A stretch of DNA of 64,000 nt from a virus. Its lineage: Duplodnaviria > Caudoviricetes. Below, one piece after another: positions 1 through 64,000 of this stretch. How positions within the stretch are numbered: the first letter of the stretch is position 1; every line of letters starts with the position of its first letter. Below the pieces are notes generated by a model. The model worked only from the letters and a program-made list of their open reading frames with translations, was not told the DNA's origin and did not search any database. Position numbers and translations under genes: made by a program. Location of the stretch: positions 150,258-214,257 of the IMG/VR virus record IMGVR_UViG_3300011008_000004; one strand, 5' to 3'.

Positions 1-28
1 TTTAATATTTATGCAATATGATTAATTT

Positions 29-109
29 TATTTCCGGAAGTCGTTTATATATTAATTTAAAATATATAATTATTATATAATATATTAATATAAACACTAT
101 TTCCGGAAG
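29..109. other. Paired TATTTCCGGAA palindromic sites flanking an almost pure A/T core (copy 1)
   Basis: TTCCGGAA at 32-39 and 101-108; the same architecture recurs at 52690-52770. Confidence 0.6.
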
Positions 110-565
110 TTAAATATTCTTTAATTCTTCAAATGCTTTTATATCAATTTTAATAAGTCTTAACAATTGTTGAATATTTGTTAAATCATAATTTTGAAAA
201 TATAATGTTAAAACTTTTGATATTTCTAATGCTCTTGCATGTTTTAAAAATAATTGTTTGTCATCTGCTCTTCTACTAAATAATAAAATTTGATTTAGCA
301 TAGCTGCTAATGTTGTTAAAGCTTCATTCGGATCTTCAACTTGTTTCATTATATTAGTGTATAATTTACTTTTATTTTTATTATGATTTTGTCTTATTCT
401 TTCATAGAACGCTATAACATCTAATTGTCTATGATCATTTATAAATTTTATAACATCTACTGGAAGTTCTTTAGACTTATATAATGTCTAAATTTGTGTA
501 GTAGTATCTATGCCATTGTTTTCAATTTCAGATAACAATAACAATAAATCATTTTTAGTTATCAT
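110..565 (-). CDS. Hypothetical protein (151 aa, one in-frame TAG)
   Basis: ATG at 565 with AGGAG RBS reads through a TAG into track ORF 110..349. Confidence 0.7.
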
Positions 566-611
566 GTGATATATTTCTCCTTTCGTATCACGAATTGGTT
601 TTTAATTATTT

Positions 612-2537
612 TTAGAAATTACTTGAATCAGTAAAATCTAAATTTAAATCAGCTGGTCTTGGAAGTGGTTGAATTGAGTCATTAGTTTCAACTGGCCCTT
701 CTATTTCAACTGGTTCTTCTATATTTTCTTCAGGTTCAGACCCTATGTTATCAACAACTTGATCCATAGGCTCATCTATACTCATATTTAAATCTAATGA
801 ATCATTGTCGTCTACATCACTAATCTCATTAGTAGTATCATCTTCAGATTTAGGTTCTTTTTGTTCTTCTTTTTCAGCGGCCATAGCATCTATAGCGTCT
901 TGAATAAGCTGCATTGCTTCACCATCATTAACAATGCCTGACAACAATGTTTTAGTAATCTGTAATTTAGTAACTTCGTCTGTAATGCCTTCTAATAATT
1001 GCATAACATCTCTTGTAACAGATACTTTATTCTGTAAGTTACTACGTCTATCAACTTCTTCTTGAGTTGTAGGTGCTACCATATGTAATTCAAATTTATT
1101 TACGTATTCAGTTAAACCAGCGTCTATACACATTAAGTTTATAGCATCTGTTAATGCTTGCATTAAAGCATTTTGATTATGTTTAACTGTCTTAGCATAT
1201 CTACTTGATTGTAATGCTAATGAAGATCCGCCATTAAATCCTGCAGCATCATCAGTATCACCTAAGAATTGTTTAGGAATTTTTATACCTGCGTATAATT
1301 TATTCTTAAAATAGTTAATATCATCTAAGCCTTTAACGTTAGGATCACCGCCAATTTCTTTAGTGTCAATATTTCCTACGCCACCATGTGTAGGAATATA
1401 AACGTTATTTTCAGTAGGACCAGCATTATTATATTCAGTTAATGAACCACCAGCATTTATAGCTGTTTTTTGCTCCATTAAAGATTTAATACCTTGTAAG
1501 TGTGGTCCAACATTTTCTTTTGGCATATCACCTACTTCAACTTGAATAACTCTTACAATAGATGATTTAGTTACTCTGTTAAGTAGCATTGAATTTTCAA
1601 GTAAATTCATTTCACGCCATATTTTATATTGTGAATAAAATACTGATTGACCACGTTTTACAGTGTAGTTTAAATCTTTTCCTTGAGTACCATCTAATTG
1701 ATCATTATCAGGTATAAAAATACTAACTTCTTCAGGAGTTCTAGTTGTATTATCTTCTAAAACGGCATGAACAAAGTCTCCTGCTCCGTGTAAATCAACG
1801 TCATTTTTATTGAATCTATATTTAAACATTGAAGAATACATACCTTCATTAGCTCTTAAATCAGCATTAGTGCTATTTAAGTCAGCTTCTACGTAAGCGT
1901 ATGTTTTACCATGTTTAACTAATTCAAATATTTTTGCAGGATTAGGCTACATTTCAACATAACCAGTGTAATGATCATTGGGTGAGTATGCAATTATATT
2001 TACGTTTTCATTTAATTGTTTTCTTTCTTCAACTTTATTACCAAATAATTCATCATCTTCATAATCAGATTGTCTATATAATCTTAAGTATAGGTCACCG
2101 TATTTACATAGACTTAGCATCCACTTGTATGCATTCTTATCAGCATTCATTGTGTCTAATAAATATGTTACATATTGCGTTACGTTGTCATCTGCGGATT
2201 CACACCAAATTATTTTACCGCTGTCATTATATTCAGTACCGTCTTGTGCGTATATTTCTAAAGCTGAAGCAATACGACTATCTTCACACATAGTGTCAAT
2301 CATTTGATACATCTAGTCTCTGCGTTGAGATACACTAGTAAAAGACTATATAGAACTAATATCTAAAACTTCAGTTGATCCTTCATTTACAATATTAGTT
2401 AAAATAGTATTTTTAGTATCAATACCTATATTAGCCTAAGGCTTAGGCATTGCTTTAGGCTTCTTATTATAAATATTTTTATTATCTACAAATGCAGAAT
2501 CTTTCTCTGTATTTAATACACTGTCGTTATTTGGCAT
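612..2537 (-). CDS. T4 gp20-like portal protein (TAG-recoded)
   Basis: Track ORFs 612..1841 and 1947..2312 are in-frame across TAG 1947-1949; motif LENSMLLNRVTKSSIVRVIQVEVGDMP resembles gp20; GAGG RBS before ATG 2537; adjacent to terminase. Confidence 0.85.
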
Positions 2538-2550
2538 TTAAATTAACCTC

Positions 2551-4569
2551 TTATAAAACGATAATACCTTGAGATAAATACGCTCTATTCCAATCTTCTT
2601 CACTTATCTCTTCTTTTTCTTGAGCAATGCTATTATACTAACCCATTGTTCTCTGTAGTTCTTCTTCGAATTGTCTATTCATCTCAGCGACCTAAGATGA
2701 TTGACTTGCAGAAGAACTTACTTGTTTAATAATATCAAGTGTCTCACCGTAATCAAATGCATATTGCTCTGCAAATTTGCTAGCTGTGAATACTGATCCA
2801 CATACTGCGTCGAGTACGTCCTTGTGTCCATTTGCAGGGTGATCTACTTTACCACTATTTATATTTCTTTCAATCTAAACAAATTCATCAAATAATCGTT
2901 CAGATTTATACATTACAAATCTTTTCTCATACACAGAAGATTGTAAATACTAATATGGTTTGCATATATGATCACTATCAACTCTATCAACTGATAGAAT
3001 TTCACAATCAAAACCTTCTGCTATTAGTTGTTGTCCAGTGTCATAAGATTGGAATGTATCGTATGTAATTTTCTTTATCTTAAATCCGACATTTTTAAGC
3101 CATCTTATAAAATTTCTATTCTTTTCAAATGAAATCTATCGGCCTTTAGGTGCTTTTATACTTGTACTAAAAGCTAATCTAAAACTTAAATCTCTTGCCT
3201 ATTGATTTGGATCTGTACTAACTTTTTTACCTATTATCCAAGTTCCAGCAATACCAGTCATATCCCCACTTACTGACATATCTAAATGAATAAATAAAGG
3301 TTTACTCATTAGTTCTTTTGGAATATTCTGCATGTCAAAATAGTTATAATACTAATCAACATCTTCAGAACCATTACCCGTTTCTATTATGTCTGGAAAT
3401 GGGTTTTTAAAGTCAGGATTTATAGCTTCTGTAACTCTTTCAGCTGACATGTACTTATTAACAGATGCACTTGATATACCAGCGTAATCGCATAGCATTC
3501 TCTCTAAGTCTTCTAACGCTTTTGCTTTAAAATCTATAGGAGCTGCTATTACTCTATAACCTTTATCTTTATAGAATTGTATATCAGCATCATTAGGTAT
3601 AACCAAACTTGCCTTATACTTATCACCTACGCCAATATAAAATATTTCATTACTATATGTGCCTTTAGGTTTAACTTCCCAAACAGGTTTATCTACAACT
3701 AAAGTATTACTGCCTTCTGTTTCCTATAATGTTTTTATATACTCTTCCATAAATGATTGCTCACTACGTTTAGAAGAAGCAACACATAACATTGTAGGAT
3801 TTTTACCCTCATGAACGAATCTGGTTAACATGCCGCCTATAGCTGTATCAATCATATTCTTTGCTTTTTCTTTCTGTTTATCTATATCTTGATTTCTAAT
3901 AAAGCTGATTTCATCAAAAAATGCAAAAAATACAGGTTTACCAATTACATCGTCTGCTTGAGATCCAATAACTATATTTATTGGATCAGGAGGAACCCAG
4001 TAAGGTTGATTATTTCTCTAAGTTATACTTCCTTTTGACATAAACCAAGGAGACATCTATATTGTTTTCTAAAACTTACTAATAGCGATCTCTTCTGATA
4101 GCGCTAATTTAATATTCATAAAAGCAAATATTATTTTTTCAGTAAGTTTTATATGATAATAAGATAATGGATCTTTTAAACACATTAAACGATACATTAA
4201 ATATGTGCCTACTGCACCACAAGCCACTTCAGATTTGCCAATACCACGAGCGCCAGACTCAAGTAATGTGTTATAATCAGTATCTATATTATTAGGAAAT
4301 AATTTCTTTAATATATCTAACCAAAAAGGATACAACTTTAATTTGCCACTAGCATCTTTCCAAGCTTTTCCTAAGAATCTATCATCTGTTAGAAATGTTT
4401 CTATGTCTACAGGGATTTCTTTAAAGTCGTCATAAAGTAAATCATCAAAAGTCTATGACTAACCTTTATCTGACATCTCTCCTAAAATCTACATAACCAT
4501 AGATTTTTCTTGTTCAGATAAATCATTTAAGTTATTTAATTGTGATATATCTAGTTCATTCGACATCAT
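2551..4569 (-). CDS. terL: Terminase large subunit (TAG-recoded)
   Basis: One frame interrupted by TAGs; Walker A GARGIGKS, Walker B FAFFDE, RNase H-like nuclease motifs FIHLDMSVSGD and HKDVLDAV. Confidence 0.9.
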
Positions 4570-4587
4570 CGACCTGAAATTCCTATT

Positions 4588-6027
4588 TTAATTTAGTAGT
4601 TTCCCAGATGAGTAATATCTATTTATCTTATCTAGTACCTCATCAGATGTGTAATCATTATAGTTGTACGTTTTATATTCACCATTTGTTTCAGTATGAA
4701 TTAATACTGTTTGTTTATTTGAGAACACAAAATCTAACCAAGTTAACAACGAGTATAATTGAGTTACAGAAGGTTTATGTTTAGGTAAAACTATGTATGG
4801 ACTTATCCAAGAATCTTTACCGCCTCTGCTTCTAACTCTTATGCAATTTAATTTAACTTCTAAAAATTGACTGCCATCAGCAAAATCTAAATCTTGATTT
4901 TTAATATACTTCTTTTTCATTAAGTATTTATCTATATCTAAGTGATTGTTTGATTTTAAAAATTCACCTGTAGGTAAAATATAGTATCCACCATAAGCTG
5001 GTTTATTTGTTACCTCAAAATTATTTTCTAAATCTTGTAAAATAGTTTCATCATCTACTTCGCTTGATAAATCAATCTCATTATAGTAGCTTTCTTTTAA
5101 TATCAAATCATCTGGATATTTTATGTCATTTACATTTTGAACAATTAAAACAGGCTATGGTTTATCATACCCACACAATTCACCTGCAACAATCATTCTA
5201 TGACGGCCTTCTTGACCATCGTCATTATAATTTAAAAAACAAATAGGAAATTTTCTATGATATCTAATTATTACATCTCTTAAATGTTCTATAATATTTT
5301 CATCATTTTTAGTTTGCTATATTTGTTTTTCTCTAGTGCTATTAAATAATTTAGCACATTCATCAAAGTACTAGTTAGGCGTCATCATTATGATAGAACC
5401 AATAACACCTTTTCTATCTCTCATATATTTAGCATCATGTAATATATCATCATAATAGCTTACGCCTGTTTTGTTTTTGTCAAATATGTCGCATGACTCC
5501 ACATTAGAAGCTGAAGTACCATAATCATAAAATTTCTACTCACTATCTAAATAAGCTTCATTTTGTGGGACTTTATTTGTTTTAAAATAATACTTTAAAT
5601 CTTCAATAATAGATTTAATTGAAATATGTTCATAATCCCAAAAATCTATTTGATAACCATTTTTATCTGAAATTTGAATTGAAAAATATTGTCTATTGTA
5701 ACCTAACTGTTTTATAACATTTAAAAGTGTATTATATTGAGCATTTGTAGGTTCTAATATCAGTTCGATACCCGGTATTTCTGGCGATAATCTAATATTA
5801 CCTTTATTCATAAATGCTAATAAACTTTCAGGACCTTTGTAGTATAATTCACCATCAAAAGCATCGCATATGGATCTATGATCTATTATACGTCTATTTT
5901 GACCACCTGAAAAATCTAACAAAGAGCCATTAATCGTTATAAAAGCTGCTTTATTAGCATTAGCAGTAGTTCCAAATATTTTTATAGCATTCTATTCTAT
6001 ATTTTCATTCAAATGTATTAATTTCAT
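4588..6027 (-). CDS. Multidomain putative head-packaged protein with a ParB-like QEGRHR segment and a C-terminal domain paralogous to part of 49829..51901
   Basis: Track ORFs 5536..5922 and 4588..5106 are one frame across TAGs; starts MKLIHLNEN. Confidence 0.65.
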
Positions 6028-6074
6028 GTTTTTATTATATAATATACAAAAATTGTGATATACAAAATCAAAAG

Positions 6075-6107
6075 GGAGATTTCAGCACTTTTAGCTAAAA
6101 TCTCCCA
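6075..6107 (-). terminator. Intrinsic terminator
   Basis: GGGAGATTT...AAATCTCCC hairpin followed by a T-tract on the minus strand. Confidence 0.65.
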
Positions 6108-6136
6108 AATAATTTCCTAATTAGTTAAAGTGCAAC

Positions 6137-6520
6137 TTATTTATTTTCAACCTTTAAAGTATAAATTGTACTTTCAATTAAGCTCTTTAAGTAATCACTC
6201 ATATCACCAAAATTCTTAGTAATATAATCTATAGCTTCTGGTGCTAATTGATGTTTTATTTTATTTAAGCAAGCTTCTAATGCTGCTTTTTGAGCATCTT
6301 TATCAAACTTACCTTCTTCTTTTAGTTTCTCAACATATGTTTGATATGTTTCTTTAACAGCATTTGTTGTTATTGAGACTATATTCGTTAAATAACCAGC
6401 TGCTTTTTTATCAGCTATTTTAGTACTTATCCATTGACTAAATTTTGTAACTGCTAGTGTGCATAAGCCAGTTATAATAGTTCCTAATGCTGCAAGTAAA
6501 ATTTGAACAATTTCATTCAT
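6137..6520 (-). CDS. Holin-like membrane protein
   Basis: N-terminal hydrophobic helix with a charged helical tail, typical of Bacillota phage holins. Confidence 0.5.
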   Translation of the reverse strand: MNEIVQILLAALGTIITGLCTLAVTKFSQWISTKIADKKAAGYLTNIVSITTNAVKETYQTYVEKLKEEGKFDKDAQKAALEACLNKIKHQLAPEAIDYITKNFGDMSDYLKSLIESTIYTLKVENK

Positions 6521-6535
6521 CTTTCAATCACCTCT

Positions 6536-6952
6536 TTATTTGTTATTTTCTTTAATAGGTAGATTTTCCATTTCTTCAGCCCAATAATTTACATATTCTT
6601 TAAAACTATTTCCACCTAAATTTTCATAAGTTTCCATTAATTGTTTAAAAGTAGATTTATCACCAATATCGGCATAACCTTGTTTTCTACATCTTTCTAA
6701 GATTGCTTTCATATTACATCTAGATTCTAACACGTCACTCGCTAATGATAGATTAGTCTTTTCCTCTAAAGCATCTATTTTTTTAGATATAAGATCTATC
6801 TCTTCTTTTATGACTTCCCTCATTTGCTCTTGTTTTTCAGATTTAACTCTATCTTTAGCTTTTTTAGTATTAGACTTGATTGCACACCATAGTTCTTTTA
6901 TGACTAGACTTGCAATACCAGTACTACAAATAATAGTCAACCATAGTGGCAT
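6536..6952 (-). CDS. Membrane-anchored coiled-coil protein (lysis-module type)
   Basis: N-terminal TM segment, YENLGGN motif, next to the holin-like gene; preceded by the GCTAAATTA motif. Confidence 0.45.
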   Translation of the reverse strand: MPLWLTIICSTGIASLVIKELWCAIKSNTKKAKDRVKSEKQEQMREVIKEEIDLISKKIDALEEKTNLSLASDVLESRCNMKAILERCRKQGYADIGDKSTFKQLMETYENLGGNSFKEYVNYWAEEMENLPIKENNK

Positions 6953-6997
6953 TGTAATATCTTCCTTTTAAATATAAATTTTATTTAATCTTAATCA

Positions 6998-7585
6998 TTA
7001 CTTATATAATTTAGCTCCAATTTTAGACGCAGATGCTTCCACCCAAAAATCATCATAATATACATAAGCGCCATTTTCATATTTTGGAATTTCTATGGTT
7101 ATCAACCATATAAATATAATTATAAAGTAAGCAGCTATACAAGCGCCTATTATCTATAAAAATAATAAATCAAATAAAATTCCAAGAATTATGCATGCAG
7201 CACTTATTATCCAAAATATGGTACAAAGAATTAATGAATAAAGTGTTTTACTTCTCTATGTTTTAAACTCTCTGAGCCAATATCTTGTAGCACTCGGTAT
7301 GCATACTATGAAAGGCATTAAAGGACCTAAAATTATATTCTGAATACCGTGTCCTGATTCATGTTGTTTTAAATGTTTTCCAGGATTTTTACAACATATG
7401 AAAAAACATCCAGCTTCAAAACCACCCCAATTTTCACCAACTTCAAAATATATGTTCTAATAAAATCTTTGGGGTTTATGTCCCGTTATCAATAAACCTA
7501 AGGCACAAAAACAACCAAATAATGTCATAATTACACCCCAGGTAAATGATAAAATATAGAATAATATAATTTTAATAGTTTTCAT
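6998..7585 (-). CDS. Membrane protein with HExxH motif (putative metalloprotease); missing from the ORF track
   Basis: MKTIKIILFYILSFTWG...HESGHGIQN; interrupted by TAGs, ends TAA. Confidence 0.6.
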
Positions 7586-7602
7586 ATATAATCCTAAAAT
7601 GA

Positions 7603-7629
7603 TCCTAGAGGCTTTTACACCTCTAGGAT
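7603..7629 (-). terminator. Intrinsic terminator
   Basis: TCCTAGAGG/CCTCTAGGA inverted repeat just after the fibre gene. Confidence 0.55.
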
Positions 7630-7643
7630 TTATTTATGTTTAA

Positions 7644-9674
7644 TTATTGAATTTCGCCATCGTCTATAACTATATCAATAACTGTATAGTTTGTAGCACC
7701 ATTTAATTTTACTTTTAATTGATTGTTACCAGTACCATCTGATATATATGTTATATCATCAGCTGCTTTTGTAATAGTACCATTACTATCTATGCTTAAG
7801 CCGTTACCATTGGTAACTTTAACAGCTCCAGCTGTTCCAGTTGAGCCTAAAGCCATTGCAACGACACCATTACTATCTATGCTTAAGCCGTTATTATTAG
7901 TAATTTTAACTGTACCTAATGTTGAAGTAGTAGCTTTAAACGCTGAGTTAGAATGATTAGTCCAAGTAGGTGCTGTATTTGCGCCATTGGATATTAATAC
8001 TTGATTAGATGATCCACTTCCAACAGGAGCATAAATATTGAATCCGCCAGTTATACCTAATTCATAGCCATAACGTCCAGTACCAAAATCATTTTTAGGT
8101 GTTAAAGTGAAATTTACATCAGATCCAGTATCTGCAGTACCATTTATTTTAATTGCAGGGGCTGTACCATTATATCTAAATTCAGCGACTGGGATTTTTA
8201 CATCATCAGGATTTTTATCATCTGAATATGCGATATTTAAAGTCTGTTTATGATCAGCGTAGTCATTTTCAGTAGTTTCTATTTTTGATATACCACGTCC
8301 ATTGATTATTTTAAATACTTTTGTATCTTTTACATATTTACTACTATCATCTTTTTGATCGTACTCAATATCATACTCATTCACACCAGAAGATGCATCA
8401 TTGTATGTGCCATTAAGTTTAACTTCTTTTATACCACGTCCAACAATATTATCTAAAGTTATATCCAAACCAAATTTAAGATTTGCTTCGTCTAAATAAA
8501 CAGTTGTACTACCTGTAGGACTCCAAAGATTTGTTCCTGGATTCGCTACATTATATGTTACATCTACATCTCTAGCTATTGGAAGGAAATCACCCCTAGT
8601 AAATGAACCAGTTGGACCGGTTGGGCCTGTTGCACCTTGAATACCCTAACCACCTTGAGGGCCTTGTGGACCTGTAGCGCCTGTGTCACCTTTTACACCT
8701 TGTTCGCCTTGAGGACCAGTTGGACCTTGAATACCCTGAGCGCCAGACATGTCTGTTAAAAATGCAAAGTGTGCGGTATCTTTATCTAACAATGTGGTAT
8801 TATCTTTTCTTACATATAATCTACTATTTTCTTCTTGTTCAACAGAGTTAGCTATTAGAACGAATTTACCTAGATTCACATTAGCATAATCAGCTTCCAT
8901 CAATTCAACAGAAGAGTATGTTTTATAAATACTAAATCCTTCGCCTTTATCACCTTTGTCGCCTTTGGGACCAGTAGGACCTTGATCACCTTGAATACCT
9001 TGAATACCTTGAGGACCTTGAGGACCAGTTGCACCTATATCGCCTTTTTCACCTTGAGGTCCGGTTGGGCCAGTAGCACCGGTAGCGCCGGTATCACCTT
9101 TTGCTCCAGGAGCGCCATCTTGGCCAGGAACGCCTTGAATACCTTGAATACCTTGAGGACCTGTAGCTCCAGTTGGACCTGTAGCACCATCTTGGCCATT
9201 TATGCCATCAGCTCCAGCGGGGCCTGTTGGACCGGTTATGCCATCTTGCCCATCTCTACCGTTTGTACCAGGAGCTCCAGTCGCGCCTGTTGCACCAGTA
9301 GCACCTGTAGGTCCTGTTTCGCCTTGAATACCTTGGCCACCTTGAGGACCTTGAGCTCCTGTAGGACCAATTTCACCTGCAGGACCTGTTGGACCTACTT
9401 CGCCTAATTTTTTCCACTCAAAATTAGTTGGAGCTACAGTTATAGCGCTTTGTATAAAATTGTCTAATATATATAAGCAGCAATCCTCTTGAACAGACAC
9501 TATCATACCTTTATATATAGGATAGTATATGTTACCAGCACTTACAACTGCCCAAGTGCTTGCCGAACTAAGATCAGATATACTATTAACAGTTTGTCTA
9601 GCGTCAAATGGACTAGCTTGTGTTAAATCATACGAAGTATCAATAGTTAGGGCAAATTCATCTAATTTTCCCAT
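7644..9674 (-). CDS. Collagen-like fibre protein (676 aa)
   Basis: Long Gly-X-Y tract; ORFs 8646..9674 and 7644..8468 join across TAG 8646 (GPQGG*GIQG versus [10 protein letters not shown] earlier in the same protein). Confidence 0.85.
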
Positions 9675-9701
9675 GTCTATATCTCCTTAAATGTTGCGAT
9701 G

Positions 9702-10439
9702 TTATATCTACTTTGTAACTATTATGCATAGTTTTAAATTTTGTAACTATGAATTAGCTACACTTATGCCTATATCACTTAATGTATATTGTGCAAAACC
9801 ATCAATTTCAGTACGTATAAGCATCTATTCAATTGTTTTTTTACCTGAACCAAAAGGCTTATAGGAATCTGTTAAACTGTCATATAACATAATGCCTATA
9901 ATTTGCATATTAGAATCTATCTATATATTAAATGCATCTTTAGATAATTTAATATTATAATAACCTTCAGCGTCTACTAATCCGCCTGCATTTAAATCTA
10001 TTTTAAATCCACCATGCTCTAAATCTTTAGATGAAAAATAATACTAATTATTTTCAAGAGGATTTATTTTAACGTTATTTACATAAGCAAATCTATTAGC
10101 AGCGGTGGCTTCTTGATTGTAATACTCATAAATATTATTTACTAAATCACTAACTGTGAAATCAGTTTTACCACTATCGGATAAATAGTTCCACCAAGCT
10201 GTTAAACCTACTTGTTCTTTGCTTATGTTAGTAACTGCTTTCTATAACGAGTCTGTAGTAACAATGCCTGTAATAAGATCTGTAGTAGGCGTTGGCTTAT
10301 AATTAGATCTATAAAGAGCATTTATTAACTCATACGTTTTGGTTTTATCAGATAAACCATACCAAGATTTAAGTTTATAATTTAAGGAGCTAAAATCATC
10401 TACTAATTTTACAAGTGTTCTTGTGTCATTTTGAGACAT
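9702..10439 (-). CDS. Hypothetical virion protein (several TAGs)
   Basis: Track ORF 10242..10439 continues through TAGs to TAA 9702. Confidence 0.6.
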
Positions 10440-10452
10440 TTATAATCCTCAC

Positions 10453-11220
10453 TTAAATTAAATTATTTAAATCAGTTATTGCTGTGCCTATTGTTGTCTG
10501 TAAAGCAGTTACAGTACTCTATAAAGAGTTTATATTATTTTTATTTGTAGTAATTTGAGTCACGCCAACATCAGTAATTCCAGAATTAATAGCATTTAAC
10601 TGATTCGTGGTTAAAGAATCTTGCTTACTACCTAAAGCAGCTTCAGTTTCTGATTTAGTTAAAAATTCACCACCTATAGTGATAAGTCCATCTATTTGTG
10701 TATAAGTTAAACCATTAAATTTAACAGATGTGGTTAGTCCAGCAGCACCAATAGGACCAGTTGCACCAGTAGGTCCAGTAGGACCAGTTGCGCCTGTAGC
10801 GCCTTTTGCTCCGGTCGGACCAACTTCACCTTGATCACCTTTATCACCTTTATCACCCTTTTCTCCAGGTTCGCCTGCTGGACCAACTACTTCACCTGCA
10901 TCTAAAATAGTATCATCATTAAAATGAATAATTAAATGACCATTAATTATTTCTGTAGTAACAATAGACTTATTATCAGCGTCAGCTATAAAAGCATATT
11001 CACCTTCAGCATTCTTTTTGTATGTATAGAATTTATTTTCAGCTTCAACAAAAACTTTTAAGCCGTGATATGCTGCACCGTATTGTTCGTCTATAGATTC
11101 AAAATAAGTTGTATCAGGAACAATAAATCTTGCATCAATTGGATTAGGACCTAAAACTGCAAAGCCTGTAGCAAAATCAACAAAACCTTTAGTTTTTATA
11201 TATTCTCTAAAATCTGACAT
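10453..11220 (-). CDS. Collagen-like fibre protein
   Basis: G-X-Y tract; reads through TAG 10519 to TAA 10453. Confidence 0.75.
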
Positions 11221-11232
11221 GCTTAATCCTCA

Positions 11233-11802
11233 TTAAAATATAAATTTATATGAATATGTATATGAACCAGTTGAATATGCTGTTTGAATATATACATTGT
11301 AAGTTGCTTCATTTATAACTAATTCTAATTTACTAAATGAAGTAGTAACATCAAAACCTGTTTGTACATGTATAATTTTATTCAAATCGCCATAAACAGC
11401 TGGATAAGCAAATAAACATCTATTCTTAAGAGCTTCATAGGAGTATTCTTTACCTATACTCTTTTCGATTTTAATCTTATCTACTTCACAATTGTCCAAT
11501 ATAATTTGACTGGTTAATTCTGCTAAACTTGGTATAGTTACACAACCATGATAACAAGGTTCAGAATTTGCGCCACCTGTTGTCCAACTCAAAGTAATCA
11601 CCCCATCAATAACTTCTGCTTGTAGAATATAAGCGCCATCTTTTAAAGTTCCATCTGGATTTTTAGGTAATGTACTAAAATTAAGATCAGCTTTTATAGT
11701 TCTATCATCATTATTAACATCAGTTATAATTGAATCTGTAGCTAGTCCTGTGAAATCACATTCACCAACTTCATAATCTAATTTACCTTTTACTATTTCC
11801 AT
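11233..11802 (-). CDS. Putative tail/fibre-associated protein
   Basis: GAGG RBS before ATG 11802 (MEIVKG); structural neighbourhood. Confidence 0.55.
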   Translation of the reverse strand: MEIVKGKLDYEVGECDFTGLATDSIITDVNNDDRTIKADLNFSTLPKNPDGTLKDGAYILQAEVIDGVITLSWTTGGANSEPCYHGCVTIPSLAELTSQIILDNCEVDKIKIEKSIGKEYSYEALKNRCLFAYPAVYGDLNKIIHVQTGFDVTTSFSKLELVINEATYNVYIQTAYSTGSYTYSYKFIF

Positions 11803-11816
11803 TAAAAAATCCTCAA

Positions 11817-12191
11817 TTAATCTAAGATACACATCTAAGTCTTAGGAATTACTGATGTTATAAACTCTTCTTTCTTCCTAAAATACTTTATCTTTATTTG
11901 GTAATAATATTTACCGTCACATAAGTTTTCGGTCATTCTAGGCGGTATCTCAACCACTAAATCACCTTCTTTTGTTATAGTGGCATTTTCTTCTGTATAT
12001 TTAAATTTTACATCAGCATGTTCAAACTTTTGGTTAGGAGACATTATTCCCATATAAATCTCCCAGTTTCTATGCTTTAGTAAATTATATCTCACTGGTT
12101 TAAGCAATGTGCCTTGATTTATAAATAATGCAAACTTAACCGTATCGCCTCTTGCGAAAGATATGTTATTGTTTTTGCACACTCTAAGCAT
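11817..12191 (-). CDS. BppU-N-like baseplate/fibre adaptor
   Basis: RGDT N-terminal motif and GKYYYQIK strand; TAG read-through to TAA 11817. Confidence 0.45.
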
Positions 12192-12243
12192 AACTACTTT
12201 TCCTCATTATATACTAATTTAGCTTGATTTAACGTAAAAAATA

Positions 12244-12273
12244 AAGACCAGTGTAATTTTTACACTGGTCTTT
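12244..12273. terminator. Intrinsic terminator
   Basis: AAAGACCAGTGTAA/TTACACTGGTCTTT perfect stem. Confidence 0.75.
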
Positions 12274-12286
12274 TATATACTATATT

Positions 12287-12745
12287 TTAGAAAGACTTCA
12301 CAAACATATTAAATTTAAAAAGTAATTCTTGTAAACTTTCAGCTTGAAATATTTTATAACCATCATTTATATTTATATCAGATAATTTAGGTGTGTATTC
12401 ACCTGGTTGAGTTTTTACAAATAATTTAAATTTATTTAATAAATTTTTTAAGTATTCTTTTTCAAATTCTCTTATAAGATCATAACTTGTTTCAATGTCT
12501 AAAAAGTATTGCTTAGAACCTCTATTATAATATACTAATAAGTCATTTAGTGAATAGAATGAAGGTTGCATTGTTTCTGTTGGAGATACTACTGCAAATA
12601 TAAATTTGTTATCTGCACAATTATATTCGTTGTCTTCCCAATCTGGATATAATTTTTTATATTTTTTAGCGTTTTTTACACGTATGTTTTTGCATCTTTT
12701 AATTTCTTTGTTCATTAATTTGTTTAGTTTTTTATTATTAAACAC
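12287..12745 (-). CDS. Hypothetical protein
   Basis: Intact TAG-free ORF with an upstream TTGTATA motif. Confidence 0.55.
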   Translation of the reverse strand: MFNNKKLNKLMNKEIKRCKNIRVKNAKKYKKLYPDWEDNEYNCADNKFIFAVVSPTETMQPSFYSLNDLLVYYNRGSKQYFLDIETSYDLIREFEKEYLKNLLNKFKLFVKTQPGEYTPKLSDININDGYKIFQAESLQELLFKFNMFVKSF

Positions 12746-12790
12746 TATGTAATTTCCCTATATTTTAAATATATAATTATATACAAAACA

Positions 12791-12814
12791 AAAGACGTAG
12801 ATATCTACGTCTTT
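12791..12814. terminator. Terminator downstream of the tRNA
   Basis: AAAGACGTAGATATCTACGTCTTT palindrome. Confidence 0.65.
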
Positions 12815-12878
12815 ATTATGTCTTATTACAGACAATCACTATAAATAGTAATGTATTTAGCTATATATTTTATAGTTA

Positions 12879-12976
12879 TGGCTGGGGTGGAGCGATTCGA
12901 ACGCTCACATCACGCTTCAAAGGCGCGCTTCCTACGATTTTAGAGATCGCTTTCTTACCAATTAGAATACACCCCA
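12879..12976 (-). tRNA. Gln-type amber suppressor tRNA (anticodon CUA) carrying a second complete anticodon arm (UUG)
   Basis: TGGGGTG TA TTCT AATTGGTA [AGAA A GCGAT CTCTAAA ATCGT A][GGAA G CGCGC CTTTGAA GCGTG A] TGT GAGCG TTCGAAT CGCTC CACCCCA G CCA; U1-A72 and G73 as in tRNA-Gln; encoded CCA. Confidence 0.9.
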
Positions 12977-12981
12977 ATATT

Positions 12982-13001
12982 TATATATATATATATATAT
13001 A
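12982..13001. repeat. (TA)10 microsatellite immediately upstream of the tRNA
   Basis: 20-nt TA run overlapping the TTGTATA motif and ending 5 nt before the tRNA 5' end. Confidence 0.85.
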
Positions 13002-13019
13002 CAAAATAGAAAGCATAGT

Positions 13020-14225
13020 TTATTTAACTATGCTTTCTCCTAATTTATCTTCTAACCATTTTACATCAATATAGAATTTCTGATTATAAGCTTCTTGATA
13101 ATCTTTTAATTCTTCTATATTTTTATAAGCCTTTTTAAATAATTCTTCGGCTTCTTCATACTTACCTTCCCAACACTTAGCATCAGCAATTATTTGCAAA
13201 GCTTTCCATTCTTTAGTTGTCCAAGGTTGAAGTCTCCAGTCTTCTAAAATTTTAGCATCTTTACTCATATTATCTAAAACTTTATATACTTGTGTGTACT
13301 TACCTTGATAAGCTAACATTTGTGCTAGTCTAATGTACGAATCTATAATTGTTTTATCAAAATTTATAGCCTTTCTAAAGTAAAATTCGGCATCTTCAAA
13401 TAAGCCTATTTCATTATAGTACGTCCCTAACGCGATACAAATAACTGCTCTCATCATAATGTTATTATCATTTATTATTTGCATTCTAGCATAATATTGT
13501 TGTGCATATTTTATCGCATTTTGGTAGTCATATCTAAATGAATACTCTCTTTGTAGATAGAATAGTCCATAGTTATCTGTGGGATTCTCATCTACTCTTA
13601 ATTGTAATAAGTTTAAATAACTTCCTCTAGATTTAGTATGGTCTGGATAATGATGTAAATAAATTTTATTAGAATCTAAATAATAGCAACCTTGATAATT
13701 GTAATTATCTCTATCTAAAGTTAATTCTTCATGAACTGGATATCTCCACTTCCAGCCTTTTGCTTGAACTGCTTTATCATACCAGAATACGCTTAATGGA
13801 TTTCCTAATTCATCATGACTCCAAGCATATTTATAAAATATTCTATCAAAATTAGGATGTTCAAATATACACTGTCTATAATCGTCCCAGAAATCTTTAT
13901 CTAATATTTCATCGATATCTGTGCAGATTAAAGCATCACAATCTTCTGGAATTAATTTCATAGATTCATTTCTTGCTACATCGAATCTCCATGGTTTGAT
14001 TTCTTGTTCTGCAATTATTAACTTATTTTTAAATTCTGGAAGTTCTTGTTTTTTCTTAAAATATGTGTAATTAGAATCATCTTTTTTAGTAATTAAAACA
14101 GTTATATAGTTTGCTGGCTTCATGCTTTCAAGCCATCTATCTATAAATTCTTCAGGTTCTGATGCACACATTGCATAGCAACATATTTTAACGTCTTGAT
14201 ATGAATTGAAGTTTTTATTTGACAT
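13020..14225 (-). CDS. GT2-family glycosyltransferase with C-terminal TPR repeats
   Basis: WRFDVARNES, DIDE (DxD) and WRYPVHE motifs followed by TPR-like helices. Confidence 0.8.
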   Translation of the reverse strand: MSNKNFNSYQDVKICCYAMCASEPEEFIDRWLESMKPANYITVLITKKDDSNYTYFKKKQELPEFKNKLIIAEQEIKPWRFDVARNESMKLIPEDCDALICTDIDEILDKDFWDDYRQCIFEHPNFDRIFYKYAWSHDELGNPLSVFWYDKAVQAKGWKWRYPVHEELTLDRDNYNYQGCYYLDSNKIYLHHYPDHTKSRGSYLNLLQLRVDENPTDNYGLFYLQREYSFRYDYQNAIKYAQQYYARMQIINDNNIMMRAVICIALGTYYNEIGLFEDAEFYFRKAINFDKTIIDSYIRLAQMLAYQGKYTQVYKVLDNMSKDAKILEDWRLQPWTTKEWKALQIIADAKCWEGKYEEAEELFKKAYKNIEELKDYQEAYNQKFYIDVKWLEDKLGESIVK

Positions 14226-14282
14226 ATACGTATAAATCTCCTAAATAGTTTATACAAAATATATTAATTTAGCGTAAATAAA

Positions 14283-14307
14283 AGCACCAAGCATTTTACT
14301 TGGTGCT
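14283..14307 (-). terminator. Intrinsic terminator
   Basis: AGCACCAAG/CTTGGTGCT stem plus T-tract. Confidence 0.65.
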
Positions 14308-14329
14308 AGTAATTTATACATTATATGTT

Positions 14330-15802
14330 TTAAAAAGCGGTTGAAACTGTGTCTTCAGTTATCTGAAAAAGTTTAGCAAGATCGCATATTGTATATATGG
14401 ATGTTTTAGAAGGATCTACACTAGTGTTAGAATCTTTCGTGTAGTATAAGCACATGTCATTCTAATCAATTTTAGGTTTAATGTGAATATCTAATATGTA
14501 ACCTTTACTATTAGATCCGCTTGAATCTAGTATTTTTTTACATCCAAATATATCAGTTATATGATAAGTTTCATATAATTGCACTAATGTTATTTCATTT
14601 CCATCCACTATTTTATTAGGATAAGTGCTATAGAAATACATTGAACCACTGCTAGTCATCCATTCAGGATATGGGGAGCTATTATCAAGAAATTTTAGTA
14701 AAGATATGCTATGTTTATATATTGTTTGAAACATGCCATACTGATAGCCACTATATGGCGTAGATAACGTTAATGATACCCATTGGTTATTAATCATAGT
14801 GCCTTCAATATGCGTAGCGTCTACATATGCCTTAGTAGCTACATCGTTATCTAATACAGGAGTGCCTGCTTGAAATCTTCCTCCATCTCCTCTATACACT
14901 AGTGTCCAAGCTGCTGCGCTTTCAGCCATAGTAGTTGTGCCTTCAGCACCACTAGATGTATGAATATATGCTTTATTTGTGCCACTACCAGTGATCTGCT
15001 TTACATAATTATTATTCGCGTATACTTTAGTTATAAGGTCTTTATCCGCACTAGGACTAGCATTTGGTGCTTCTACGTTGCCATTATCTTTTACTCTTAA
15101 ACCTGTTTTTCTAGTAGGATTATCAGTGCCTATACCTACAACAAATGTAGATGTATTATCTTGTGCGTATGCATTATATCTACCTACTAATGTTTGATTA
15201 TCTTTGCTAGCTCTCAAGCCCTATCCATATAAATTTGTATCATTATAATCACTAACGTTATATCTACCTTGTACATGAATATCTTTCTATCCTGCAGTGT
15301 TTTTAGATAGATCATTGTTATCTCCATCTACAGATGATGTATAAGCATTTATATAGTTTGTAGAACCGCATGCTCTAGATGCGCCGCCATGAATACCCAT
15401 AGTATTATCATTACCTGTTACAAAACTATGGACGCCACTAACATCATTTTTTAGGCCACCAACAATTATATTGCTATTCCTAACTATATTTAACTTACCT
15501 GCAACTAAATTTCTTTTTGCTGAAGCTGTATCAGTATTTGCCTCACCTAATAAAGCTTCACTTTCCCCTAAAGCTTTACTTTGATAATGATCAGTGTCTA
15601 CTATTCCTGAATATTTTAAAACTATAGAATCATTTACATCATTCAAAATATTGTTGTTAACTGCAATTAAATCTTTTAATTGAGTTGTATTGTCACCTAC
15701 ATAGAGTCTATTTGTGTCAGTCTCAAAAAATGGCTATCCTGCACTTAAGATATCATCTGAAGCCAATCTTTGAGCAGACGTCCCACGTCTTAATTGAATC
15801 AT
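14330..15802 (-). CDS. Tail fibre/adhesin with Mtd-N/hyaluronidase-N-like start and YadA-like repeats
   Basis: MIQLRRGT...FFETDTNRLYVGD; joins track ORFs 15287..15646 and 14462..15217 across TAGs; DVATKAYVD neck motif. Confidence 0.7.
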
Positions 15803-15932
15803 TTAAATATCCTCATATTTAATTATTTGAATATTTAACTAAAAAAAAACCTGAAGATGCTTATGACGTAAATAAAAGACTGACTAGAATTCTCTAATCA
15901 GTCTTAATTAGTTAATTATTTACTTAAATTTC

Positions 15933-16739
15933 TTATGAAATTTCGCCATCATCTATTGAAATATCAGACCAAGTAGGTGCTGCATTAGCGCCATTAGATT
16001 TCAAATACTGTCCACTAGTTCCAGAACCAGTTGCTGCATATATAGAAGTAGCAGTTGTAGCGCCATTAACAGCGTTTATTAAACCGCACTCACCTTTAGC
16101 GCCTGTCGGACCTGTGGCTCCAGTTGGACCGATTGCTCCAGTAGCACCAGTTGGTCCAATGTCTCCTGTTTCACCTTTTGCGCCAGTAGGACCAGTTGGT
16201 CCAATAACACCTTGTGGTCCAGTAGCACCGGTTGATCCTGTGTCACCCTTTATACCTTGAATGCCTTGTTCACCCTTAGGACCTGTGGGTCCTATAGAAC
16301 CTGTATCACCTTTAACGCCCTAAGGTCCAGTAGCACCAGTATCACCTTTATCACCTTTGATACCGGCTTCTGCCATATCAATTATAAATGTCCAGGTTGA
16401 TTGACCAGCACCAGCTGTTGCTTTTCTATATACTTCGCCATATTCTGGATCGTATTTATTACCAGTATCAATTATAACATATTGGCCAACTTTTACAGTA
16501 GTATCAGCATACATTTGAGCTAAGCTTGTAAAAGTCTTAGATAATTCCCATGTAGGTCCTTGAGGCCCTGTAGGTCCTGTTGCACCTTGAATACCTTGAG
16601 GTCCAGTAGGTCCATATAATTTACCTATTTCAGATCTAGGTACATAATTCTCTTTGACCTAAGCGACTTCTTGGGTTAGATTGGCGTCTTTCAAATCATA
16701 AGGTATATTATTTAATTTTATCCTAGATATGTTAGACAT
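15933..16739 (-). CDS. Collagen-like fibre protein, partial paralogue of 7644..9674
   Basis: G-X-Y tract with GP*GVKG; shares SNGAN(A/T)APTW and the terminal IDDGEI. Confidence 0.75.
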
Positions 16740-16771
16740 TCATCAGCCTCATTTCTTAAATTATTTTAATT

Positions 16772-16801
16772 AACTAACTAGCGATTTCTCGCTAGTTAGT
16801 T
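16772..16801. terminator. Intrinsic terminator
   Basis: AACTAACTAGCGA/TCGCTAGTTAGTT stem. Confidence 0.6.
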
Positions 16802-16829
16802 TTATTTTGTTTTATATGATTATAATTGA

Positions 16830-18833
16830 TTAAGCTTTCTTTGAAATATTAGCATCATCAACAACGATATCACCAACATCAAGACTAATAGCTTTTCCAT
16901 TAAATGCTACTGTTCCAAGGTTTGCTTTGTCATAGTTACCAGAAACGGAAACATTAACAGCCGAACCAGAAAAACTTGCACCGTTAGCCGTAGCTTTGTC
17001 ATATTGACCAGAAACCGAAACATTAACTTCGGAACCAGTGAATGTAACAGTGCCAACTTTGTCTGCTTTTACTTCGTCGAATGTAGGCATTGCACCGCCA
17101 TCAAACGTATCAGCAGCTTTAGAACCACCACTAAATTTAGCCGTGTTAATAACAGTAGCAGAACCACCGTCAAAAGTACCAAAGTCAACATTACCAGCAC
17201 TGAACGTACCTTGCGCCGTAACAGCGTTATCAAAATAACCAGTTCCAGACGTCAATTCTTCAAAGCCTAATACCAAACATTCAGAATCCGTCGTATCTAA
17301 AGTATATGTAGGTTTCAAAATCTTCTTTGCAAAAGAACCTGTCGTTGCGTTACCAAGAGATGGAGCAGTATAATCAGCTCCAGTCCAACTTGCAGCTTGA
17401 CCAGCTGTGTAGAAGCCTTCTTGGAAAGCGGCAGGAGTAAATTCACCCTCAGTGAATGTTGCAACCGTACCAGCCGTTTTAACTTTACTTGCAGCAACTT
17501 CTGTCGTAGCAACATCAACGTCACCAGCAGCAGTTACTTTACCAGTAGAAGTAATATCAGTAGCTGTTTGTGTAAATGCATTTAACGTAACGCTACCAGC
17601 TGCGGTAACAGAACCAGTAGAGGTCATACCAGTCGAAGCATAGCCCAACGCACCCGTTAATTCACCAGTTGAAGTACCAGTTGCTTTAACACCAGAAATC
17701 GTTTGTCCTTCTGCTTTAATATCGTCTATATCAGTATCAGCTAAATCACCAAATTGATGATCAATAGGAGTTGTATTATCGCCTTTATTAATTGTTAATT
17801 TACCATTAGTATAAGAAGCGCCTGTTAATACATTTTCTGTAATAGCAATGTTTCCTAAATCTACGTATTTACCATGAGTTTCATCAGTAGAAACTGTCTT
17901 AAATTCACTGCCAAGTTTAACAGTGTTTAACTTAGCGTCCCAACCATCTTCTTTACCTTCTATAGCATCAACTCTATCGTCTAAACCATCGATTGCTGAT
18001 TGTAAACCTTCTTCTACGCCGGTTGCCCTTTCTTCTTCTGCTTCAACTGCAGCCTTAGCACCAACTTCATTGTTCCAGTTAGTAATTTGTTGAGTAGTTA
18101 TATTATAAGCAGGTTTACCTTCAATAGTTTCAACCTTACCTTCCAATGTGTCTATAGCACCTTCAGCGGTTGTCAATCTAGTATCTAAACCACCTTCGAC
18201 ACCAGTAGCTCTAGTAACTTCAGCAGCAATAGCAGCAGCATTGGCTTTTTCAGCAGTATCTGCTCTTGTAACTTCAGCCGCTAAGCCACCAGCAACTTCA
18301 GCAATATCATCAGCTAGATCATCTTCAGCTTCTTTTGCTCTATCAGCTTCAACTTTAATAGCTGCATCAACTTGGTCTTTGGTATAGTAATTGCTCAAGT
18401 CAATTCTTGTGTCACCGATTTTTTCCCATTGATAATTAGAACCAACTTTAATACAAATGTATTCACCATAAACATCTTGTTCTTTTCCAGAACCAGATTC
18501 ATTCTTTAAATAAATCGTCTTAGATTTATTAAATTCATGAGCAGCATCTGCAGTCGGTAATTCGGTAACTACTTCATATGTAATAAGAATGATTTGACCA
18601 ACTTTTTCATTTGTGTAAGCTTTTGCATCTACTAATACTTGAGCATCTTGAGCATCTACGTATTCAATAGTAGCATAATTTTCTTTAATTTCACCAATAT
18701 CATCTTGTATTTCTGGAATATCGGTGTCAACTACAGTAGTTAAAAGCGCTCTAGCATCTGCATCTTTTAAATAATAGTCTTGTGTACCAATTTTAATTTT
18801 ACTTAAAACAGGAGTGTTACTATAAGTAGCCAT
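16830..18833 (-). CDS. Long fibre/whisker protein (coiled coil plus Gly/Thr-rich beta region)
   Basis: 667-aa intact ORF with heptad repeats (AEVTRA) and WEKIG..DLSNYYTK motif. Confidence 0.7.
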   Translation of the reverse strand: MATYSNTPVLSKIKIGTQDYYLKDADARALLTTVVDTDIPEIQDDIGEIKENYATIEYVDAQDAQVLVDAKAYTNEKVGQIILITYEVVTELPTADAAHEFNKSKTIYLKNESGSGKEQDVYGEYICIKVGSNYQWEKIGDTRIDLSNYYTKDQVDAAIKVEADRAKEAEDDLADDIAEVAGGLAAEVTRADTAEKANAAAIAAEVTRATGVEGGLDTRLTTAEGAIDTLEGKVETIEGKPAYNITTQQITNWNNEVGAKAAVEAEEERATGVEEGLQSAIDGLDDRVDAIEGKEDGWDAKLNTVKLGSEFKTVSTDETHGKYVDLGNIAITENVLTGASYTNGKLTINKGDNTTPIDHQFGDLADTDIDDIKAEGQTISGVKATGTSTGELTGALGYASTGMTSTGSVTAAGSVTLNAFTQTATDITSTGKVTAAGDVDVATTEVAASKVKTAGTVATFTEGEFTPAAFQEGFYTAGQAASWTGADYTAPSLGNATTGSFAKKILKPTYTLDTTDSECLVLGFEELTSGTGYFDNAVTAQGTFSAGNVDFGTFDGGSATVINTAKFSGGSKAADTFDGGAMPTFDEVKADKVGTVTFTGSEVNVSVSGQYDKATANGASFSGSAVNVSVSGNYDKANLGTVAFNGKAISLDVGDIVVDDANISKKA

Positions 18834-18909
18834 ACTTTAAATATTTCCTTTATTTAATTTATTTTTCTTTTATTTTATATGTTTATTTTAAACGTATATT
18901 TACTATAAT

Positions 18910-19479
18910 TTAGCTCTTTTTAGTAGTACGTTTTCTAGGTTTTTTAAGTACTAAACAATCATCTCCAGCAACATCAAAATCAATAGTATCTATACTATCT
19001 GTGATTGCTTTTTGAGTCATTGTTCCGTCTTCATTATCACCTAAATCATCATACAATTTTATTATACCCGCTTTATCAGATGTAGCATATGTAACGCAAG
19101 TTATGAAGTGTCCATCTAATATAGATTGACCAGCTTCAACTACATATGTAAACAATCTGTTTGTTAGGATATCTAAGTATAATTTACTTCTTAATTTTGG
19201 AAGAGGATCTACAGATGTTGGAGTTGGGTAGAATTTCCCGTCTGCTTCTTTAAAATATCCTCTTAATAAGATGTCTGTGTCTTCAGGTTCTGGTCCTGTG
19301 CCATTTCCTATATAAGGAAGATCAACATAGTCATTTATACCATTACCTATTTTTAATTTGTTTGTATCTAATTCAAATATAGGTTCACCTTCAAGTGGTT
19401 TGTTGTCTCCAACTAACTTTAACTCTAAAGTTTCTTTATCACCTCTTTTGAATTTGATGCTCTCTATTGTAGTATTCAC
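18910..19479 (-). CDS. Fibre-associated protein with Mtd-N-like domain
   Basis: IKFKRG...GEPIFELDTNKLKIGNG...DLPY. Confidence 0.6.
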   Translation of the reverse strand: MNTTIESIKFKRGDKETLELKLVGDNKPLEGEPIFELDTNKLKIGNGINDYVDLPYIGNGTGPEPEDTDILLRGYFKEADGKFYPTPTSVDPLPKLRSKLYLDILTNRLFTYVVEAGQSILDGHFITCVTYATSDKAGIIKLYDDLGDNEDGTMTQKAITDSIDTIDFDVAGDDCLVLKKPRKRTTKKS

Positions 19480-19925
19480 TCTACTTTACCTCCGTCCACA
19501 GTTAATACTTCAACTACATCTTTAATTTTCTTTTCAACTGAACCATCAACTGTAGCATCGCCATTTAATATATCAATAGCATCTGTATTAATGTCAGTCT
19601 TTACTTCTACTTCAGTTATATCAGCGTCTATGTTTTGAATAACTGAAGAATTATTTAAAGCTGTATTTAATTGTTGTTGTGCTTCAGATGTTTGATAGTT
19701 TAATGTTTCATCAATTTGTCTAAATTTACCTGTTGCATTTGATGGCGTATTATTTACATTAAATAAATATAATTTACCATCATCTGGACAAATGCAAAAA
19801 TAAACATCTGGTAAATTAAAATCATCCTCAGCTGTAAGCATTTGAGCTTTAGTTAAAGATAATCTTTTATCTACAGCGGAATTTGAAGTTATGTCAAAAC
19901 CGTTACTAAAACGAGTATAAGCCAT
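19476..19925 (-). CDS. Fibre-associated protein
   Basis: N-terminal D(A/K)R segment resembles 7644..9674 and 10453..11220. Confidence 0.5.
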   Translation of the reverse strand: MAYTRFSNGFDITSNSAVDKRLSLTKAQMLTAEDDFNLPDVYFCICPDDGKLYLFNVNNTPSNATGKFRQIDETLNYQTSEAQQQLNTALNNSSVIQNIDADITEVEVKTDINTDAIDILNGDATVDGSVEKKIKDVVEVLTVDGGKVE

Positions 19926-19942
19926 TCATTATCCCCTTTTTA

Positions 19943-21313
19943 TTATTTCCATCTTAACTCATATTTGTCTATACCAGCAGTATATCTTTCATGAGGAGCA
20001 TATATATAATATTCTGCACCTTCATATGTAACAACCTTTGGAGGTGTCCAATTAGATAATAAATCAAATAAAGTTAAATCATTTTGATATATGTGAACTA
20101 ACTCACCTAAAGATTTGCTAAACGCTATTGCATAATATGATTTAGCTGAAGTGTTGAAAGTATGAACTAAGTTAGTATCCTTTACTAAGTTTGTTATTGT
20201 TTCAGATTCCCAATCACTCGTAATAGTTTCAGGATCAGTAGGTCCAGCATAATAGAAAGCTTTTAATTCAACTGTAGGTGTTCCAAATAATATATTATAA
20301 AGAATATCTGCAATTTTAGTATCACCACTAATTGATGTACCTGCTGCTAAATTTCCGACAGTTACTTGCGTTGTAAATGTTTTGCCTATTTTAGCTTCAC
20401 CGGCAATTTTATAAATAACATTATCTATAGTTAAACTATTTAAATCAACAGTAGGATTTGCTTCATTAACTTTTAGCTAATCTTGTTTTTTATCAATAGC
20501 AGTTTGCAGTAAATTATCACCAGCAACTCTTCCAGCATGTTCACTGGCGTCTTGTTGATCTATGTAACGCATTGTATCAGTAATACTTGCATCAACATAA
20601 TCAACAGAAGGAATGATATCTGGGTCTCTACCGATTACGTTATTATTAATTATAATACCATTATAATCTTCTCTTGTGTCAACTGATAAAGTATCTTGTT
20701 TTGCTGCTAATTCTGTTTTTGTAGCTAAATGACTAATGTCTTGGTGTTCAGTTAAATAACCTTTACCTTCAACCCAACTTTCAGTTGCATAGCCATCTAA
20801 GCTTGGTATTTTTTCTTCAACTTCGTCTATTTTAGCGTCTAAAATAGCGACATCTGATGCTAACTCATCTTTAGTAGCTAAATGACTAATATCCTAATGT
20901 TCGGTTAAATAATGTTTGTCTTCTACCCAGGTTTCTGTAGCATAACCTTGTAGCGCTTCATCAGTTATAAATCCAGCATCATTTTCTAGATCACTAATTT
21001 TCTCAGGTATAAGTTCTTCAATCGCTGTAATTTTTTCATCAATCTATGCTTTAGTATAAAACATAGATAAGTCAACTTTACTTAATTCTTGCCAATCTGA
21101 TAACTCACCTGAATCAGTTTCTAAAGTCCAAACGTATTCTCTTCCTAAATCAGTAGTGGTATATAAATCGCCTAAAGTATTTCCTGAAAGAGGTAAGTCT
21201 TCCTTAGAAGCCACAGAGCCCTTATAAGTCATGCCTTTGGAAACTATTTTTATTTGTTCATCTGTATAATTCTTTGCATATTTTTTACAAAGAATCCATG
21301 TTATTACATCCAT
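19943..21313 (-). CDS. Fibre protein with internal repeats (TAG-recoded)
   Basis: Repeat YLTEH*DISHLATK (TAG 20894) versus YLTEHQDISHLATK (CAA 20741). Confidence 0.75.
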
Positions 21314-21334
21314 TGATAATTTCCTTTACGATAA

Positions 21335-21496
21335 TTATGATAATTCTAACCACTCTTTTGATTCTGCACTAAACATAAATACTTTAGTAGTATCCATTTC
21401 TACAAATGTAGAACCATTACCTACGTCAGTTGGTTTTGTATCTGTACTTAAACCGTAAAGTTCGAATACTCTATCGCCATATGCACTAGTTATCAT
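21335..21496 (-). CDS. Small structural-module protein (53 aa)
   Basis: MITSAYGDRVFELYGLSTDTKPT...NGSTFVEMDT; GGTGG RBS. Confidence 0.55.
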   Translation of the reverse strand: MITSAYGDRVFELYGLSTDTKPTDVGNGSTFVEMDTTKVFMFSAESKEWLELS

Positions 21497-21508
21497 AGTT
21501 ATTCCACC

Positions 21509-21793
21509 TTAATTAATACTGATATCAAAAATAGCTAATACAGTGTTATTAGCTGTAGCTACAACAACTGAATGACCTGTTTTTAAACCTAATACAACAC
21601 CACAGTTATTTACGTTTAATACACTTAAATCACTAGAAGCCCATGTGATATCATCATAGGCTTCAGATATATTCTAACGTAAAGATTTAGTTTCATTTAC
21701 GTTTAACGTTATATTATATCTCGATGTATTATTTTCTTTATCTGTAAATTTTTTGTAAGCTTTTAAAGTTGTAGTTAATTTGCTATAATCCAT
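21509..21793 (-). CDS. Ig-like (Big_2-type) domain protein
   Basis: ITWASSDLSVLNVNNCGVVLGLKTG; one TAG. Confidence 0.6.
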
Positions 21794-21805
21794 TTTAATC
21801 TCCAA

Positions 21806-22261
21806 TCAACCTACATAAAATTTGCAGACATCGTTATCTGCTAAAGTTTGACTTACTTTGTTATCTTTATCTAACAAAGTAAGCTTGCCGTAATACATAC
21901 CTTTATATAATTTGGCTGATAGTTCAGAACCTATATTTATATCTATAATATTATTAGAATTTGTTACAGTTTCAAAAACTTTTTCATATCTAAAATTAAA
22001 TAATTCAAATTGATAATTTTTATTTTTAAGATATGTTTCTGCATCTACGTATGTGCCATCGTCATACATAACTTGTCCAGTTACAACAAATTCAAGAACT
22101 ATAGGATCACCTTGATTCCAACCAAAACCAATAAGTTCATTGTTTATGTTATACATCTCTAATGGCATGTGTGGTCTTTCATGAAGCTAGATATCTTTAG
22201 CATAAGGATTATTGATATCTAAGTCTTTATCTAAATTTTGATAATTGTCAAACATGCTCAT
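21806..22261 (-). CDS. Structural-module protein
   Basis: Track ORF extended upstream through a TAG to ATG 22261. Confidence 0.55.
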
Positions 22262-22277
22262 ATGTTAATTTCCTATA

Positions 22278-23183
22278 TTATATTTCGTCATCATATGAAC
22301 CCGCACTCATTGCGCAAGTTTCACTTAAATCAGGATTATTGTTTACATTATTTTCATTTAATAATTGATCTTTATAATCACTCATCTTTATGTTTTTAAG
22401 TTCATCTAACATAGATTCCTTAGGAGCTGATTCATTTAATTTATCTCCAGCTGTAGATTCTCTGTCATCTGCAGGTTCTTCACCATCACTTAATTTCTTT
22501 AGAGATTCTATATCTTTTTCTGATAAAAGTATATCATCGTCATGAGCATCAAATGATTCACCTAAATCATCATCTTGAGGCTCTAGATCAGCATCTAAGT
22601 CACCTAATTCTATATTCTTTAGATCTTCTATTGAATCTAATTCTTCATCATTAAGGACATTTTGTGAATCAAGTTTATCGACATTAAAATCATCGATATT
22701 ATCATTTACTTGATAATTATTAGCTATCATAAATCTATTTATTTCTTCATCTGGTAGCCAAGCTAATAACTGTTCACATAAAGTTTCGTATTTAATAGTA
22801 CCTTGATTTAGCATGTCTTTAAGCTTTGTTTCATAAGGTCTAGTATCAACAGTTTCTTCGAGATTAGATTCTTCATTCATGACAGCATTGCATTCATCTA
22901 AATTTTCAACATCATCTTCAGCAACGTCCATACTTCCGGTAAAATCATCAAACCATTCTTTTGCTTCAGCCTCTGTTTCAGTTTCCCAATCTTCTACGCC
23001 ATCATAGAAAAACTTAGAACGACCGTCTTTAGTCATATACCAAGCATATTCAGCCGCAAAACCATCTTCATCTTTTATGTCTTTTACAGCTACAAATTCA
23101 AATTCAGGATCTAAATCATAGGGTCTGTCATCATCCTTGAAATTTATATCATCTAAATTCTCAACTAATTTAACGTTTAACAT
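22278..23183 (-). CDS. Acidic putative prohead core/internal protein
   Basis: Very Asp/Glu-rich with many (L/I/V)-x-E sites. Confidence 0.55.
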   Translation of the reverse strand: MLNVKLVENLDDINFKDDDRPYDLDPEFEFVAVKDIKDEDGFAAEYAWYMTKDGRSKFFYDGVEDWETETEAEAKEWFDDFTGSMDVAEDDVENLDECNAVMNEESNLEETVDTRPYETKLKDMLNQGTIKYETLCEQLLAWLPDEEINRFMIANNYQVNDNIDDFNVDKLDSQNVLNDEELDSIEDLKNIELGDLDADLEPQDDDLGESFDAHDDDILLSEKDIESLKKLSDGEEPADDRESTAGDKLNESAPKESMLDELKNIKMSDYKDQLLNENNVNNNPDLSETCAMSAGSYDDEI

Positions 23184-23203
23184 TTAATCACCTCTTTAAA
23201 TGC

Positions 23204-25021
23204 TCAATTATTTTCATTAGCTATAGGTTCTTCACCTTTAGCTATTTCTTCAGACGCAACTGCGATAGTCTCATCTGCTTCTTCTTCGCCATCTTTTATT
23301 TGATTAGCATCTGGATTTATTTCTGTTAAGCATTTTTGAAGTTCACCAACATGAACTAATTCTTCATTCTTAATATCTTCTAAAACAGCTTGTACTGCTT
23401 CATATTCATTTAAATTTTTCAAAGTAGCTATCGCTGAATTATAGCCATCGACTGCTTCAAATTCGTCTTTAATTAAGTCACTAATAATCTGTTCAATACT
23501 AATATTTATTAAAGCACCTTCAACATTTTCTTCATCTTTAGTTTCTGGAATTACTTCTTCACCATCAACTTCAACGTCAAGATCTTCTTTTAATTCTTCA
23601 TGATATTCGCCATACCAATTATCTTGCCAGCCACCTTTTATACATGAATTATATAATTTATTTAAAACTTCTGTGCTAACATTATCTGCTGTAGGATTCT
23701 TTATATTTTCTATAGGCATCTTCGTGCAAACTTTGTCGTAATAATCCATACACAAAACTGTTTCACCATCAGTGAAAAAACTTCTTACTTTTTCTTCATT
23801 TAATGATTCATTTAAATAGTTATCTAGTAAAACGCTTTCATAGAAATCTTTCATATCGCTATTATTAAGATCTCTCCAATCATGTTTACCAAAGTGATCT
23901 AAAGCTAAATCATTCAATAAATCTTTATTTAAACCACTATTAGCAATTAAATCTCTATAATTATCTTTATAATTTACTTCTTCGGTTATAACAGTTTCTG
24001 TTTCAGATTCTTCTTTAACTTCTTCTGTTATTTCTTTAGATTCATTTATAATCGCTCTTTTAGCTTTTAAATCGTTTATTTCTTTTTCAGTATTAGCAAT
24101 AGCTTCTTCAACTTCTGCTTCAGAATCAAAGTTACCGCCTCTATTTATTTCATTAAAAGCATGATTGTTTAAGTAATGTAAATAATGTTGTAAATCTACA
24201 ATCTCTTCATCTACCTTAGCAATCCAAGCTTCTTTGCCACCAGCGTCTTTAACTTCTGTATCTAATTCAGACATCACGCTTTCAACTATATTCTTAGATT
24301 GTTTAGATTCATTCAAGCTTTCATCTAAATCAATACCAAGTCTACCTATTGCGCCAACAATTGCAGCTCTAGCATTATTATATACTTGAGGATCTGAATT
24401 TAAATCCCAATCAACATATATTCCATTATAGTTATCTGGATTTGACATATCAATAAATATATCTTCTATTGTAGGATGTTCTACTTTACCACTTGAAATT
24501 AAAGCATCATATGAATCTTTAACATCGTCATCAAAAGAAGATGACTCATTTAAGTTTTCATCTAACTTTTCATTTATATATAATTTATTCCAAACTCTTA
24601 AGCCATCACCTTTATTAGCTACTTCAGCGTTAATAACTTTTTTGCAATCTTCAATATAATCACAACATGTTTTTTCGCCATCTAATTCAAAACAATATTC
24701 ACCAGGTTTATCTTCATCTAAGTTACCTGTTTTATTTACAGCTATTTTATAACCTTTATAGACTAACTCTTTAGCATCAATAGGATCACCTACAGCTTCT
24801 TTTATGATACACTCAGAAAGTAATTTACCTTCAGTAGCTAATTCATTAAATTGTCTTATAGCATCTTCATCTGATGCCGCGTAAATCTTTTTAACAAAAT
24901 TACCATCATTAAGAATAGAATATCCTCTTGGATATAATTTTTTTAATGTTACAAAGAATTTTCTAGCAATTATATCTTCGCCTTCATTTTCAACTATAGC
25001 ATTTTTCTTAGTTATTTTCAT
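23204..25021 (-). CDS. Acidic multidomain internal head protein with C-terminal ferritin-like helices
   Basis: LNES/INES/ITEE repeats; DEFEAVDGY...DIKNEELVHVGEL ExxH motif. Confidence 0.6.
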   Translation of the reverse strand: MKITKKNAIVENEGEDIIARKFFVTLKKLYPRGYSILNDGNFVKKIYAASDEDAIRQFNELATEGKLLSECIIKEAVGDPIDAKELVYKGYKIAVNKTGNLDEDKPGEYCFELDGEKTCCDYIEDCKKVINAEVANKGDGLRVWNKLYINEKLDENLNESSSFDDDVKDSYDALISSGKVEHPTIEDIFIDMSNPDNYNGIYVDWDLNSDPQVYNNARAAIVGAIGRLGIDLDESLNESKQSKNIVESVMSELDTEVKDAGGKEAWIAKVDEEIVDLQHYLHYLNNHAFNEINRGGNFDSEAEVEEAIANTEKEINDLKAKRAIINESKEITEEVKEESETETVITEEVNYKDNYRDLIANSGLNKDLLNDLALDHFGKHDWRDLNNSDMKDFYESVLLDNYLNESLNEEKVRSFFTDGETVLCMDYYDKVCTKMPIENIKNPTADNVSTEVLNKLYNSCIKGGWQDNWYGEYHEELKEDLDVEVDGEEVIPETKDEENVEGALINISIEQIISDLIKDEFEAVDGYNSAIATLKNLNEYEAVQAVLEDIKNEELVHVGELQKCLTEINPDANQIKDGEEEADETIAVASEEIAKGEEPIANENN

Positions 25022-26418
25022 AAATCTTCACCTTCATCTTCATCATCTACAGGCTTAGCAGCGCTCATAGTAAAACTTGGAACAACTATGTCTATTGAAT
25101 AATTATAATAAGGGAATCTAGAATCAACATCACCTTTAATAGGTTGTGGTAAACGTTTTAATTCATAATCTAAGCCATAATATTTTGCAACTTTATAAGC
25201 ATATTTTAAACCATCTTTATCAGGAGAGATAACAGTTACAATTTCATCTCCATTTTTAGGTTTATTAGTTACTTCAGTGTAATCATAACTTATAAAGTTT
25301 GAACCATCTTTATCTTTTAAACCTTCTGGACGTTTTCTTGACCAAGTAGCACCTCTAGATAAGGCATCTAGAACGTCAGCAAGAAGGTCATCATTGATGC
25401 CTTCTCTATTAGCTGATTTAGACACTTTCATCAGCCACTTAAAATCTTCAAAGTTTGGATCATCTTCCGTCACTTTAACGAAATCTAATCTTATAGCATT
25501 TCCAAACTTAGTGTCTAACTATTTTCTTGCGAATTTGCATTCATCTTCATCCATTAAATAGAATCCAGATTTAGCATCTCCGTCTACATCACCTAAAAGA
25601 TCTCTTACAGCTTTTTCAACTTCATCACTTACAGGTTCATTGTAGTCTTCGTTTAAATTTTCTTTTAAAGATTCCTATGCTTTTTCTACTACAGACCAAG
25701 TTGAGTCTTCATTTTGAATAATAACGCCTTGATCTAATAAATAATTAACAACTGCAGCATCTGCTTTATCATATACTTCAGCGTTTTCTTGCATTGCTTT
25801 ATTAAATCTATCTCTTGGATCTGTCATATAAAATACATATTGATTCCAATCAGTATTTATATCACCATCTTTTACAGCAACGTCCATCCAAGCTGAAAAA
25901 TCAACATCTTCATCTTCTAATAAAACTGAGAATAAGCCATAGCCATTGTCTTCAAATTTGATAGCTTTTGGATTATATTTATCGGCAAGATCTTCAACGT
26001 CAAATTCATTCTTAACATCATCTTCAGCTTCAGTTAAAGCTTCTTCTTTTTTATAATTTTTAAGAACCTTCATAACCTTTTCATAATTAGTTTCTTCTGT
26101 TAATTTTTCATCACCTAAGTTTTCACTTAAATGCATTTTCTTTAAATCAGGAGATTTAACTTTCTTTATTTCAGTTCTATCTTTTTCAGTATTCTTTAAT
26201 GCGCCACTCTTATTTGCATCATCTACTTGCTTTTTAGCCATCTTCTTAATTTCTTCAGAATGTTCTTTAGCTTTGGCAATAGCGTCTGCCCCAGCATATG
26301 GAATTTGAGCATACATAGATCCAGTGGCTGAACCAACTACATCAGGAATCTTATCAAAAGGATCTGATCCAAATTTATCTATTTCTTCAACTAGTTTCTT
26401 TGTTTTAATTACTTTCAT
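25018..26418 (-). CDS. Acidic putative internal head protein
   Basis: Track ORFs 25675..26418 and 25018..25473 join across TAG 25675; starts MKVIKTKKLVEE. Confidence 0.65.
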
Positions 26419-26442
26419 CTTTTTACCTCAATTTCGGTATTA

Positions 26443-26742
26443 TTAATCTTCAGGTGCGATATCATCTAATTTATCTATCTCGTTTTCAAATTCTTCATCT
26501 TCATCGAAATATTCATTAGAATCAAACATTGCATCATCTATATTTTTACCATAATAATATTTAACAAAATCAGCAATCTTATCATCTGGTAAAAATTCTA
26601 ATAGACCTCTAAATAAATCTTCAAAATCTGTTTCAATATAATGCGCTTCAATAGCATTTAAAAATCTAGTTTCATTAGGTCTAGCTAATTCGTAATTAAC
26701 ATCTTCTTTAATTAATTTATCAAAATTAAAATGTTCTTTCAT
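26443..26742 (-). CDS. Small acidic protein
   Basis: FLPDDKIADF resembles WLPDEEINRF in 22278..23183. Confidence 0.55.
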   Translation of the reverse strand: MKEHFNFDKLIKEDVNYELARPNETRFLNAIEAHYIETDFEDLFRGLLEFLPDDKIADFVKYYYGKNIDDAMFDSNEYFDEDEEFENEIDKLDDIAPED

Positions 26743-27821
26743 CTCTGTAAAGACATCCTTTCTCTTATTAATTCAGCTTGAATGCTAGCTAATCTATCAA
26801 ATTCATCTCTATCATAATCTTCTTTTTCAAGCATTATATCTAATTTAGCGCCTAATTCATCTATTCTGGAGTTCAATTTAGCTATTTTGTCATCTTTTAT
26901 CACCTTATCTAAAGGATGTTCAAAATCTTCAACCTTTTTAGACACGTTTAATCTAGTAGGAATAACTTTAGTCATGTTACAATTATCACAACATAAACCG
27001 TCCTTCACTGGTTGAGCGTTATTGCCATGACCTGTAAATTCTTTTCCACATATCACGCATGTCTTAGTATCATTAGATTGCGTAATATCTTCATCTAAAG
27101 CAGTAGTAGCTTTTAAATTTAAATTGTCTTGATCTGGCGGTATGCGTAAAGATATCATTTGAAGATTAAATGAATCCCCTAACTGTTTAGCGAATTCCTT
27201 ATCTGCATATATATGATTTGTAGAAGATTTATATAATATTATTTTATTATATAATTTATGACCTTCATTTAAATTGCTACAACTATCTTCAAAACCTTCA
27301 TCTAATTCATCTCTGTCAAGTCTTATCATTAAAACTTTTGTAGGTTTAGATACATTTTCTTTATCAGATTGCACAGCGTTGTACTCTTTAGGAATGTCTA
27401 AAACATACATATCTTTACCTATTCTATTTTTAATTTCTTTTAATAGATCATCCGTTAATGGTTCTTTAAAATTAAAATAATAAGTATAAGGCGCATTAGA
27501 TGTTTGTGTAACTCTTAAGCCATAGAATTCATCTTCATTTAATGATTCATCAAAATCTTCATCGCCATCATGATCAATAACGTTGCCATCCTCATCTGTA
27601 AAATTATAGTATTCTATAGCTGTTTTATACTCTTCAACAGTGTAATCATCATCATACTTAGCACAAGCTCTAGCAACTTCATCTAAATTTGTTAGATCTT
27701 TAGGACTATAGTCTCTCTCCCATGCTGTAACATTGTGAATAACATAGCCAAGATGATTTCTATCAGGTATACTATCTAGTATAGATTCATTTATCTTTTT
27801 TATATTTTTAATAACTTTCAT
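26739..27821 (-). CDS. Acidic multidomain protein with CxxC...CCDxCN zinc finger
   Basis: Starts MKVIKNIKKINES; CVICGKEFTGHGNNAQPV...CCDNCN. Confidence 0.6.
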   Translation of the reverse strand: MKVIKNIKKINESILDSIPDRNHLGYVIHNVTAWERDYSPKDLTNLDEVARACAKYDDDYTVEEYKTAIEYYNFTDEDGNVIDHDGDEDFDESLNEDEFYGLRVTQTSNAPYTYYFNFKEPLTDDLLKEIKNRIGKDMYVLDIPKEYNAVQSDKENVSKPTKVLMIRLDRDELDEGFEDSCSNLNEGHKLYNKIILYKSSTNHIYADKEFAKQLGDSFNLQMISLRIPPDQDNLNLKATTALDEDITQSNDTKTCVICGKEFTGHGNNAQPVKDGLCCDNCNMTKVIPTRLNVSKKVEDFEHPLDKVIKDDKIAKLNSRIDELGAKLDIMLEKEDYDRDEFDRLASIQAELIRERMSLQR

Positions 27822-27829
27822 AATTAACC

Positions 27830-28201
27830 TCAATGTCTATCTTTAACATTGCCAATTTTATTATAATGTTTATCATATAAATCGCCCGTTTTAGGATCTA
27901 CATAAGTTCCGCCACCAGGCATACTTGGATTAGCAACATCATAAAGTAATTGATCAATGTTATTCATTTTGAAATCTTTTCCAACTTCTTTAGACCAAGC
28001 TCTCATTGCTTCTAATGGATCGTCTATTTTCATTTCATCACAAATTTTCTACCAATCTGTAACTTTTTCTAAACCATATTGAGCTGAAAGTTCCATTAGT
28101 TCTTTAAATTGTTGTCTATTATACCCTTCATCTAAAATATATGCTTTACGAGACTCAGGTATTGTTAATTTTGATTCATTTACATTTTTTATAACTTTCA
28201 T
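27830..28201 (-). CDS. Putative internal head protein
   Basis: Starts MKVIKNVNES; one TAG. Confidence 0.6.
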
Positions 28202-29412
28202 AATTCGTCCTCAGATGCTTGTTCATCTAAATCTTTTTTCAATAATTTAATAAGTTCATCTACTCTGTTATCAAAATCTTTCAATAAAGCATAATCTCTA
28301 TCAACATTTTCTCTAACTTCTCTATTAGCTTCTTCAATATCTTCAGAATCATATTCGCCATCATAATTAGAGTAATAATTAGAGCCAATATATTCATTCA
28401 CAGCATCATCTAAATCTTCAAAATCAGCGTAATAATTAGGATCTATAACTTTCTTGTCCAAAATCAAATGACCACCCATTCTGCCGTCTTGATAAATATC
28501 ATGAGCTAAGTCATTATATTTATTCCAAAATCCTTCAAGATTACCATTATCCCAATATTTATAGAAGTTTTCTTCCTGTTTTTCAGTTAAATCTAAATCA
28601 TCTATCTTACAAGGTCTTGTGAAATAAACGCCATTAGAACCATTATATGTAGGATAATTTTTTATATAGTCAAATTTGTCATCTATAGTTAAAGGTTTTT
28701 CAATGGATTCAGTTAATTTTTTACCATTATTGCTAATTTTTAAAGAATCGCCTATATCATCATAATCTGTAGGATCGTAATCATAGTCTATATCAAAATC
28801 TAAATCTATGTATCTTTCTTCAAATTTTATATGTTTTATAAGGTCTTCAATCGTGTCTAAATCATATAAAGGTATTTCTAGCTCTATAGTCTGTCTTTTA
28901 CCTTCAGCACTAGCTTCTATAGTTATGTTAAATAATTCGTATGATTCACCGTCTGCGTCAGTTTCAATTACTCTTTCATAATCTTCTATAGAATAATCTA
29001 CACTTACGTCTCTTTCTTCCCAGTCATCTGCATCAAATTGTCGGCCATACACTGTGTAAGTATCTGGAAAATATTGATAAATAGCTTCATCTATAATATC
29101 AGCAAGTTCTTTTTCAGATAAATCTTTTAAGTTTTTACTAGTATCTATATTCTTTAAGCTTTCACCCATTACAACGCTTTCTCCAGCACTAGCGCCGCCA
29201 TCTGTACTAGATCCGCCATCATATATAGGACATCCACCATCTGGACTATACTAACGATTAAACGCTGCTGCGTTTATTTCACAATTACCAGCATTTATTT
29301 TTACGCCATCTGAAAATTTCTAAAACCAACCGAGTTGATTCTTTTTATATTTTTTAAACTTTTTAGCTTTCTCATTCAAGCTTTTGTTTTCAGCATCTAT
29401 GAAAATTGACAT
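28198..29412 (-). CDS. Acidic putative internal head protein
   Basis: Extended through two TAGs to ATG 29412 with GAGG RBS and a GCTAAAATA motif upstream. Confidence 0.6.
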
Positions 29413-29482
29413 AACTCATCCTCAAATTTTATATTTATTTTAGCTTTAATACGACTAATTATAAGAAGTTATTCAATATTTG

Positions 29483-29968
29483 TCATTTCGATAACTCTTT
29501 AAATATATTATTTACAACGATATCTTTAAAACGAAAATCATAGTCTTCAACTACAAAACAATTAAACATTTCACCATATTTTGAAAATAACTTTAATTCT
29601 TGACCTATAAATTTATTGTTATTTTCTGAAAAGTCTTTCTCACCTTTAAGTTCATAGTTTCTGTGTAAAGTACGTTTATCAGATAGTAATATAACATATA
29701 CTACATCTTTTGATAAATTTTGTAATATGTCTTTTACATCTTTTTGATTAAATTTAAAATCTCTTTCATAAATCTCAGAGTACACCAATTCACTTATAGG
29801 ACCTCTATCCAGTATAATGTTATCTCTATTTAATAAGTCTATAAAATAGTCTCTAGAGATCTCTGAGTGCTTAGAACAATGAACTACATCTAAATCTAAA
29901 TATCCTGTGATTGTTTCAATGATTGAGCTTTTTCCTACGTTATTTGGTCCATCAATAATGATTTTCAT
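29483..29968 (-). CDS. dNMP/thymidylate kinase-like protein
   Basis: GPNNVGKS P-loop; LDRGPISELVY. Confidence 0.75.
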   Translation of the reverse strand: MKIIIDGPNNVGKSSIIETITGYLDLDVVHCSKHSEISRDYFIDLLNRDNIILDRGPISELVYSEIYERDFKFNQKDVKDILQNLSKDVVYVILLSDKRTLHRNYELKGEKDFSENNNKFIGQELKLFSKYGEMFNCFVVEDYDFRFKDIVVNNIFKELSK

Positions 29969-29997
29969 ATTTCACCTAACTAATTTATTTTAATTTT

Positions 29998-30043
29998 ATT
30001 ATAAAATATAAAAGAAAAAGAGTCAATCAAAACGATTGACTCT
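29998..30043 (-). promoter_or_regulatory. Terminator hairpin whose 3' arm is a sigma70 -35 box (TTGACT-17-TATAAT)
   Basis: AGAGTCAATC/GATTGACTCT stem; exact 17-nt spacer. Confidence 0.75.
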
Positions 30044-30048
30044 TATGA

Positions 30049-30303
30049 TCAAAACTCTTTTGCATTATAGCCGTATTTCTTTTTAAAATTTCTTAGCCTT
30101 TTTAGCTCGATAGATCTCTGTAATTTAAGAGCCTCTTCGTGTTTTAATCTTTTCTTGACACTTTTAGATACATAATATTCTTTCTTCTTCATATCTAATA
30201 GAATGCCTTCTTTTTCGACTTTCTTTTTAAAACGTCTAACTAAAGAATCTACGCTTTCAGAAGTTCTAGTATCTTTGTCATACCTGGCATACACTGTAGC
30301 CAA
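30049..30303 (-). CDS. rpsU: Ribosomal protein bS21
   Basis: ESVDSLVRRFKKKVEKEGILLDMKKKEYYVSKSVKKR matches the bS21 signature. Confidence 0.85.
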   Translation of the reverse strand: MATVYARYDKDTRTSESVDSLVRRFKKKVEKEGILLDMKKKEYYVSKSVKKRLKHEEALKLQRSIELKRLRNFKKKYGYNAKEF

Positions 30304-30323
30304 AATAAATCACCACCTTTGGT

Positions 30324-30689
30324 TTATAAATTTTTATCGTCTGCAATAAATTGTAGGATTTCTCGACAATTGCTTAAAGCTTCTTGCTTTGAAATAACTC
30401 TTGCATCAGTTATTTCATAAGAGCTATTATTTAAGAATGATTTAATTGTTTTTGATATTCTTTTACTATCAAAATTTATCTTGTCATATGTACAAGTTAC
30501 TTTGTCAGGCATCAGTCCTGTGTCAATAGAAGGTCCATAGAGCACTATATGTGTCTGTCCTAAATTAGTCATTATAAATAAGTAATAATAAGCACCAACA
30601 GCACCCTTAGCCTCTATAACAACATTTCCAATATCTTCTATTTCTAGATTGCCAACATAGGCTTGTGTTAAATAATATTCGAAATCCAT
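30324..30689 (-). CDS. Hypothetical protein
   Basis: Intact ORF. Confidence 0.55.
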   Translation of the reverse strand: MDFEYYLTQAYVGNLEIEDIGNVVIEAKGAVGAYYYLFIMTNLGQTHIVLYGPSIDTGLMPDKVTCTYDKINFDSKRISKTIKSFLNNSSYEITDARVISKQEALSNCREILQFIADDKNL

Positions 30690-30710
30690 AAAATTATATA
30701 CAATAATTAT

Positions 30711-30902
30711 TTAAATAATTCTACTCACGCCTGTGTCGCCTCTACTTATGATAATATTGTTGAAATCTGTCGTTACATTTCTATTAGCATAGTATCTAGC
30801 AACTATAATGTTATTAAAATTATAGTAAACTTTATCGCCATTAGACTTAGTGTCAACCCAACCTTTAATTATATTATTAAAATTTTTAATAGGTTCTTTC
30901 AT
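30711..30902 (-). CDS. Small hypothetical protein with FNNII repeats
   Basis: Intact ORF with RBS and upstream GCTAAATTA. Confidence 0.55.
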   Translation of the reverse strand: MKEPIKNFNNIIKGWVDTKSNGDKVYYNFNNIIVARYYANRNVTTDFNNIIISRGDTGVSRII

Positions 30903-30937
30903 CTAATGTTCCTCAAAAATTTACTCTTATTTATAAT

Positions 30938-32002
30938 TTAGCAAGATTTATCTTCATACAAGTGTTCTTCATTTAATTCTATCACAAATTTATTGATGGC
31001 GTCATAATCAGGTTTACCTGGAAGTTGAGTATGTTCTGCAGCATTTTTTAACCAAGCGTTTAAATCATCTATCATTTCAAAAAACTCTTTATCATAAGTA
31101 CCATCTTCTAACTGATACATGCCATTTCTTAAATCTTTAAGTAATTTTAAATCATTTGGTCTAAAAGTATGGATATCCTCATTTTCTAATAAATCTATTC
31201 CTGTTAGTAATAAACGAACTGTATGGGAACAGTGCTTCCCGAGATGATCATCGTCTTTTCTATTTCTATGATTTATCTTACCATAATTTCTAAGAGTACA
31301 AGTAATATCTTCTTGAAAGTTTTTGTAATCTCTTAAAGCAAGATGTTTAAAATTTCCATCACAGAAAAGTTCTTTCTCAAGACCTTCATCTAATCCACGT
31401 TGAGTAGCTTCATCTATGTAAATCTTAAATTGTTGACCAAGTTCTCCATATTTGTATTCAATAGAATCAATCATACGATCAATTGAATTTTTCATATGTT
31501 CTTCTAACTGCGCTTGAGTCATTGAATCTCTCGCTATTGCGTTAGTAAGTCTATCAATTTGTGCTGAAGCATATCCGCCAAAAGATTTAACAGCTATTTT
31601 AGAGAAAAATAAGTGTCTATTATCTACTAGCTTTTGTCCCAACTTACTTCTATATAAGTTATTTCTATCACACGGGTCTAACATCTCAATAACATTAGGA
31701 TTGCAACCTGCAGCTAATGAAGCAAACTTATTTAAACTATAAATTACAGTGTCAGTTTTAGCGTCAATCTTTTGTTCAAATATCTTATTACCAAGAAGTG
31801 CTTCTTTAGGAGAAAACATGATACCTCTAACATCAATATCTGATAAGAGTTCTCCTGTTTCTTTATCATATCTTTCAGTGCCATAAGATAAAGATCCACC
31901 TAATACACAGGTTAACAAATCTGACTTATCTTTTAAAAATTCGTACTCTTCCGCTGAATTAATGTAGTCTTTCACTTCATTTATATTTTTCATAATACTC
32001 AC
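30938..32002 (-). CDS. Pol-beta-superfamily nucleotidyltransferase (YcgL/RlaP-like)
   Basis: GGSLSYG...SDIDVRG and NPNVIEML motifs. Confidence 0.75.
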   Translation of the reverse strand: MSIMKNINEVKDYINSAEEYEFLKDKSDLLTCVLGGSLSYGTERYDKETGELLSDIDVRGIMFSPKEALLGNKIFEQKIDAKTDTVIYSLNKFASLAAGCNPNVIEMLDPCDRNNLYRSKLGQKLVDNRHLFFSKIAVKSFGGYASAQIDRLTNAIARDSMTQAQLEEHMKNSIDRMIDSIEYKYGELGQQFKIYIDEATQRGLDEGLEKELFCDGNFKHLALRDYKNFQEDITCTLRNYGKINHRNRKDDDHLGKHCSHTVRLLLTGIDLLENEDIHTFRPNDLKLLKDLRNGMYQLEDGTYDKEFFEMIDDLNAWLKNAAEHTQLPGKPDYDAINKFVIELNEEHLYEDKSC

Positions 32003-32014
32003 CTCTATAATTTT

Positions 32015-32059
32015 ATTTTATCATATATAATAAAAATAGTCAACTGTTAGTTGACTATT
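32015..32059 (-). promoter_or_regulatory. Terminator/-35 composite (TTGACT-17-TAAAAT)
   Basis: AATAGTCAACT/AGTTGACTATT stem. Confidence 0.7.
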
Positions 32060-32063
32060 CAAA

Positions 32064-32336
32064 TTAACTTAGTATTACACCATAAGTTTTCTTAGCATAA
32101 GCTTCAATTCTAGTAATTAGATCTTGAATATAGATCATCTGTGAATCATATCTATGCCAATCTATTGTACATTGGTCTACTACATCTTTATTAATTTCAT
32201 GTCTATGCGTATTTATATAATTTTCTACTTCATCTCTTTTATCATGAACCACATGAAAATCACCCACTAATGTTCGTTTAAGATTAATAAATTCATCTAA
32301 TAATTGCGTTTCAATACTCTTCATAGTATGCCTCAA
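32064..32336 (-). CDS. Hypothetical protein
   Basis: Intact ORF with ATGA overlap. Confidence 0.5.
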   Translation of the reverse strand: MRHTMKSIETQLLDEFINLKRTLVGDFHVVHDKRDEVENYINTHRHEINKDVVDQCTIDWHRYDSQMIYIQDLITRIEAYAKKTYGVILS

Positions 32337-33268
32337 TTCTTTTCAAATAATAATTTAGGTCTATAACCTATTCTTTCTACACAATAGCACGAAGCCGCTG
32401 CATTATCTACGTAATTCGGGGAATTATTTTTTAATCTACCTTTAGTAAATCCTTCAGGACATTCAAATGTCATAATTTCACATTCACCATTATTGTACCA
32501 ATGGGAACCTTTAGATTGACCGTGCTTCCCCTTATTAGATTCACTTTTACGTTTTTTATCTTCCTCTGTTAAAGGCAAATTTCCTCTAATAAATCCTTCT
32601 GGGATATCATCTGTATCTTTTAAATATAATCTATCTTTGCCATTATTATACCAATGTCTACCAAATGCTGGATTATTTTTTCCATTTACGTTTGGATGGT
32701 TTAATGACATATTTATACAAGCTTCTTTACTCATCAATTTACCTTTGTGGCTTTCTGAAATTTTAAATTTAGTTTCTTCAGTTCTTTTAGTACCAATCAT
32801 TCTATTATAGGAACTTTCTGAAATACGTCGTCTGCCTTCTTCTGAGATAGCATGCCCTTGCATATGCATTGCCGTAGCTTTATTACACGTTATACGAATC
32901 TCATCATAATCAGCGAATTTTATCTTAAAATCTTCGATGGTTTCAGGAAAATTTTTATCTCCAAACAAAACATGACAAGCATAAGCATTAGCTCTTTTAT
33001 ACATTTCTGAAGTACAGTGATATAAATAATAATGAGCTAAACAATGATTATAATGAGATAAATAAACCGTGTTTTCTTTACTATTATCTATAGACAAATT
33101 GTTAGTTCGAAAATAAAATCTAGGTATTATATGATGTTTCTAATTTTCATATTTAATTTTGACATTGTTAATATTTTCAAGTATTAATTGAATATATAAA
33201 TCTAAATATTCATTTTCTTCACATAATAAAGTATCAATTAATTTTTTCTTTAAATCTAAATAACTCAT
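32333..33268 (-). CDS. HNH homing endonuclease with NUMOD3-like repeats, fused to the displaced 3' end of the phosphoesterase
   Basis: EN*KHHIIPR...NTVYLSHYNHCLAH; ends CYCVERIGYRPKLLFEKN. Confidence 0.8.
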
Positions 33269-33344
33269 AAATATGTCCTTTTAAATTTATTATATATAAT
33301 TTAGCATTACATATTTATGAATATGTCCATAATAATTAAACTTT

Positions 33345-33827
33345 TTAATTTTTTTCATAAAGCAATAATGGTCTATAGCCTATTCGTTCTACACAAACGC
33401 ATTGGGACCATGGTGTATCTATATAATTAGGGTCTGTATGAACGTGACCATAAATATTTTTATAACAAGTTAGTTGTGGCATTTGTATAGGTGCATGACT
33501 CATTAAGTAAAAATCTGCATATAATATAGGAAATCTACTTACTGTATGGAATCCCATATCTCTATATGTTTGTTCAGACCAATTATCATGATTTCCCATA
33601 ATTAAAATTTTCTTGCCATTAAGTCTCTTAGCTATACTTGCGATGTACTCTTTTTTGCCTAAGCCGAAATCACCTAAATGAATTACTACATCATCATTAG
33701 AAACTGTTTCATTCCAATTCTTAATAAGAGCCTCATCCATTTCTTCTGTAGATTTAAATGGTCTATTACAGTAGTCTATTATGTTTTTATGACCAAAATG
33801 CGTATCACTAATAACAAAAACTTTCAT
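33345..33827 (-). CDS. Calcineurin-like metallophosphoesterase
   Basis: SDTHFGH, HLGDF, GNHD and GHVH motifs. Confidence 0.9.
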   Translation of the reverse strand: MKVFVISDTHFGHKNIIDYCNRPFKSTEEMDEALIKNWNETVSNDDVVIHLGDFGLGKKEYIASIAKRLNGKKILIMGNHDNWSEQTYRDMGFHTVSRFPILYADFYLMSHAPIQMPQLTCYKNIYGHVHTDPNYIDTPWSQCVCVERIGYRPLLLYEKN

Positions 33828-33832
33828 AGTGT

Positions 33833-34361
33833 TTAGCCTTCTTGCATACTAACATTAAAACGTTTAGGAGTTTCGCCATTTATCGCTTTAATCTTACCTT
33901 CTTTGATATCTTTGTTAGTTCCATTCGCAATTGAATCTGTATGCGTATCAACAACTGTAGCAAAACCAGTGCCGCATGTTACCTTATATGGATTATTTGG
34001 ACACCAAAAACATGAATCGTCTACAGTATATTCACCTCTCATCATTTTTTTGATAAACATGACAATCTTTACAACTCTTTCCCATTTGCTGCGTTGCCCA
34101 CGTTATATCTGGTTTACCCGGATAGACAATGTCAGGAACTGTCATTGGATCATAAACTTTTTGATCACAAGGAATCATATTAGGATAAGGATAATTTGTG
34201 ATACCTTTTAGTTTATTTATGTGTAGTTGTTCATGACAAAATGGACACTCTACAATGTCTCCTGGTTCAATATCCTCTAACTCATAAGTAAATACGCACC
34301 CGCAATAAGGACACGTGTATTCAAATTCTTTCTTTCCTTCTTTAATAATCTTTATAGCCAT
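33833..34361 (-). CDS. Zinc-ribbon protein, probably one gene split by a homopolymer frameshift at 34045-34051
   Basis: CPYCG, CPFC, CKDC then CFWC in the next frame; removing one A from the A7 run fuses the two ORFs. Confidence 0.5.
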
Positions 34362-34362
34362 T

Positions 34363-34878
34363 TTAATCCCACCAACCTCTTAAATGTTTTCCTATGTAAG
34401 TATAAGCTTTTTCATAAGCTTTTCGTTCAGCTTTCATAGCTTCTTTATAAGCCTTATATTTCTCTTTTGCTTGATCTTCATTTAAACCATCGTCAAATTT
34501 CCAACACTCAAATCCATTTTCATCAGTATACTTTATAGGCTCAGGGGTTGGATATTTTTCTATATAATTAGTATAAGCGTCCTCTCTTGCGTCTTTGAGT
34601 CTAAGGGCTTCTTTTAATTCATCTATAATTTCTTGTTTGCTTTCTTCAACTTGCCAAACATTCCAACCTAATTCGTAGTAATCTTTCATCTGAGCAATTA
34701 AATTGAATATCAGATCGTCAAGAAAACCCCAATCCCACATACGAAACTCTTTCGCCCACTTAATACGTTCCTTCTTTTGTTTACGCATAAGTTTCTTATA
34801 AGCTCTTTTCTTCAAACGTTCTTCTTTTTTAGACATATTTGCATCTAAATTTAATTGTTGAATTTTAGTGTTTAACAT
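34363..34878 (-). CDS. Conserved phage hypothetical protein
   Basis: WDWGFL...HLRGWWD terminal motif. Confidence 0.55.
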   Translation of the reverse strand: MLNTKIQQLNLDANMSKKEERLKKRAYKKLMRKQKKERIKWAKEFRMWDWGFLDDLIFNLIAQMKDYYELGWNVWQVEESKQEIIDELKEALRLKDAREDAYTNYIEKYPTPEPIKYTDENGFECWKFDDGLNEDQAKEKYKAYKEAMKAERKAYEKAYTYIGKHLRGWWD

Positions 34879-34879
34879 A

Positions 34880-34975
34880 TTACTCACCCAATTTTTTATA
34901 CAAATAATGATTTACAACTTTCAATGTTATAGCGCTTACACTTAAGATACAAGCAATAATTGCTTCTATTAACAT
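34880..34975 (-). CDS. Small single-TM peptide (31 aa)
   Basis: MLIEAIIACILSVSAITLKVV; AGGAG RBS. Confidence 0.4.
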   Translation of the reverse strand: MLIEAIIACILSVSAITLKVVNHYLYKKLGE

Positions 34976-34985
34976 GTTACTCTCC

Positions 34986-35070
34986 TTAATCAAAATTTAT
35001 TAATCTTTCTATGTAGTTTCTACCTTCATTGATAAAGATAGGTATTTTTTTTTAGTAGCATCCAGTTGTG
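34986..35070 (-). pseudogene. Displaced original 3' end of thg1
   Basis: HNW...IPIFINEGRNYIERLINFD*, parallel to the current thg1 tail HHW...IFKEPDIRVMIDNLIFYK*. Confidence 0.55.
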
Positions 35071-35075
35071 TTATG

Positions 35076-36017
35076 TTATACAATCTCAAAATGTTTGTTT
35101 AGAGGAAGGTATTCGCCACTTTTTGCAATCTCTGTCATTAAATATCTTGGAATATTATAATATAATGCACAGTCTTTCAATGTATCAAATACAACATCAT
35201 CTTCAATACATTTGATTCGTTTGGCTTTTGGATTTTTTCCACCAATAAAAGCTGATGAAATCTTTAATTTTTCGCTTATTTTTTGACGTGTTTCATCACT
35301 TTCAACATGTCCTTTTAAACTCTCAGAAATATGCAAAAGCATACTTTTATACGCATCTTCCGTCATAAAATCTTTCACATGTTTACCAAACATAGGATTA
35401 TTCTCACCTTTACGTTTTTCGCTGAGACTATCTTTACGTTCTTGTGACCACTTAGGCAAATGTTTACCTAAGTGCGCTTTTCGTATTTTTTCTCTTTGTG
35501 CTTGAGAAATCTCTTTGCCTTTGTTTGATTCACTTATTTTTCTCTTAGTTTCCTGTGAATGTTGTAATGTTCCATTTTTTCGCTTAGTATTTAACATTTT
35601 GTTTATTTGCTGTTTTGAGAGCTTTCTTCCTGTATTTAACTCGCTACTTCTGCTTATTGCGAGCAGTTTTCCAGCCTCATACTCCTCAGGTGTAACATTT
35701 CTTCCTCTACCATCTGTACATAATCGCCAATATGCAAAATCTAAACGTGAATCATTAAATATTTGAGTTAAGTAAAAGTGCGCTAATAAATGTTCTCTCG
35801 CAGTCAATAATACAATATTAGTCGAAAGTTTTTCATACTCTTTAAATAAGCACCTTGGCAAAATATGATGCGCTTCATAATAAATATAATCTACATTATT
35901 ATGAGGTAACTTAACCCTATTTTGAGCAATAGCAGTCTCTATTAACTCAATATAATTATAGTAATTTTCAGTTATAATTGCATTTTCTTCTAGTTTTAGT
36001 TTAATGATTTCATTCAT
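35076..36017 (-). CDS. HNH homing endonuclease with NUMOD3 repeats
   Basis: YEAHHILPR...NIVLLTAREHLLAH; HSQETKRKISES-type repeats; GENNPMFGK. Confidence 0.85.
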   Translation of the reverse strand: MNEIIKLKLEENAIITENYYNYIELIETAIAQNRVKLPHNNVDYIYYEAHHILPRCLFKEYEKLSTNIVLLTAREHLLAHFYLTQIFNDSRLDFAYWRLCTDGRGRNVTPEEYEAGKLLAISRSSELNTGRKLSKQQINKMLNTKRKNGTLQHSQETKRKISESNKGKEISQAQREKIRKAHLGKHLPKWSQERKDSLSEKRKGENNPMFGKHVKDFMTEDAYKSMLLHISESLKGHVESDETRQKISEKLKISSAFIGGKNPKAKRIKCIEDDVVFDTLKDCALYYNIPRYLMTEIAKSGEYLPLNKHFEIV

Positions 36018-36107
36018 ATTTTTATCTAATAGCTCCTTATTAGCATCTAGCTGTCTTCATATAATTTAGCTATTAAATAACGCTACTTCTAATAAAATTA
36101 TTTCGAA

Positions 36108-36908
36108 TTATTTATAAAATATAAGATTGTCGATCATCACTCGGATATCTGGCTCTTTAAAAATCAACTCAATGTATTGCCAGTGATGTGACTGCGCGTC
36201 TTTGACGCAGCTGATTCCGAATCTTTTCACAAAATCAAACTCATCAAAAATTATATCTTTACTAGTTAGTAGGTCTTTTACTTCTTGCTGTGATTTTTTC
36301 TGTAGCTGTTTTTGACCAAAATAAAATTGACCGACAGAATTTACTGCATTTCGATAGCAATCTACTTGTCTATAAATTAGTGCATTTACAACTTCTTCTT
36401 TAGGCACATTAAAACATCTTGCATCAAACATTGCGCCCTTTTTAGCAGCAATATCATATATGTCTAAAAGTTTCATATAATCTTTAGTATAAATAGATGA
36501 ATGAAATACCGGATCAGCGTCATTTATTAAATCTTCTACTTCTTTACTAAAATATTGATTGAATTTCATTGTCGCCATACTCGCAGCAATGGAACAAATT
36601 TTTTGTACTTCATAATTAAAGAAAGCATCTGTAGTTAATTCTTTATAATCTTGTAAAACTAAAGTAATTTCGTCAGATTGAGTATAACCTAAAACACAAC
36701 CCTGAATATTCTCACAAAGATACTTCATAGTCTCTTGCATAGATTTCATTAAAAGCTTATCAAAAGGTTTCACAAAATGTTTTGTAAATGTATGAAATGA
36801 TTTCCCATCAATTCTAATAATTACAGGCATTCTACGAACAAGCTTGGTTTTAGCTCTTTCTTCATAATTTTCTTTTATTCTTTTTCCTAATTCATCATTT
36901 ACTGGCAT
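36108..36908 (-). CDS. thg1: tRNA-His guanylyltransferase (Thg1-like)
   Basis: RIDGKSFHTFT, YTQSDEI and FDAR motifs; start corrected to MPVNDELG. Confidence 0.9.
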   Translation of the reverse strand: MPVNDELGKRIKENYEERAKTKLVRRMPVIIRIDGKSFHTFTKHFVKPFDKLLMKSMQETMKYLCENIQGCVLGYTQSDEITLVLQDYKELTTDAFFNYEVQKICSIAASMATMKFNQYFSKEVEDLINDADPVFHSSIYTKDYMKLLDIYDIAAKKGAMFDARCFNVPKEEVVNALIYRQVDCYRNAVNSVGQFYFGQKQLQKKSQQEVKDLLTSKDIIFDEFDFVKRFGISCVKDAQSHHWQYIELIFKEPDIRVMIDNLIFYK

Positions 36909-36909
36909 C

Positions 36910-38310
36910 TTATAACTCCTTATAAATTGTTTCAGCAGTCCAAAATCCTGATATAGCACTTTGCATTATGCCGTGTGTTACACCGCTACCATCACCTAAG
37001 AAAAATATTCCTGGATAATCTTCAACTTCAAATTGATTATTTACGTCTATTTTTGAAGAATAGAATTTTATCTCTGGTGAATATAATATAGTTTGATTGC
37101 CATTTATTCCTGGAATAATATTGTCCATTTTCTCTAGCCATTCTAAAATAGAATCTAAAATGTTAGAAGGTAATACATATCTTAAGTCTCCAGGTTCAGC
37201 ATCACTTAATGTAGGTTTAAACACTAAGCGCTTCATTCTATCAATTGTGCTTCTTTTATGTATTTTAAGGTCTGTAAGTCTTTGTACCATTATATTCCCA
37301 TTAGCTAACATATTTGATAGCTTACAAATACTCTTGCCATATTCTATAGGTTGATCGAATGGTTCTGTGAATTTGGTAGATACTAATAATGCAAAATTCG
37401 TAGCATTACTATCATTGGTGGAATATGAGTGACCATTTACACAAACTATCTCGTCTTGATAGTTTTCTTGTACAACGTGCCCACCAGGGTTTACACAAAA
37501 ACTTCTTGTTTTATTTCCTGTACTGGACCAGTTTGTAATCTTAAATTCATATAGTTCTTTTGTTATAGGATCAGTTATTGCTGCAGGACACTCTACTCTT
37601 ACACCAACATCAATTGAATCGTTTATTAAATTTACATTTTGTTTTTTACATTCATTTCTAAGCCATTCTGACCCATATCTACCAACTGCAAAAGAAATAA
37701 ACTTACCCTTAAATGATAATCTTGCAGAAGAAGAATAAGGTGATTTTGCTGTAATTTCATGATTTTTAAAATCAGTATATTCTACGCTACAATTAAATAA
37801 TAACTCAACATTTGGATAACTTTCAAAATATTCTTGAATTTTAAGCATTACATCATAAGTGCCATCAGTTCCCAAATGTCTTATCTTATTTTTAGTTAGT
37901 TTAAGACCGTATTGTGAACACTTATAATTCAACTCATTAGCGAATTGTTCATTATAATTATAAGTTTCTTTCCCGCCAAAGTCAGTAAACATTTTATCAG
38001 CTTTGTCTAATAATCTATAAAAGTTATCTTCACCAATATAGTCTATAACATTGCCGCCTACTTCAGGTGAATAACTTAACTTACAATCTGAAAAACTTCC
38101 AGCTCCAGCGAAACCAGTAGTTATTTGACAAGATGGCTTACAATCTACACACTTGCCAATTTTACTTTTAGGACAACTTCTATTTTTAATAGAATTACCT
38201 TTTTCAATTATTAAAATTTTCGCATTAGGTAATGTTTCTAATACGCCTAACGTAAGAGCGATGTTAGCTATACCAGCTCCTACACAAATCAAATCATAAC
38301 TATTATTCAT
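36910..38310 (-). CDS. FAD-dependent oxidoreductase
   Basis: VGAGIAN Rossmann motif, GFAGAGSFSD, GDGSGVTHGI. Confidence 0.8.
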   Translation of the reverse strand: MNNSYDLICVGAGIANIALTLGVLETLPNAKILIIEKGNSIKNRSCPKSKIGKCVDCKPSCQITTGFAGAGSFSDCKLSYSPEVGGNVIDYIGEDNFYRLLDKADKMFTDFGGKETYNYNEQFANELNYKCSQYGLKLTKNKIRHLGTDGTYDVMLKIQEYFESYPNVELLFNCSVEYTDFKNHEITAKSPYSSSARLSFKGKFISFAVGRYGSEWLRNECKKQNVNLINDSIDVGVRVECPAAITDPITKELYEFKITNWSSTGNKTRSFCVNPGGHVVQENYQDEIVCVNGHSYSTNDSNATNFALLVSTKFTEPFDQPIEYGKSICKLSNMLANGNIMVQRLTDLKIHKRSTIDRMKRLVFKPTLSDAEPGDLRYVLPSNILDSILEWLEKMDNIIPGINGNQTILYSPEIKFYSSKIDVNNQFEVEDYPGIFFLGDGSGVTHGIMQSAISGFWTAETIYKEL

Positions 38311-38316
38311 ACTTAA

Positions 38317-39555
38317 TTATACAATTTCTAAATTCAATTTATTTACAAAGTTTATTAAAGCTTCTTTATTATTACTGTCTGGAAATTCCCATACATATTC
38401 TTGAACTTTTTTAAGAATATCACCAACAGCTTTACCGCTGTAACCTAAATCTATAATATCACTACCAGAAATAGCCAAATCTGAGATGAGTATAGGATCG
38501 TCATCGTCTATAGCTTTTAATAGTATATATCTCTGATCTTCAGATGTAAACTTTAAACTTTCAAATATAGCGTCTCTTTCACTAACTAATTTGCATTTTT
38601 CTAAAATAGCTTTAAGCATAAAACCTGATTCTTTCTTTAATAGTTCTTCTGCAAAGTAAATATGTTCTAAACTATCTATAAAATCATTACCAAAAGCAAA
38701 AGAATTTAAAAATTCACGACAATTATGAGTGAGTTTATAATTTTCAAAATATAAACATCTTCGTAAATCGTAGTAAGCTCTGCTCATAAAGTTTATACCT
38801 CGTGTTAAATCAGCTGTTTTATCCCAAGAATATATTGAAGTTACAAATAAATGACTAATAATATTCTCTAAAACTGTTATAAATTTGCTATCATCTATAT
38901 ACTGACAGCTCCAAATTTGCATTAATTCAGAGCCTATTCTTTCTTTAGATACATTATCTATTAAAGAATATAGTTTATTCATTGCTTTATACGTATCATT
39001 ATCAATTCTAAAATTAAATCTACAAGCAAATCTTAAAGCTCTTAAAATTCTTAATGAATCTTCTGTAAATCTATCAATTGGATTTCCTACAGTTCTAATT
39101 TTCTTAAGTAATAAATCTCTTTTACCTTCAAATAAATCTATCAAACCATCTTTAGGATTCCAAGCCATAGCATTTATAGTAAAATCTCTACGACTTAAAT
39201 CATCTTTAATGTAAGTTCCAAATGTAACGTTATCAGGTCTACGACCATCTCCATAAGTTCCATCTGAACGATAGGTTGTAATTTCATACAATTCATTACC
39301 AAACTTAAATGTCATTGTGCCATACTTTTCTCCAGTAGGTATAATCTCACAATCATAAACTTTACTGGCTTCTTCGCATATTTTCTTCATTTGTTCAGGG
39401 GTAGCATTTGTAGTAAAGTCGTAATCATGTGGGGTATTTGACATAAGTAAATCTCTAACGCATCCTCCTACTAAAGATAGTTCATAATTAAAACAATCAA
39501 ATATATCAAATAGAATTCTTATGTTATTAGGTAAATTTTCAAAACTAATTTTCAT
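38317..39555 (-). CDS. cca: CCA-adding tRNA nucleotidyltransferase (class II)
   Basis: VGGCVRD, DYD, DLSRRDFTINAMA, RFTEDSLRILRALRF. Confidence 0.9.
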   Translation of the reverse strand: MKISFENLPNNIRILFDIFDCFNYELSLVGGCVRDLLMSNTPHDYDFTTNATPEQMKKICEEASKVYDCEIIPTGEKYGTMTFKFGNELYEITTYRSDGTYGDGRRPDNVTFGTYIKDDLSRRDFTINAMAWNPKDGLIDLFEGKRDLLLKKIRTVGNPIDRFTEDSLRILRALRFACRFNFRIDNDTYKAMNKLYSLIDNVSKERIGSELMQIWSCQYIDDSKFITVLENIISHLFVTSIYSWDKTADLTRGINFMSRAYYDLRRCLYFENYKLTHNCREFLNSFAFGNDFIDSLEHIYFAEELLKKESGFMLKAILEKCKLVSERDAIFESLKFTSEDQRYILLKAIDDDDPILISDLAISGSDIIDLGYSGKAVGDILKKVQEYVWEFPDSNNKEALINFVNKLNLEIV

Positions 39556-40001
39556 AAATTAAATGTAATTTCCTGTAAAATCTTTTTTGAATTAGAAATA
39601 ATTTTATAATCATCATATTTCACAATTTCAGCGCTATTTAAATCTAGCTGTATGCAATGATCTATTATATCTATTGCTTTTTGTTTGCTATCAACGCCAT
39701 GGGTTTGCGTTATAAACTCAATGTCATTACTAATGGTAGTTTTATACACAACTATTTCGCCCATAAGCACTTTAATGATATACGTAGAAAAAAGATTTGG
39801 TGGAGTACTTATCTCTATGTTTAATCTTAATTTGAACGTTTTACATAAGATAAAACATATCATAGTAAACGCTAAGTCATAAGTACCGAATTCATTATTA
39901 AAAATATTATGAATTATTTGCACAATGTCAGATATATGTTCTACACTGTTTATTTCATTTGTATATTTATTTAATACTGTTTGAATTTTTGAATACGTCA
40001 T
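39552..40001 (-). CDS. Hypothetical protein
   Basis: Intact ORF. Confidence 0.5.
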   Translation of the reverse strand: MTYSKIQTVLNKYTNEINSVEHISDIVQIIHNIFNNEFGTYDLAFTMICFILCKTFKLRLNIEISTPPNLFSTYIIKVLMGEIVVYKTTISNDIEFITQTHGVDSKQKAIDIIDHCIQLDLNSAEIVKYDDYKIISNSKKILQEITFNL

Positions 40002-40003
40002 AG

Positions 40004-40639
40004 TTATGCTAACTTTATTGTTGTAGTTTCAAAATTTAACATACTTTCTAAATTTGTGATATCTGTATCATTACCGAACGTTTCTAAATACAAATTCTTG
40101 AGAGCATCTGATATCATGTTAGGTCCTACTGACATAACTGGATTTATGTGTAAATTTGATTGAGTGTGAAATACATGCATTACATCAGGGACATACTCTA
40201 CTGCATCTTTCTCTATTTTATCATTAGACAAATAAAGCATATCGCTATTTATATTGTATTGCACACTTACTCTGTAACCCTTCGCTATAGCGACTATAAT
40301 CTTTGCAAACATCACGATTTCAGATGAAAATGCGCTTCCTGCTTGCAATTGCATATGAGTACAAAAATCTTTAAAAGATTTATTATCATGTATACTATTT
40401 ATAGAAGGCTGAAACATAGTTAATAATGATTCAAGATTATCTAAATTTTTCTCTTGTGTATCAAGATTGCGCTTGTTCCACGCGCCACTTGCGTAGTAGC
40501 CACTCGCTGTTGAATAACCACTTGTAGCATTAGAAGTTCCAACGGCTACACTACAGCTTCCTGACGCTGTAGGTATAGGATATATAGTCACTTTAGCGTT
40601 GAATCTATTTTTTAGTAGATTCATATAGTTTGAATTCAT
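40004..40639 (-). CDS. Hypothetical protein
   Basis: Intact ORF with GGAG RBS. Confidence 0.55.
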   Translation of the reverse strand: MNSNYMNLLKNRFNAKVTIYPIPTASGSCSVAVGTSNATSGYSTASGYYASGAWNKRNLDTQEKNLDNLESLLTMFQPSINSIHDNKSFKDFCTHMQLQAGSAFSSEIVMFAKIIVAIAKGYRVSVQYNINSDMLYLSNDKIEKDAVEYVPDVMHVFHTQSNLHINPVMSVGPNMISDALKNLYLETFGNDTDITNLESMLNFETTTIKLA

Positions 40640-40671
40640 AATATTTCTCCAAAATACTTATTTTCAATTGA

Positions 40672-40700
40672 ATTATAACATGTTTCATTATATATGTCAA
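40672..40700 (-). promoter_or_regulatory. Consensus sigma70/sigmaA promoter
   Basis: TTGACA-17-TATAAT with extended TG. Confidence 0.8.
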
Positions 40701-40769
40701 CTAAAATCTATACATAAAAAAAAACTCACTACATTTAAGTAGTAAGTTTTTAATATATTGTTTATGAAA

Positions 40770-41468
40770 TTAGCACCATTTATCAATAGCTTCTTTTAAA
40801 GCTTCTACGGTTAAATCATTAGAAATATTTTGATCTCTTCTTTGTTTTAACAAATCAAGTAAACCATCATCTCTAAATTTTTTAAAAATTAGATTACCTT
40901 CACCGAATTCACCATCTTTAATCAAAGATTCTTTTCTTATTAAATATAACTTATTTATGAAGTCTTCGCATTCATAATCTTCTAAATGACTATATTCATT
41001 TAAAAGTTTTTTATATTCTTCAGAATCTTCTAAATTAGTAACTTCTGGTTCATCTATTTCTTGTGGGAATTTAATCCAATCATTTTTATTCAATGAATAA
41101 ACACCATTAGTTATTGAGCTAGAATCAACATCTTCAACATATAATTCTACAGGCAAACCTTTACATGTTATATCATATTTAGCATTAAAAGTTGCTTTAA
41201 AATAATTATATAATAATTGTAAAACATCTGGATCTTCAGATGATTCTTTTACATTAGCTATTATATGAATATCTATATCACTTGTAGGTTTATAATTATA
41301 TGAAGCATTAGATCCAACAATCCAGCAATCTAAAACATTTATCGGTATGTTAGATTCTTTTAACTCAGAAATAAACTTATCAGTTACTCTCCTGAGGCCT
41401 TCTAAGACCTCAGGTTTTAACTTATTCTATTCATTAAATAATTTATTATTGAGTGTATTTTTTATCAT
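40770..41468 (-). CDS. Pol-beta-like nucleotidyltransferase (TAG-recoded)
   Basis: VGSNASYNY...SDIDIH in the extension upstream of the track ORF; PVELYVE. Confidence 0.75.
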
Positions 41469-41476
41469 ATCTACAA

Positions 41477-42790
41477 TTAAGATTTAAGACCTTTTAATAT
41501 GTCTTGAACTTTTTCAAAGTTTGTTTTTTCTTTCTTAAATACTTCTGAATCAGTGCCACCCTTTAAAGCGTCATTAGCTTTATCATCAATGTCAACATAA
41601 TTTTGAAGAATTCTATCAATCATATTATACTTTAAGTTATTAGAATTCTTTTTCCAATTATTTAAGAAATCGTCTTTTGTTCCATCACTATTGTTTATAG
41701 CTTGTTCAAAAGATCTATAATCAAGAGGTAACTTATTCCATCCCGGTGTATCGTGATTCTTATCTCTTTGTTTTTCGTCATCAAATTCAAATTCTTTTGA
41801 AGATAATATTGCATCAGTTAAAGCCATTCTACCTTCAATTTCTTTCTTTTCTTCTTCAGTATCAGCCACAGCTAATTCATCTTTTAAGTTGCCTAAAAGG
41901 TGTCTCTTAAATACATTCTTCTAAGCTATAACGTTTACATGAGAAAATCTTGTATTTTCAGCGTCATCCATTTCATCTGTATTATATCTGCCATTAGGAG
42001 GATTGATTGCAGCGATCGTGAATAAGAAGTTAGGTAAGAATCTATTACCTGAAGCATGTCTATTATCAGGGATTATGTGGTTATTTATAAGTTCCATAAG
42101 AGGTGTTCTTACTTCAGCTCTTGCACGATTATATTCATCTAAGAATAAAACTGAATTTGGTTTATCTAGTGAATCAAAGTCATCAGTTGTAAGTCTTTGA
42201 GCTACACCTTTATTTTCTGTATCAGGAGACATTGCGCCACCTAAATCAGTTTCATCCATTGTAGCACATTTCTTACTTACTAAGTTGATGCCATTCTTTC
42301 TAGCCCAATCAGTAACCATACCTGTTTTACCTAAACCGCCTTCACCAATAAGAAGAACGTTAGGATATTGTCTCTTAAGAGCTTTACCTTGAATAAATTT
42401 GGCTCTCTTTAAAGCTCTATCTAATTCTAATTCAACTATGCCCTTATCTTCTTCGTCTTCAGCTTTTACAGGTTCAGCATTTATTTTTTCAGCTTCATCA
42501 CCGATAGTAGCTTCTGTTAACTATTGCTTTGCTACGCCTAATTCTTCTTTTAATGCTTCCATGAATTGTTCTTTATCCCAACAATTGAAGCAACATGCTC
42601 TATCAACAGCCCAATCATTGAGATTGTTTATATCAATTTCAGCGTCATCATCTAATACAGCATATTTTCTATAGGCATCACATTTAGGAGTTTCTACACA
42701 AACTACAACTTCTGCTTCTTCATTAATAGAAGCTTTTTCTGTAGTAACGTCTTCCTCTATAGGAGCAAATAAATTTTCATCTAATCTCAT
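41477..42790 (-). CDS. MoxR/AAA_5-type ATPase with acidic N-terminal extension
   Basis: Three track ORFs join across TAGs 42521 and 41921; GEGGLGKT, LFLDEYNRA, AAINP. Confidence 0.85.
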
Positions 42791-42876
42791 ATTAAATCAT
42801 TTCCTTGATTGTTTTTCATCAATTATATTTATTTTAGCTTGTTTTTAATATATTTATATCATTTACGATAGTTTTG

Positions 42877-43335
42877 TCAACGATAACGCTTAATGATAAA
42901 ATCTTTATCGAATGTAAAATTCTTAGATATCATTGTCTATAGATCTGAAGGTAATCCTAAACCAAAATCTAAATAGTCTTCAAACATTGCTTGTATATAC
43001 AATTTAGGATTAGATCTATAATCTTCTAAATTTTCTTCATCTAAATCCCAGCTATCAAACAAGTCATATACATCATCTGAATAGTTTTTATATTGTAATC
43101 CAATTGTGTAAGAGTGTCTATTTTTAGGACTTCTTGCAACCACATCTAAGTTATCATCTACTAAAGATAGTACTAAAGCAATTATAAAGAAATCTTCATT
43201 TTCTTTACATCTATCTATAAAAGCAACAGGATTATTATCTAATAAATTAAATACATCTATATCCAATTCACTTAACTATGCTTTATGTTTATCTATGAAT
43301 TCTTTAGTTTTTTCATCAAACTCAATTTCTTGCAT
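42877..43335 (-). CDS. Hypothetical protein (paralogue family B)
   Basis: TAG read-through at both ends of the track ORF; IALVLSLVD core. Confidence 0.55.
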
Positions 43336-43948
43336 AAATTTTCTCACCATCAGAACATATAATCTTAGATATATTATTATGATCACACAAACCAATATCT
43401 ATATCATTGTATAACCAGTCGTGCATAGTTCCACCAAATGTAATATTTAGTAAATCATAATCCCCAGCAAAGGCGCCTTGTTTTATAGTAACCTTAGGTC
43501 CAGCAATATTAAAATCTTCTAAACTTTCACAACTTTCAAAACAGTTTTCATATAAACATGTTTCAGGTGATTTTATAATAACTCTTTTTAGATTATTACA
43601 GCGCATAAATGCTTCAGTCTCTATAAACTTCACATTTTCACCTATAACAATAGATTCTACTGAACTATTCTCAAAAGCTCCAGCGCCTATACGTGTAAAT
43701 TTAGACCCAATGTTAATATCTTTAATGTCTTTATTATTATAAAAATAATTACTAGGAACTTTAGTCACGTAATCTATAGGACTAATTCCTGCTTCATTAA
43801 AGATTTTAGTTATATAGGCTATATTCTCTTTAAACATACACATAGAAGCTTCAAGATACACATCTTCAAAATGTTCTTGATTTATAAGTTTCTATATATT
43901 TTCTCTATTTAAGAATTCTTTTATAGCTTCTATGTTAACTTCTCTCAT
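43322..43948 (-). CDS. BspA-type leucine-rich-repeat protein
   Basis: IGAGAFENS / IETEAFMRCNNLKRVII repeats; ends ICSDG. Confidence 0.8.
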
Positions 43949-45516
43949 ATAGAATATACCTTAGTTAATTTCTCACCTTTTAAACGAGCCACCATATCTG
44001 GTGCATCACTTTCATAGAATAAATACCAAACAGCACCAGGTACTGTCGCTGAATCACTGCCATAATTAGCATCACTATCAGTTATAATTATAACATTATC
44101 AGGTTTAGTTCCTCTAATGTGTTCTATAACTGGATCACTATCCATGCCTCCGCCTTGTCTTTCAGCAGTCGCTCTATCGTCATAAACGTGTGTAGATGCA
44201 TAGTATAAATTTATTTTTAATTTACCTTGTCTAACGTATTGATTTAATGTTGCGATTGCTCTTTCAGCGCTAGCTGTTTTTTCAGGTCTACCAGCGAATG
44301 AGCCAGATCTATCAAAATAAACGTTTATAACAGGAATTTTACTAGTAGATCTACTAGATATACCTCTTTTAATTATACCTGTACTTATAGCATTTTTATT
44401 GAACTTCTTCCAAGTTCCGCCTCTATTGTAAGCAATTTCTTTTTTAATAAAATTGTCTAATGAAATTCTAAAATTATTTATAGGATCTTTTCTATATCTT
44501 TCAGCATCCTTAGCTGCTTTAGCTAATTTTTCTTTATCTATATTTCTTTCAACTTCTCTTTCTAAATCAATTAGCTTAGAAGCATCATGAATTATTTTAT
44601 CTATTTTTTCTTTTCTTTCTCTAATCTTTCTTTCTTTATCAACTTCTTTCTGATCTTTGAAAACTTGGCCGCCATTTTCATTGCCAATTTCACCGTCATT
44701 ACTTTGACTTGATTCTTTATCTTTCAAATCTTTAGCAGCTTCAGCAGCTTTATCAGCAGCTTCTTTAGCTTTCTCAGCTTGCTTTTTCTTTTCTTCTGCC
44801 TCCTTCTCTCCAGCTTTATCACCTGCTTGTTTAGCCTCTTCAGCTTCTTTCTCAGCTTGATCTATCATCTCACCTGCATCATTCGAAACAGCATTAGCTT
44901 GTCTTTCAAGTTCTTCAGCATCTTGAATACTTGGATCGCCTTTATCACCAATTCTCGGTTTACCAAAACCTGGCATATTCTGTAAAGCTTGTTGAATATT
45001 ATTTAAATCATCTTTATGTTCGTCGATTAGTTTATCATACATTTCTTCATATGTAAGAGTTTCCCAGCCAGGTCTATCTAATTCCGTAACTAAACCTTTC
45101 AAAATATCATCATTTAGCATAATATTTCTAACAGTTATTTTATCAGCGTCAGTATAACCTTTATTAGATATTTCCCAGTCAGCAGCCATATTTGAAAGTT
45201 CAGGATTACCGATACGACCCTCTTTGCCAAATAGATCTCTAAATTTCTTTTTCTCAAAAGCTTCGCCACGAGGACCATGTGTTAAATATTCATGTAAAAT
45301 CTCATGTCTAACAATAGTAGACACTTGATCCATATTTAAACCTCTATTAAGAACTATTCTAGCTCTACCAGGCTCCATATAACCAACTACTTTTGGATCA
45401 GTTGTTAAATTTACATCAAATAAATCTAATAAACGCGCATAGGTTGGATAACCTTGCTTATTTAATACTCTTATAATTTGATTTTTAGCTGTTAGCTCTA
45501 TAGCTGTCATTGCCAT
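43945..45516 (-). CDS. HExxH metallopeptidase-like plus vWA domain protein (DUF2201-like), partner of the AAA ATPase
   Basis: HEILH; coiled-coil linker; DRSGS MIDAS motif and IITD. Confidence 0.8.
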   Translation of the reverse strand: MAMTAIELTAKNQIIRVLNKQGYPTYARLLDLFDVNLTTDPKVVGYMEPGRARIVLNRGLNMDQVSTIVRHEILHEYLTHGPRGEAFEKKKFRDLFGKEGRIGNPELSNMAADWEISNKGYTDADKITVRNIMLNDDILKGLVTELDRPGWETLTYEEMYDKLIDEHKDDLNNIQQALQNMPGFGKPRIGDKGDPSIQDAEELERQANAVSNDAGEMIDQAEKEAEEAKQAGDKAGEKEAEEKKKQAEKAKEAADKAAEAAKDLKDKESSQSNDGEIGNENGGQVFKDQKEVDKERKIRERKEKIDKIIHDASKLIDLEREVERNIDKEKLAKAAKDAERYRKDPINNFRISLDNFIKKEIAYNRGGTWKKFNKNAISTGIIKRGISSRSTSKIPVINVYFDRSGSFAGRPEKTASAERAIATLNQYVRQGKLKINLYYASTHVYDDRATAERQGGGMDSDPVIEHIRGTKPDNVIIITDSDANYGSDSATVPGAVWYLFYESDAPDMVARLKGEKLTKVYSI

Positions 45517-45542
45517 ATAATACTTACCTCTAATATTTCTTT

Positions 45543-45640
45543 ATGAACTACCAATAGCTAAAGCAATCGGCTTCCTGCTCAAGTGTGCTATTGCACACAG
45601 TATCAACAGGCTAACCAGGCAGTTCCTGCCTTTAATAAAA
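45543..45640 (-). ncRNA. Putative TnpB omega/reRNA scaffold
   Basis: Hairpins GGCAG/CTGCC and GTGTGCAATAGCACAC plus right-end stem ending TTCA, directly 3' of tnpB. Confidence 0.6.
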
Positions 45641-45650
45641 CATATAATTT

Positions 45651-46794
45651 TTAGTCTTTGAAAGGTAATTCTAAAACTGAATTCACAATTCCTAATTCTA
45701 TAAGACCTGAATTTCTAATATTGATGGCTGCATTTACATCTCTATCTAACTTAGAACCACAGTTTGGACAAATCCATTCTCTTACTGAAAGATCTTTTGT
45801 TATGGAATGCTTGCTTCCACAAACATTACAGGTTTGACTTGTTGGATCCCATTTATTTATTTTGTAGAAAACTTTTCCTTTTTCAAATGTTTTGTAAGCT
45901 AGATAAGATCTAAAAAATTCCAAATCCATTATCATGAGTAGATTTTCCTAATTTTAAGCACTGACTTAAACCTTGTAAATCAATATCTTCAACAAAAATA
46001 TAATCAAAATTATCGGTTAATTTACAAGAAAGTTTATGTAAAAAGTCTTTTCTTTGATTTGCTATATGCTCTTGTATATCAGCTATCTTGTCTTTTTGTT
46101 TTTGATAATTAGAAGATCTTAGCTTCATTTTAGAAAGCTTTCGTTGCTCTTTAGCTAACTTATTTTCAGCTTGTCTAAAATATTTTGGATAATTAGCTTT
46201 ATCGCCAAAAGAATCTACATAAAAATCATGACTACTATAATCTAAGCCAATACTTTTACTAACATCTAATTTCTTATTTAATACTTGGCTTTCATATTCA
46301 ATAAGAATTGATATGTAAAATTTATTACTTGAAGTTCGAGTTAGTGTAGCCGACTTTATAATTGCATTCTCAGGTAACCGCCTATGTAATTTAATTCTTA
46401 AACTTTTTATTTTAGGTAATCTTATATGTTTTGAATCTATAATCTTGATTATGTTATTAACATTTGATGTTGTATAAGTTGCACTATCTTTATGCTTGCT
46501 TTTGAATTTAGGAAACCCAGTTTTCGGATTTCGAAAGAAGTTATTATAAGCTTTTTGTAAATTCATTTGCTCATTACATAAGGCATAACTATCTATATCT
46601 TTTAACCAAGAAAATTCGTTTTTGTATCTTGCAGGAGTTACTTGTAAATTTTTCTTTTCAAATTCATAATAAGAAATCTTATCTGCAAGCATCTTATTAT
46701 AAATGAATCTACAAGCGCCAATATTTTGATTTATGAAATTTTCCTATTCCCTAGTTGGATAAACTCTAAATTTAAATCCTTTATTTATGAGCAT
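45651..46794 (-). CDS. tnpB: TnpB RNA-guided nuclease (in-frame TAG at 46744; +1 frameshift at 45912-45917)
   Basis: FKFRVYPTRE*E, GLD (RuvC-I), VED (RuvC-II), CxxC..CPxC, DRDVNAA (RuvC-III). Confidence 0.85.
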
Positions 46795-47044
46795 AAGCTA
46801 AACCTTTATAAAAAAAATAGTTTGAAAAAGATTAAGGTACGGACAAAATCTAATTCAAACTATTAAAAGCTATAAAATATGCTTTCACATATAATATACA
46901 ATATTTAGTTCGTAAAATTGATTTCAAGTGTCCGTACTACTTAAATTCTTTTACATATAATTTAGCTTAAGATTTTAAGTAGATTTTATTAAATTTTTTT
47001 TTGGGCCTATGACTAAAGTCAAAGGATATCTTTTCTAGGTTATA

Positions 47045-47073
47045 ATTATAAAATAAACACATCAATATGTCAA
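47045..47073 (-). promoter_or_regulatory. Consensus sigma70/sigmaA promoter
   Basis: TTGACA-17-TATAAT. Confidence 0.75.
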
Positions 47074-47490
47074 TTAGAATGACCATTTAATCATGCTGAC
47101 AAAATCATCTATCTCAATAATATCAAAATGAAAATCGTTTTTTAATGTCCAATATATTAATTCTTTTAAATTTTCATATAACTCTTTATCGCTATTTACG
47201 TCTTGTAATTCTTTATAGTAATCTTCAGAATTATAGCCAAATAGTTCAAGACATTTATCGCCATTAAAATGCCAACTAATAGAATAGTCATAGTTAAATG
47301 TATTTCTATCACAGAATATCTAACTGTCATCGAATGTTTTAGACATCACATATATAAAAGCGATAGTTAACTTATCACCACCTATACTATATAACTTATC
47401 ACATACGTCTTTTAGTCGCATACTTCTAATGTCATTTAAAAACTATCGCGCACCTTTTGCTTCTAAAAACTTTTCTACTCTATTTGTCAT
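47074..47490 (-). CDS. Hypothetical protein (paralogue family B); missing from the track
   Basis: MTNRVEKFL...IAFIYVMS...YSISWHF; TAG interruptions only. Confidence 0.55.
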
Positions 47491-47939
47491 GATTTCATAA
47501 CTACCTGTGAATCATCTACATATTTATATAAATCTTCAAGTTCTGCTTCACTTATATCAAAATCATAATAATCATGACATGTATTTATGAGCCAATCTTT
47601 TAAAAACAGTTTTAACTCAGCTGTGTTTGTTGGACGTAAATCATCTGGCATCTCTCTATCAAATGGATCAGCACCTATTATAGATATATCTTCTGCTTTG
47701 TCCTTGTATTTCCGCTATAATGTATAGCCGCCACCATAAGGATCATGTTCCCAAAATATTTTATTATGAAAACGATCAGCTTTGGTTAATGCAAAAGCAA
47801 TAGAAATCACTAATTGTTGACTATTTTTAGGGACATTCCATAAATAATTGCTTATATAACCGCCATCATAATCGTCCATATGATTTAAAAAATATATGTT
47901 ATCTTTATTCTTTAAAAAATTTTCTAAAGTTTTCTTCAT
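47487..47939 (-). CDS. Hypothetical protein (paralogue family B)
   Basis: MKKTLENFL...IAFALTKAD; TAG 47715. Confidence 0.55.
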
Positions 47940-47941
47940 AA

Positions 47942-48367
47942 TTACTGTACACCATTTACTAAATGTTGGCAACCCATCCATTCATTCTCTGTAAATTCAA
48001 ATGAAAATTGAAATGCATTACTTAATACATCAAATAAGTATTCTTCAATAGGTTGATTAGCATCATCTCTGTCTCTAATGTCTGCAGATAGTAACGATAT
48101 ATTCCATTTATTACAATGCCATAATAAATCATATTCATTAGGATACATTTTAGAACGTTTCCAACTTATCACATTTCTAAATGGATCTGCATAAGCCATC
48201 ACAAAGGCTAAAGCTACTAAAGATGGTGATGTCTAAGTGTCTTCATCATAGTCATAAGACTTAAAAAATTTATAAAAATCTTCATAACTAGTTGTATCAT
48301 ATATGCCATCTACAAATTGCTTACTTTCAGGCTTATCTCTAAAAAGCTACTATAATGTTCCCTTCAT
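47942..48367 (-). CDS. Hypothetical protein (paralogue family B) with tandem TAG TAG near the start
   Basis: MKGTL**LFRD...AFAFVMAYAD. Confidence 0.55.
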
Positions 48368-48369
48368 AC

Positions 48370-49107
48370 TCATCTTGTAACATATTCCTTTAAATTACCT
48401 TCACCATCACTACAAGTAACTTTTGATATTTTAGTGCCACTAAATGTATTAGGTCTAAATTCCACTTTCTTAAATTCTTCTAAAGTGCCACTATATTTAA
48501 ATTCTTCTAATTCTGGATTTTTAGAAAAAGCATTCCATCCAATATATTCACAAGACTTTCCTAATGTTAAACTTTTTAAGTGTTGGTTATAAAAAGCTTG
48601 ATCTGAAATTCTTTTTACCTTGTCTAATACTAAATTCTCTATCTCAGCGCCTTCTTCGGTTAAATGAACATCACCCTGATTTAGTCTGTCTAAACCAACT
48701 ATCTATGCATAAGCATTTAAGTCACCTATAATATTAACTGTTTTATCTTTAAAACAATTATCAAACGCCCCAACACTTATACTTTTTAGATTAGCAGGTA
48801 TAGTTATATTTTCCAAATCAGCATTACCTTTAAATGCATGTTTACCAATGCTTCTAACGCCTTCTTTTATAACTATATTTTTCATACTTATATTTTCAAC
48901 AAAACCTTCAGGTATATTCACTAAATTGCTATTTAAAGGATTAATACCTGCTGATATAAATATCTCAGTTATAGTTTTAGCTTCGCTGCCTCCAAAATAA
49001 GTATCACTAAACTAATAAACTTTTGCCATATCATTTAAGTTTATAGCATCAACGATATCTTCTCTTTCTAAATATTTAATTATATATTCTGGAATTTTGT
49101 CTATCAT
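48370..49107 (-). CDS. BspA-type LRR protein
   Basis: AGINPL...IPEG, IGKHAF, IGWNAF; ends TCSDG; TAG read-through. Confidence 0.75.
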
Positions 49108-49829
49108 TATAACTTAAAATCTCCATCTGTGCAATGAACTATTGGATTTTTCTGATTACCAAATGGTTCAGCTCCTGTTAGTTCTATATGATTAAAATCA
49201 TTTTGTGAACCTTCATATTCTACATATAAATCATGTTGATTAAAAGCCCATTGACCTATATTTGTAACAGATTTAGGAATAATAACCCTATTTAATATTG
49301 CGCCAGAAAAAGCCTATGTATCAATACATTTGCATTCATTACTAAGTCTCAAGGTGTCAAGGTTTATATCGCTACCTTCATCACTAGCGGTAGCGATTAT
49401 GTGTTGATTGCTCTCATTACCAATATAACTTACACCATACTTGTCTTTTGACAGCCTTTGTTTAAATTCATTAGGAAATACAAATTTATCTAAAAACTCT
49501 ATATTACTTGACATTCTAACATTATTTAAATTAGTGCATAATCCAAACGCCAAACTACGTATAATTTTAATGTTGTCAGGAATATAGATACCTGAAATTT
49601 TAGAATTATATAAATAACCTTCAGGAATAATAGACATGTGACTCAATGGATCTATGTCAGATTTATATAACAAGTCTGTAAATAAGCCTGTTTCAAACAT
49701 ATTATTAGATGTAGCTATTTGCGCTTCATACAGAGTTAAAAAATCATTACTATTCAATAATGAGATAATATTAGGATTATCTAAAAACTTTTCAATGTTT
49801 ATATAATGCTCTTCGTCGAAAAAATCCAT
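49107..49829 (-). CDS. BspA-type LRR protein
   Basis: DIDPL...IPEGY, IPKSVTNIGQWAF; ends HCTDG. Confidence 0.75.
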
Positions 49830-51901
49830 TATTTATTTCTCACTAATGCTTCTATATTATCATAATCGCTATTACTTAAAGCGCGCAATCTATGATTACC
49901 ATCTAAAACTATAAATTTGTTATTTATTTTAGCCAATCTAATAGGTTCTAATCTTGAGCCATAGTAATCTTTGTTAATATCATATCTGTATAATTCAGGA
50001 TCTTCACCCCAAATTTCTGTTCTTCTAGTTTTCATACTGTCATCGTGTAAATTATCTGTATCTTGTAAAACATCTTTTAATGACACAAGTTCTTTATGAT
50101 AGTTTGGATAGTATTTACTTAAGTAATATGAATTAATATCATCAGGAAGTTTTAAGGTCTTCTCATCTGATTCTTGTATTGATTCTTTCTTATTTCGTCT
50201 ATTCCAATATGAATAAGCAACTGCAAGTCTCTGTTTCTGACTTGGATATTCATCCTTTGTCACTGACATAAATCTTGAAATAAAATCTTCCTTTGATTCA
50301 CCTTTCTTAGGATACACTTCATCCAACACTTGTTCGTACAATTCACCTGAAGAATAATATCTTTTAATTCTTTTTATAATATCATCAGGAATATATTCAT
50401 GTAAATCATATTTAACATAACTATTTTTATCATTATTTATAAATACTTGAACATAAGCTTGATGTTTACTTACATAGTCTAGCCATCTTAGTAATGAATC
50501 ATATTGAGCACTACTTAACTTAGAATCGTTAAGAGATACATAACATCTTTCCTCTTCTTCTGATAAACCATCATTTACTCTAAGCCAATTGTAGTCATGT
50601 TCAATAACTCTCATGTAATAATCACAATCATATTTTAAATCATTATCTAATAAAAAGTCATAAAATAAATTAGCATGAATATCATTATTATTTTCTAATA
50701 TGCTTATAAATTTGCCATTAGGTAAAATATATGCAGGTCCAGTAGGAATTTCATCTGTAGTACTTATATAATCTAAAAGACTATCATATGTGTCAGATAC
50801 GCCTTCAGTTAATTTACGTTCATATTTTTTAATTACACTAAGATTCCAAATTTGATATTGAATAGCGTTACCAAAATCTTCTTTTAACCATTTAACGCCA
50901 TCATAACCTTTAGCTTCTAAATCAATCTTAGCAGCTAACTGCAAACACCAAGACCAATAATCATACCAACAGAAATTATTTCCAGCATATTTTTCTACTC
51001 TATCATTTATCTTATTTTGCTGTTCTTTAGTTAGCTTAGTGAATTGACTTAGAGACTCTATATCACCATACATTCCAAAATATTTCTTAAATTCAGGATA
51101 CGTTTTATCATATAAATTAAAATCATTGCAATAAGCATCTGAAGATTCATATTCAAATATCTTAGCATCATTTGATAATGAATATTTAGTTACGTCACCC
51201 CAACCTGTAACACTACTTCGTTTATTGCTAAAGAATAGTCCAGATGGAGCTTGACCAGTTTTCTTACTTAACGTATTAGCAGATTCTCCTCTATAGATAT
51301 ATAAAGGTATAGACTTTGTTTTCACTTCAAAACCTTTATCATCTCTTATGATATAAGATCTTGGACCCATCGCTTGAACTTCAGCTTTAGCATCTTCTAA
51401 ATCATCGGTTTCATAGACAACATTACCATAAATCTTATGTTCAACTGTGTAAGATTCTTTTATAGTTAAGTTGGTAACCCATTTAGGTTCTATTCTATCT
51501 AAAATTATTTGAGGCGTATCACAATCTTCAATATTATGATTTTTACTTAAAGATTCTTTTATAGCTTCCATAGTGTCTTTATCACATTCTTCAGGAAATT
51601 GTGTGAAATACAAATAATCTGTCCAATCATAATACTCTGTTACAAAGCATTCATCATCTGGCACGTTTAACTCTAAATAAACATTATTTTTAGTTTTTTC
51701 TAAACCTGAAGATTCTATAGTTTCATCTTCATCTATAGGAGCACAAAAAATAGGACAATCACTAAAACCCGCAAATTTTGCTAATTGTCTATACTGCTTT
51801 TTATAGTTAGTATCAAATATACGACTATAATCTGCTCTATAAATTTTGTTTTTCTATAAAAGTTCTAAAACTTTCTTATGTTGTAATGTAAGTAATTTCA
51901 T
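49829..51901 (-). CDS. Polyvalent-like multidomain protein (DUF3841-like, ART-like, shared domain, ParB-like)
   Basis: Extended through a TAG to MKLLTLQH; IYRGE...GLFFS...YDGV; YILPNG..RYYSSG domain; LDGNHRLRAL. Confidence 0.6.
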
Positions 51902-51910
51902 TATTCACCT

Positions 51911-52423
51911 TTATGAATTTATAACGCCATCTTGAATTAATTGATTTAAACTTTTAGTTACGTCTGTAAATTTAAACATACGTGTTTGCATAGTAAACAC
52001 ATCGTCATCAAAACATCTAAATTCAAATTGAATTTTACTAAATTCTTCTAATGTTCCATCATATTCAATTGTACGTAGATTATCGCTATGAGCCAAAGTC
52101 ATAGTTCCTATATACTTCACACTTTTAGGTATAAATAAATATTCTAAACCTGAAGTTTTATAGAAAGCATAATCACCTATACTTGTTACGCCTTCTGGTA
52201 TTTCAAAACCCTTTTCCATTTTCATATGTGCATAATATGAACCAGGAATAGTATCAGTTTCTTTAATAAAATCAAATCCTGCAGATCTCATTATAACGTA
52301 AAACTAACTAATATGATTAGTGTAGATTAAGTCTTTTTCGGTTTTAGCACATAAATAACTAAAATCTGCTCTGTTTATAGCGTCTTCATTATCTTCTATA
52401 AATTTTAAGACTCGTTGATTCAT
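51911..52423 (-). CDS. BspA-type LRR protein
   Basis: IPEGVTSIGDYAF, IPKSVKYIG; extended through a TAG to ATG 52423. Confidence 0.8.
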
Positions 52424-52520
52424 CTCGTAATTCCTATTATAACACAAAAATATATGCAATTATGCATATACTTAATTTAGCTTCTAGTGTCATATATAAG
52501 ACTTATATCTATAAATTATG

Positions 52521-52682
52521 TCAAATCTTAACTTCTTCAACTACTTTAAAATCTATAGGATCACAAGGTTTCATCTGTTGTGTGTTAATTAAAGTGTTTT
52601 TAACTGATTCTATAGCGTCTTCTTCAGATGAGGCGTCTATTTCAACTATTTTAGTTGTTATAATTTCTACTAAATATCTCAT
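52521..52682 (-). CDS. Small DpnD/PcfM-like protein
   Basis: MRYLVEIITTKIVEIDASSEEDAIESV. Confidence 0.5.
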   Translation of the reverse strand: MRYLVEIITTKIVEIDASSEEDAIESVKNTLINTQQMKPCDPIDFKVVEEVKI

Positions 52683-52689
52683 TTCTTCC

Positions 52690-52770
52690 TATTTCCGGAA
52701 ATCACATATATTTAAATTATATAATATTTATATATTTTATATTAATGTATAAAGCTTATTTCCGGAAATA
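52690..52770. other. Paired TATTTCCGGAA sites flanking an A/T core (copy 2)
   Basis: TTCCGGAA at 52693-52700 and 52760-52767. Confidence 0.6.
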
Positions 52771-52794
52771 AACTAAACATTAATAAACAGTTTA

Positions 52795-53127
52795 TTAACT
52801 AAGCAACGTATCTTTACTCTCGCTCATCTTATCAATATCTTCATTAGATAAATCTTCATTGTACATAGCTTCTAAAACCTTTTCTAATGACATTGATACT
52901 TGAAAGTCAGCATCTGTTTTAGTTAAATAAGCTAAATGTAAAAAATTTTCAGGTAAATCTTCATTTATAAAGTTATTAGTAACTATAACTCTATACTCAC
53001 CTTCATCATCAGTATAGCGATTGCTATAATCATGCCAAATGTCAGCAATATATGTTAATAAATCTGAACTATCAATTTCAGTTAAATCATCATTGTCTTC
53101 AACTTTCCATAATGTGTATTTATACAT
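52795..53127 (-). CDS. Hypothetical acidic protein
   Basis: Intact ORF with GAGG RBS. Confidence 0.55.
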   Translation of the reverse strand: MYKYTLWKVEDNDDLTEIDSSDLLTYIADIWHDYSNRYTDDEGEYRVIVTNNFINEDLPENFLHLAYLTKTDADFQVSMSLEKVLEAMYNEDLSNEDIDKMSESKDTLLS

Positions 53128-53221
53128 TTTGTGACCTCATTTATCTTCTTAATAAGAATAATCATTTAGTAACATCAAGTTCCTATAATGTCATTCTATG
53201 AACTTCTATAGTGGTTGTATG

Positions 53222-53554
53222 TTAGAAAACGTATATCATAAGTTGTTTAAATGTAAATTGTGTATTTTCACACATTATAGTTGCTAATCCCACGTACATT
53301 GACAACAATTTATTGTTAGATGCGTTAAGAATCTTTTCAGCACCACCAAATACTTCATGATATATAGTATCTGCTTTATCTTTTTCATCCAAACAAGCGC
53401 TACTGAATTTTATAGCTTCCCACATCTTATTTATTTTTTCAAATAAATATATGCTTGAAATGAAATTAGCACCTTTTAAAAATTTTATAAACAGTTTATT
53501 AAATTTATCTATATACTTGATTCTATTTTTCATTAATTTTTTAACTTCAAACAT
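53222..53554 (-). CDS. Hypothetical protein
   Basis: Intact ORF. Confidence 0.5.
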   Translation of the reverse strand: MFEVKKLMKNRIKYIDKFNKLFIKFLKGANFISSIYLFEKINKMWEAIKFSSACLDEKDKADTIYHEVFGGAEKILNASNNKLLSMYVGLATIMCENTQFTFKQLMIYVF

Positions 53555-53556
53555 GT

Positions 53557-54237
53557 TTAATCCTCACTTTTAATCAAGACTTCCATAATTTCTTTGGTAG
53601 TTTTATGCTTACCACAACTTCTACTTTTAGTTTCATTGCAGTAAGGAATTTCGTGTGATTCACATTTTGGAACTAAAAATTTCGCTAATTCTGGAGCTAC
53701 TTCATTTACTTCTTTCTTCATTGCTTGTGCTAATTGTCTAATTTCCCATTGAGCACAAGCGCATAATCTTTCATTACAAAAATGAATCAGTTCTCTTAAA
53801 TTCATTTTTACACATATTTCAGTTTCACAGGCATTAGGTAATACATATCTAGCATCTTCTGCAGGTATACCTCTATCTAAAAATTCTTTATATACATTCT
53901 GAATTGTTTTAATCATAGTTTCATATAAAGCTAAATTTGCACAATCTCTAGATATAGAATTAGGAATTATATATTCAAACCCATCTTCTTTACAATATCT
54001 TTGACTTCTTTGAGCATAACTAGCACATCTATGTCTTACTAATTGATGCGTTAATGCTCTACTTACTCCACTAATCTTAAATGTAAAGTCAGCAAATTCT
54101 AAAACTGAATGATGACCTGATTTGTAACAGTGTCTCATTATTTTGCCATCAGTTATATCTGAATCGTAACATGTACTAGCTGCTTTTTCAATTGTAGTAA
54201 TTGGATCTTGTGTGTAACTTAATAATTCTACTTTCAT
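53557..54237 (-). CDS. thyX: Flavin-dependent thymidylate synthase
   Basis: GHHSVLEF, HQLVRHRCASYAQRSQRY, EDARYVLP, AQWEIR. Confidence 0.95.
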   Translation of the reverse strand: MKVELLSYTQDPITTIEKAASTCYDSDITDGKIMRHCYKSGHHSVLEFADFTFKISGVSRALTHQLVRHRCASYAQRSQRYCKEDGFEYIIPNSISRDCANLALYETMIKTIQNVYKEFLDRGIPAEDARYVLPNACETEICVKMNLRELIHFCNERLCACAQWEIRQLAQAMKKEVNEVAPELAKFLVPKCESHEIPYCNETKSRSCGKHKTTKEIMEVLIKSED

Positions 54238-55190
54238 TTATTTTGTCCTTTATCTGTGCCACTTGCAATTTTATCGTAATTAGCAAACTCTATAAGATTA
54301 TTATACAAACTATCGCCAAATAGCTTTCTGTATTTAATTTCTGCTTTACCGCCAATGATATCATTATGTGCTCTCATATGCCAATTCACAAAGAATAAAA
54401 TTTTAAGATAAATTTCATCTATTAGATTAGCATTTAATACTTCCGGATGTGTAAGCAAGTAATAAGTTCCAACATTATCATGACTATAGTAATGCGCTAC
54501 GCCATTTTCGTCTATCATTTGTGTAAAATATTTGCCTATGTCATGAACTAAACCTGCGGCATTCATATACTTATCTTCATAGTTCTGTGCAAGTAATTCA
54601 CAATGTTTGTCTAACGTATAGATATGGTGAAAATTCTTTTGATCATAACCTTTCATAAAATCAGGAACATTTACAATATAGTCGCCATAAAGCTGAAACG
54701 GTCTTTCTATTATGATTTTATCCCAGCCTTCAAAATATTGTGGCATTTGAAAACTATGCTCAAATTTTCTAATTACTGCTTCTCCAACAGTTCTAGTTCT
54801 TTTAGCATCTCTTTCAACACAATCTTCAACTGTTGTTGGAACTACTACGCATATCTTATATACATCCAACTTTTCTAAAAGTCTTAAAGTTTTTTGTCTC
54901 GTTTTCAATGTAGTATTAGTAGCATCATAAATGATGTCTTTATCATTCATTAAATCGTTTATCATGTCGCCATTCATAACTGCGAAAACGTGTTCATTTT
55001 GAGATTGATCATTTTCATCACCTAATAGTTTAAGTCTATAATTATCAGATGAATATATTTTAATATTAATTCTCTTATTAATTTCATTAGCGATATAAGA
55101 TTTGCCTGAACCAGGAAGTCCTACCATCATAATAAATATAGGTTTATTATAATAATTAAACGTATCAACCAATGCATCAATTATTTTCAT
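54234..55190 (-). CDS. Polynucleotide kinase (AAA_33) plus HD-domain protein
   Basis: GLPGSGKS, DATN, then VHDIGK...HDNVG...WHM. Confidence 0.85.
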   Translation of the reverse strand: MKIIDALVDTFNYYNKPIFIMMVGLPGSGKSYIANEINKRINIKIYSSDNYRLKLLGDENDQSQNEHVFAVMNGDMINDLMNDKDIIYDATNTTLKTRQKTLRLLEKLDVYKICVVVPTTVEDCVERDAKRTRTVGEAVIRKFEHSFQMPQYFEGWDKIIIERPFQLYGDYIVNVPDFMKGYDQKNFHHIYTLDKHCELLAQNYEDKYMNAAGLVHDIGKYFTQMIDENGVAHYYSHDNVGTYYLLTHPEVLNANLIDEIYLKILFFVNWHMRAHNDIIGGKAEIKYRKLFGDSLYNNLIEFANYDKIASGTDKGQNK

Positions 55191-55494
55191 TTCTCTTCTC
55201 CATTATAGTTTTCATTTCATCTAATTCTTTCTGTCGCTTCTCGGCTCTCTTTTTAGCACGTAATTCTTGTTTAGCTTGTTCTTCAGGTGTAAGTACTTTT
55301 TCATAATTTTGAGTTCTATTATGATATTCATTATGTTCTTCTAATGACCACAGATATTTACAAGTTTTTATATCATCTTTGCACCTTACATCACAATCTT
55401 TTATACTGCAAAAGTTACAACATAAATATTCTTTATCTGGCTTTTTACAAGAATTAGACCAAGCGCAATATATCTTTTCACTTCTTTCTTTCAT
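55177..55494 (-). CDS. Cys-rich hypothetical protein
   Basis: Eight Cys followed by a coiled coil. Confidence 0.5.
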   Translation of the reverse strand: MKERSEKIYCAWSNSCKKPDKEYLCCNFCSIKDCDVRCKDDIKTCKYLWSLEEHNEYHNRTQNYEKVLTPEEQAKQELRAKKRAEKRQKELDEMKTIMEKRNENN

Positions 55495-55515
55495 ACTAAA
55501 CTTCCTTATATAGAT

Positions 55516-55560
55516 ATCTTAACTTATATAAAATAAAAAGTCAACTAATTTTAGTTGACT
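55516..55560 (-). promoter_or_regulatory. Terminator/-35 composite (TTGACT-17-TAAGAT)
   Basis: AGTCAACTAA/TTAGTTGACT stem. Confidence 0.65.
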
Positions 55561-55567
55561 TCCTTAA

Positions 55568-56381
55568 TTACTTATATCTGTTTTCACGAAAAAATTCAAA
55601 TTCTTCATGATGTTTTTCTTTTGAAAACTCCATTGCATCAGCTATAAGTTGTGCTACGCCTTCGTTATCTGTCCAAGTTAAAATTTGACCTGTTGTAACA
55701 TACGTAACTGGTAATAGAATATATTCTTCATATTCACCATTATGATCATCGTATTCATAAACAAGAGGTATGTATCTTTTACGTTCTTTGTCATATTTAT
55801 ACTTACCAGTAAATGATAGTTTCATTACACCCCAATGTGCCCAACAGCAAACTAAATATATGTTAGGAAGATTATTTACATATTTTATATTTTTATCAGT
55901 TATCTTTAGAAACTTTTTCATCTTTAAGTTCCTCTTTCATATATTTAACTAATTCACTTATTTTAATTTTAGTGTCATCTCTAGTAGGTATAAATATAGC
56001 TTTAATGTTATATTGATCAGTACACCTTTTTAAATTGTTGCATAAAGACATCACATTATCTTTAGTCGTATTACCTACATTAAATTCAAATACATACACT
56101 TTGCTTGTATCTAATTCTGATATCTTAGATAACACTTCTTCATTTATTTGTATAATTGTTGTTTCTAATTCAGTCATATTTTAAACTCCATAACTTTTAG
56201 AATCATCTTCAATTGTGTAAATAATTCTAAAATTACCTTTAGTTGTTTCTATAATTTCTTTAATTATTGCACCTCGTCTTTCGTATGTATTTAGTACATC
56301 TTCTAACGTTTCGCTTGTGTTATCATATTCAGCATCAACTGCTGGACCAATGCAATAATTATCAACTTTCCAAATTTTCAT
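55568..56381 (-). CDS. Three small hypothetical proteins (55568..55921, 55896..56177, 56181..56381)
   Basis: Tightly packed intact TAG-free ORFs. Confidence 0.5.
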
Positions 56382-56416
56382 ATATAACTCCTACATTTTA
56401 ATATACAAAAAGCTGA

Positions 56417-56830
56417 TCACTTCTGATCAGCTTTTATACATCTTTGTCTTAAATTTGTTGAAGATTCATTATGTGGTCTAGGAATAATAACTACTTCAAT
56501 TCCCTTTTCTTTTTCATAATCATCGCCAGTGTAGCCACCTTTATGATCTGCGCCAATAAATCTTATATTATAATTAGTAGTTTGCAATAGTAGCAATAAA
56601 TCTTTTTCTCCAACATATGGTATAACTTTATCTATGTATTTGCAACTATCTAATCGAGTAAATCTTTCATACACTGATTCTATAGGTTTATTTTTATTTG
56701 GATTATCTATAGTTGGATCACAATTCATTGCGGCTATAAGATAATCACATTTACTTTTAGCGTATTCTAACGCTTTAATATGACCAGTGTGTAAAAGATC
56801 GCCAACCATTGGAAATATTCCTATTTTCAT
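56417..56830 (-). CDS. HIGH-family cytidylyl/adenylyltransferase (TagD-like)
   Basis: DLLHTGH, GAD and SST motifs. Confidence 0.8.
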   Translation of the reverse strand: MKIGIFPMVGDLLHTGHIKALEYAKSKCDYLIAAMNCDPTIDNPNKNKPIESVYERFTRLDSCKYIDKVIPYVGEKDLLLLLQTTNYNIRFIGADHKGGYTGDDYEKEKGIEVVIIPRPHNESSTNLRQRCIKADQK

Positions 56831-56842
56831 TTAGTCTCCTAT

Positions 56843-57619
56843 TTAGAATGTCTCATCTTCTATTGTATAAGGCATTCTGCATTTGTGGTATGACAATTTA
56901 TGCATTGCTTCAATTCTATCTATTTTATCTTCAGACAAATTATTAAATAATGGATCATTTATATATTCATCTAATTCATCATATGTAAATCCAAAATTAT
57001 CCTCATCTGTCTTCCCTGTTAAGCCATCACCTGGAGCTTTAACAATAAACTTTTCATCTAATCCAAATTCTTTAGCAAGCTCTGTTCCTATTTCTACTAC
57101 TTCAGACTTAGTCAGATGGGCGATAGGGTTAAGATCGCAACCAAGATCACCAAATTTAGTGCACCAACCTAAATACTTTTCACTAGCGTTGCCAGTTCCA
57201 ATAACTCTATAACCGTAAGTTTGAGCTATCGCATACAATATGGCCATTCTGATTCTAGGTGCTATATTAGTCTTGGATTTTTCGGTAATTTTAAGATCAG
57301 TATTTTTAGCGAATCCGCACCAACCTTCAGGTGTTTCCAAAGCATTAATAACCCCATTAAAAGCACTTTCAATATTAACTATTCGCCAATCTACCTGTAA
57401 ATCATTTGCAATCTTTAGAGAATCTTGAATATCTGCTTGCTCCCCATTAGGCATTAGAATTGCAAATACATTTCTGCCCCAAACTTTCTTAGCGAGCATT
57501 GCAACTACAGTTGAATCCTTACCTCCTGAAAGTCCTAATACTACGCCGTGACAATTAGCTTCTTCTTTATATTTTTCAAGCCAGTCTATAATTCTATTTA
57601 TTTTATTTTGTGTTGTCAT
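56843..57619 (-). CDS. nadE: NH3-dependent NAD+ synthetase
   Basis: GLSGGKDS, NIAPRIRM, GTGNASE, TKFGD; no glutaminase domain. Confidence 0.92.
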   Translation of the reverse strand: MTTQNKINRIIDWLEKYKEEANCHGVVLGLSGGKDSTVVAMLAKKVWGRNVFAILMPNGEQADIQDSLKIANDLQVDWRIVNIESAFNGVINALETPEGWCGFAKNTDLKITEKSKTNIAPRIRMAILYAIAQTYGYRVIGTGNASEKYLGWCTKFGDLGCDLNPIAHLTKSEVVEIGTELAKEFGLDEKFIVKAPGDGLTGKTDEDNFGFTYDELDEYINDPLFNNLSEDKIDRIEAMHKLSYHKCRMPYTIEDETF

Positions 57620-58005
57620 AAAGATTCTATAAAACTCCTTACCTTATCAAATTCTGGACTATAAGGAATAGCCATCACCATCATAGGTCCAGAAGGTGTA
57701 TTATACACTCTTGTGTAATCTTTTAAAATTTCTTTTATATTTACGCATTCTTGACGATCGTAATCTTCAGGTTCACCACAAAAATGTTCTATAGATTCCC
57801 CGCAATTAACGGTTAAATCTCTGCCTACATATGCTGATTTATTGTTTTCAGTATCAGTTAAAAATACAGCATTAAAATAATTTTCTGACGCAAAGTAATT
57901 ACGTATAAATTGCACTAAATCCTTAAAATCATCTGTTTCATGCATTATAGGCATGTCTAATTGCGATTGATCGAATTCTGCGTATGATTGAACTTGGAAT
58001 CTCAT
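57616..58005 (-). CDS. Hypothetical protein inside the NAD operon
   Basis: Overlaps both neighbours (translational coupling). Confidence 0.55.
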   Translation of the reverse strand: MRFQVQSYAEFDQSQLDMPIMHETDDFKDLVQFIRNYFASENYFNAVFLTDTENNKSAYVGRDLTVNCGESIEHFCGEPEDYDRQECVNIKEILKDYTRVYNTPSGPMMVMAIPYSPEFDKVRSFIESL

Positions 58006-59501
58006 TAAAATTCACCTTCCCAAAGTGTGTTTCTAATTTCAGCTAATGAATATTCTTTAATCATCTTACCGTCTTTGAATACAACTTCTAATTGATTGTT
58101 TTTGTCATTAGATGCTTCATTGAAAGATAAACCATCTCTATATGCTAATCTACCATCAACAGCATCTTTCCAAACTACTATACAACCTTTATTAGATTTC
58201 TTAAACGCCATTTCTTTAGGATTTTTAAAGATAGGGATTTCCTTACCATCTTTAGTTTCACAATAAGTTGCTTTAATTGCGAAATTCATAGTATCTCTTG
58301 TGAATGGGTTTAACTTAATAAAACCTGGTTCAATCTCTTGCTCAAATGCTTGCATTGAGAAACTTCCAACACCTAAAGATACATTATTAGCCGCAAATCC
58401 ATTTTCTTCTAAAATTTTATAGATTTTTTCGGCTCTTCTCATTGTGATAGAATCACCATAAATCGCTTTAACATGTTTATCTAAAACTTTATAGCCTTTG
58501 CTGTTGATTGTTCCGCCAAAAATATCCCATAAATGAAAAACAGTTTCAGTTACAATTGTTACAGGATCGCCACTATCACCTCTAACTGAGAAGCAACCAT
58601 TATGATTCATAATTTCTTCTTTACATTGAGGTAAGATATTGTCCACAAGATTCCAATAATCATAACTATCAGAAACCATTGTAAAAGAGTTATTAGGATA
58701 TATTTCAGTAAGAAGTCTCTTTATCATAGTAATTTCGTCACCATCTACCGCGAAATTAGAGCACATTACTGAATGTTCAGTTGAAGGTGCGCCAAATCCA
58801 ACTTCTTCTTTTTCACAATCACAGTTATAGTATTTTTCTAAATAAGAAACGGCAGGTACTGTTGCGGTATTTACAAAAGATAACAACCAAGCTGCAGAAG
58901 ATTTAGTTGCAGATCTCATAGATTCTTGACCACGCATTGCGAAATCTCCAAGAGCTCTTCTATGAGGAACATTATCATCAACAGTCTTATTAAACCACTT
59001 ATCTACAATTTTTCTATATTCTACGCCTACATTCGCAGAAACCATTGCGTGCCACATTTCACAGGAAATAACAGACTCTAATGCATTAGTTAACCAAGCA
59101 AAATCTGGATGTGTGTTAGAAATTTCAAACATAGGAACTTTAAGAGGAACCTTAGTACCTTCTTTAATTGCTTTAATTTCAATAGGTAAATAACCTAAAG
59201 CATGTAAAGCTTCAATCCTCTCGATCCCATATAAGCCTTCACCTAAAGTGTTATCCATAACATGTCTATATTCTTTCACAATATCAACTAAAGGTCTATT
59301 AAAGAAATAGTCATTAAAGTCATCTATTAAAAATTCTTTAATAAAACCTTGAAGACCAAACATAACTACATCATTCCAACCTTCAATTCTTGTTCCACGA
59401 GGAATCCAATAACTTACAACTTTACTTACGTTTTTAGGATATTGATTCCAATGTACTTGTTTGTAAAAATCACTTTCTAATAATGGATTTATATTAAACA
59501 T
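58005..59501 (-). CDS. Nampt/NadV-fold nicotinate/nicotinamide phosphoribosyl (or ADP-ribosyl) transferase
   Basis: SDFYK, DFAMRG, STEHS, VSDSYD, RGDSGDP, YGDSI. Confidence 0.9.
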   Translation of the reverse strand: MFNINPLLESDFYKQVHWNQYPKNVSKVVSYWIPRGTRIEGWNDVVMFGLQGFIKEFLIDDFNDYFFNRPLVDIVKEYRHVMDNTLGEGLYGIERIEALHALGYLPIEIKAIKEGTKVPLKVPMFEISNTHPDFAWLTNALESVISCEMWHAMVSANVGVEYRKIVDKWFNKTVDDNVPHRRALGDFAMRGQESMRSATKSSAAWLLSFVNTATVPAVSYLEKYYNCDCEKEEVGFGAPSTEHSVMCSNFAVDGDEITMIKRLLTEIYPNNSFTMVSDSYDYWNLVDNILPQCKEEIMNHNGCFSVRGDSGDPVTIVTETVFHLWDIFGGTINSKGYKVLDKHVKAIYGDSITMRRAEKIYKILEENGFAANNVSLGVGSFSMQAFEQEIEPGFIKLNPFTRDTMNFAIKATYCETKDGKEIPIFKNPKEMAFKKSNKGCIVVWKDAVDGRLAYRDGLSFNEASNDKNNQLEVVFKDGKMIKEYSLAEIRNTLWEGEF

Positions 59502-59502
59502 T

Positions 59503-59715
59503 TTACACCTCTCTAAATTTTTTTATAATTATAAGTCTACTATTTTCAACATACTCTGGTTGATAACCTTCATAGTCTTGTCTATCTAAGTCTAAGATAC
59601 TGTCTGTTGTATAAACGTGGTCTATATACTTAAATACATCACCTTTAAATATATTACTCTCACAGTGAGAAACTAATAAGTCTATTTGTTCTACACCTTT
59701 TTCTTTGAGAGCTTT
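59503..59715 (-). pseudogene. Displaced original 3' end of the prs-like gene
   Basis: KALKEKGVEQIDLLVSHCESNIFKGDVFKYIDHVYTTDSILDL...*, near-identical to the current prs tail; contains the RBS of the next gene. Confidence 0.85.
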
Positions 59716-60799
59716 ATTTAAGTTTTAAAATTTTATCAAATTCATTTTCATCTGTAAGTATTAGTGTGTTATTTTTTAACATACACGCATATTTTGCAGA
59801 TAGTTTAAGTTTATCTTTTATAATCTGCTCTTCAGTCAATTTTGAAACATATGGGTTTCTTAAACCTATTATTTCATTATTTTCATTATATTCTAATAAA
59901 TGTTTACCTTTACATTCGCATAAAACGCCATTGACTATAAAATCAGGAAAATAAAAATAATTTTTATTATTTGCACTGTATACTATTTTTATCGGTTTTA
60001 TTTCTATATCTAAATTATTTTCTAAACAAAATAAATAAAATTTTAATTCTAACTGGCTATCAAATGATATGCCGTTATAAATAGTTACAGTATGATGCTT
60101 TTTCGCAGCTTCTTCTGACTGCGCATAGCTTCTTACACCATAATGATTTAACATCGTCTCTGCTATTTTCTCAGGATTACACCAATTTTCATCTCCATAT
60201 CTTAGTAACTTCGTCTGTTTAATCTTTTCTTTTATAGTCTCTGATTGGTATACATTTTCAACGCCATACTTATCTAAGTTATTTATTCGCAAAGTTTCTT
60301 TTCTACGTTTTTCCGCATCAACTGTATGGCCATTCTTTTTGCATTTTTCTAACTGAGTAGCAGCTTCAACACCATATTTAATCAACATTGTTTGACGTAT
60401 TTTATCTTTTACAATTTTAGATTGATTAGGGCTTTCAGTGCCATATTTTTGCAAGCAAGTTTTTTTAGTTTTTTCATTTCGACGCTGTTTAGTTTCTTTT
60501 GAATCAAATGTGTGCCTATTAATCTCTTTTTGACATTCTCGCTGCCCTGGATTTATGACACCATACCTTTCTAGGTAAACTTGCTGCTTCAATTTATTTA
60601 TGCAATCTTTTGACCCGCATGTTCTGTCATAGTTTGGGCTATGAAAGGCTTTTTCTTTACCACAAAATGGACATATATTATCTAATTTTAAATACTGATC
60701 AGTATAGCTCTTTCTATCGATATTGTGATCTTTTTTTAAATGTATAGTTAAAAGTCTCTCATTAGTTAATTGCTTCTTACAAATTTTACATTCTACCAT
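59714..60799 (-). CDS. Putative homing endonuclease (Zn finger, KYGVEN repeats, PD-(D/E)xK domain)
   Basis: CKIC..H..H; repeated (K/R)YG; FDSQLE...YFPDF...ECKG. Confidence 0.75.
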   Translation of the reverse strand: MVECKICKKQLTNERLLTIHLKKDHNIDRKSYTDQYLKLDNICPFCGKEKAFHSPNYDRTCGSKDCINKLKQQVYLERYGVINPGQRECQKEINRHTFDSKETKQRRNEKTKKTCLQKYGTESPNQSKIVKDKIRQTMLIKYGVEAATQLEKCKKNGHTVDAEKRRKETLRINNLDKYGVENVYQSETIKEKIKQTKLLRYGDENWCNPEKIAETMLNHYGVRSYAQSEEAAKKHHTVTIYNGISFDSQLELKFYLFCLENNLDIEIKPIKIVYSANNKNYFYFPDFIVNGVLCECKGKHLLEYNENNEIIGLRNPYVSKLTEEQIIKDKLKLSAKYACMLKNNTLILTDENEFDKILKLK

Positions 60800-60886
60800 T
60801 ATATAATAGCTCCTTACTTTATAGTTCTCATGTAATTTAGCTATTCATATAGCACCAAATGTAATAATATCATCAGAATTTAATAT

Positions 60887-61702
60887 TTAATCATACTTTC
60901 TAAATTCTTTTATAACAATTAACTTATTTTTATTTTTTAAATATACTTCATTTTCCTGAGAATCTAACTGTTTTAAATCTAAAATACTATCGGTTGTGTA
61001 TACATGATCTATGCAATCAAAAGCTTCTCCTCTAAAAATGTTATGTTCACAATGGGATATTAGTAGATCTACTTGTTCCACACCGTGCTCTTTTAAAATC
61101 TTAGCAGCTGCTACATGTGTACCAGCATAAGAACAGATATCGTCTATCAGTAATACTTTCTTAGTTCCTTCTTTAAAGTTCATAAGTTCATAATCAGTAA
61201 TTCTACCTTCAGCATTTCTATGTTTATTGCCAATAATACAGTCGCTATTAGCATTATACTTTTTAGCAGCACCATTATCTGGATACATTAAAACTACATC
61301 AAAAGGAATTTGCATGGAGTCTTTTAAGTAAGGATACACTCTTATGCGATCTATAAGCGCTGTAGATACATCTGAATGCGGGTCTAATACTCTTACTTCA
61401 ATAAAATTCATTTCATTTATAAGTTTTGCGAAATATTTAAGAGTAAAGAATCTATTACTTACATTTCTATCTTGACGGGCATGAGGAATATATGGCATAA
61501 TTAACAATATACTAGAATGTTGTCCACACATATCTCTTATTTGATTTACTAAAGTCCATAACGTAAATAATTCAGCATCATTATCATAACACCAAGTTAT
61601 TTCATGCGTAAATCTTTCTTCTATGTCTTCTGGAACCGCCATTTTTAAAGTTCCATCACCAAATTTTTCTTGTTTAATCTCTTTTTCATTGTAAAGTATC
61701 AT
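60887..61702 (-). CDS. Ribose-phosphate pyrophosphokinase-like protein (Prs/Adps-like)
   Basis: PYIPHARQDR, LDPHS, YPDNGA, IDDICSYAGT. Confidence 0.88.
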   Translation of the reverse strand: MILYNEKEIKQEKFGDGTLKMAVPEDIEERFTHEITWCYDNDAELFTLWTLVNQIRDMCGQHSSILLIMPYIPHARQDRNVSNRFFTLKYFAKLINEMNFIEVRVLDPHSDVSTALIDRIRVYPYLKDSMQIPFDVVLMYPDNGAAKKYNANSDCIIGNKHRNAEGRITDYELMNFKEGTKKVLLIDDICSYAGTHVAAAKILKEHGVEQVDLLISHCEHNIFRGEAFDCIDHVYTTDSILDLKQLDSQENEVYLKNKNKLIVIKEFRKYD

Positions 61703-62241
61703 TATAACACCTCTATTTGACAGCTTCTCATAACTTCTAGAGCTGCTTCATGGTTTTCAGGAGTTACACCTGCGCAACATTTAGAATCTACTTTTATAAT
61801 CGCTTCAGGATATAAAGCTTTAAGAATAAGCGCATTAGATACAACGCATATATCTGTACATAATCCTATTAATTCTATTTCTAAATTTTTTGTAGAAAGC
61901 TTTAAGTCATTAAATACATTTTTCCAATCAGTGTAACCAAAACTTTCTTTACTTAAACAGTAATACTCACTTATACCATCTAACGCTTGAATTAGTTCTG
62001 GTTTAATATTGTACCCGTCTGTTCCAACTATACAATGCTTTATAGGTAAATGTTTGCCTTCATTCGTTTCAAGATAGTTATCATAATGTGTATCTTGCGT
62101 AAATAATATTACATCTTTATTTAAGCCATATTCTCTAATTTTAACCCATGCAGGTAAGAGAATGTTCTGTGCTTCTTTAGAACCTAAACTTCCATCTATA
62201 AAGTCATTTTGCATGTCTACCACTATAAGTATTTTATTCAT
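61702..62241 (-). CDS. pncA: Nicotinamidase
   Basis: VDMQNDF, DTH, HC, GLCTDICV; NAD operon context. Confidence 0.85.
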   Translation of the reverse strand: MNKILIVVDMQNDFIDGSLGSKEAQNILLPAWVKIREYGLNKDVILFTQDTHYDNYLETNEGKHLPIKHCIVGTDGYNIKPELIQALDGISEYYCLSKESFGYTDWKNVFNDLKLSTKNLEIELIGLCTDICVVSNALILKALYPEAIIKVDSKCCAGVTPENHEAALEVMRSCQIEVL

Positions 62242-62259
62242 ATTTATTCACCTCTTTAT

Positions 62260-62280
62260 TTGTAATCTTTTTGATTACAA
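62260..62280. promoter_or_regulatory. 21-bp palindromic operator (putative NrtR site) upstream of pncA
   Basis: TTGTAATC-N5-GATTACAA between the TTGTATA motif and the RBS. Confidence 0.75.
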
Positions 62281-62295
62281 TTATTTATACAATAT

Positions 62296-63003
62296 TTATT
62301 TTATTCTGTTATGTTTAATTCTATAAAGTTTACTAGGTCTTTTAGAATATCTATTGGATGTACCTCTAGCTTCTTCTATTAATCCACTATCAATATATTT
62401 TTTGATGTAGTCTCTTTTAAAATTCATTCTAACTAATGGCTTATCTAAAATTGCTTCATAAATTTTTTGTACTTCACCAATAGTGAAAGCTTCATAGTTA
62501 TTTATTAAATTAAATCCAATAGTTGTGTAACTTAATTTACCTTGAATTCTTTTAACGGCATGTTTTATTATTGTTTTGTGATCGAAAGCTAATATGTAGT
62601 TACTATCTATGACGTCTTTAACATTTAATAAATACGATTCATCATTTAATTTTTCTCTTAATAAATCAATAGGAACTAGAGCAAAATACACTACATCTAT
62701 TACTCTTGTTCTTGGATCTCTATCTATATCACCAAAAGTAAATAACTGCTCTAGATACATATCTTGAAGCCCTGTCTTTCTCTCTAAGACACCTATAGCG
62801 TTATTTAATAAAGTTTTATTAAGATCTAAAAATCCGCCAGGAAGAGACAATAAACCTTCAAAAGGTTGTTCGTTTCTATTATATAATAAAACCTTAAGTA
62901 AATTATTTTCAACTGTGAATATAACTACGTCAGTAGTTACAGATGGTCTTTCATATTTATTTACATCATAATTGTCTAAAAACTCTTTATCTGATTTCTT
63001 CAC
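62296..63003 (-). CDS. nrtR: NrtR-like regulator (degenerate Nudix plus winged HTH)
   Basis: YERPSVTTDVVIF, LEQLFTFG..DRDPRTRVI, LAFDH, FTIGEVQKIYEAIL...RPSKLY; Nudix-box glutamates lost. Confidence 0.85.
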   Translation of the reverse strand: MKKSDKEFLDNYDVNKYERPSVTTDVVIFTVENNLLKVLLYNRNEQPFEGLLSLPGGFLDLNKTLLNNAIGVLERKTGLQDMYLEQLFTFGDIDRDPRTRVIDVVYFALVPIDLLREKLNDESYLLNVKDVIDSNYILAFDHKTIIKHAVKRIQGKLSYTTIGFNLINNYEAFTIGEVQKIYEAILDKPLVRMNFKRDYIKKYIDSGLIEEARGTSNRYSKRPSKLYRIKHNRIK

Positions 63004-63039
63004 TACTAATCTCCTTAACTTATATAGTTTAGCTTGTAT

Positions 63040-63060
63040 TTGTAATCATTTTGATTACAA
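63040..63060. promoter_or_regulatory. 21-bp palindromic operator upstream of nrtR
   Basis: TTGTAATC-N5-GATTACAA, arms identical to 62260-62280. Confidence 0.75.
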
Positions 63061-63082
63061 TCTTTATTTTATATACAAATAT

Positions 63083-63130
63083 ATTATAACAAAACGCAAA
63101 AAAGAAGTCAACTAAATTGTTGACTTCTTT
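63083..63130 (-). promoter_or_regulatory. Terminator/-35 composite (TTGACT-17-TATAAT) driving nrtR
   Basis: AAAGAAGTCAAC/GTTGACTTCTTT stem. Confidence 0.8.
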
Positions 63131-63151
63131 AAAATTATTTAATTAAGTATT

Positions 63152-64000
63152 TTACTTTACCTTTTCATTTAATACTTTAGTCTTATTGAGTTTTGCTTTT
63201 TCTTCTGCTAAGATAGTTTCATATCTCGCTTCATAACGAGCTTTTAATCTCATACGTTTTTCAAGATTCTTCTTTTTCTTAGCTTGAAGTCTTGCAGCCT
63301 CTTCAATAGCTTTTTCTTTAGCAAGTTTTTCGGCTTTTTCTCTATCGTTTTGAGCTTTAATAACTCGTTTAATATCGCTCTTAAAACCTTTACCGCATAC
63401 CTTTTTAAGAATACACTTTTCAATGCCAATTTCTAAGTCAAATTCGTCACCTGCAGTACACTTCACTGAATACTGTGTATTATCATTGAAATAGACTGTG
63501 ACAATCTTATTATTTTCATCTACAATATATTTCTTAATAGTTGGAATTGACTTCTTTAGTTGAACACTAAAACTAAAACCTTCACAAGTATTTTCACCCA
63601 TATTACTTAAACCATCCTTTTGTGTTGATATATTAACACCATTTATTTTTACCTTTGATATTTTATTTAAATCTTCTGTTGTAAGATACGTCGAAATTAC
63701 ATTTGCATCTGAATTCATCTTTGTACTAAACGTATCTTTTAAATAATTACGATTTACTATATCATCGCATGTTACACATCTTTTGCGTCTAACATCTCCT
63801 GCTATATCTAATTCAAATAGTTTAGATGAATTATATATGTCTTCTCTTAATTTCTTTACATAAGGTATCGAAATCGAATCAGTTGCTACGAATGTAATCT
63901 TTGAACACTGCGTAGAATATAATTCTGTAAATGAATTCTTCATATAGATATCTGATTTAATAACTTCTAATTCTAGTATCGGCGCTGATTCAAATGGCGA
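63152..64000 (-). CDS. Conserved phage hypothetical protein (frame open to the window edge)
   Basis: VTVYFND..SVKC..GDEFDLEIG motif plus coiled-coil tail. Confidence 0.55.
   Translation of the reverse strand, partial: SPFESAPILELEVIKSDIYMKNSFTELYSTQCSKITFVATDSISIPYVKKLREDIYNSSKLFELDIAGDVRRKRCVTCDDIVNRNYLKDTFSTKMNSDANVISTYLTTEDLNKISKVKINGVNISTQKDGLSNMGENTCEGFSFSVQLKKSIPTIKKYIVDENNKIVTVYFNDNTQYSVKCTAGDEFDLEIGIEKCILKKVCGKGFKSDIKRVIKAQNDREKAEKLAKEKAIEEAARLQAKKKKNLEKRMRLKARYEARYETILAEEKAKLNKTKVLNEKVK

Follow-up and report, generated by a model that had tools for sequence, protein, structure and literature searches.

A phage amber-suppressor tRNA with a second, putative glutamine pseudo-anticodon arm

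How is a phage tRNA that reads UAG as glutamine loaded with that amino acid when the loading enzyme must come from the host? In the sections of Borges et al. (10.1101/2021.08.26.457843) covered here, how host synthetases charge phage stop-reading tRNAs is an open question, and the code-15 phage papers (10.1101/2021.08.26.457843; PMC10607447; PMC9523058), in the parts covered, have host GlnRS presumably charging the suppressors. The locus described here poses the question in an unusual form, as a single tRNA gene holds an amber anticodon arm and, directly after it, an arm tipped with the anticodon loop of tRNA-Gln. On the basis of sequence comparisons across metagenomes, we propose that the extra arm probably lets the glutamine-loading enzyme of the host still accept the tRNA.

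A two-module tRNA in a phage that reads TAG as glutamine

The window, by which we mean the whole 64-kb stretch of DNA analysed, forms the final 64 kb of a virus record that is 214,257 bp long and has direct terminal repeats. Its G+C content is about 30%, the minus strand carries its genes, and its structural genes are phage-like and, in a related contig, T4-like (portal, Gp23 and gp13 families). With TAG read as a residue, open reading frames of 100 aa or more span 71,334 nt, versus 54,954 nt with table 11, and a terminase-like frame at 2551-4569 holds 14 in-frame TAG codons. When this frame is aligned with 120 homologues (64-81% identity), every one of the 120 has Q at four of the TAG columns; at two further TAG columns, 115 and 102 of them do. 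Since these columns are glutamine in the homologues, one of which was examined and is encoded by table 11 (P0030), TAG means glutamine, and the two anticodons are indeed, as first claimed for this tRNA, those of the recoded codon and of its amino acid.

Neither a GlnRS or GluRS core, nor a GlnRS anticodon-binding domain, nor a GatB/YqeY domain was found in the 214-kb phage, and so, lacking a GlnRS of its own, the phage must have its suppressor charged by a host enzyme. The sole lead to a name for that host, a 2.2-kb contig binned in an Acutalibacteraceae MAG with a GlnRS-type domain, was set aside as too weak. The phage has 11 tRNAs in total, a separate tRNA-Gln(UUG) among them. Outside the window, near the genome start, lies a second amber suppressor, a plain 75-nt Gln-like tRNA(CUA) with G10 and A73 (G000:C1:2606-2680, minus strand); the cluster of nine other tRNAs near it includes the tRNA-Gln(UUG), at 4011-4085. 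One phage therefore holds both a one-headed and a two-headed amber suppressor. At other loci, too, a 75-nt CUA tRNA abuts the long one (L010 and L035) or stands ~430 nt upstream of it (L056).

The single tRNA in the window is 98 nt long, and ARAGORN places its anticodon CUA at position 34 (Table 1). Rfam RF00005 matches it at 54.2 bits (gathering score 29) over model positions 1-71 of 71, aligning the CUA arm as the anticodon arm and leaving a 24-nt insertion in the variable region. With 27 nt and a 5-bp helix, this region is a long variable arm of the kind that class II tRNAs have. The minimum-free-energy fold is a cloverleaf with a fifth hairpin (5-bp stem, 7-nt loop CUUUGAA); the folding energy as such is not significant (z = -1.76). 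The preliminary description had divided the gene into single copies of the acceptor stem, the D-stem 5' strand and the T arm, plus two 23-nt modules in succession, and every coordinate and letter of that division proved correct, as did the ability of both AGAA and GGAA to pair with UUCU. The two modules have 9 of 23 letters in common. Removing either in silico leaves, as had been stated, a normal tRNA of 75 nt, which ARAGORN calls as tRNA(CUA) or tRNA-Gln(UUG).

The glutamine identity elements U1-A72, G2-C71, G3-C70 and discriminator G73 are all present (set of PMC9976931), whereas the 10-25 pair is U10-A25 in place of a pair with G10; the set is that of E. coli GlnRS and may not hold for the host. 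In the decoding anticodon CUA, U35 is kept and position 36 is A, not G; the second arm carries the full UUG in CUUUGAA. Two other identities were rejected: pyrrolysine, which is merely the label that ARAGORN attaches to CUA, and a class II identity (Ser, Leu, Tyr or Sec), given the Gln-type acceptor, the Q in the TAG columns and the absence of UYUGA from 45 class II controls.

Table 1. Features of the two-module tRNA gene and its immediate surroundings (positions in the window)
Feature	Position	Strand	Details and basis
Whole 98-nt tRNA gene	12879..12976	-	Encoded CCA at 12879-12881, discriminator G73 at 12882; ARAGORN, Rfam, fold
Acceptor 5' strand UGGGGUG	12970..12976	-	Pairs with 12883-12889; U1-A72, G2-C71, G3-C70 Gln-type
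D-stem 5' strand UUCU, sole copy	12964..12967	-	Pairing possible with AGAA or with GGAA
D loop AAUUGGUA with G18 G19	12956..12963	-	Sequence, Rfam alignment
Module 1, decoding arm	12933..12955	-	AGAA (D 3' strand, 12952-12955), A26, 5-bp stem, CUCUAAA, A44
Anticodon CUA in canonical 7-nt loop CUCUAAA of module 1	12941-12943	-	ARAGORN, Rfam
Module 2, putative glutamine pseudo-anticodon arm	12910..12932	-	GGAA (spare D 3' strand, 12929-12932), G, stem, loop, A
Module 2 stem, 5 bp	12923-12927 with 12911-12915	-	Fold; 5/5 pairs covary
Module 2 loop CUUUGAA	12916-12922	-	UUG at 12918-12920; 7-mer equals real tRNA-Gln anticodon loops
UGU	12907..12909	-	With the preceding A forms the 4-nt variable loop AUGU
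T arm	12890..12906	-	Stem GAGCG/CGCUC, loop UUCGAAU
Terminator-like hairpin, 13 bp + T run	13008..13038	-	Ends the upstream glycosyltransferase gene
Terminator-like hairpin, 10 bp + T run	12791..12814	-	~65 nt past the tRNA
(TA) run, ~ten repeats, ending in TATAAATA	12978..13001	-	One base before the tRNA 5' end; possible promoter region

Lying between two terminator-like hairpins, the tRNA looks like a transcription unit of its own. No sigma-70-like promoter was found on the minus strand. The motif TATAAATA is counted 37 times against 25 expected, and its copy at 12978-12985 stops one base before the tRNA, so no promoter role is assigned to it. Tail-fibre genes (matches to collagen-like and tail-fibre PHROGs), of which some contain in-frame TAG, flank the locus at 7644-11220 and 14330-15802 on the minus strand, and between them lies a beta-1,4-glycosyltransferase-like gene (13020-14225) without TAG. 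Local G+C is 0.38 at 8-10 kb, with a second peak of 0.40 at 16-18 kb.

The possibility of a misassembly, raised at the outset together with a check in raw reads, was rejected. An independent public run yielded a 564-nt contig that spans 12845-13298, and thus the tRNA, with 12 changes, of which none is listed inside the tRNA and the listed ones fall in the flank; nine relatives, furthermore, share the layout. This contig and the relatives in other metagenomes together exclude both the misassembly and the pseudogene readings. A contig from an RNA run covers 13014-13212 only, outside the tRNA. A horse-gut metagenome contig joins 12819 to 13039 with 144 different letters between, so that in a related phage other sequence replaces the tRNA cassette (12820-13038). 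BLAST searches with the tRNA or with the surrounding 6 kb found no relatives among GenBank phages.

A family of long CUA tRNAs and a tryptophan counterpart

We searched IMG/VR, JGI/ENA metagenomes and GTDB genomes with a pattern made up of a Gln-type acceptor start, a CUCUAAA loop, a T loop and a long gap, which left the extra arm unconstrained, and obtained 39 distinct long CUA tRNAs of Gln type, 88-98 nt in length. Homologues could have had a variable arm with no conserved UUG-type loop, a result named beforehand as one that would count against the reading; instead, 31 of the 32 distinct extra regions carry [C/U]U[C/U]UGA[A/C/G], with U before the triplet in 29 of these 31 and A after it in 29 of 31. 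These are the same 7-mers as the genuine tRNA-Gln anticodon loops in the family loci (CUUUGAC, CUCUGAC, CUUUGAA and CUCUGAA). Among 45 class II tRNAs (mainly Leu, Ser and Tyr) from the same loci, not one variable region contains UYUGA. A strict-pattern count over IMG/VR contigs gave 18 with long-armed and 9 with short forms, and an exact-loop pattern returned from IMG/VR chance matches alone, in ordinary tRNA-Gln clusters.

The position of the loop is conserved on one side only. From its 3' end to the T stem there are 9 nt in 36 of 38 distinct members (8 nt in the other 2), whereas the stretch between the CUA stem and the loop varies from 3 to 11 nt across the 38. Nine nucleotides are what five stem positions and a variable loop of 4 nt add up to, and hence give the register of a true class I anticodon loop; in the window tRNA, it is the variable loop AUGU that brings the distance between the UUG loop and the T stem to 9 nt. 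When the 17-nt CUA hairpin alone is deleted, ARAGORN calls a tRNA-Gln(CUG or UUG) in 27 of 39 members; the same deletion in class II controls gave 8 calls among 42, none of them cognate. At the level of its letters, each family molecule is a CUA suppressor from the 5' side and a tRNA-Gln from the 3' side. No more than 2-3 of the 5 flanking positions of the pseudo-loop are paired in 24 of 38 members; as an anticodon stem, this would be weak.

A scan of IMG/VR for Trp-type UCA tRNAs with a long gap gave 11 distinct sequences (L125-L139), on contigs mostly of 100-135 kb. The extra-arm hairpin of all 11 has the loop NU-CCA-AN, in which CCA is the tryptophan anticodon; in 9 of the 11, this loop and the T stem are 9 nt apart, and deletion of the UCA hairpin leads to tRNA-Trp(CCA) calls in 9 of 11. 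Judging by these features, the Trp/CCA arm of UGA suppressors is a convergent, independent counterpart of the Gln arm.

The full 97-98-nt layout occurs in ten distinct sequences including the window tRNA (alignment A1), the nine others coming from independent metagenomes. Selection on both stems had been suggested from the window tRNA alone; in these ten, the second stem is 100% paired with compensatory change at 5/5 pairs, the strongest covariation among the helices, and the acceptor stem keeps 7/7 pairs, 3 of them with compensatory change. UUCU, AGAA and GGAA (12 letters) are invariant in 10/10 members, so that covariation neither supports nor opposes a second fold. In the other stems about three quarters of the columns of A1 vary, and this difference lends weak support to the idea that the invariance of UUCU, AGAA and GGAA reflects constraint. 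Nearest-neighbour energies, on the other hand, make the canonical fold better by 2.4-3.7 kcal/mol in 10/10 relatives, and the RNAalifold consensus is the canonical fold.

By inspection of the sequences, the spare D strand (AGAA, then GGAA) is limited to the 97-98-nt members, in which this repeated D-stem 3' strand makes a complete second cloverleaf possible; the others have the second hairpin alone. The 98-nt form, with its full 23-nt repeat and spare D strand, is the most complete version of the design. A D arm of UUCU and AGAA together with CUA is seen in IMG/VR solely in the two-module form. Two real 73-74-nt phage tRNA-Gln(UUG) genes (L142 and L143), found with a pattern that fixed the D arm, have UA-UUCU-AAU(U)GGYA-GGAA as their D arm and GUGU as their variable loop, and through the shared UUCU...GGAA the second fold resembles a bona fide tRNA-Gln. 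Descent from these genes in particular was set aside: the search fixed the D arm, and the identity of the module-1-deleted core to them is no higher than to other tRNA-Gln genes, so that they speak for the viability of such a D arm in a real tRNA-Gln and not for parentage. In two relatives, the two loops differ solely by G36 to A, the supE change. A plausible origin would be an internal tandem duplication of nt 22-44 in a phage tRNA-Gln(UUG) whose D arm is UUCU:GGAA.

Some members and neighbours of the family depart from this layout. The outermost pair of the CUA stem (A1 columns 27 and 43) is A-C or A-A in 7 of 10 members, in effect a 4-bp stem, and G-U in the window tRNA; short anticodon stems are linked to stop-codon reading in the covered sections of PMC13092985. 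On one metagenome contig, two two-module tRNAs form a tandem pair, L073:476-573 (plus strand) standing 150 nt before L073:724-820. The stems of the former are intact and its loops are CUCUAAC and UCUUAAC, which makes the second triplet UUA and not YUG. This tRNA is a paralogue in the course of divergence or else a variant that serves a different purpose. Three 75-nt CUA tRNAs in IMG/VR (L147, L149 and L150) have a UGGGG start and C72, and thus a U-C mismatch at 1-72, followed by G73.

How the glutamine arm may be read

We consider it somewhat better than an even bet that the CUA arm decodes and that the Gln arm, acquired by duplication, gives host GlnRS the glutamine identity, most likely through an arm swap. 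In the canonical cloverleaf, the CUA arm would occupy the anticodon position and read UAG on the ribosome, and the second arm would protrude where class II tRNAs have their long variable arm. With its CUUUGAA loop, this arm would supply the glutamine anticodon identity nucleotides that are missing from CUA, above all G36, and host GlnRS would then load glutamine efficiently. In the arm swap, the Gln arm would stack under the D stem and the CUA hairpin would be pushed out; in the 97-98-nt subfamily, GGAA would make the swapped form a complete tRNA-Gln(UUG) cloverleaf.

Of the three options in the preliminary description, this one, in which one arm serves charging and the other decoding, is favoured because of the conserved YUG loop, the 9-nt register, the Trp/CCA counterpart, the reading of TAG as glutamine and a phage without GlnRS. 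The term dual-anticodon tRNA that came with it fits as far as there are two anticodon arms, and not in the sense of two decoding anticodons. Nothing was found in support of the other two, a conformational switch that times suppression and processing into two tRNAs.

The Gln arm would most likely be read after the swap, since GlnRS has to grip anticodon and acceptor end simultaneously. In the GlnRS-tRNA complex, the enzyme comes in on the side of the D arm, and the variable region is exposed to solvent. For an arm that stayed there, the anticodon pocket would therefore be out of reach, and the model needs a rearrangement, which we infer; taken with the fixed 9-nt register, this geometry makes the arm swap the more likely reading mode. 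The determinants of GlnRS recognition are the acceptor stem, the discriminator, the 10-25 pair, U35 and G36, with effects mainly on kcat and up to 10^5-fold (PMC9976931).

Several observations run counter to the proposed reading, namely the weak flanking stems (24/38), the energetic preference for the canonical fold, U10, the plain CUA tRNA and the paralogue with UCUUAAC. As the phage has a plain 75-nt CUA tRNA and supE suppresses without an arm, the arm is not strictly required for suppression. More tentatively, and at rather less than an even chance, we suggest a single tRNA with separate identity and decoding anticodons that would toggle between two stackings, the CCA arm doing likewise for UGA-to-Trp.

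The Gln arm might instead work without refolding, as a tethered recruiting arm that docks GlnRS and raises its local concentration or that binds a second GlnRS molecule, on the model of V-arms engineered to carry an aptamer or a pseudo-anticodon. That the canonical fold is both the energy minimum and the RNAalifold consensus would suit such an arm, as would the lack of a spare D strand in most family members and an engineered precedent that acted through an added anticodon-binding domain. Docking would not, however, lead one to expect that the distance to the T stem stays at 9 nt when stem length and 5' linker change, nor that GGAA is invariant in a subfamily in which about three quarters of the stem columns are variable. 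Furthermore, mutations of GlnRS identity elements act mainly on kcat (PMC9976931), from which we argue that the anticodon sits in the pocket of the same GlnRS molecule that holds the acceptor end. We regard docking as unlikely.

A factor other than the charging enzyme could also read the Gln loop, be it an enzyme that modifies anticodon loops, a host T-box or other YUG-pairing RNA, a phage protein or a tRNA-directed nuclease, for which the loop would be a decoy. Conservation of the loop as sequence is compatible with any binder, and the Trp counterpart shows merely that the loop follows the assigned amino acid. TrpRS is a class I synthetase, with the anticodon as a main identity element. Gln/YUG and Trp/CCA thus both lead to class I synthetases that have the anticodon as main identity element (for Gln, PMC9976931); no conserved partner gene was found beside the tRNA, between the two terminator-like hairpins, and the true-anticodon register would be left unexplained. 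On this evidence, a non-charging reader is quite unlikely.

That the second arm is a leftover of duplication, or a structural variable arm of class II type with no sequence-specific role, seems improbable. An origin by tandem duplication is plausible and translation tolerates long variable arms (PMC7590224), but neither accounts for a loop that is conserved on a stem wholly turned over with compensation, or for a 3' spacing that is fixed next to a 5' spacing that varies. The independent Trp/CCA counterpart, the motif count of 0/45 in class II controls and a related strain with a differing flank and no listed change in the tRNA argue in the same direction. Alternative processing, by which removal of one module or the other would give a 75-nt tRNA(CUA) and a 75-nt tRNA-Gln(UUG), is very improbable even though each deletion yields a well-formed tRNA: the 23-nt symmetry is missing from most family members, the phage already encodes a tRNA-Gln(UUG) and a 75-nt CUA tRNA as genes of their own, and excision of a 23-nt segment from within a tRNA is not an activity that we know from bacteria or phages.

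Relation to known systems

Full-text literature searches found no paper on a natural tRNA with a second anticodon-like arm, in agreement with the initial impression that no such design had been described; the idea of a 'pocketknife tRNA' appears, in the text covered by these searches, as a citation in unrelated papers only. Phage suppressor tRNAs are a known kind, and the natural pseudo-anticodon arm on a suppressor is, as far as these searches reach, new. If the proposed role of the Gln arm is true, a built-in cognate anticodon arm would be a simple and general answer to how phage suppressors are charged, and the design is present for both known phage reassignments, UAG to Gln and UGA to Trp. 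The tRNA would moreover be the first from nature to show the synthetase one anticodon and the ribosome another, and arm swapping would be a general route to stop-codon reassignment for phages without a synthetase of their own. The separation of identity from decoding is a principle that synthetic biologists have attempted for genetic-code expansion (PMC7590224).

The closest engineered design is that of Mukai 2020 (PMC7590224), in which a 'pseudo-anticodon' within the V-arm of amber-suppressor allo-tRNAs is meant to recruit HisRS fused to a second anticodon-binding domain. [quoted passage not shown] Reference 56 of that paper, given for the pseudo-anticodon arm, is the thrS operator structure, a case of mRNA mimicry, and among the references traced there is no natural tRNA. 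Both systems are amber suppressors with a variable arm tipped with a copied cognate anticodon loop; the engineered one is synthetic, has His identity and uses a fused synthetase, whereas in the natural family the loop stands in the true-anticodon register, 9 nt from the T stem.

In class II tRNAs (Ser, Leu, bacterial Tyr and Sec), the long variable arm serves as an identity element; its loop is short, its linkers are of 1-2 nt, and what is recognised is its shape. These tRNAs resemble the window tRNA in having a fifth helix between the anticodon and T arms and a length of ~90-98 nt, but the latter differs in its 7-nt anticodon loop of another isoacceptor, its linkers of 6 and 4 nt and its Gln-type body. 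Mimics of anticodon arms are found in the E. coli thrS operator, in viral tRNA-like structures and in yeast synthetase mRNAs (PMC9976931). These are likewise hairpins that copy a cognate anticodon loop, and theirs are bound by the matching synthetase; they lie in mRNAs and viral genomes, where they regulate or hijack, and none is the second arm of a decoding tRNA.

The code-15 phages (crAss-like, Lak, phAss-1 and others), in the covered sections of the papers on them, likewise have a phage tRNA with CUA, late-gene TAG at conserved Gln positions and no phage synthetase. A second anticodon-like arm is not described in those sections, and to this setting the window tRNA adds the 23-nt Gln-arm module. 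The E. coli suppressor supE (glnV44) is a 75-nt class I tRNA-Gln changed from CUG to CUA that suppresses without an extra arm. It shares with the window tRNA the Gln-type body with U1-A72 and G73, and its single G36-to-A change is the very difference between the two loops in two of the relatives. In supE, however, G36 was lost outright, whereas the two-module tRNA retains an intact Gln anticodon arm beside the mutated one.

Follow-up and report, generated by a model that had tools for sequence, protein, structure and literature searches.

A phage-borne NrtR-like repressor gene and two variant NrtR-type operators at a candidate NAD-rebuilding operon

The phage NAD-rebuilding pathways NARP1-3 have been described as sets of enzymes without a dedicated regulator, and we found no paper on a phage-encoded NrtR or on a regulated NARP pathway; the NARP3 paper mentions NrtR solely as background, and the NARP1 preprint carries the remark that ADP-ribose regulates transcription in some bacteria (10.1101/2024.02.11.579819). 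The locus analyzed here raises the question of whether a phage might keep genes of this kind under a repressor of its own and, if so, which signal would release them. A preliminary description of this DNA had proposed that the phage encodes an ADP-ribose sensor acting on two operators, by which it would detect the destruction of host NAD and induce NAD rebuilding on demand.

The genome is a virus record of 214,257 bp (29.7% GC), and the window, i.e., the whole stretch of DNA analyzed, is its final 64 kb. Of the long open reading frames, the minus strand carries 163 and the plus strand 4. The run labels (horse, faeces, viral metagenomes) point to a gut phage; the contigs of four runs cover the operator region, the RNA run being available as contigs only and hence giving no evidence of transcription. 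The genes of interest all lie on the minus strand, in the order nrtR, pncA, adps-like, homing endonuclease, namat-like, 129-aa ORF, and nadE:

62296..63003, minus strand: nrtR, Nudix-like sensor plus NrtR winged helix, 235 aa, GTG start (Pfam)
61702..62241, minus strand: pncA-like gene of the isochorismatase family, nicotinamidase candidate (PF00857, 1.5e-17)
60887..61702, minus strand: Adps-like homologue of PRPP synthetase, 271 aa (SPbetaL1 similarity)
59714..60799, minus strand: homing endonuclease in the old adps 3' end (PHROGs and Pfam)
59502..59713, minus strand: non-initiated stretch derived from the former Adps C-terminus (aligns locally with the tail of today's Adps, score 209)
58005..59501, minus strand: Namat-like enzyme of the Nampt family, 498 aa (PDB 9W5X/9W5W, SPbetaL1 Namat)
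57616..58005, minus strand: 129-aa protein (no match in Pfam, PHROGs, or NCBIfam)
56843..57619, minus strand: nadE, NAD synthetase (PF02540, 2.4e-56)
56417..56830, minus strand: 137-aa RfaE-domain-II/TagD-like nucleotidyltransferase, 12 nt after nadE, possibly the last gene of the operon

No GenBank phage matched the locus in a megablast, and a single-protein scan of IMG/VR was equally without result.

The first gene had been described as NrtR-like with a degenerate Nudix box, and both statements agree with what we found. Indeed, Pfam recognizes the NrtR winged helix (NrtR_WHD, PF21906, 46.1 bits, cut-off 27) and the Nudix domain (PF00293, 24.2 bits, cut-off 21.1); the best solved relative is the Shewanella oneidensis NrtR (SoNrtR, 3GZ5/3GZ6; 3GZ5 with an E value of 1.1e-28 over residues 5-229), and the AF2 model (80 homologues, pLDDT 93.6), which displays a helix at 192-204 and a two-strand wing, superposes on both structures and fits best the DNA-bound SoNrtR 3GZ6_A (TM 0.78/0.83, rmsd 2.2 A). 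With 159.9 bits against the NCBIfam model NF050029 (ADPR-responsive repressor), under the equivalog cut-off of 400, the protein is, by its score, a homologue and not an equivalog of that clade. The Nudix box had been quoted correctly: of the five charged signature residues, none remains (E63K, R71G, E72V, E75R, and E76K), whereas they are kept in 58-74 of the 80 homologues, and the box is predicted to be catalytically dead.

The ADP-ribose contacts of SoNrtR, Tyr10, Phe15, Arg41, and Arg98 (PMC4666351), align, once a 3-residue tag offset is allowed for, to Y12, Y17, R43, and R98 of the phage protein. These positions are conserved in 78-80 of the 80 homologues, position 17 being aromatic in 79 of them. 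Since the contacts are kept, Arg98 included, the pocket looks like the nucleotide-binding pocket of an NrtR and supports ADP-ribose as the likely ligand; ADP-ribose is known to release NrtR from DNA in Synechocystis, Shewanella, S. suis, and M. smegmatis (PMC2330246, PMC6800001). However, the fold does not dictate the effector, given that the NrtR family includes an arabinose sensor, and this sensor (Bacteroides AraR) is nearly as close in sequence to the phage protein as SoNrtR is. [quoted passage not shown] The effector of the phage protein might, on this model, be NAD acting as a co-repressor, or else ADPR-PP or cyclic ADPR isomers, and not free ADP-ribose. We regard this as improbable, given that the four named contacts are all kept, including the Arg98 that AraR has lost (it is Gly in the arabinose sensor; PMC4666351).

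If the protein is a repressor, where might it bind? Two palindromes and the promoter elements that accompany them are relevant here:

63040..63060: operator O1, TTGTAATC-ATTTT-GATTACAA (= TTGTAATCATTTTGATTACAA), 37 nt before the nrtR GTG
62260..62280: operator O2, TTGTAATC-TTTTT-GATTACAA (= TTGTAATCTTTTTGATTACAA), 19 nt before the pncA ATG
63083..63111, minus strand: sigma-70-type nrtR promoter, TTGACT-17-TGtTATAAT, with an extended -10 (11/12 to consensus)
63067..63078, minus strand: conserved -10-like box TTGTATATAAAA before O1 (from the alignment of the regions upstream of O1, O2, and the operator of the related locus L161)
62283..62292, minus strand: conserved -10-like box TTGTATAAAT before O2, putative pncA promoter (same alignment)

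The identical-armed, 21-bp palindromes that had been reported are both present, one before nrtR and one before pncA, and both are perfect 8-N5-8 palindromes. The genome-wide search for further sites that had been suggested was run over all 214,257 bp and returned exactly these two perfect occurrences of TTGTAATC-N5-GATTACAA, no site with one mismatch, one with two mismatches, and five with three; the chance expectation, estimated from the GC content and the genome size, is ~4e-4 perfect sites. The pair thus lies far outside the background, the next-best site having two mismatches. The core does depart, as had been pointed out, from the GT-N7-AC form, reading AT-N7-AT in both O1 and O2; the GT-N7-AC core is common to most but not all NrtR lineages, the Mycobacterium and Streptococcus sites being deviating examples (PMC6800001).

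The position of the palindromes just after promoter motifs also stands, the sigma-70 promoter preceding O1 and a -10-like box preceding O1 and O2 alike. O1 would span ~+17 to +37 relative to the sigma-70 promoter of nrtR, the -35 of which sits in the descending arm of the terminator hairpin of the upstream gene (63101-63130). Of promoters of such quality, the coding strand has 39 and the opposite strand 9, with ~12 per strand in shuffles, a threefold enrichment of sigma-70-type promoters on the coding strand. O2 is located within the 54-nt nrtR-pncA spacer, 3 nt after its -10-like box, and the pncA-like gene, which adjoins nrtR in many relatives, is the first behind it. A TTGTATA(T)AA box stands directly before each operator, with a box-operator spacing that is identical in O2 and L161 and on account of which the operator would cover the transcription start. 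The putative pncA promoter consists of the -10-like box with a weak -35, and the stretch from 63100 to 56500 contains no terminator-like site. To judge from their form and their placement at the nrtR and pncA promoters, O1 and O2 are sites of the type that the NrtR of this phage would be expected to recognize.

It might be argued that the palindromes are instead 5'-leader RNA hairpins, or sites of another host or phage protein. Each of them could form an 8-bp RNA stem of ~-7 kcal/mol, and the leader segments containing it have a z of ~-2.2. However, the stems are weak, without a U-tract, and no better than 2-4% of shuffles; in relatives whose flanking sequences differ, nrtR is accompanied by a site of the same architecture, and the exact motif, with no nrtR nearby among the matches listed, is not a common element. 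We consider this explanation very improbable. Scans for the exact motif returned 26 IMG/VR stretches and at least 120 stretches in species genomes, with no nrtR nearby among the matches listed (26 viral and 80 genome stretches); these matches were treated as chance and not as NrtR sites, and they are uninformative on the host's own NrtR sites.

A metagenome scan with an alignment of the phage-clade NrtR yielded 67 loci, and the conservation of operator plus nrtR, which had been named as a check, was looked for among the relatives: palindromes of the same geometry do precede homologous nrtR genes. In six loci (L163, L164, L169, L171, L221, and L222), the NrtR of which is 40-45% identical to that of the phage, ATAGTC-N5-GACTAT palindromes occur 57-101 nt before nrtR, and the palindromes of several relatives overlap TTGACA and TATAAT hexamers. 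Across NrtRs of 40-56% identity, the shared site form is TA[G/A]TC-N5-GA[C/T]TA. The 21-bp geometry with a GT-N7-AC core is the classical one of NrtR operators (PMC2330246), and the phage operator shares with the sites of the relatives the 21-bp frame and positions T4-A5, T7-C8, G14-A15, and T17-A18, with an A in place of the core G (TAATC-N5-GATTA). The protein is tied to its site by the fact that homologous NrtRs have a canonical palindrome at the same position, and the phage palindrome clearly appears to be a variant NrtR-type operator. Sites with three mismatches in relatives were rejected as operators, lying as they do inside nrtR, where they encode the conserved segment Y-N-A-D-D-Y-K.

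The closest relative among the loci compared is L161, a 1.7-kb contig with an NrtR 56% identical to that of the phage; it stands in for the nearest NrtR relatives (P0003-P0006, 44-56% identity, on 229-252-kb contigs), which were left out of the operator comparison. Its operator, ATGTAGTCAAGATGATTACAA, lies 48 nt before nrtR and combines one canonical half with one phage-type half, so that the GT core is found in one half only; 14 of the 16 operator positions are kept, and the same nrtR-pncA-adps order follows downstream. In L161, nrtR and pncA overlap (ATGA) and the nrtR-pncA spacer is absent, which suggests that O2 and its -10-like box are an addition in the lineage of the window; the added operator and box may give the enzyme genes a putative controlled promoter of their own.

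The recognition helix of the phage NrtR reads NFKR, NFRR being the form in 60 of the 80 homologues; at the third position of this motif, Lys is found in the phage protein alone (R in 60, Y in 19). This change, a single event, may accompany the G-to-A change of the operator, and the two forms, TAATC with NFKR and TAGTC with NFRR, make a natural pair for the study of NrtR DNA specificity.

What, then, would be controlled? The Adps-like protein falls under the canonical Prs cut-offs (87.5 of 113 bits in NCBIfam, borderline in Pfam) and shares 35% identity, across 94% of its length, with the 272-aa product of the gene that immediately precedes Namat in Bacillus phage SPbetaL1. The Namat-like protein matches 9W5X/9W5W with 4e-121, versus ~1e-50 to NAMPT. 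[quoted passage not shown] In NARP1, ADPR and ATP are converted to ADPR-PP, which with nicotinamide yields NAD+. The homing endonuclease cassette is absent from related contigs, and the Adps remnant is, as its alignment indicates, what the insertion of the endonuclease left behind; since the endonuclease is an insertion, the adjacency of adps and namat would be ancestral. The genes under control look like PncA, NadE, and an Adps/Namat pair of the NARP1 kind, and not like generic salvage. However, whereas NARP1 is described as a two-gene unit without a regulator, the phage operon has a dedicated repressor, PncA, and NadE; moreover, the Namat-like enzyme keeps R40 and F392 of the selectivity clamp (R40, F392, and Y396 in Namat) as well as the catalytic R306 but differs from the SPbetaL1 Namat in reading NTAT for GTDT (the nicotinamide-selecting Asp being replaced by Ala) and in having Ala at the position of Y396, with an insert of 14 aa behind it in the clamp helix. 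Its substrates may differ from those of Namat, and the presence of PncA and NadE in the operon makes a deamidating variant of NARP1 possible.

The same five genes are found outside phages. The uncultured bacterial contig L172 (PDWI01001491.1) has the order nrtR-pncA-adps-namat-nadE of the phage, a Namat-like enzyme (60% identical to that of the phage) that likewise has NTAT and the insert, and an operator, ATGGTC-N5-GACTAT, located in its promoter between TTGACA and TATAAT (TTGACA-17-TATAAT); its flanks (an H-NOX chemoreceptor, seryl-tRNA synthetase, and ThyX) represent a bacterial chromosome context. Unlike the phage, L172 has a single operator, which retains the core G, and lacks the homing endonuclease, the 129-aa ORF, and the second operator. 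The common order, enzyme variant, and operator suggest that the phage and bacterial operons have a common origin, regulator and operator included, and acquisition by the phage is the favoured direction of transfer.

The likeness to bacterial NrtR regulons (Rodionov et al.) extends further, since these too comprise a repressor made of a Nudix domain and a winged helix, 21-bp palindromes at or just after promoters, sites before nrtR and pncA, and salvage targets that include a prs-type and a nadV-type gene; clostridial layouts include #nrtR-pncA-#pncB-nadD-nadE and #nrtR; #pncA-pncB (PMC2330246). The differences are the 214-kb phage carrier, the AT-N7-AT core instead of GT-N7-AC, the NFKR motif, targets resembling Adps/Namat and not Prs/NadV, and a phage-specific promoter-like motif after O1. 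The predicted switch is a phage-borne form, with a variant operator, of a type of bacterial regulon already known; apparently, this known bacterial switch was imported whole. Through the phage operon, the bacterial regulons of 2008 in which NrtR governs prs-nadV would be connected with the Adps/Namat chemistry of 2024.

Since a bacterial chromosome, that of L172, carries this operon behind an NrtR operator, the phage may have received the regulation merely as a companion of the genes. Accordingly, the operon might have been taken ready-made from a Firmicutes-type bacterium, with NrtR keeping a housekeeping role that has no specific link to anti-phage NADases and that matches NAD salvage to its turnover in infection (e.g., for an NAD-dependent ligase or redox needs). 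The identical five-gene order of L172, with its operator in the promoter and its bacterial flanks, the clostridial nrtR-pncA layouts (PMC2330246), and the NTAT and insert common to the two Namat-like enzymes all fit this idea. On the other hand, a regulated operon of 5 kb has been retained and recurs in several jumbo phages, which suggests selection, and Adps and Namat are counter-defence enzymes proven experimentally in other phages (10.1101/2024.02.11.579819, PMC12774641). We hold a purely housekeeping role to be possible but rather unlikely, bearing in mind that the housekeeping and defence readings overlap mechanistically.

As for the other phages, the cultured jumbo Bacillus phage G (NC_023719, gp273-gp283) has an NrtR homologue 34% identical to ours, annotated as MutT/NUDIX and followed by isochorismatase, NAPRT-family, NMNAT-type, and NadE genes; it differs from the phage operon in its enzyme set, which is without Adps. 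Homologues of NrtR are also present in a 636-kb uncultured phage and in seven IMG/VR contigs, six of which measure 158-513 kb (11-513 kb overall). In six phage loci, corresponding to five distinct phages (L006 and L010 being the same element), nrtR lies beside Nampt-family genes. No TAnTC-N5-GAnTA operator was found near gp273, and no convincing palindrome was seen beside nrtR in either Bacillus phage G or seven IMG/VR jumbo-phage loci.

On the whole, we consider it reasonably probable that NrtR, bound at O1 and O2, holds an NAD-rebuilding operon that is released by ADP-ribose. According to this model, host RNA polymerase would start at the sigma-70 promoter and at the -10-like boxes beside the operators; NrtR dimers on O1 would autoregulate nrtR by roadblock or by occlusion of the start site, and NrtR on O2 would cover the start of the pncA promoter and stop read-through. 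ADP-ribose arising from NAD cleavage would bind the dead Nudix domain and free the DNA of repressor, so that NAD rebuilding stays on during NAD breakdown. Adps would then convert ADP-ribose to ADPR-PP, from which the Namat-like enzyme would produce NAD or its deamido form, NadE finishing the synthesis; as the targets are Adps/Namat-like, ADP-ribose would be inducer and substrate alike. A new infection starts without NrtR, and the operon would therefore fire first and then be shut off by feedback unless ADP-ribose persists. Thus, we infer that the "induced on demand" of the preliminary description should rather be understood as "shut off unless ADP-ribose persists", the system not being a pure off-to-on switch; it would probably limit NAD rebuilding to times of NAD destruction. 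The suggestion that the operon enters the cell first was discarded, the 99-bp terminal repeat being too short to argue so.

Against the circuit stand the lack of a GT-N7-AC core, the NF050029 score (160 of 400 bits), the weak pncA promoter, the use of NAD by NdnR, the fact that the L172 operon is bacterial, and promoter-like motifs, described below, from which transcription could escape NrtR. Induction by ADP-ribose, the link to defence, and the insulation from the host NrtR are steps that we infer from the analysis as a whole. If they are true, some phages would gauge whether the NAD-depleting immunity of the host has fired and adjust their counter-measure.

A more elaborate scheme, a substrate-gated counter-defence circuit, can also be envisaged. 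In it, the ADP-ribose released by host NADases would serve both as inducer, via NrtR, and as feedstock, via the Adps of a deamidating NARP1 variant; the G-to-A change of the operator (positions 6 and 16) and the Arg-to-Lys change of NFRR would have drifted together, ending cross-talk with the host NrtR; and a promoter of the phage-polymerase type beside O1 would retune the supply of repressor late in infection. That all these parts hold jointly seems to us doubtful.

The last of these parts concerns one more element of the region:

63025..63033, minus strand: GCTAAACTA, one-mismatch variant of GCTAAATTA, between O1 (6 nt before it) and the nrtR start (~30 nt after it)

The preliminary description had placed a late-type motif here, downstream of the nrtR operator, and a promoter-like motif is indeed present, reading GCTAAACTA on the minus strand; that it would bypass the operator is uncertain, since O1 ends 6 nt before it and NrtR may occlude the motif, not be bypassed by it. 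GCTAAATTA is a phage-specific promoter-like motif with 30 copies on the coding strand and none on the other, usually placed 30-60 nt before a start codon, and the variant found before nrtR has just one other copy in the genome. In L161, GCTAAAATA likewise lies 6 nt behind the operator, and in the phage genome GCTAAAATA shows a 7:1 strand bias; for these two reasons, the GCTAAACTA motif is plausibly functional, as a putative promoter. The homing endonuclease has a GCTAAATTA box of its own at 60841-60833. Transcription independent of NrtR could start from the motif behind O1 and from the one ahead of the endonuclease, the latter (60841) being a candidate start of this kind for namat-nadE. Several of the genes behind GCTAAATTA contain an in-frame TAG, and a tRNA with the anticodon CUA is encoded at 12879-12976.

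Within the NAD operon, the adps gene, which codes for the Prs-like enzyme of the NARP1-like pair, has been interrupted by a homing endonuclease gene:

59714-60799, minus strand, homing endonuclease, lying inside the former adps gene (affected stretch 59502-60886)

Indeed, the apparently "intergenic" sequence at 59502-59713 encodes a copy of the Adps C-terminus of about 70 amino acids that lacks an initiation codon, and this remnant aligns with the present Adps tail (60887-61140) with a local alignment score of 209. Moreover, contigs from three public runs carry a cassette-free junction, in which 59715 is joined directly to 61137/61140. Elsewhere in the genome, too, a gene has had its tail replaced in this manner.

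The partner enzyme, the Namat-like protein of the Nampt family (58005-59501), shares with its counterpart in the bacterial contig PDWI01001491.1 (4725-6194 of locus L172) both the replacement of GTDT by NTAT and an insert after SFSMQ. The two enzymes represent one subtype, separate from the Namat of the Bacillus phage SPbetaL1, and differ from the ordinary Nampt adjoining nrtR in other jumbo phages. At the downstream end of the operon, a further gene may be its final one:

56417-56830, 12 nt 3' of nadE, 137-aa RfaE-domain-II/TagD-like nucleotidyltransferase with an HxGH motif

As for other nrtR loci, the metagenomic locus L171 (5925-12651) has a perfect operator, AAATAGTC-ATTTT-GACTATTT, upstream of nrtR, which is followed by genes for Adps-like, Nudix, NAPRT, microbial PARG, NadE and PncA proteins, so that an ADP-ribose-removing enzyme falls within the same NrtR operon. 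The 9-mer CAAAATGAT occurs just 5' of nrtR in the phage studied here, in Bacillus phage G and in the faecal phage fragment MT836087 (63044-63052 in the window, approximately 5947-5955 and 3826-3834 in the nrtR loci L004 and L005, respectively), and its palindrome register differs among the three phages.

Across the whole genome, the coding strand carries 30 copies of the motif GCTAAATTA and the opposite strand none. The copies usually lie 30-60 nt upstream of a start codon (in the window, for example, at 60841, 52481, 36070, 33305, 18914 and 14273), and the motif is probably a promoter for a transcription system specific to the phage. An in-frame TAG is present in many of the genes downstream of the motif, this codon is read through in several long ORFs, and the NAD operon genes are free of it. 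The window also encodes a suppressor tRNA:

12879-12976, amber suppressor tRNA, anticodon CUA (labelled Pyl by ARAGORN)

Lastly, since the terminal repeat spans just 99 bp (63902-64000), the virus record may represent a circular assembly overlap rather than a true direct terminal repeat.
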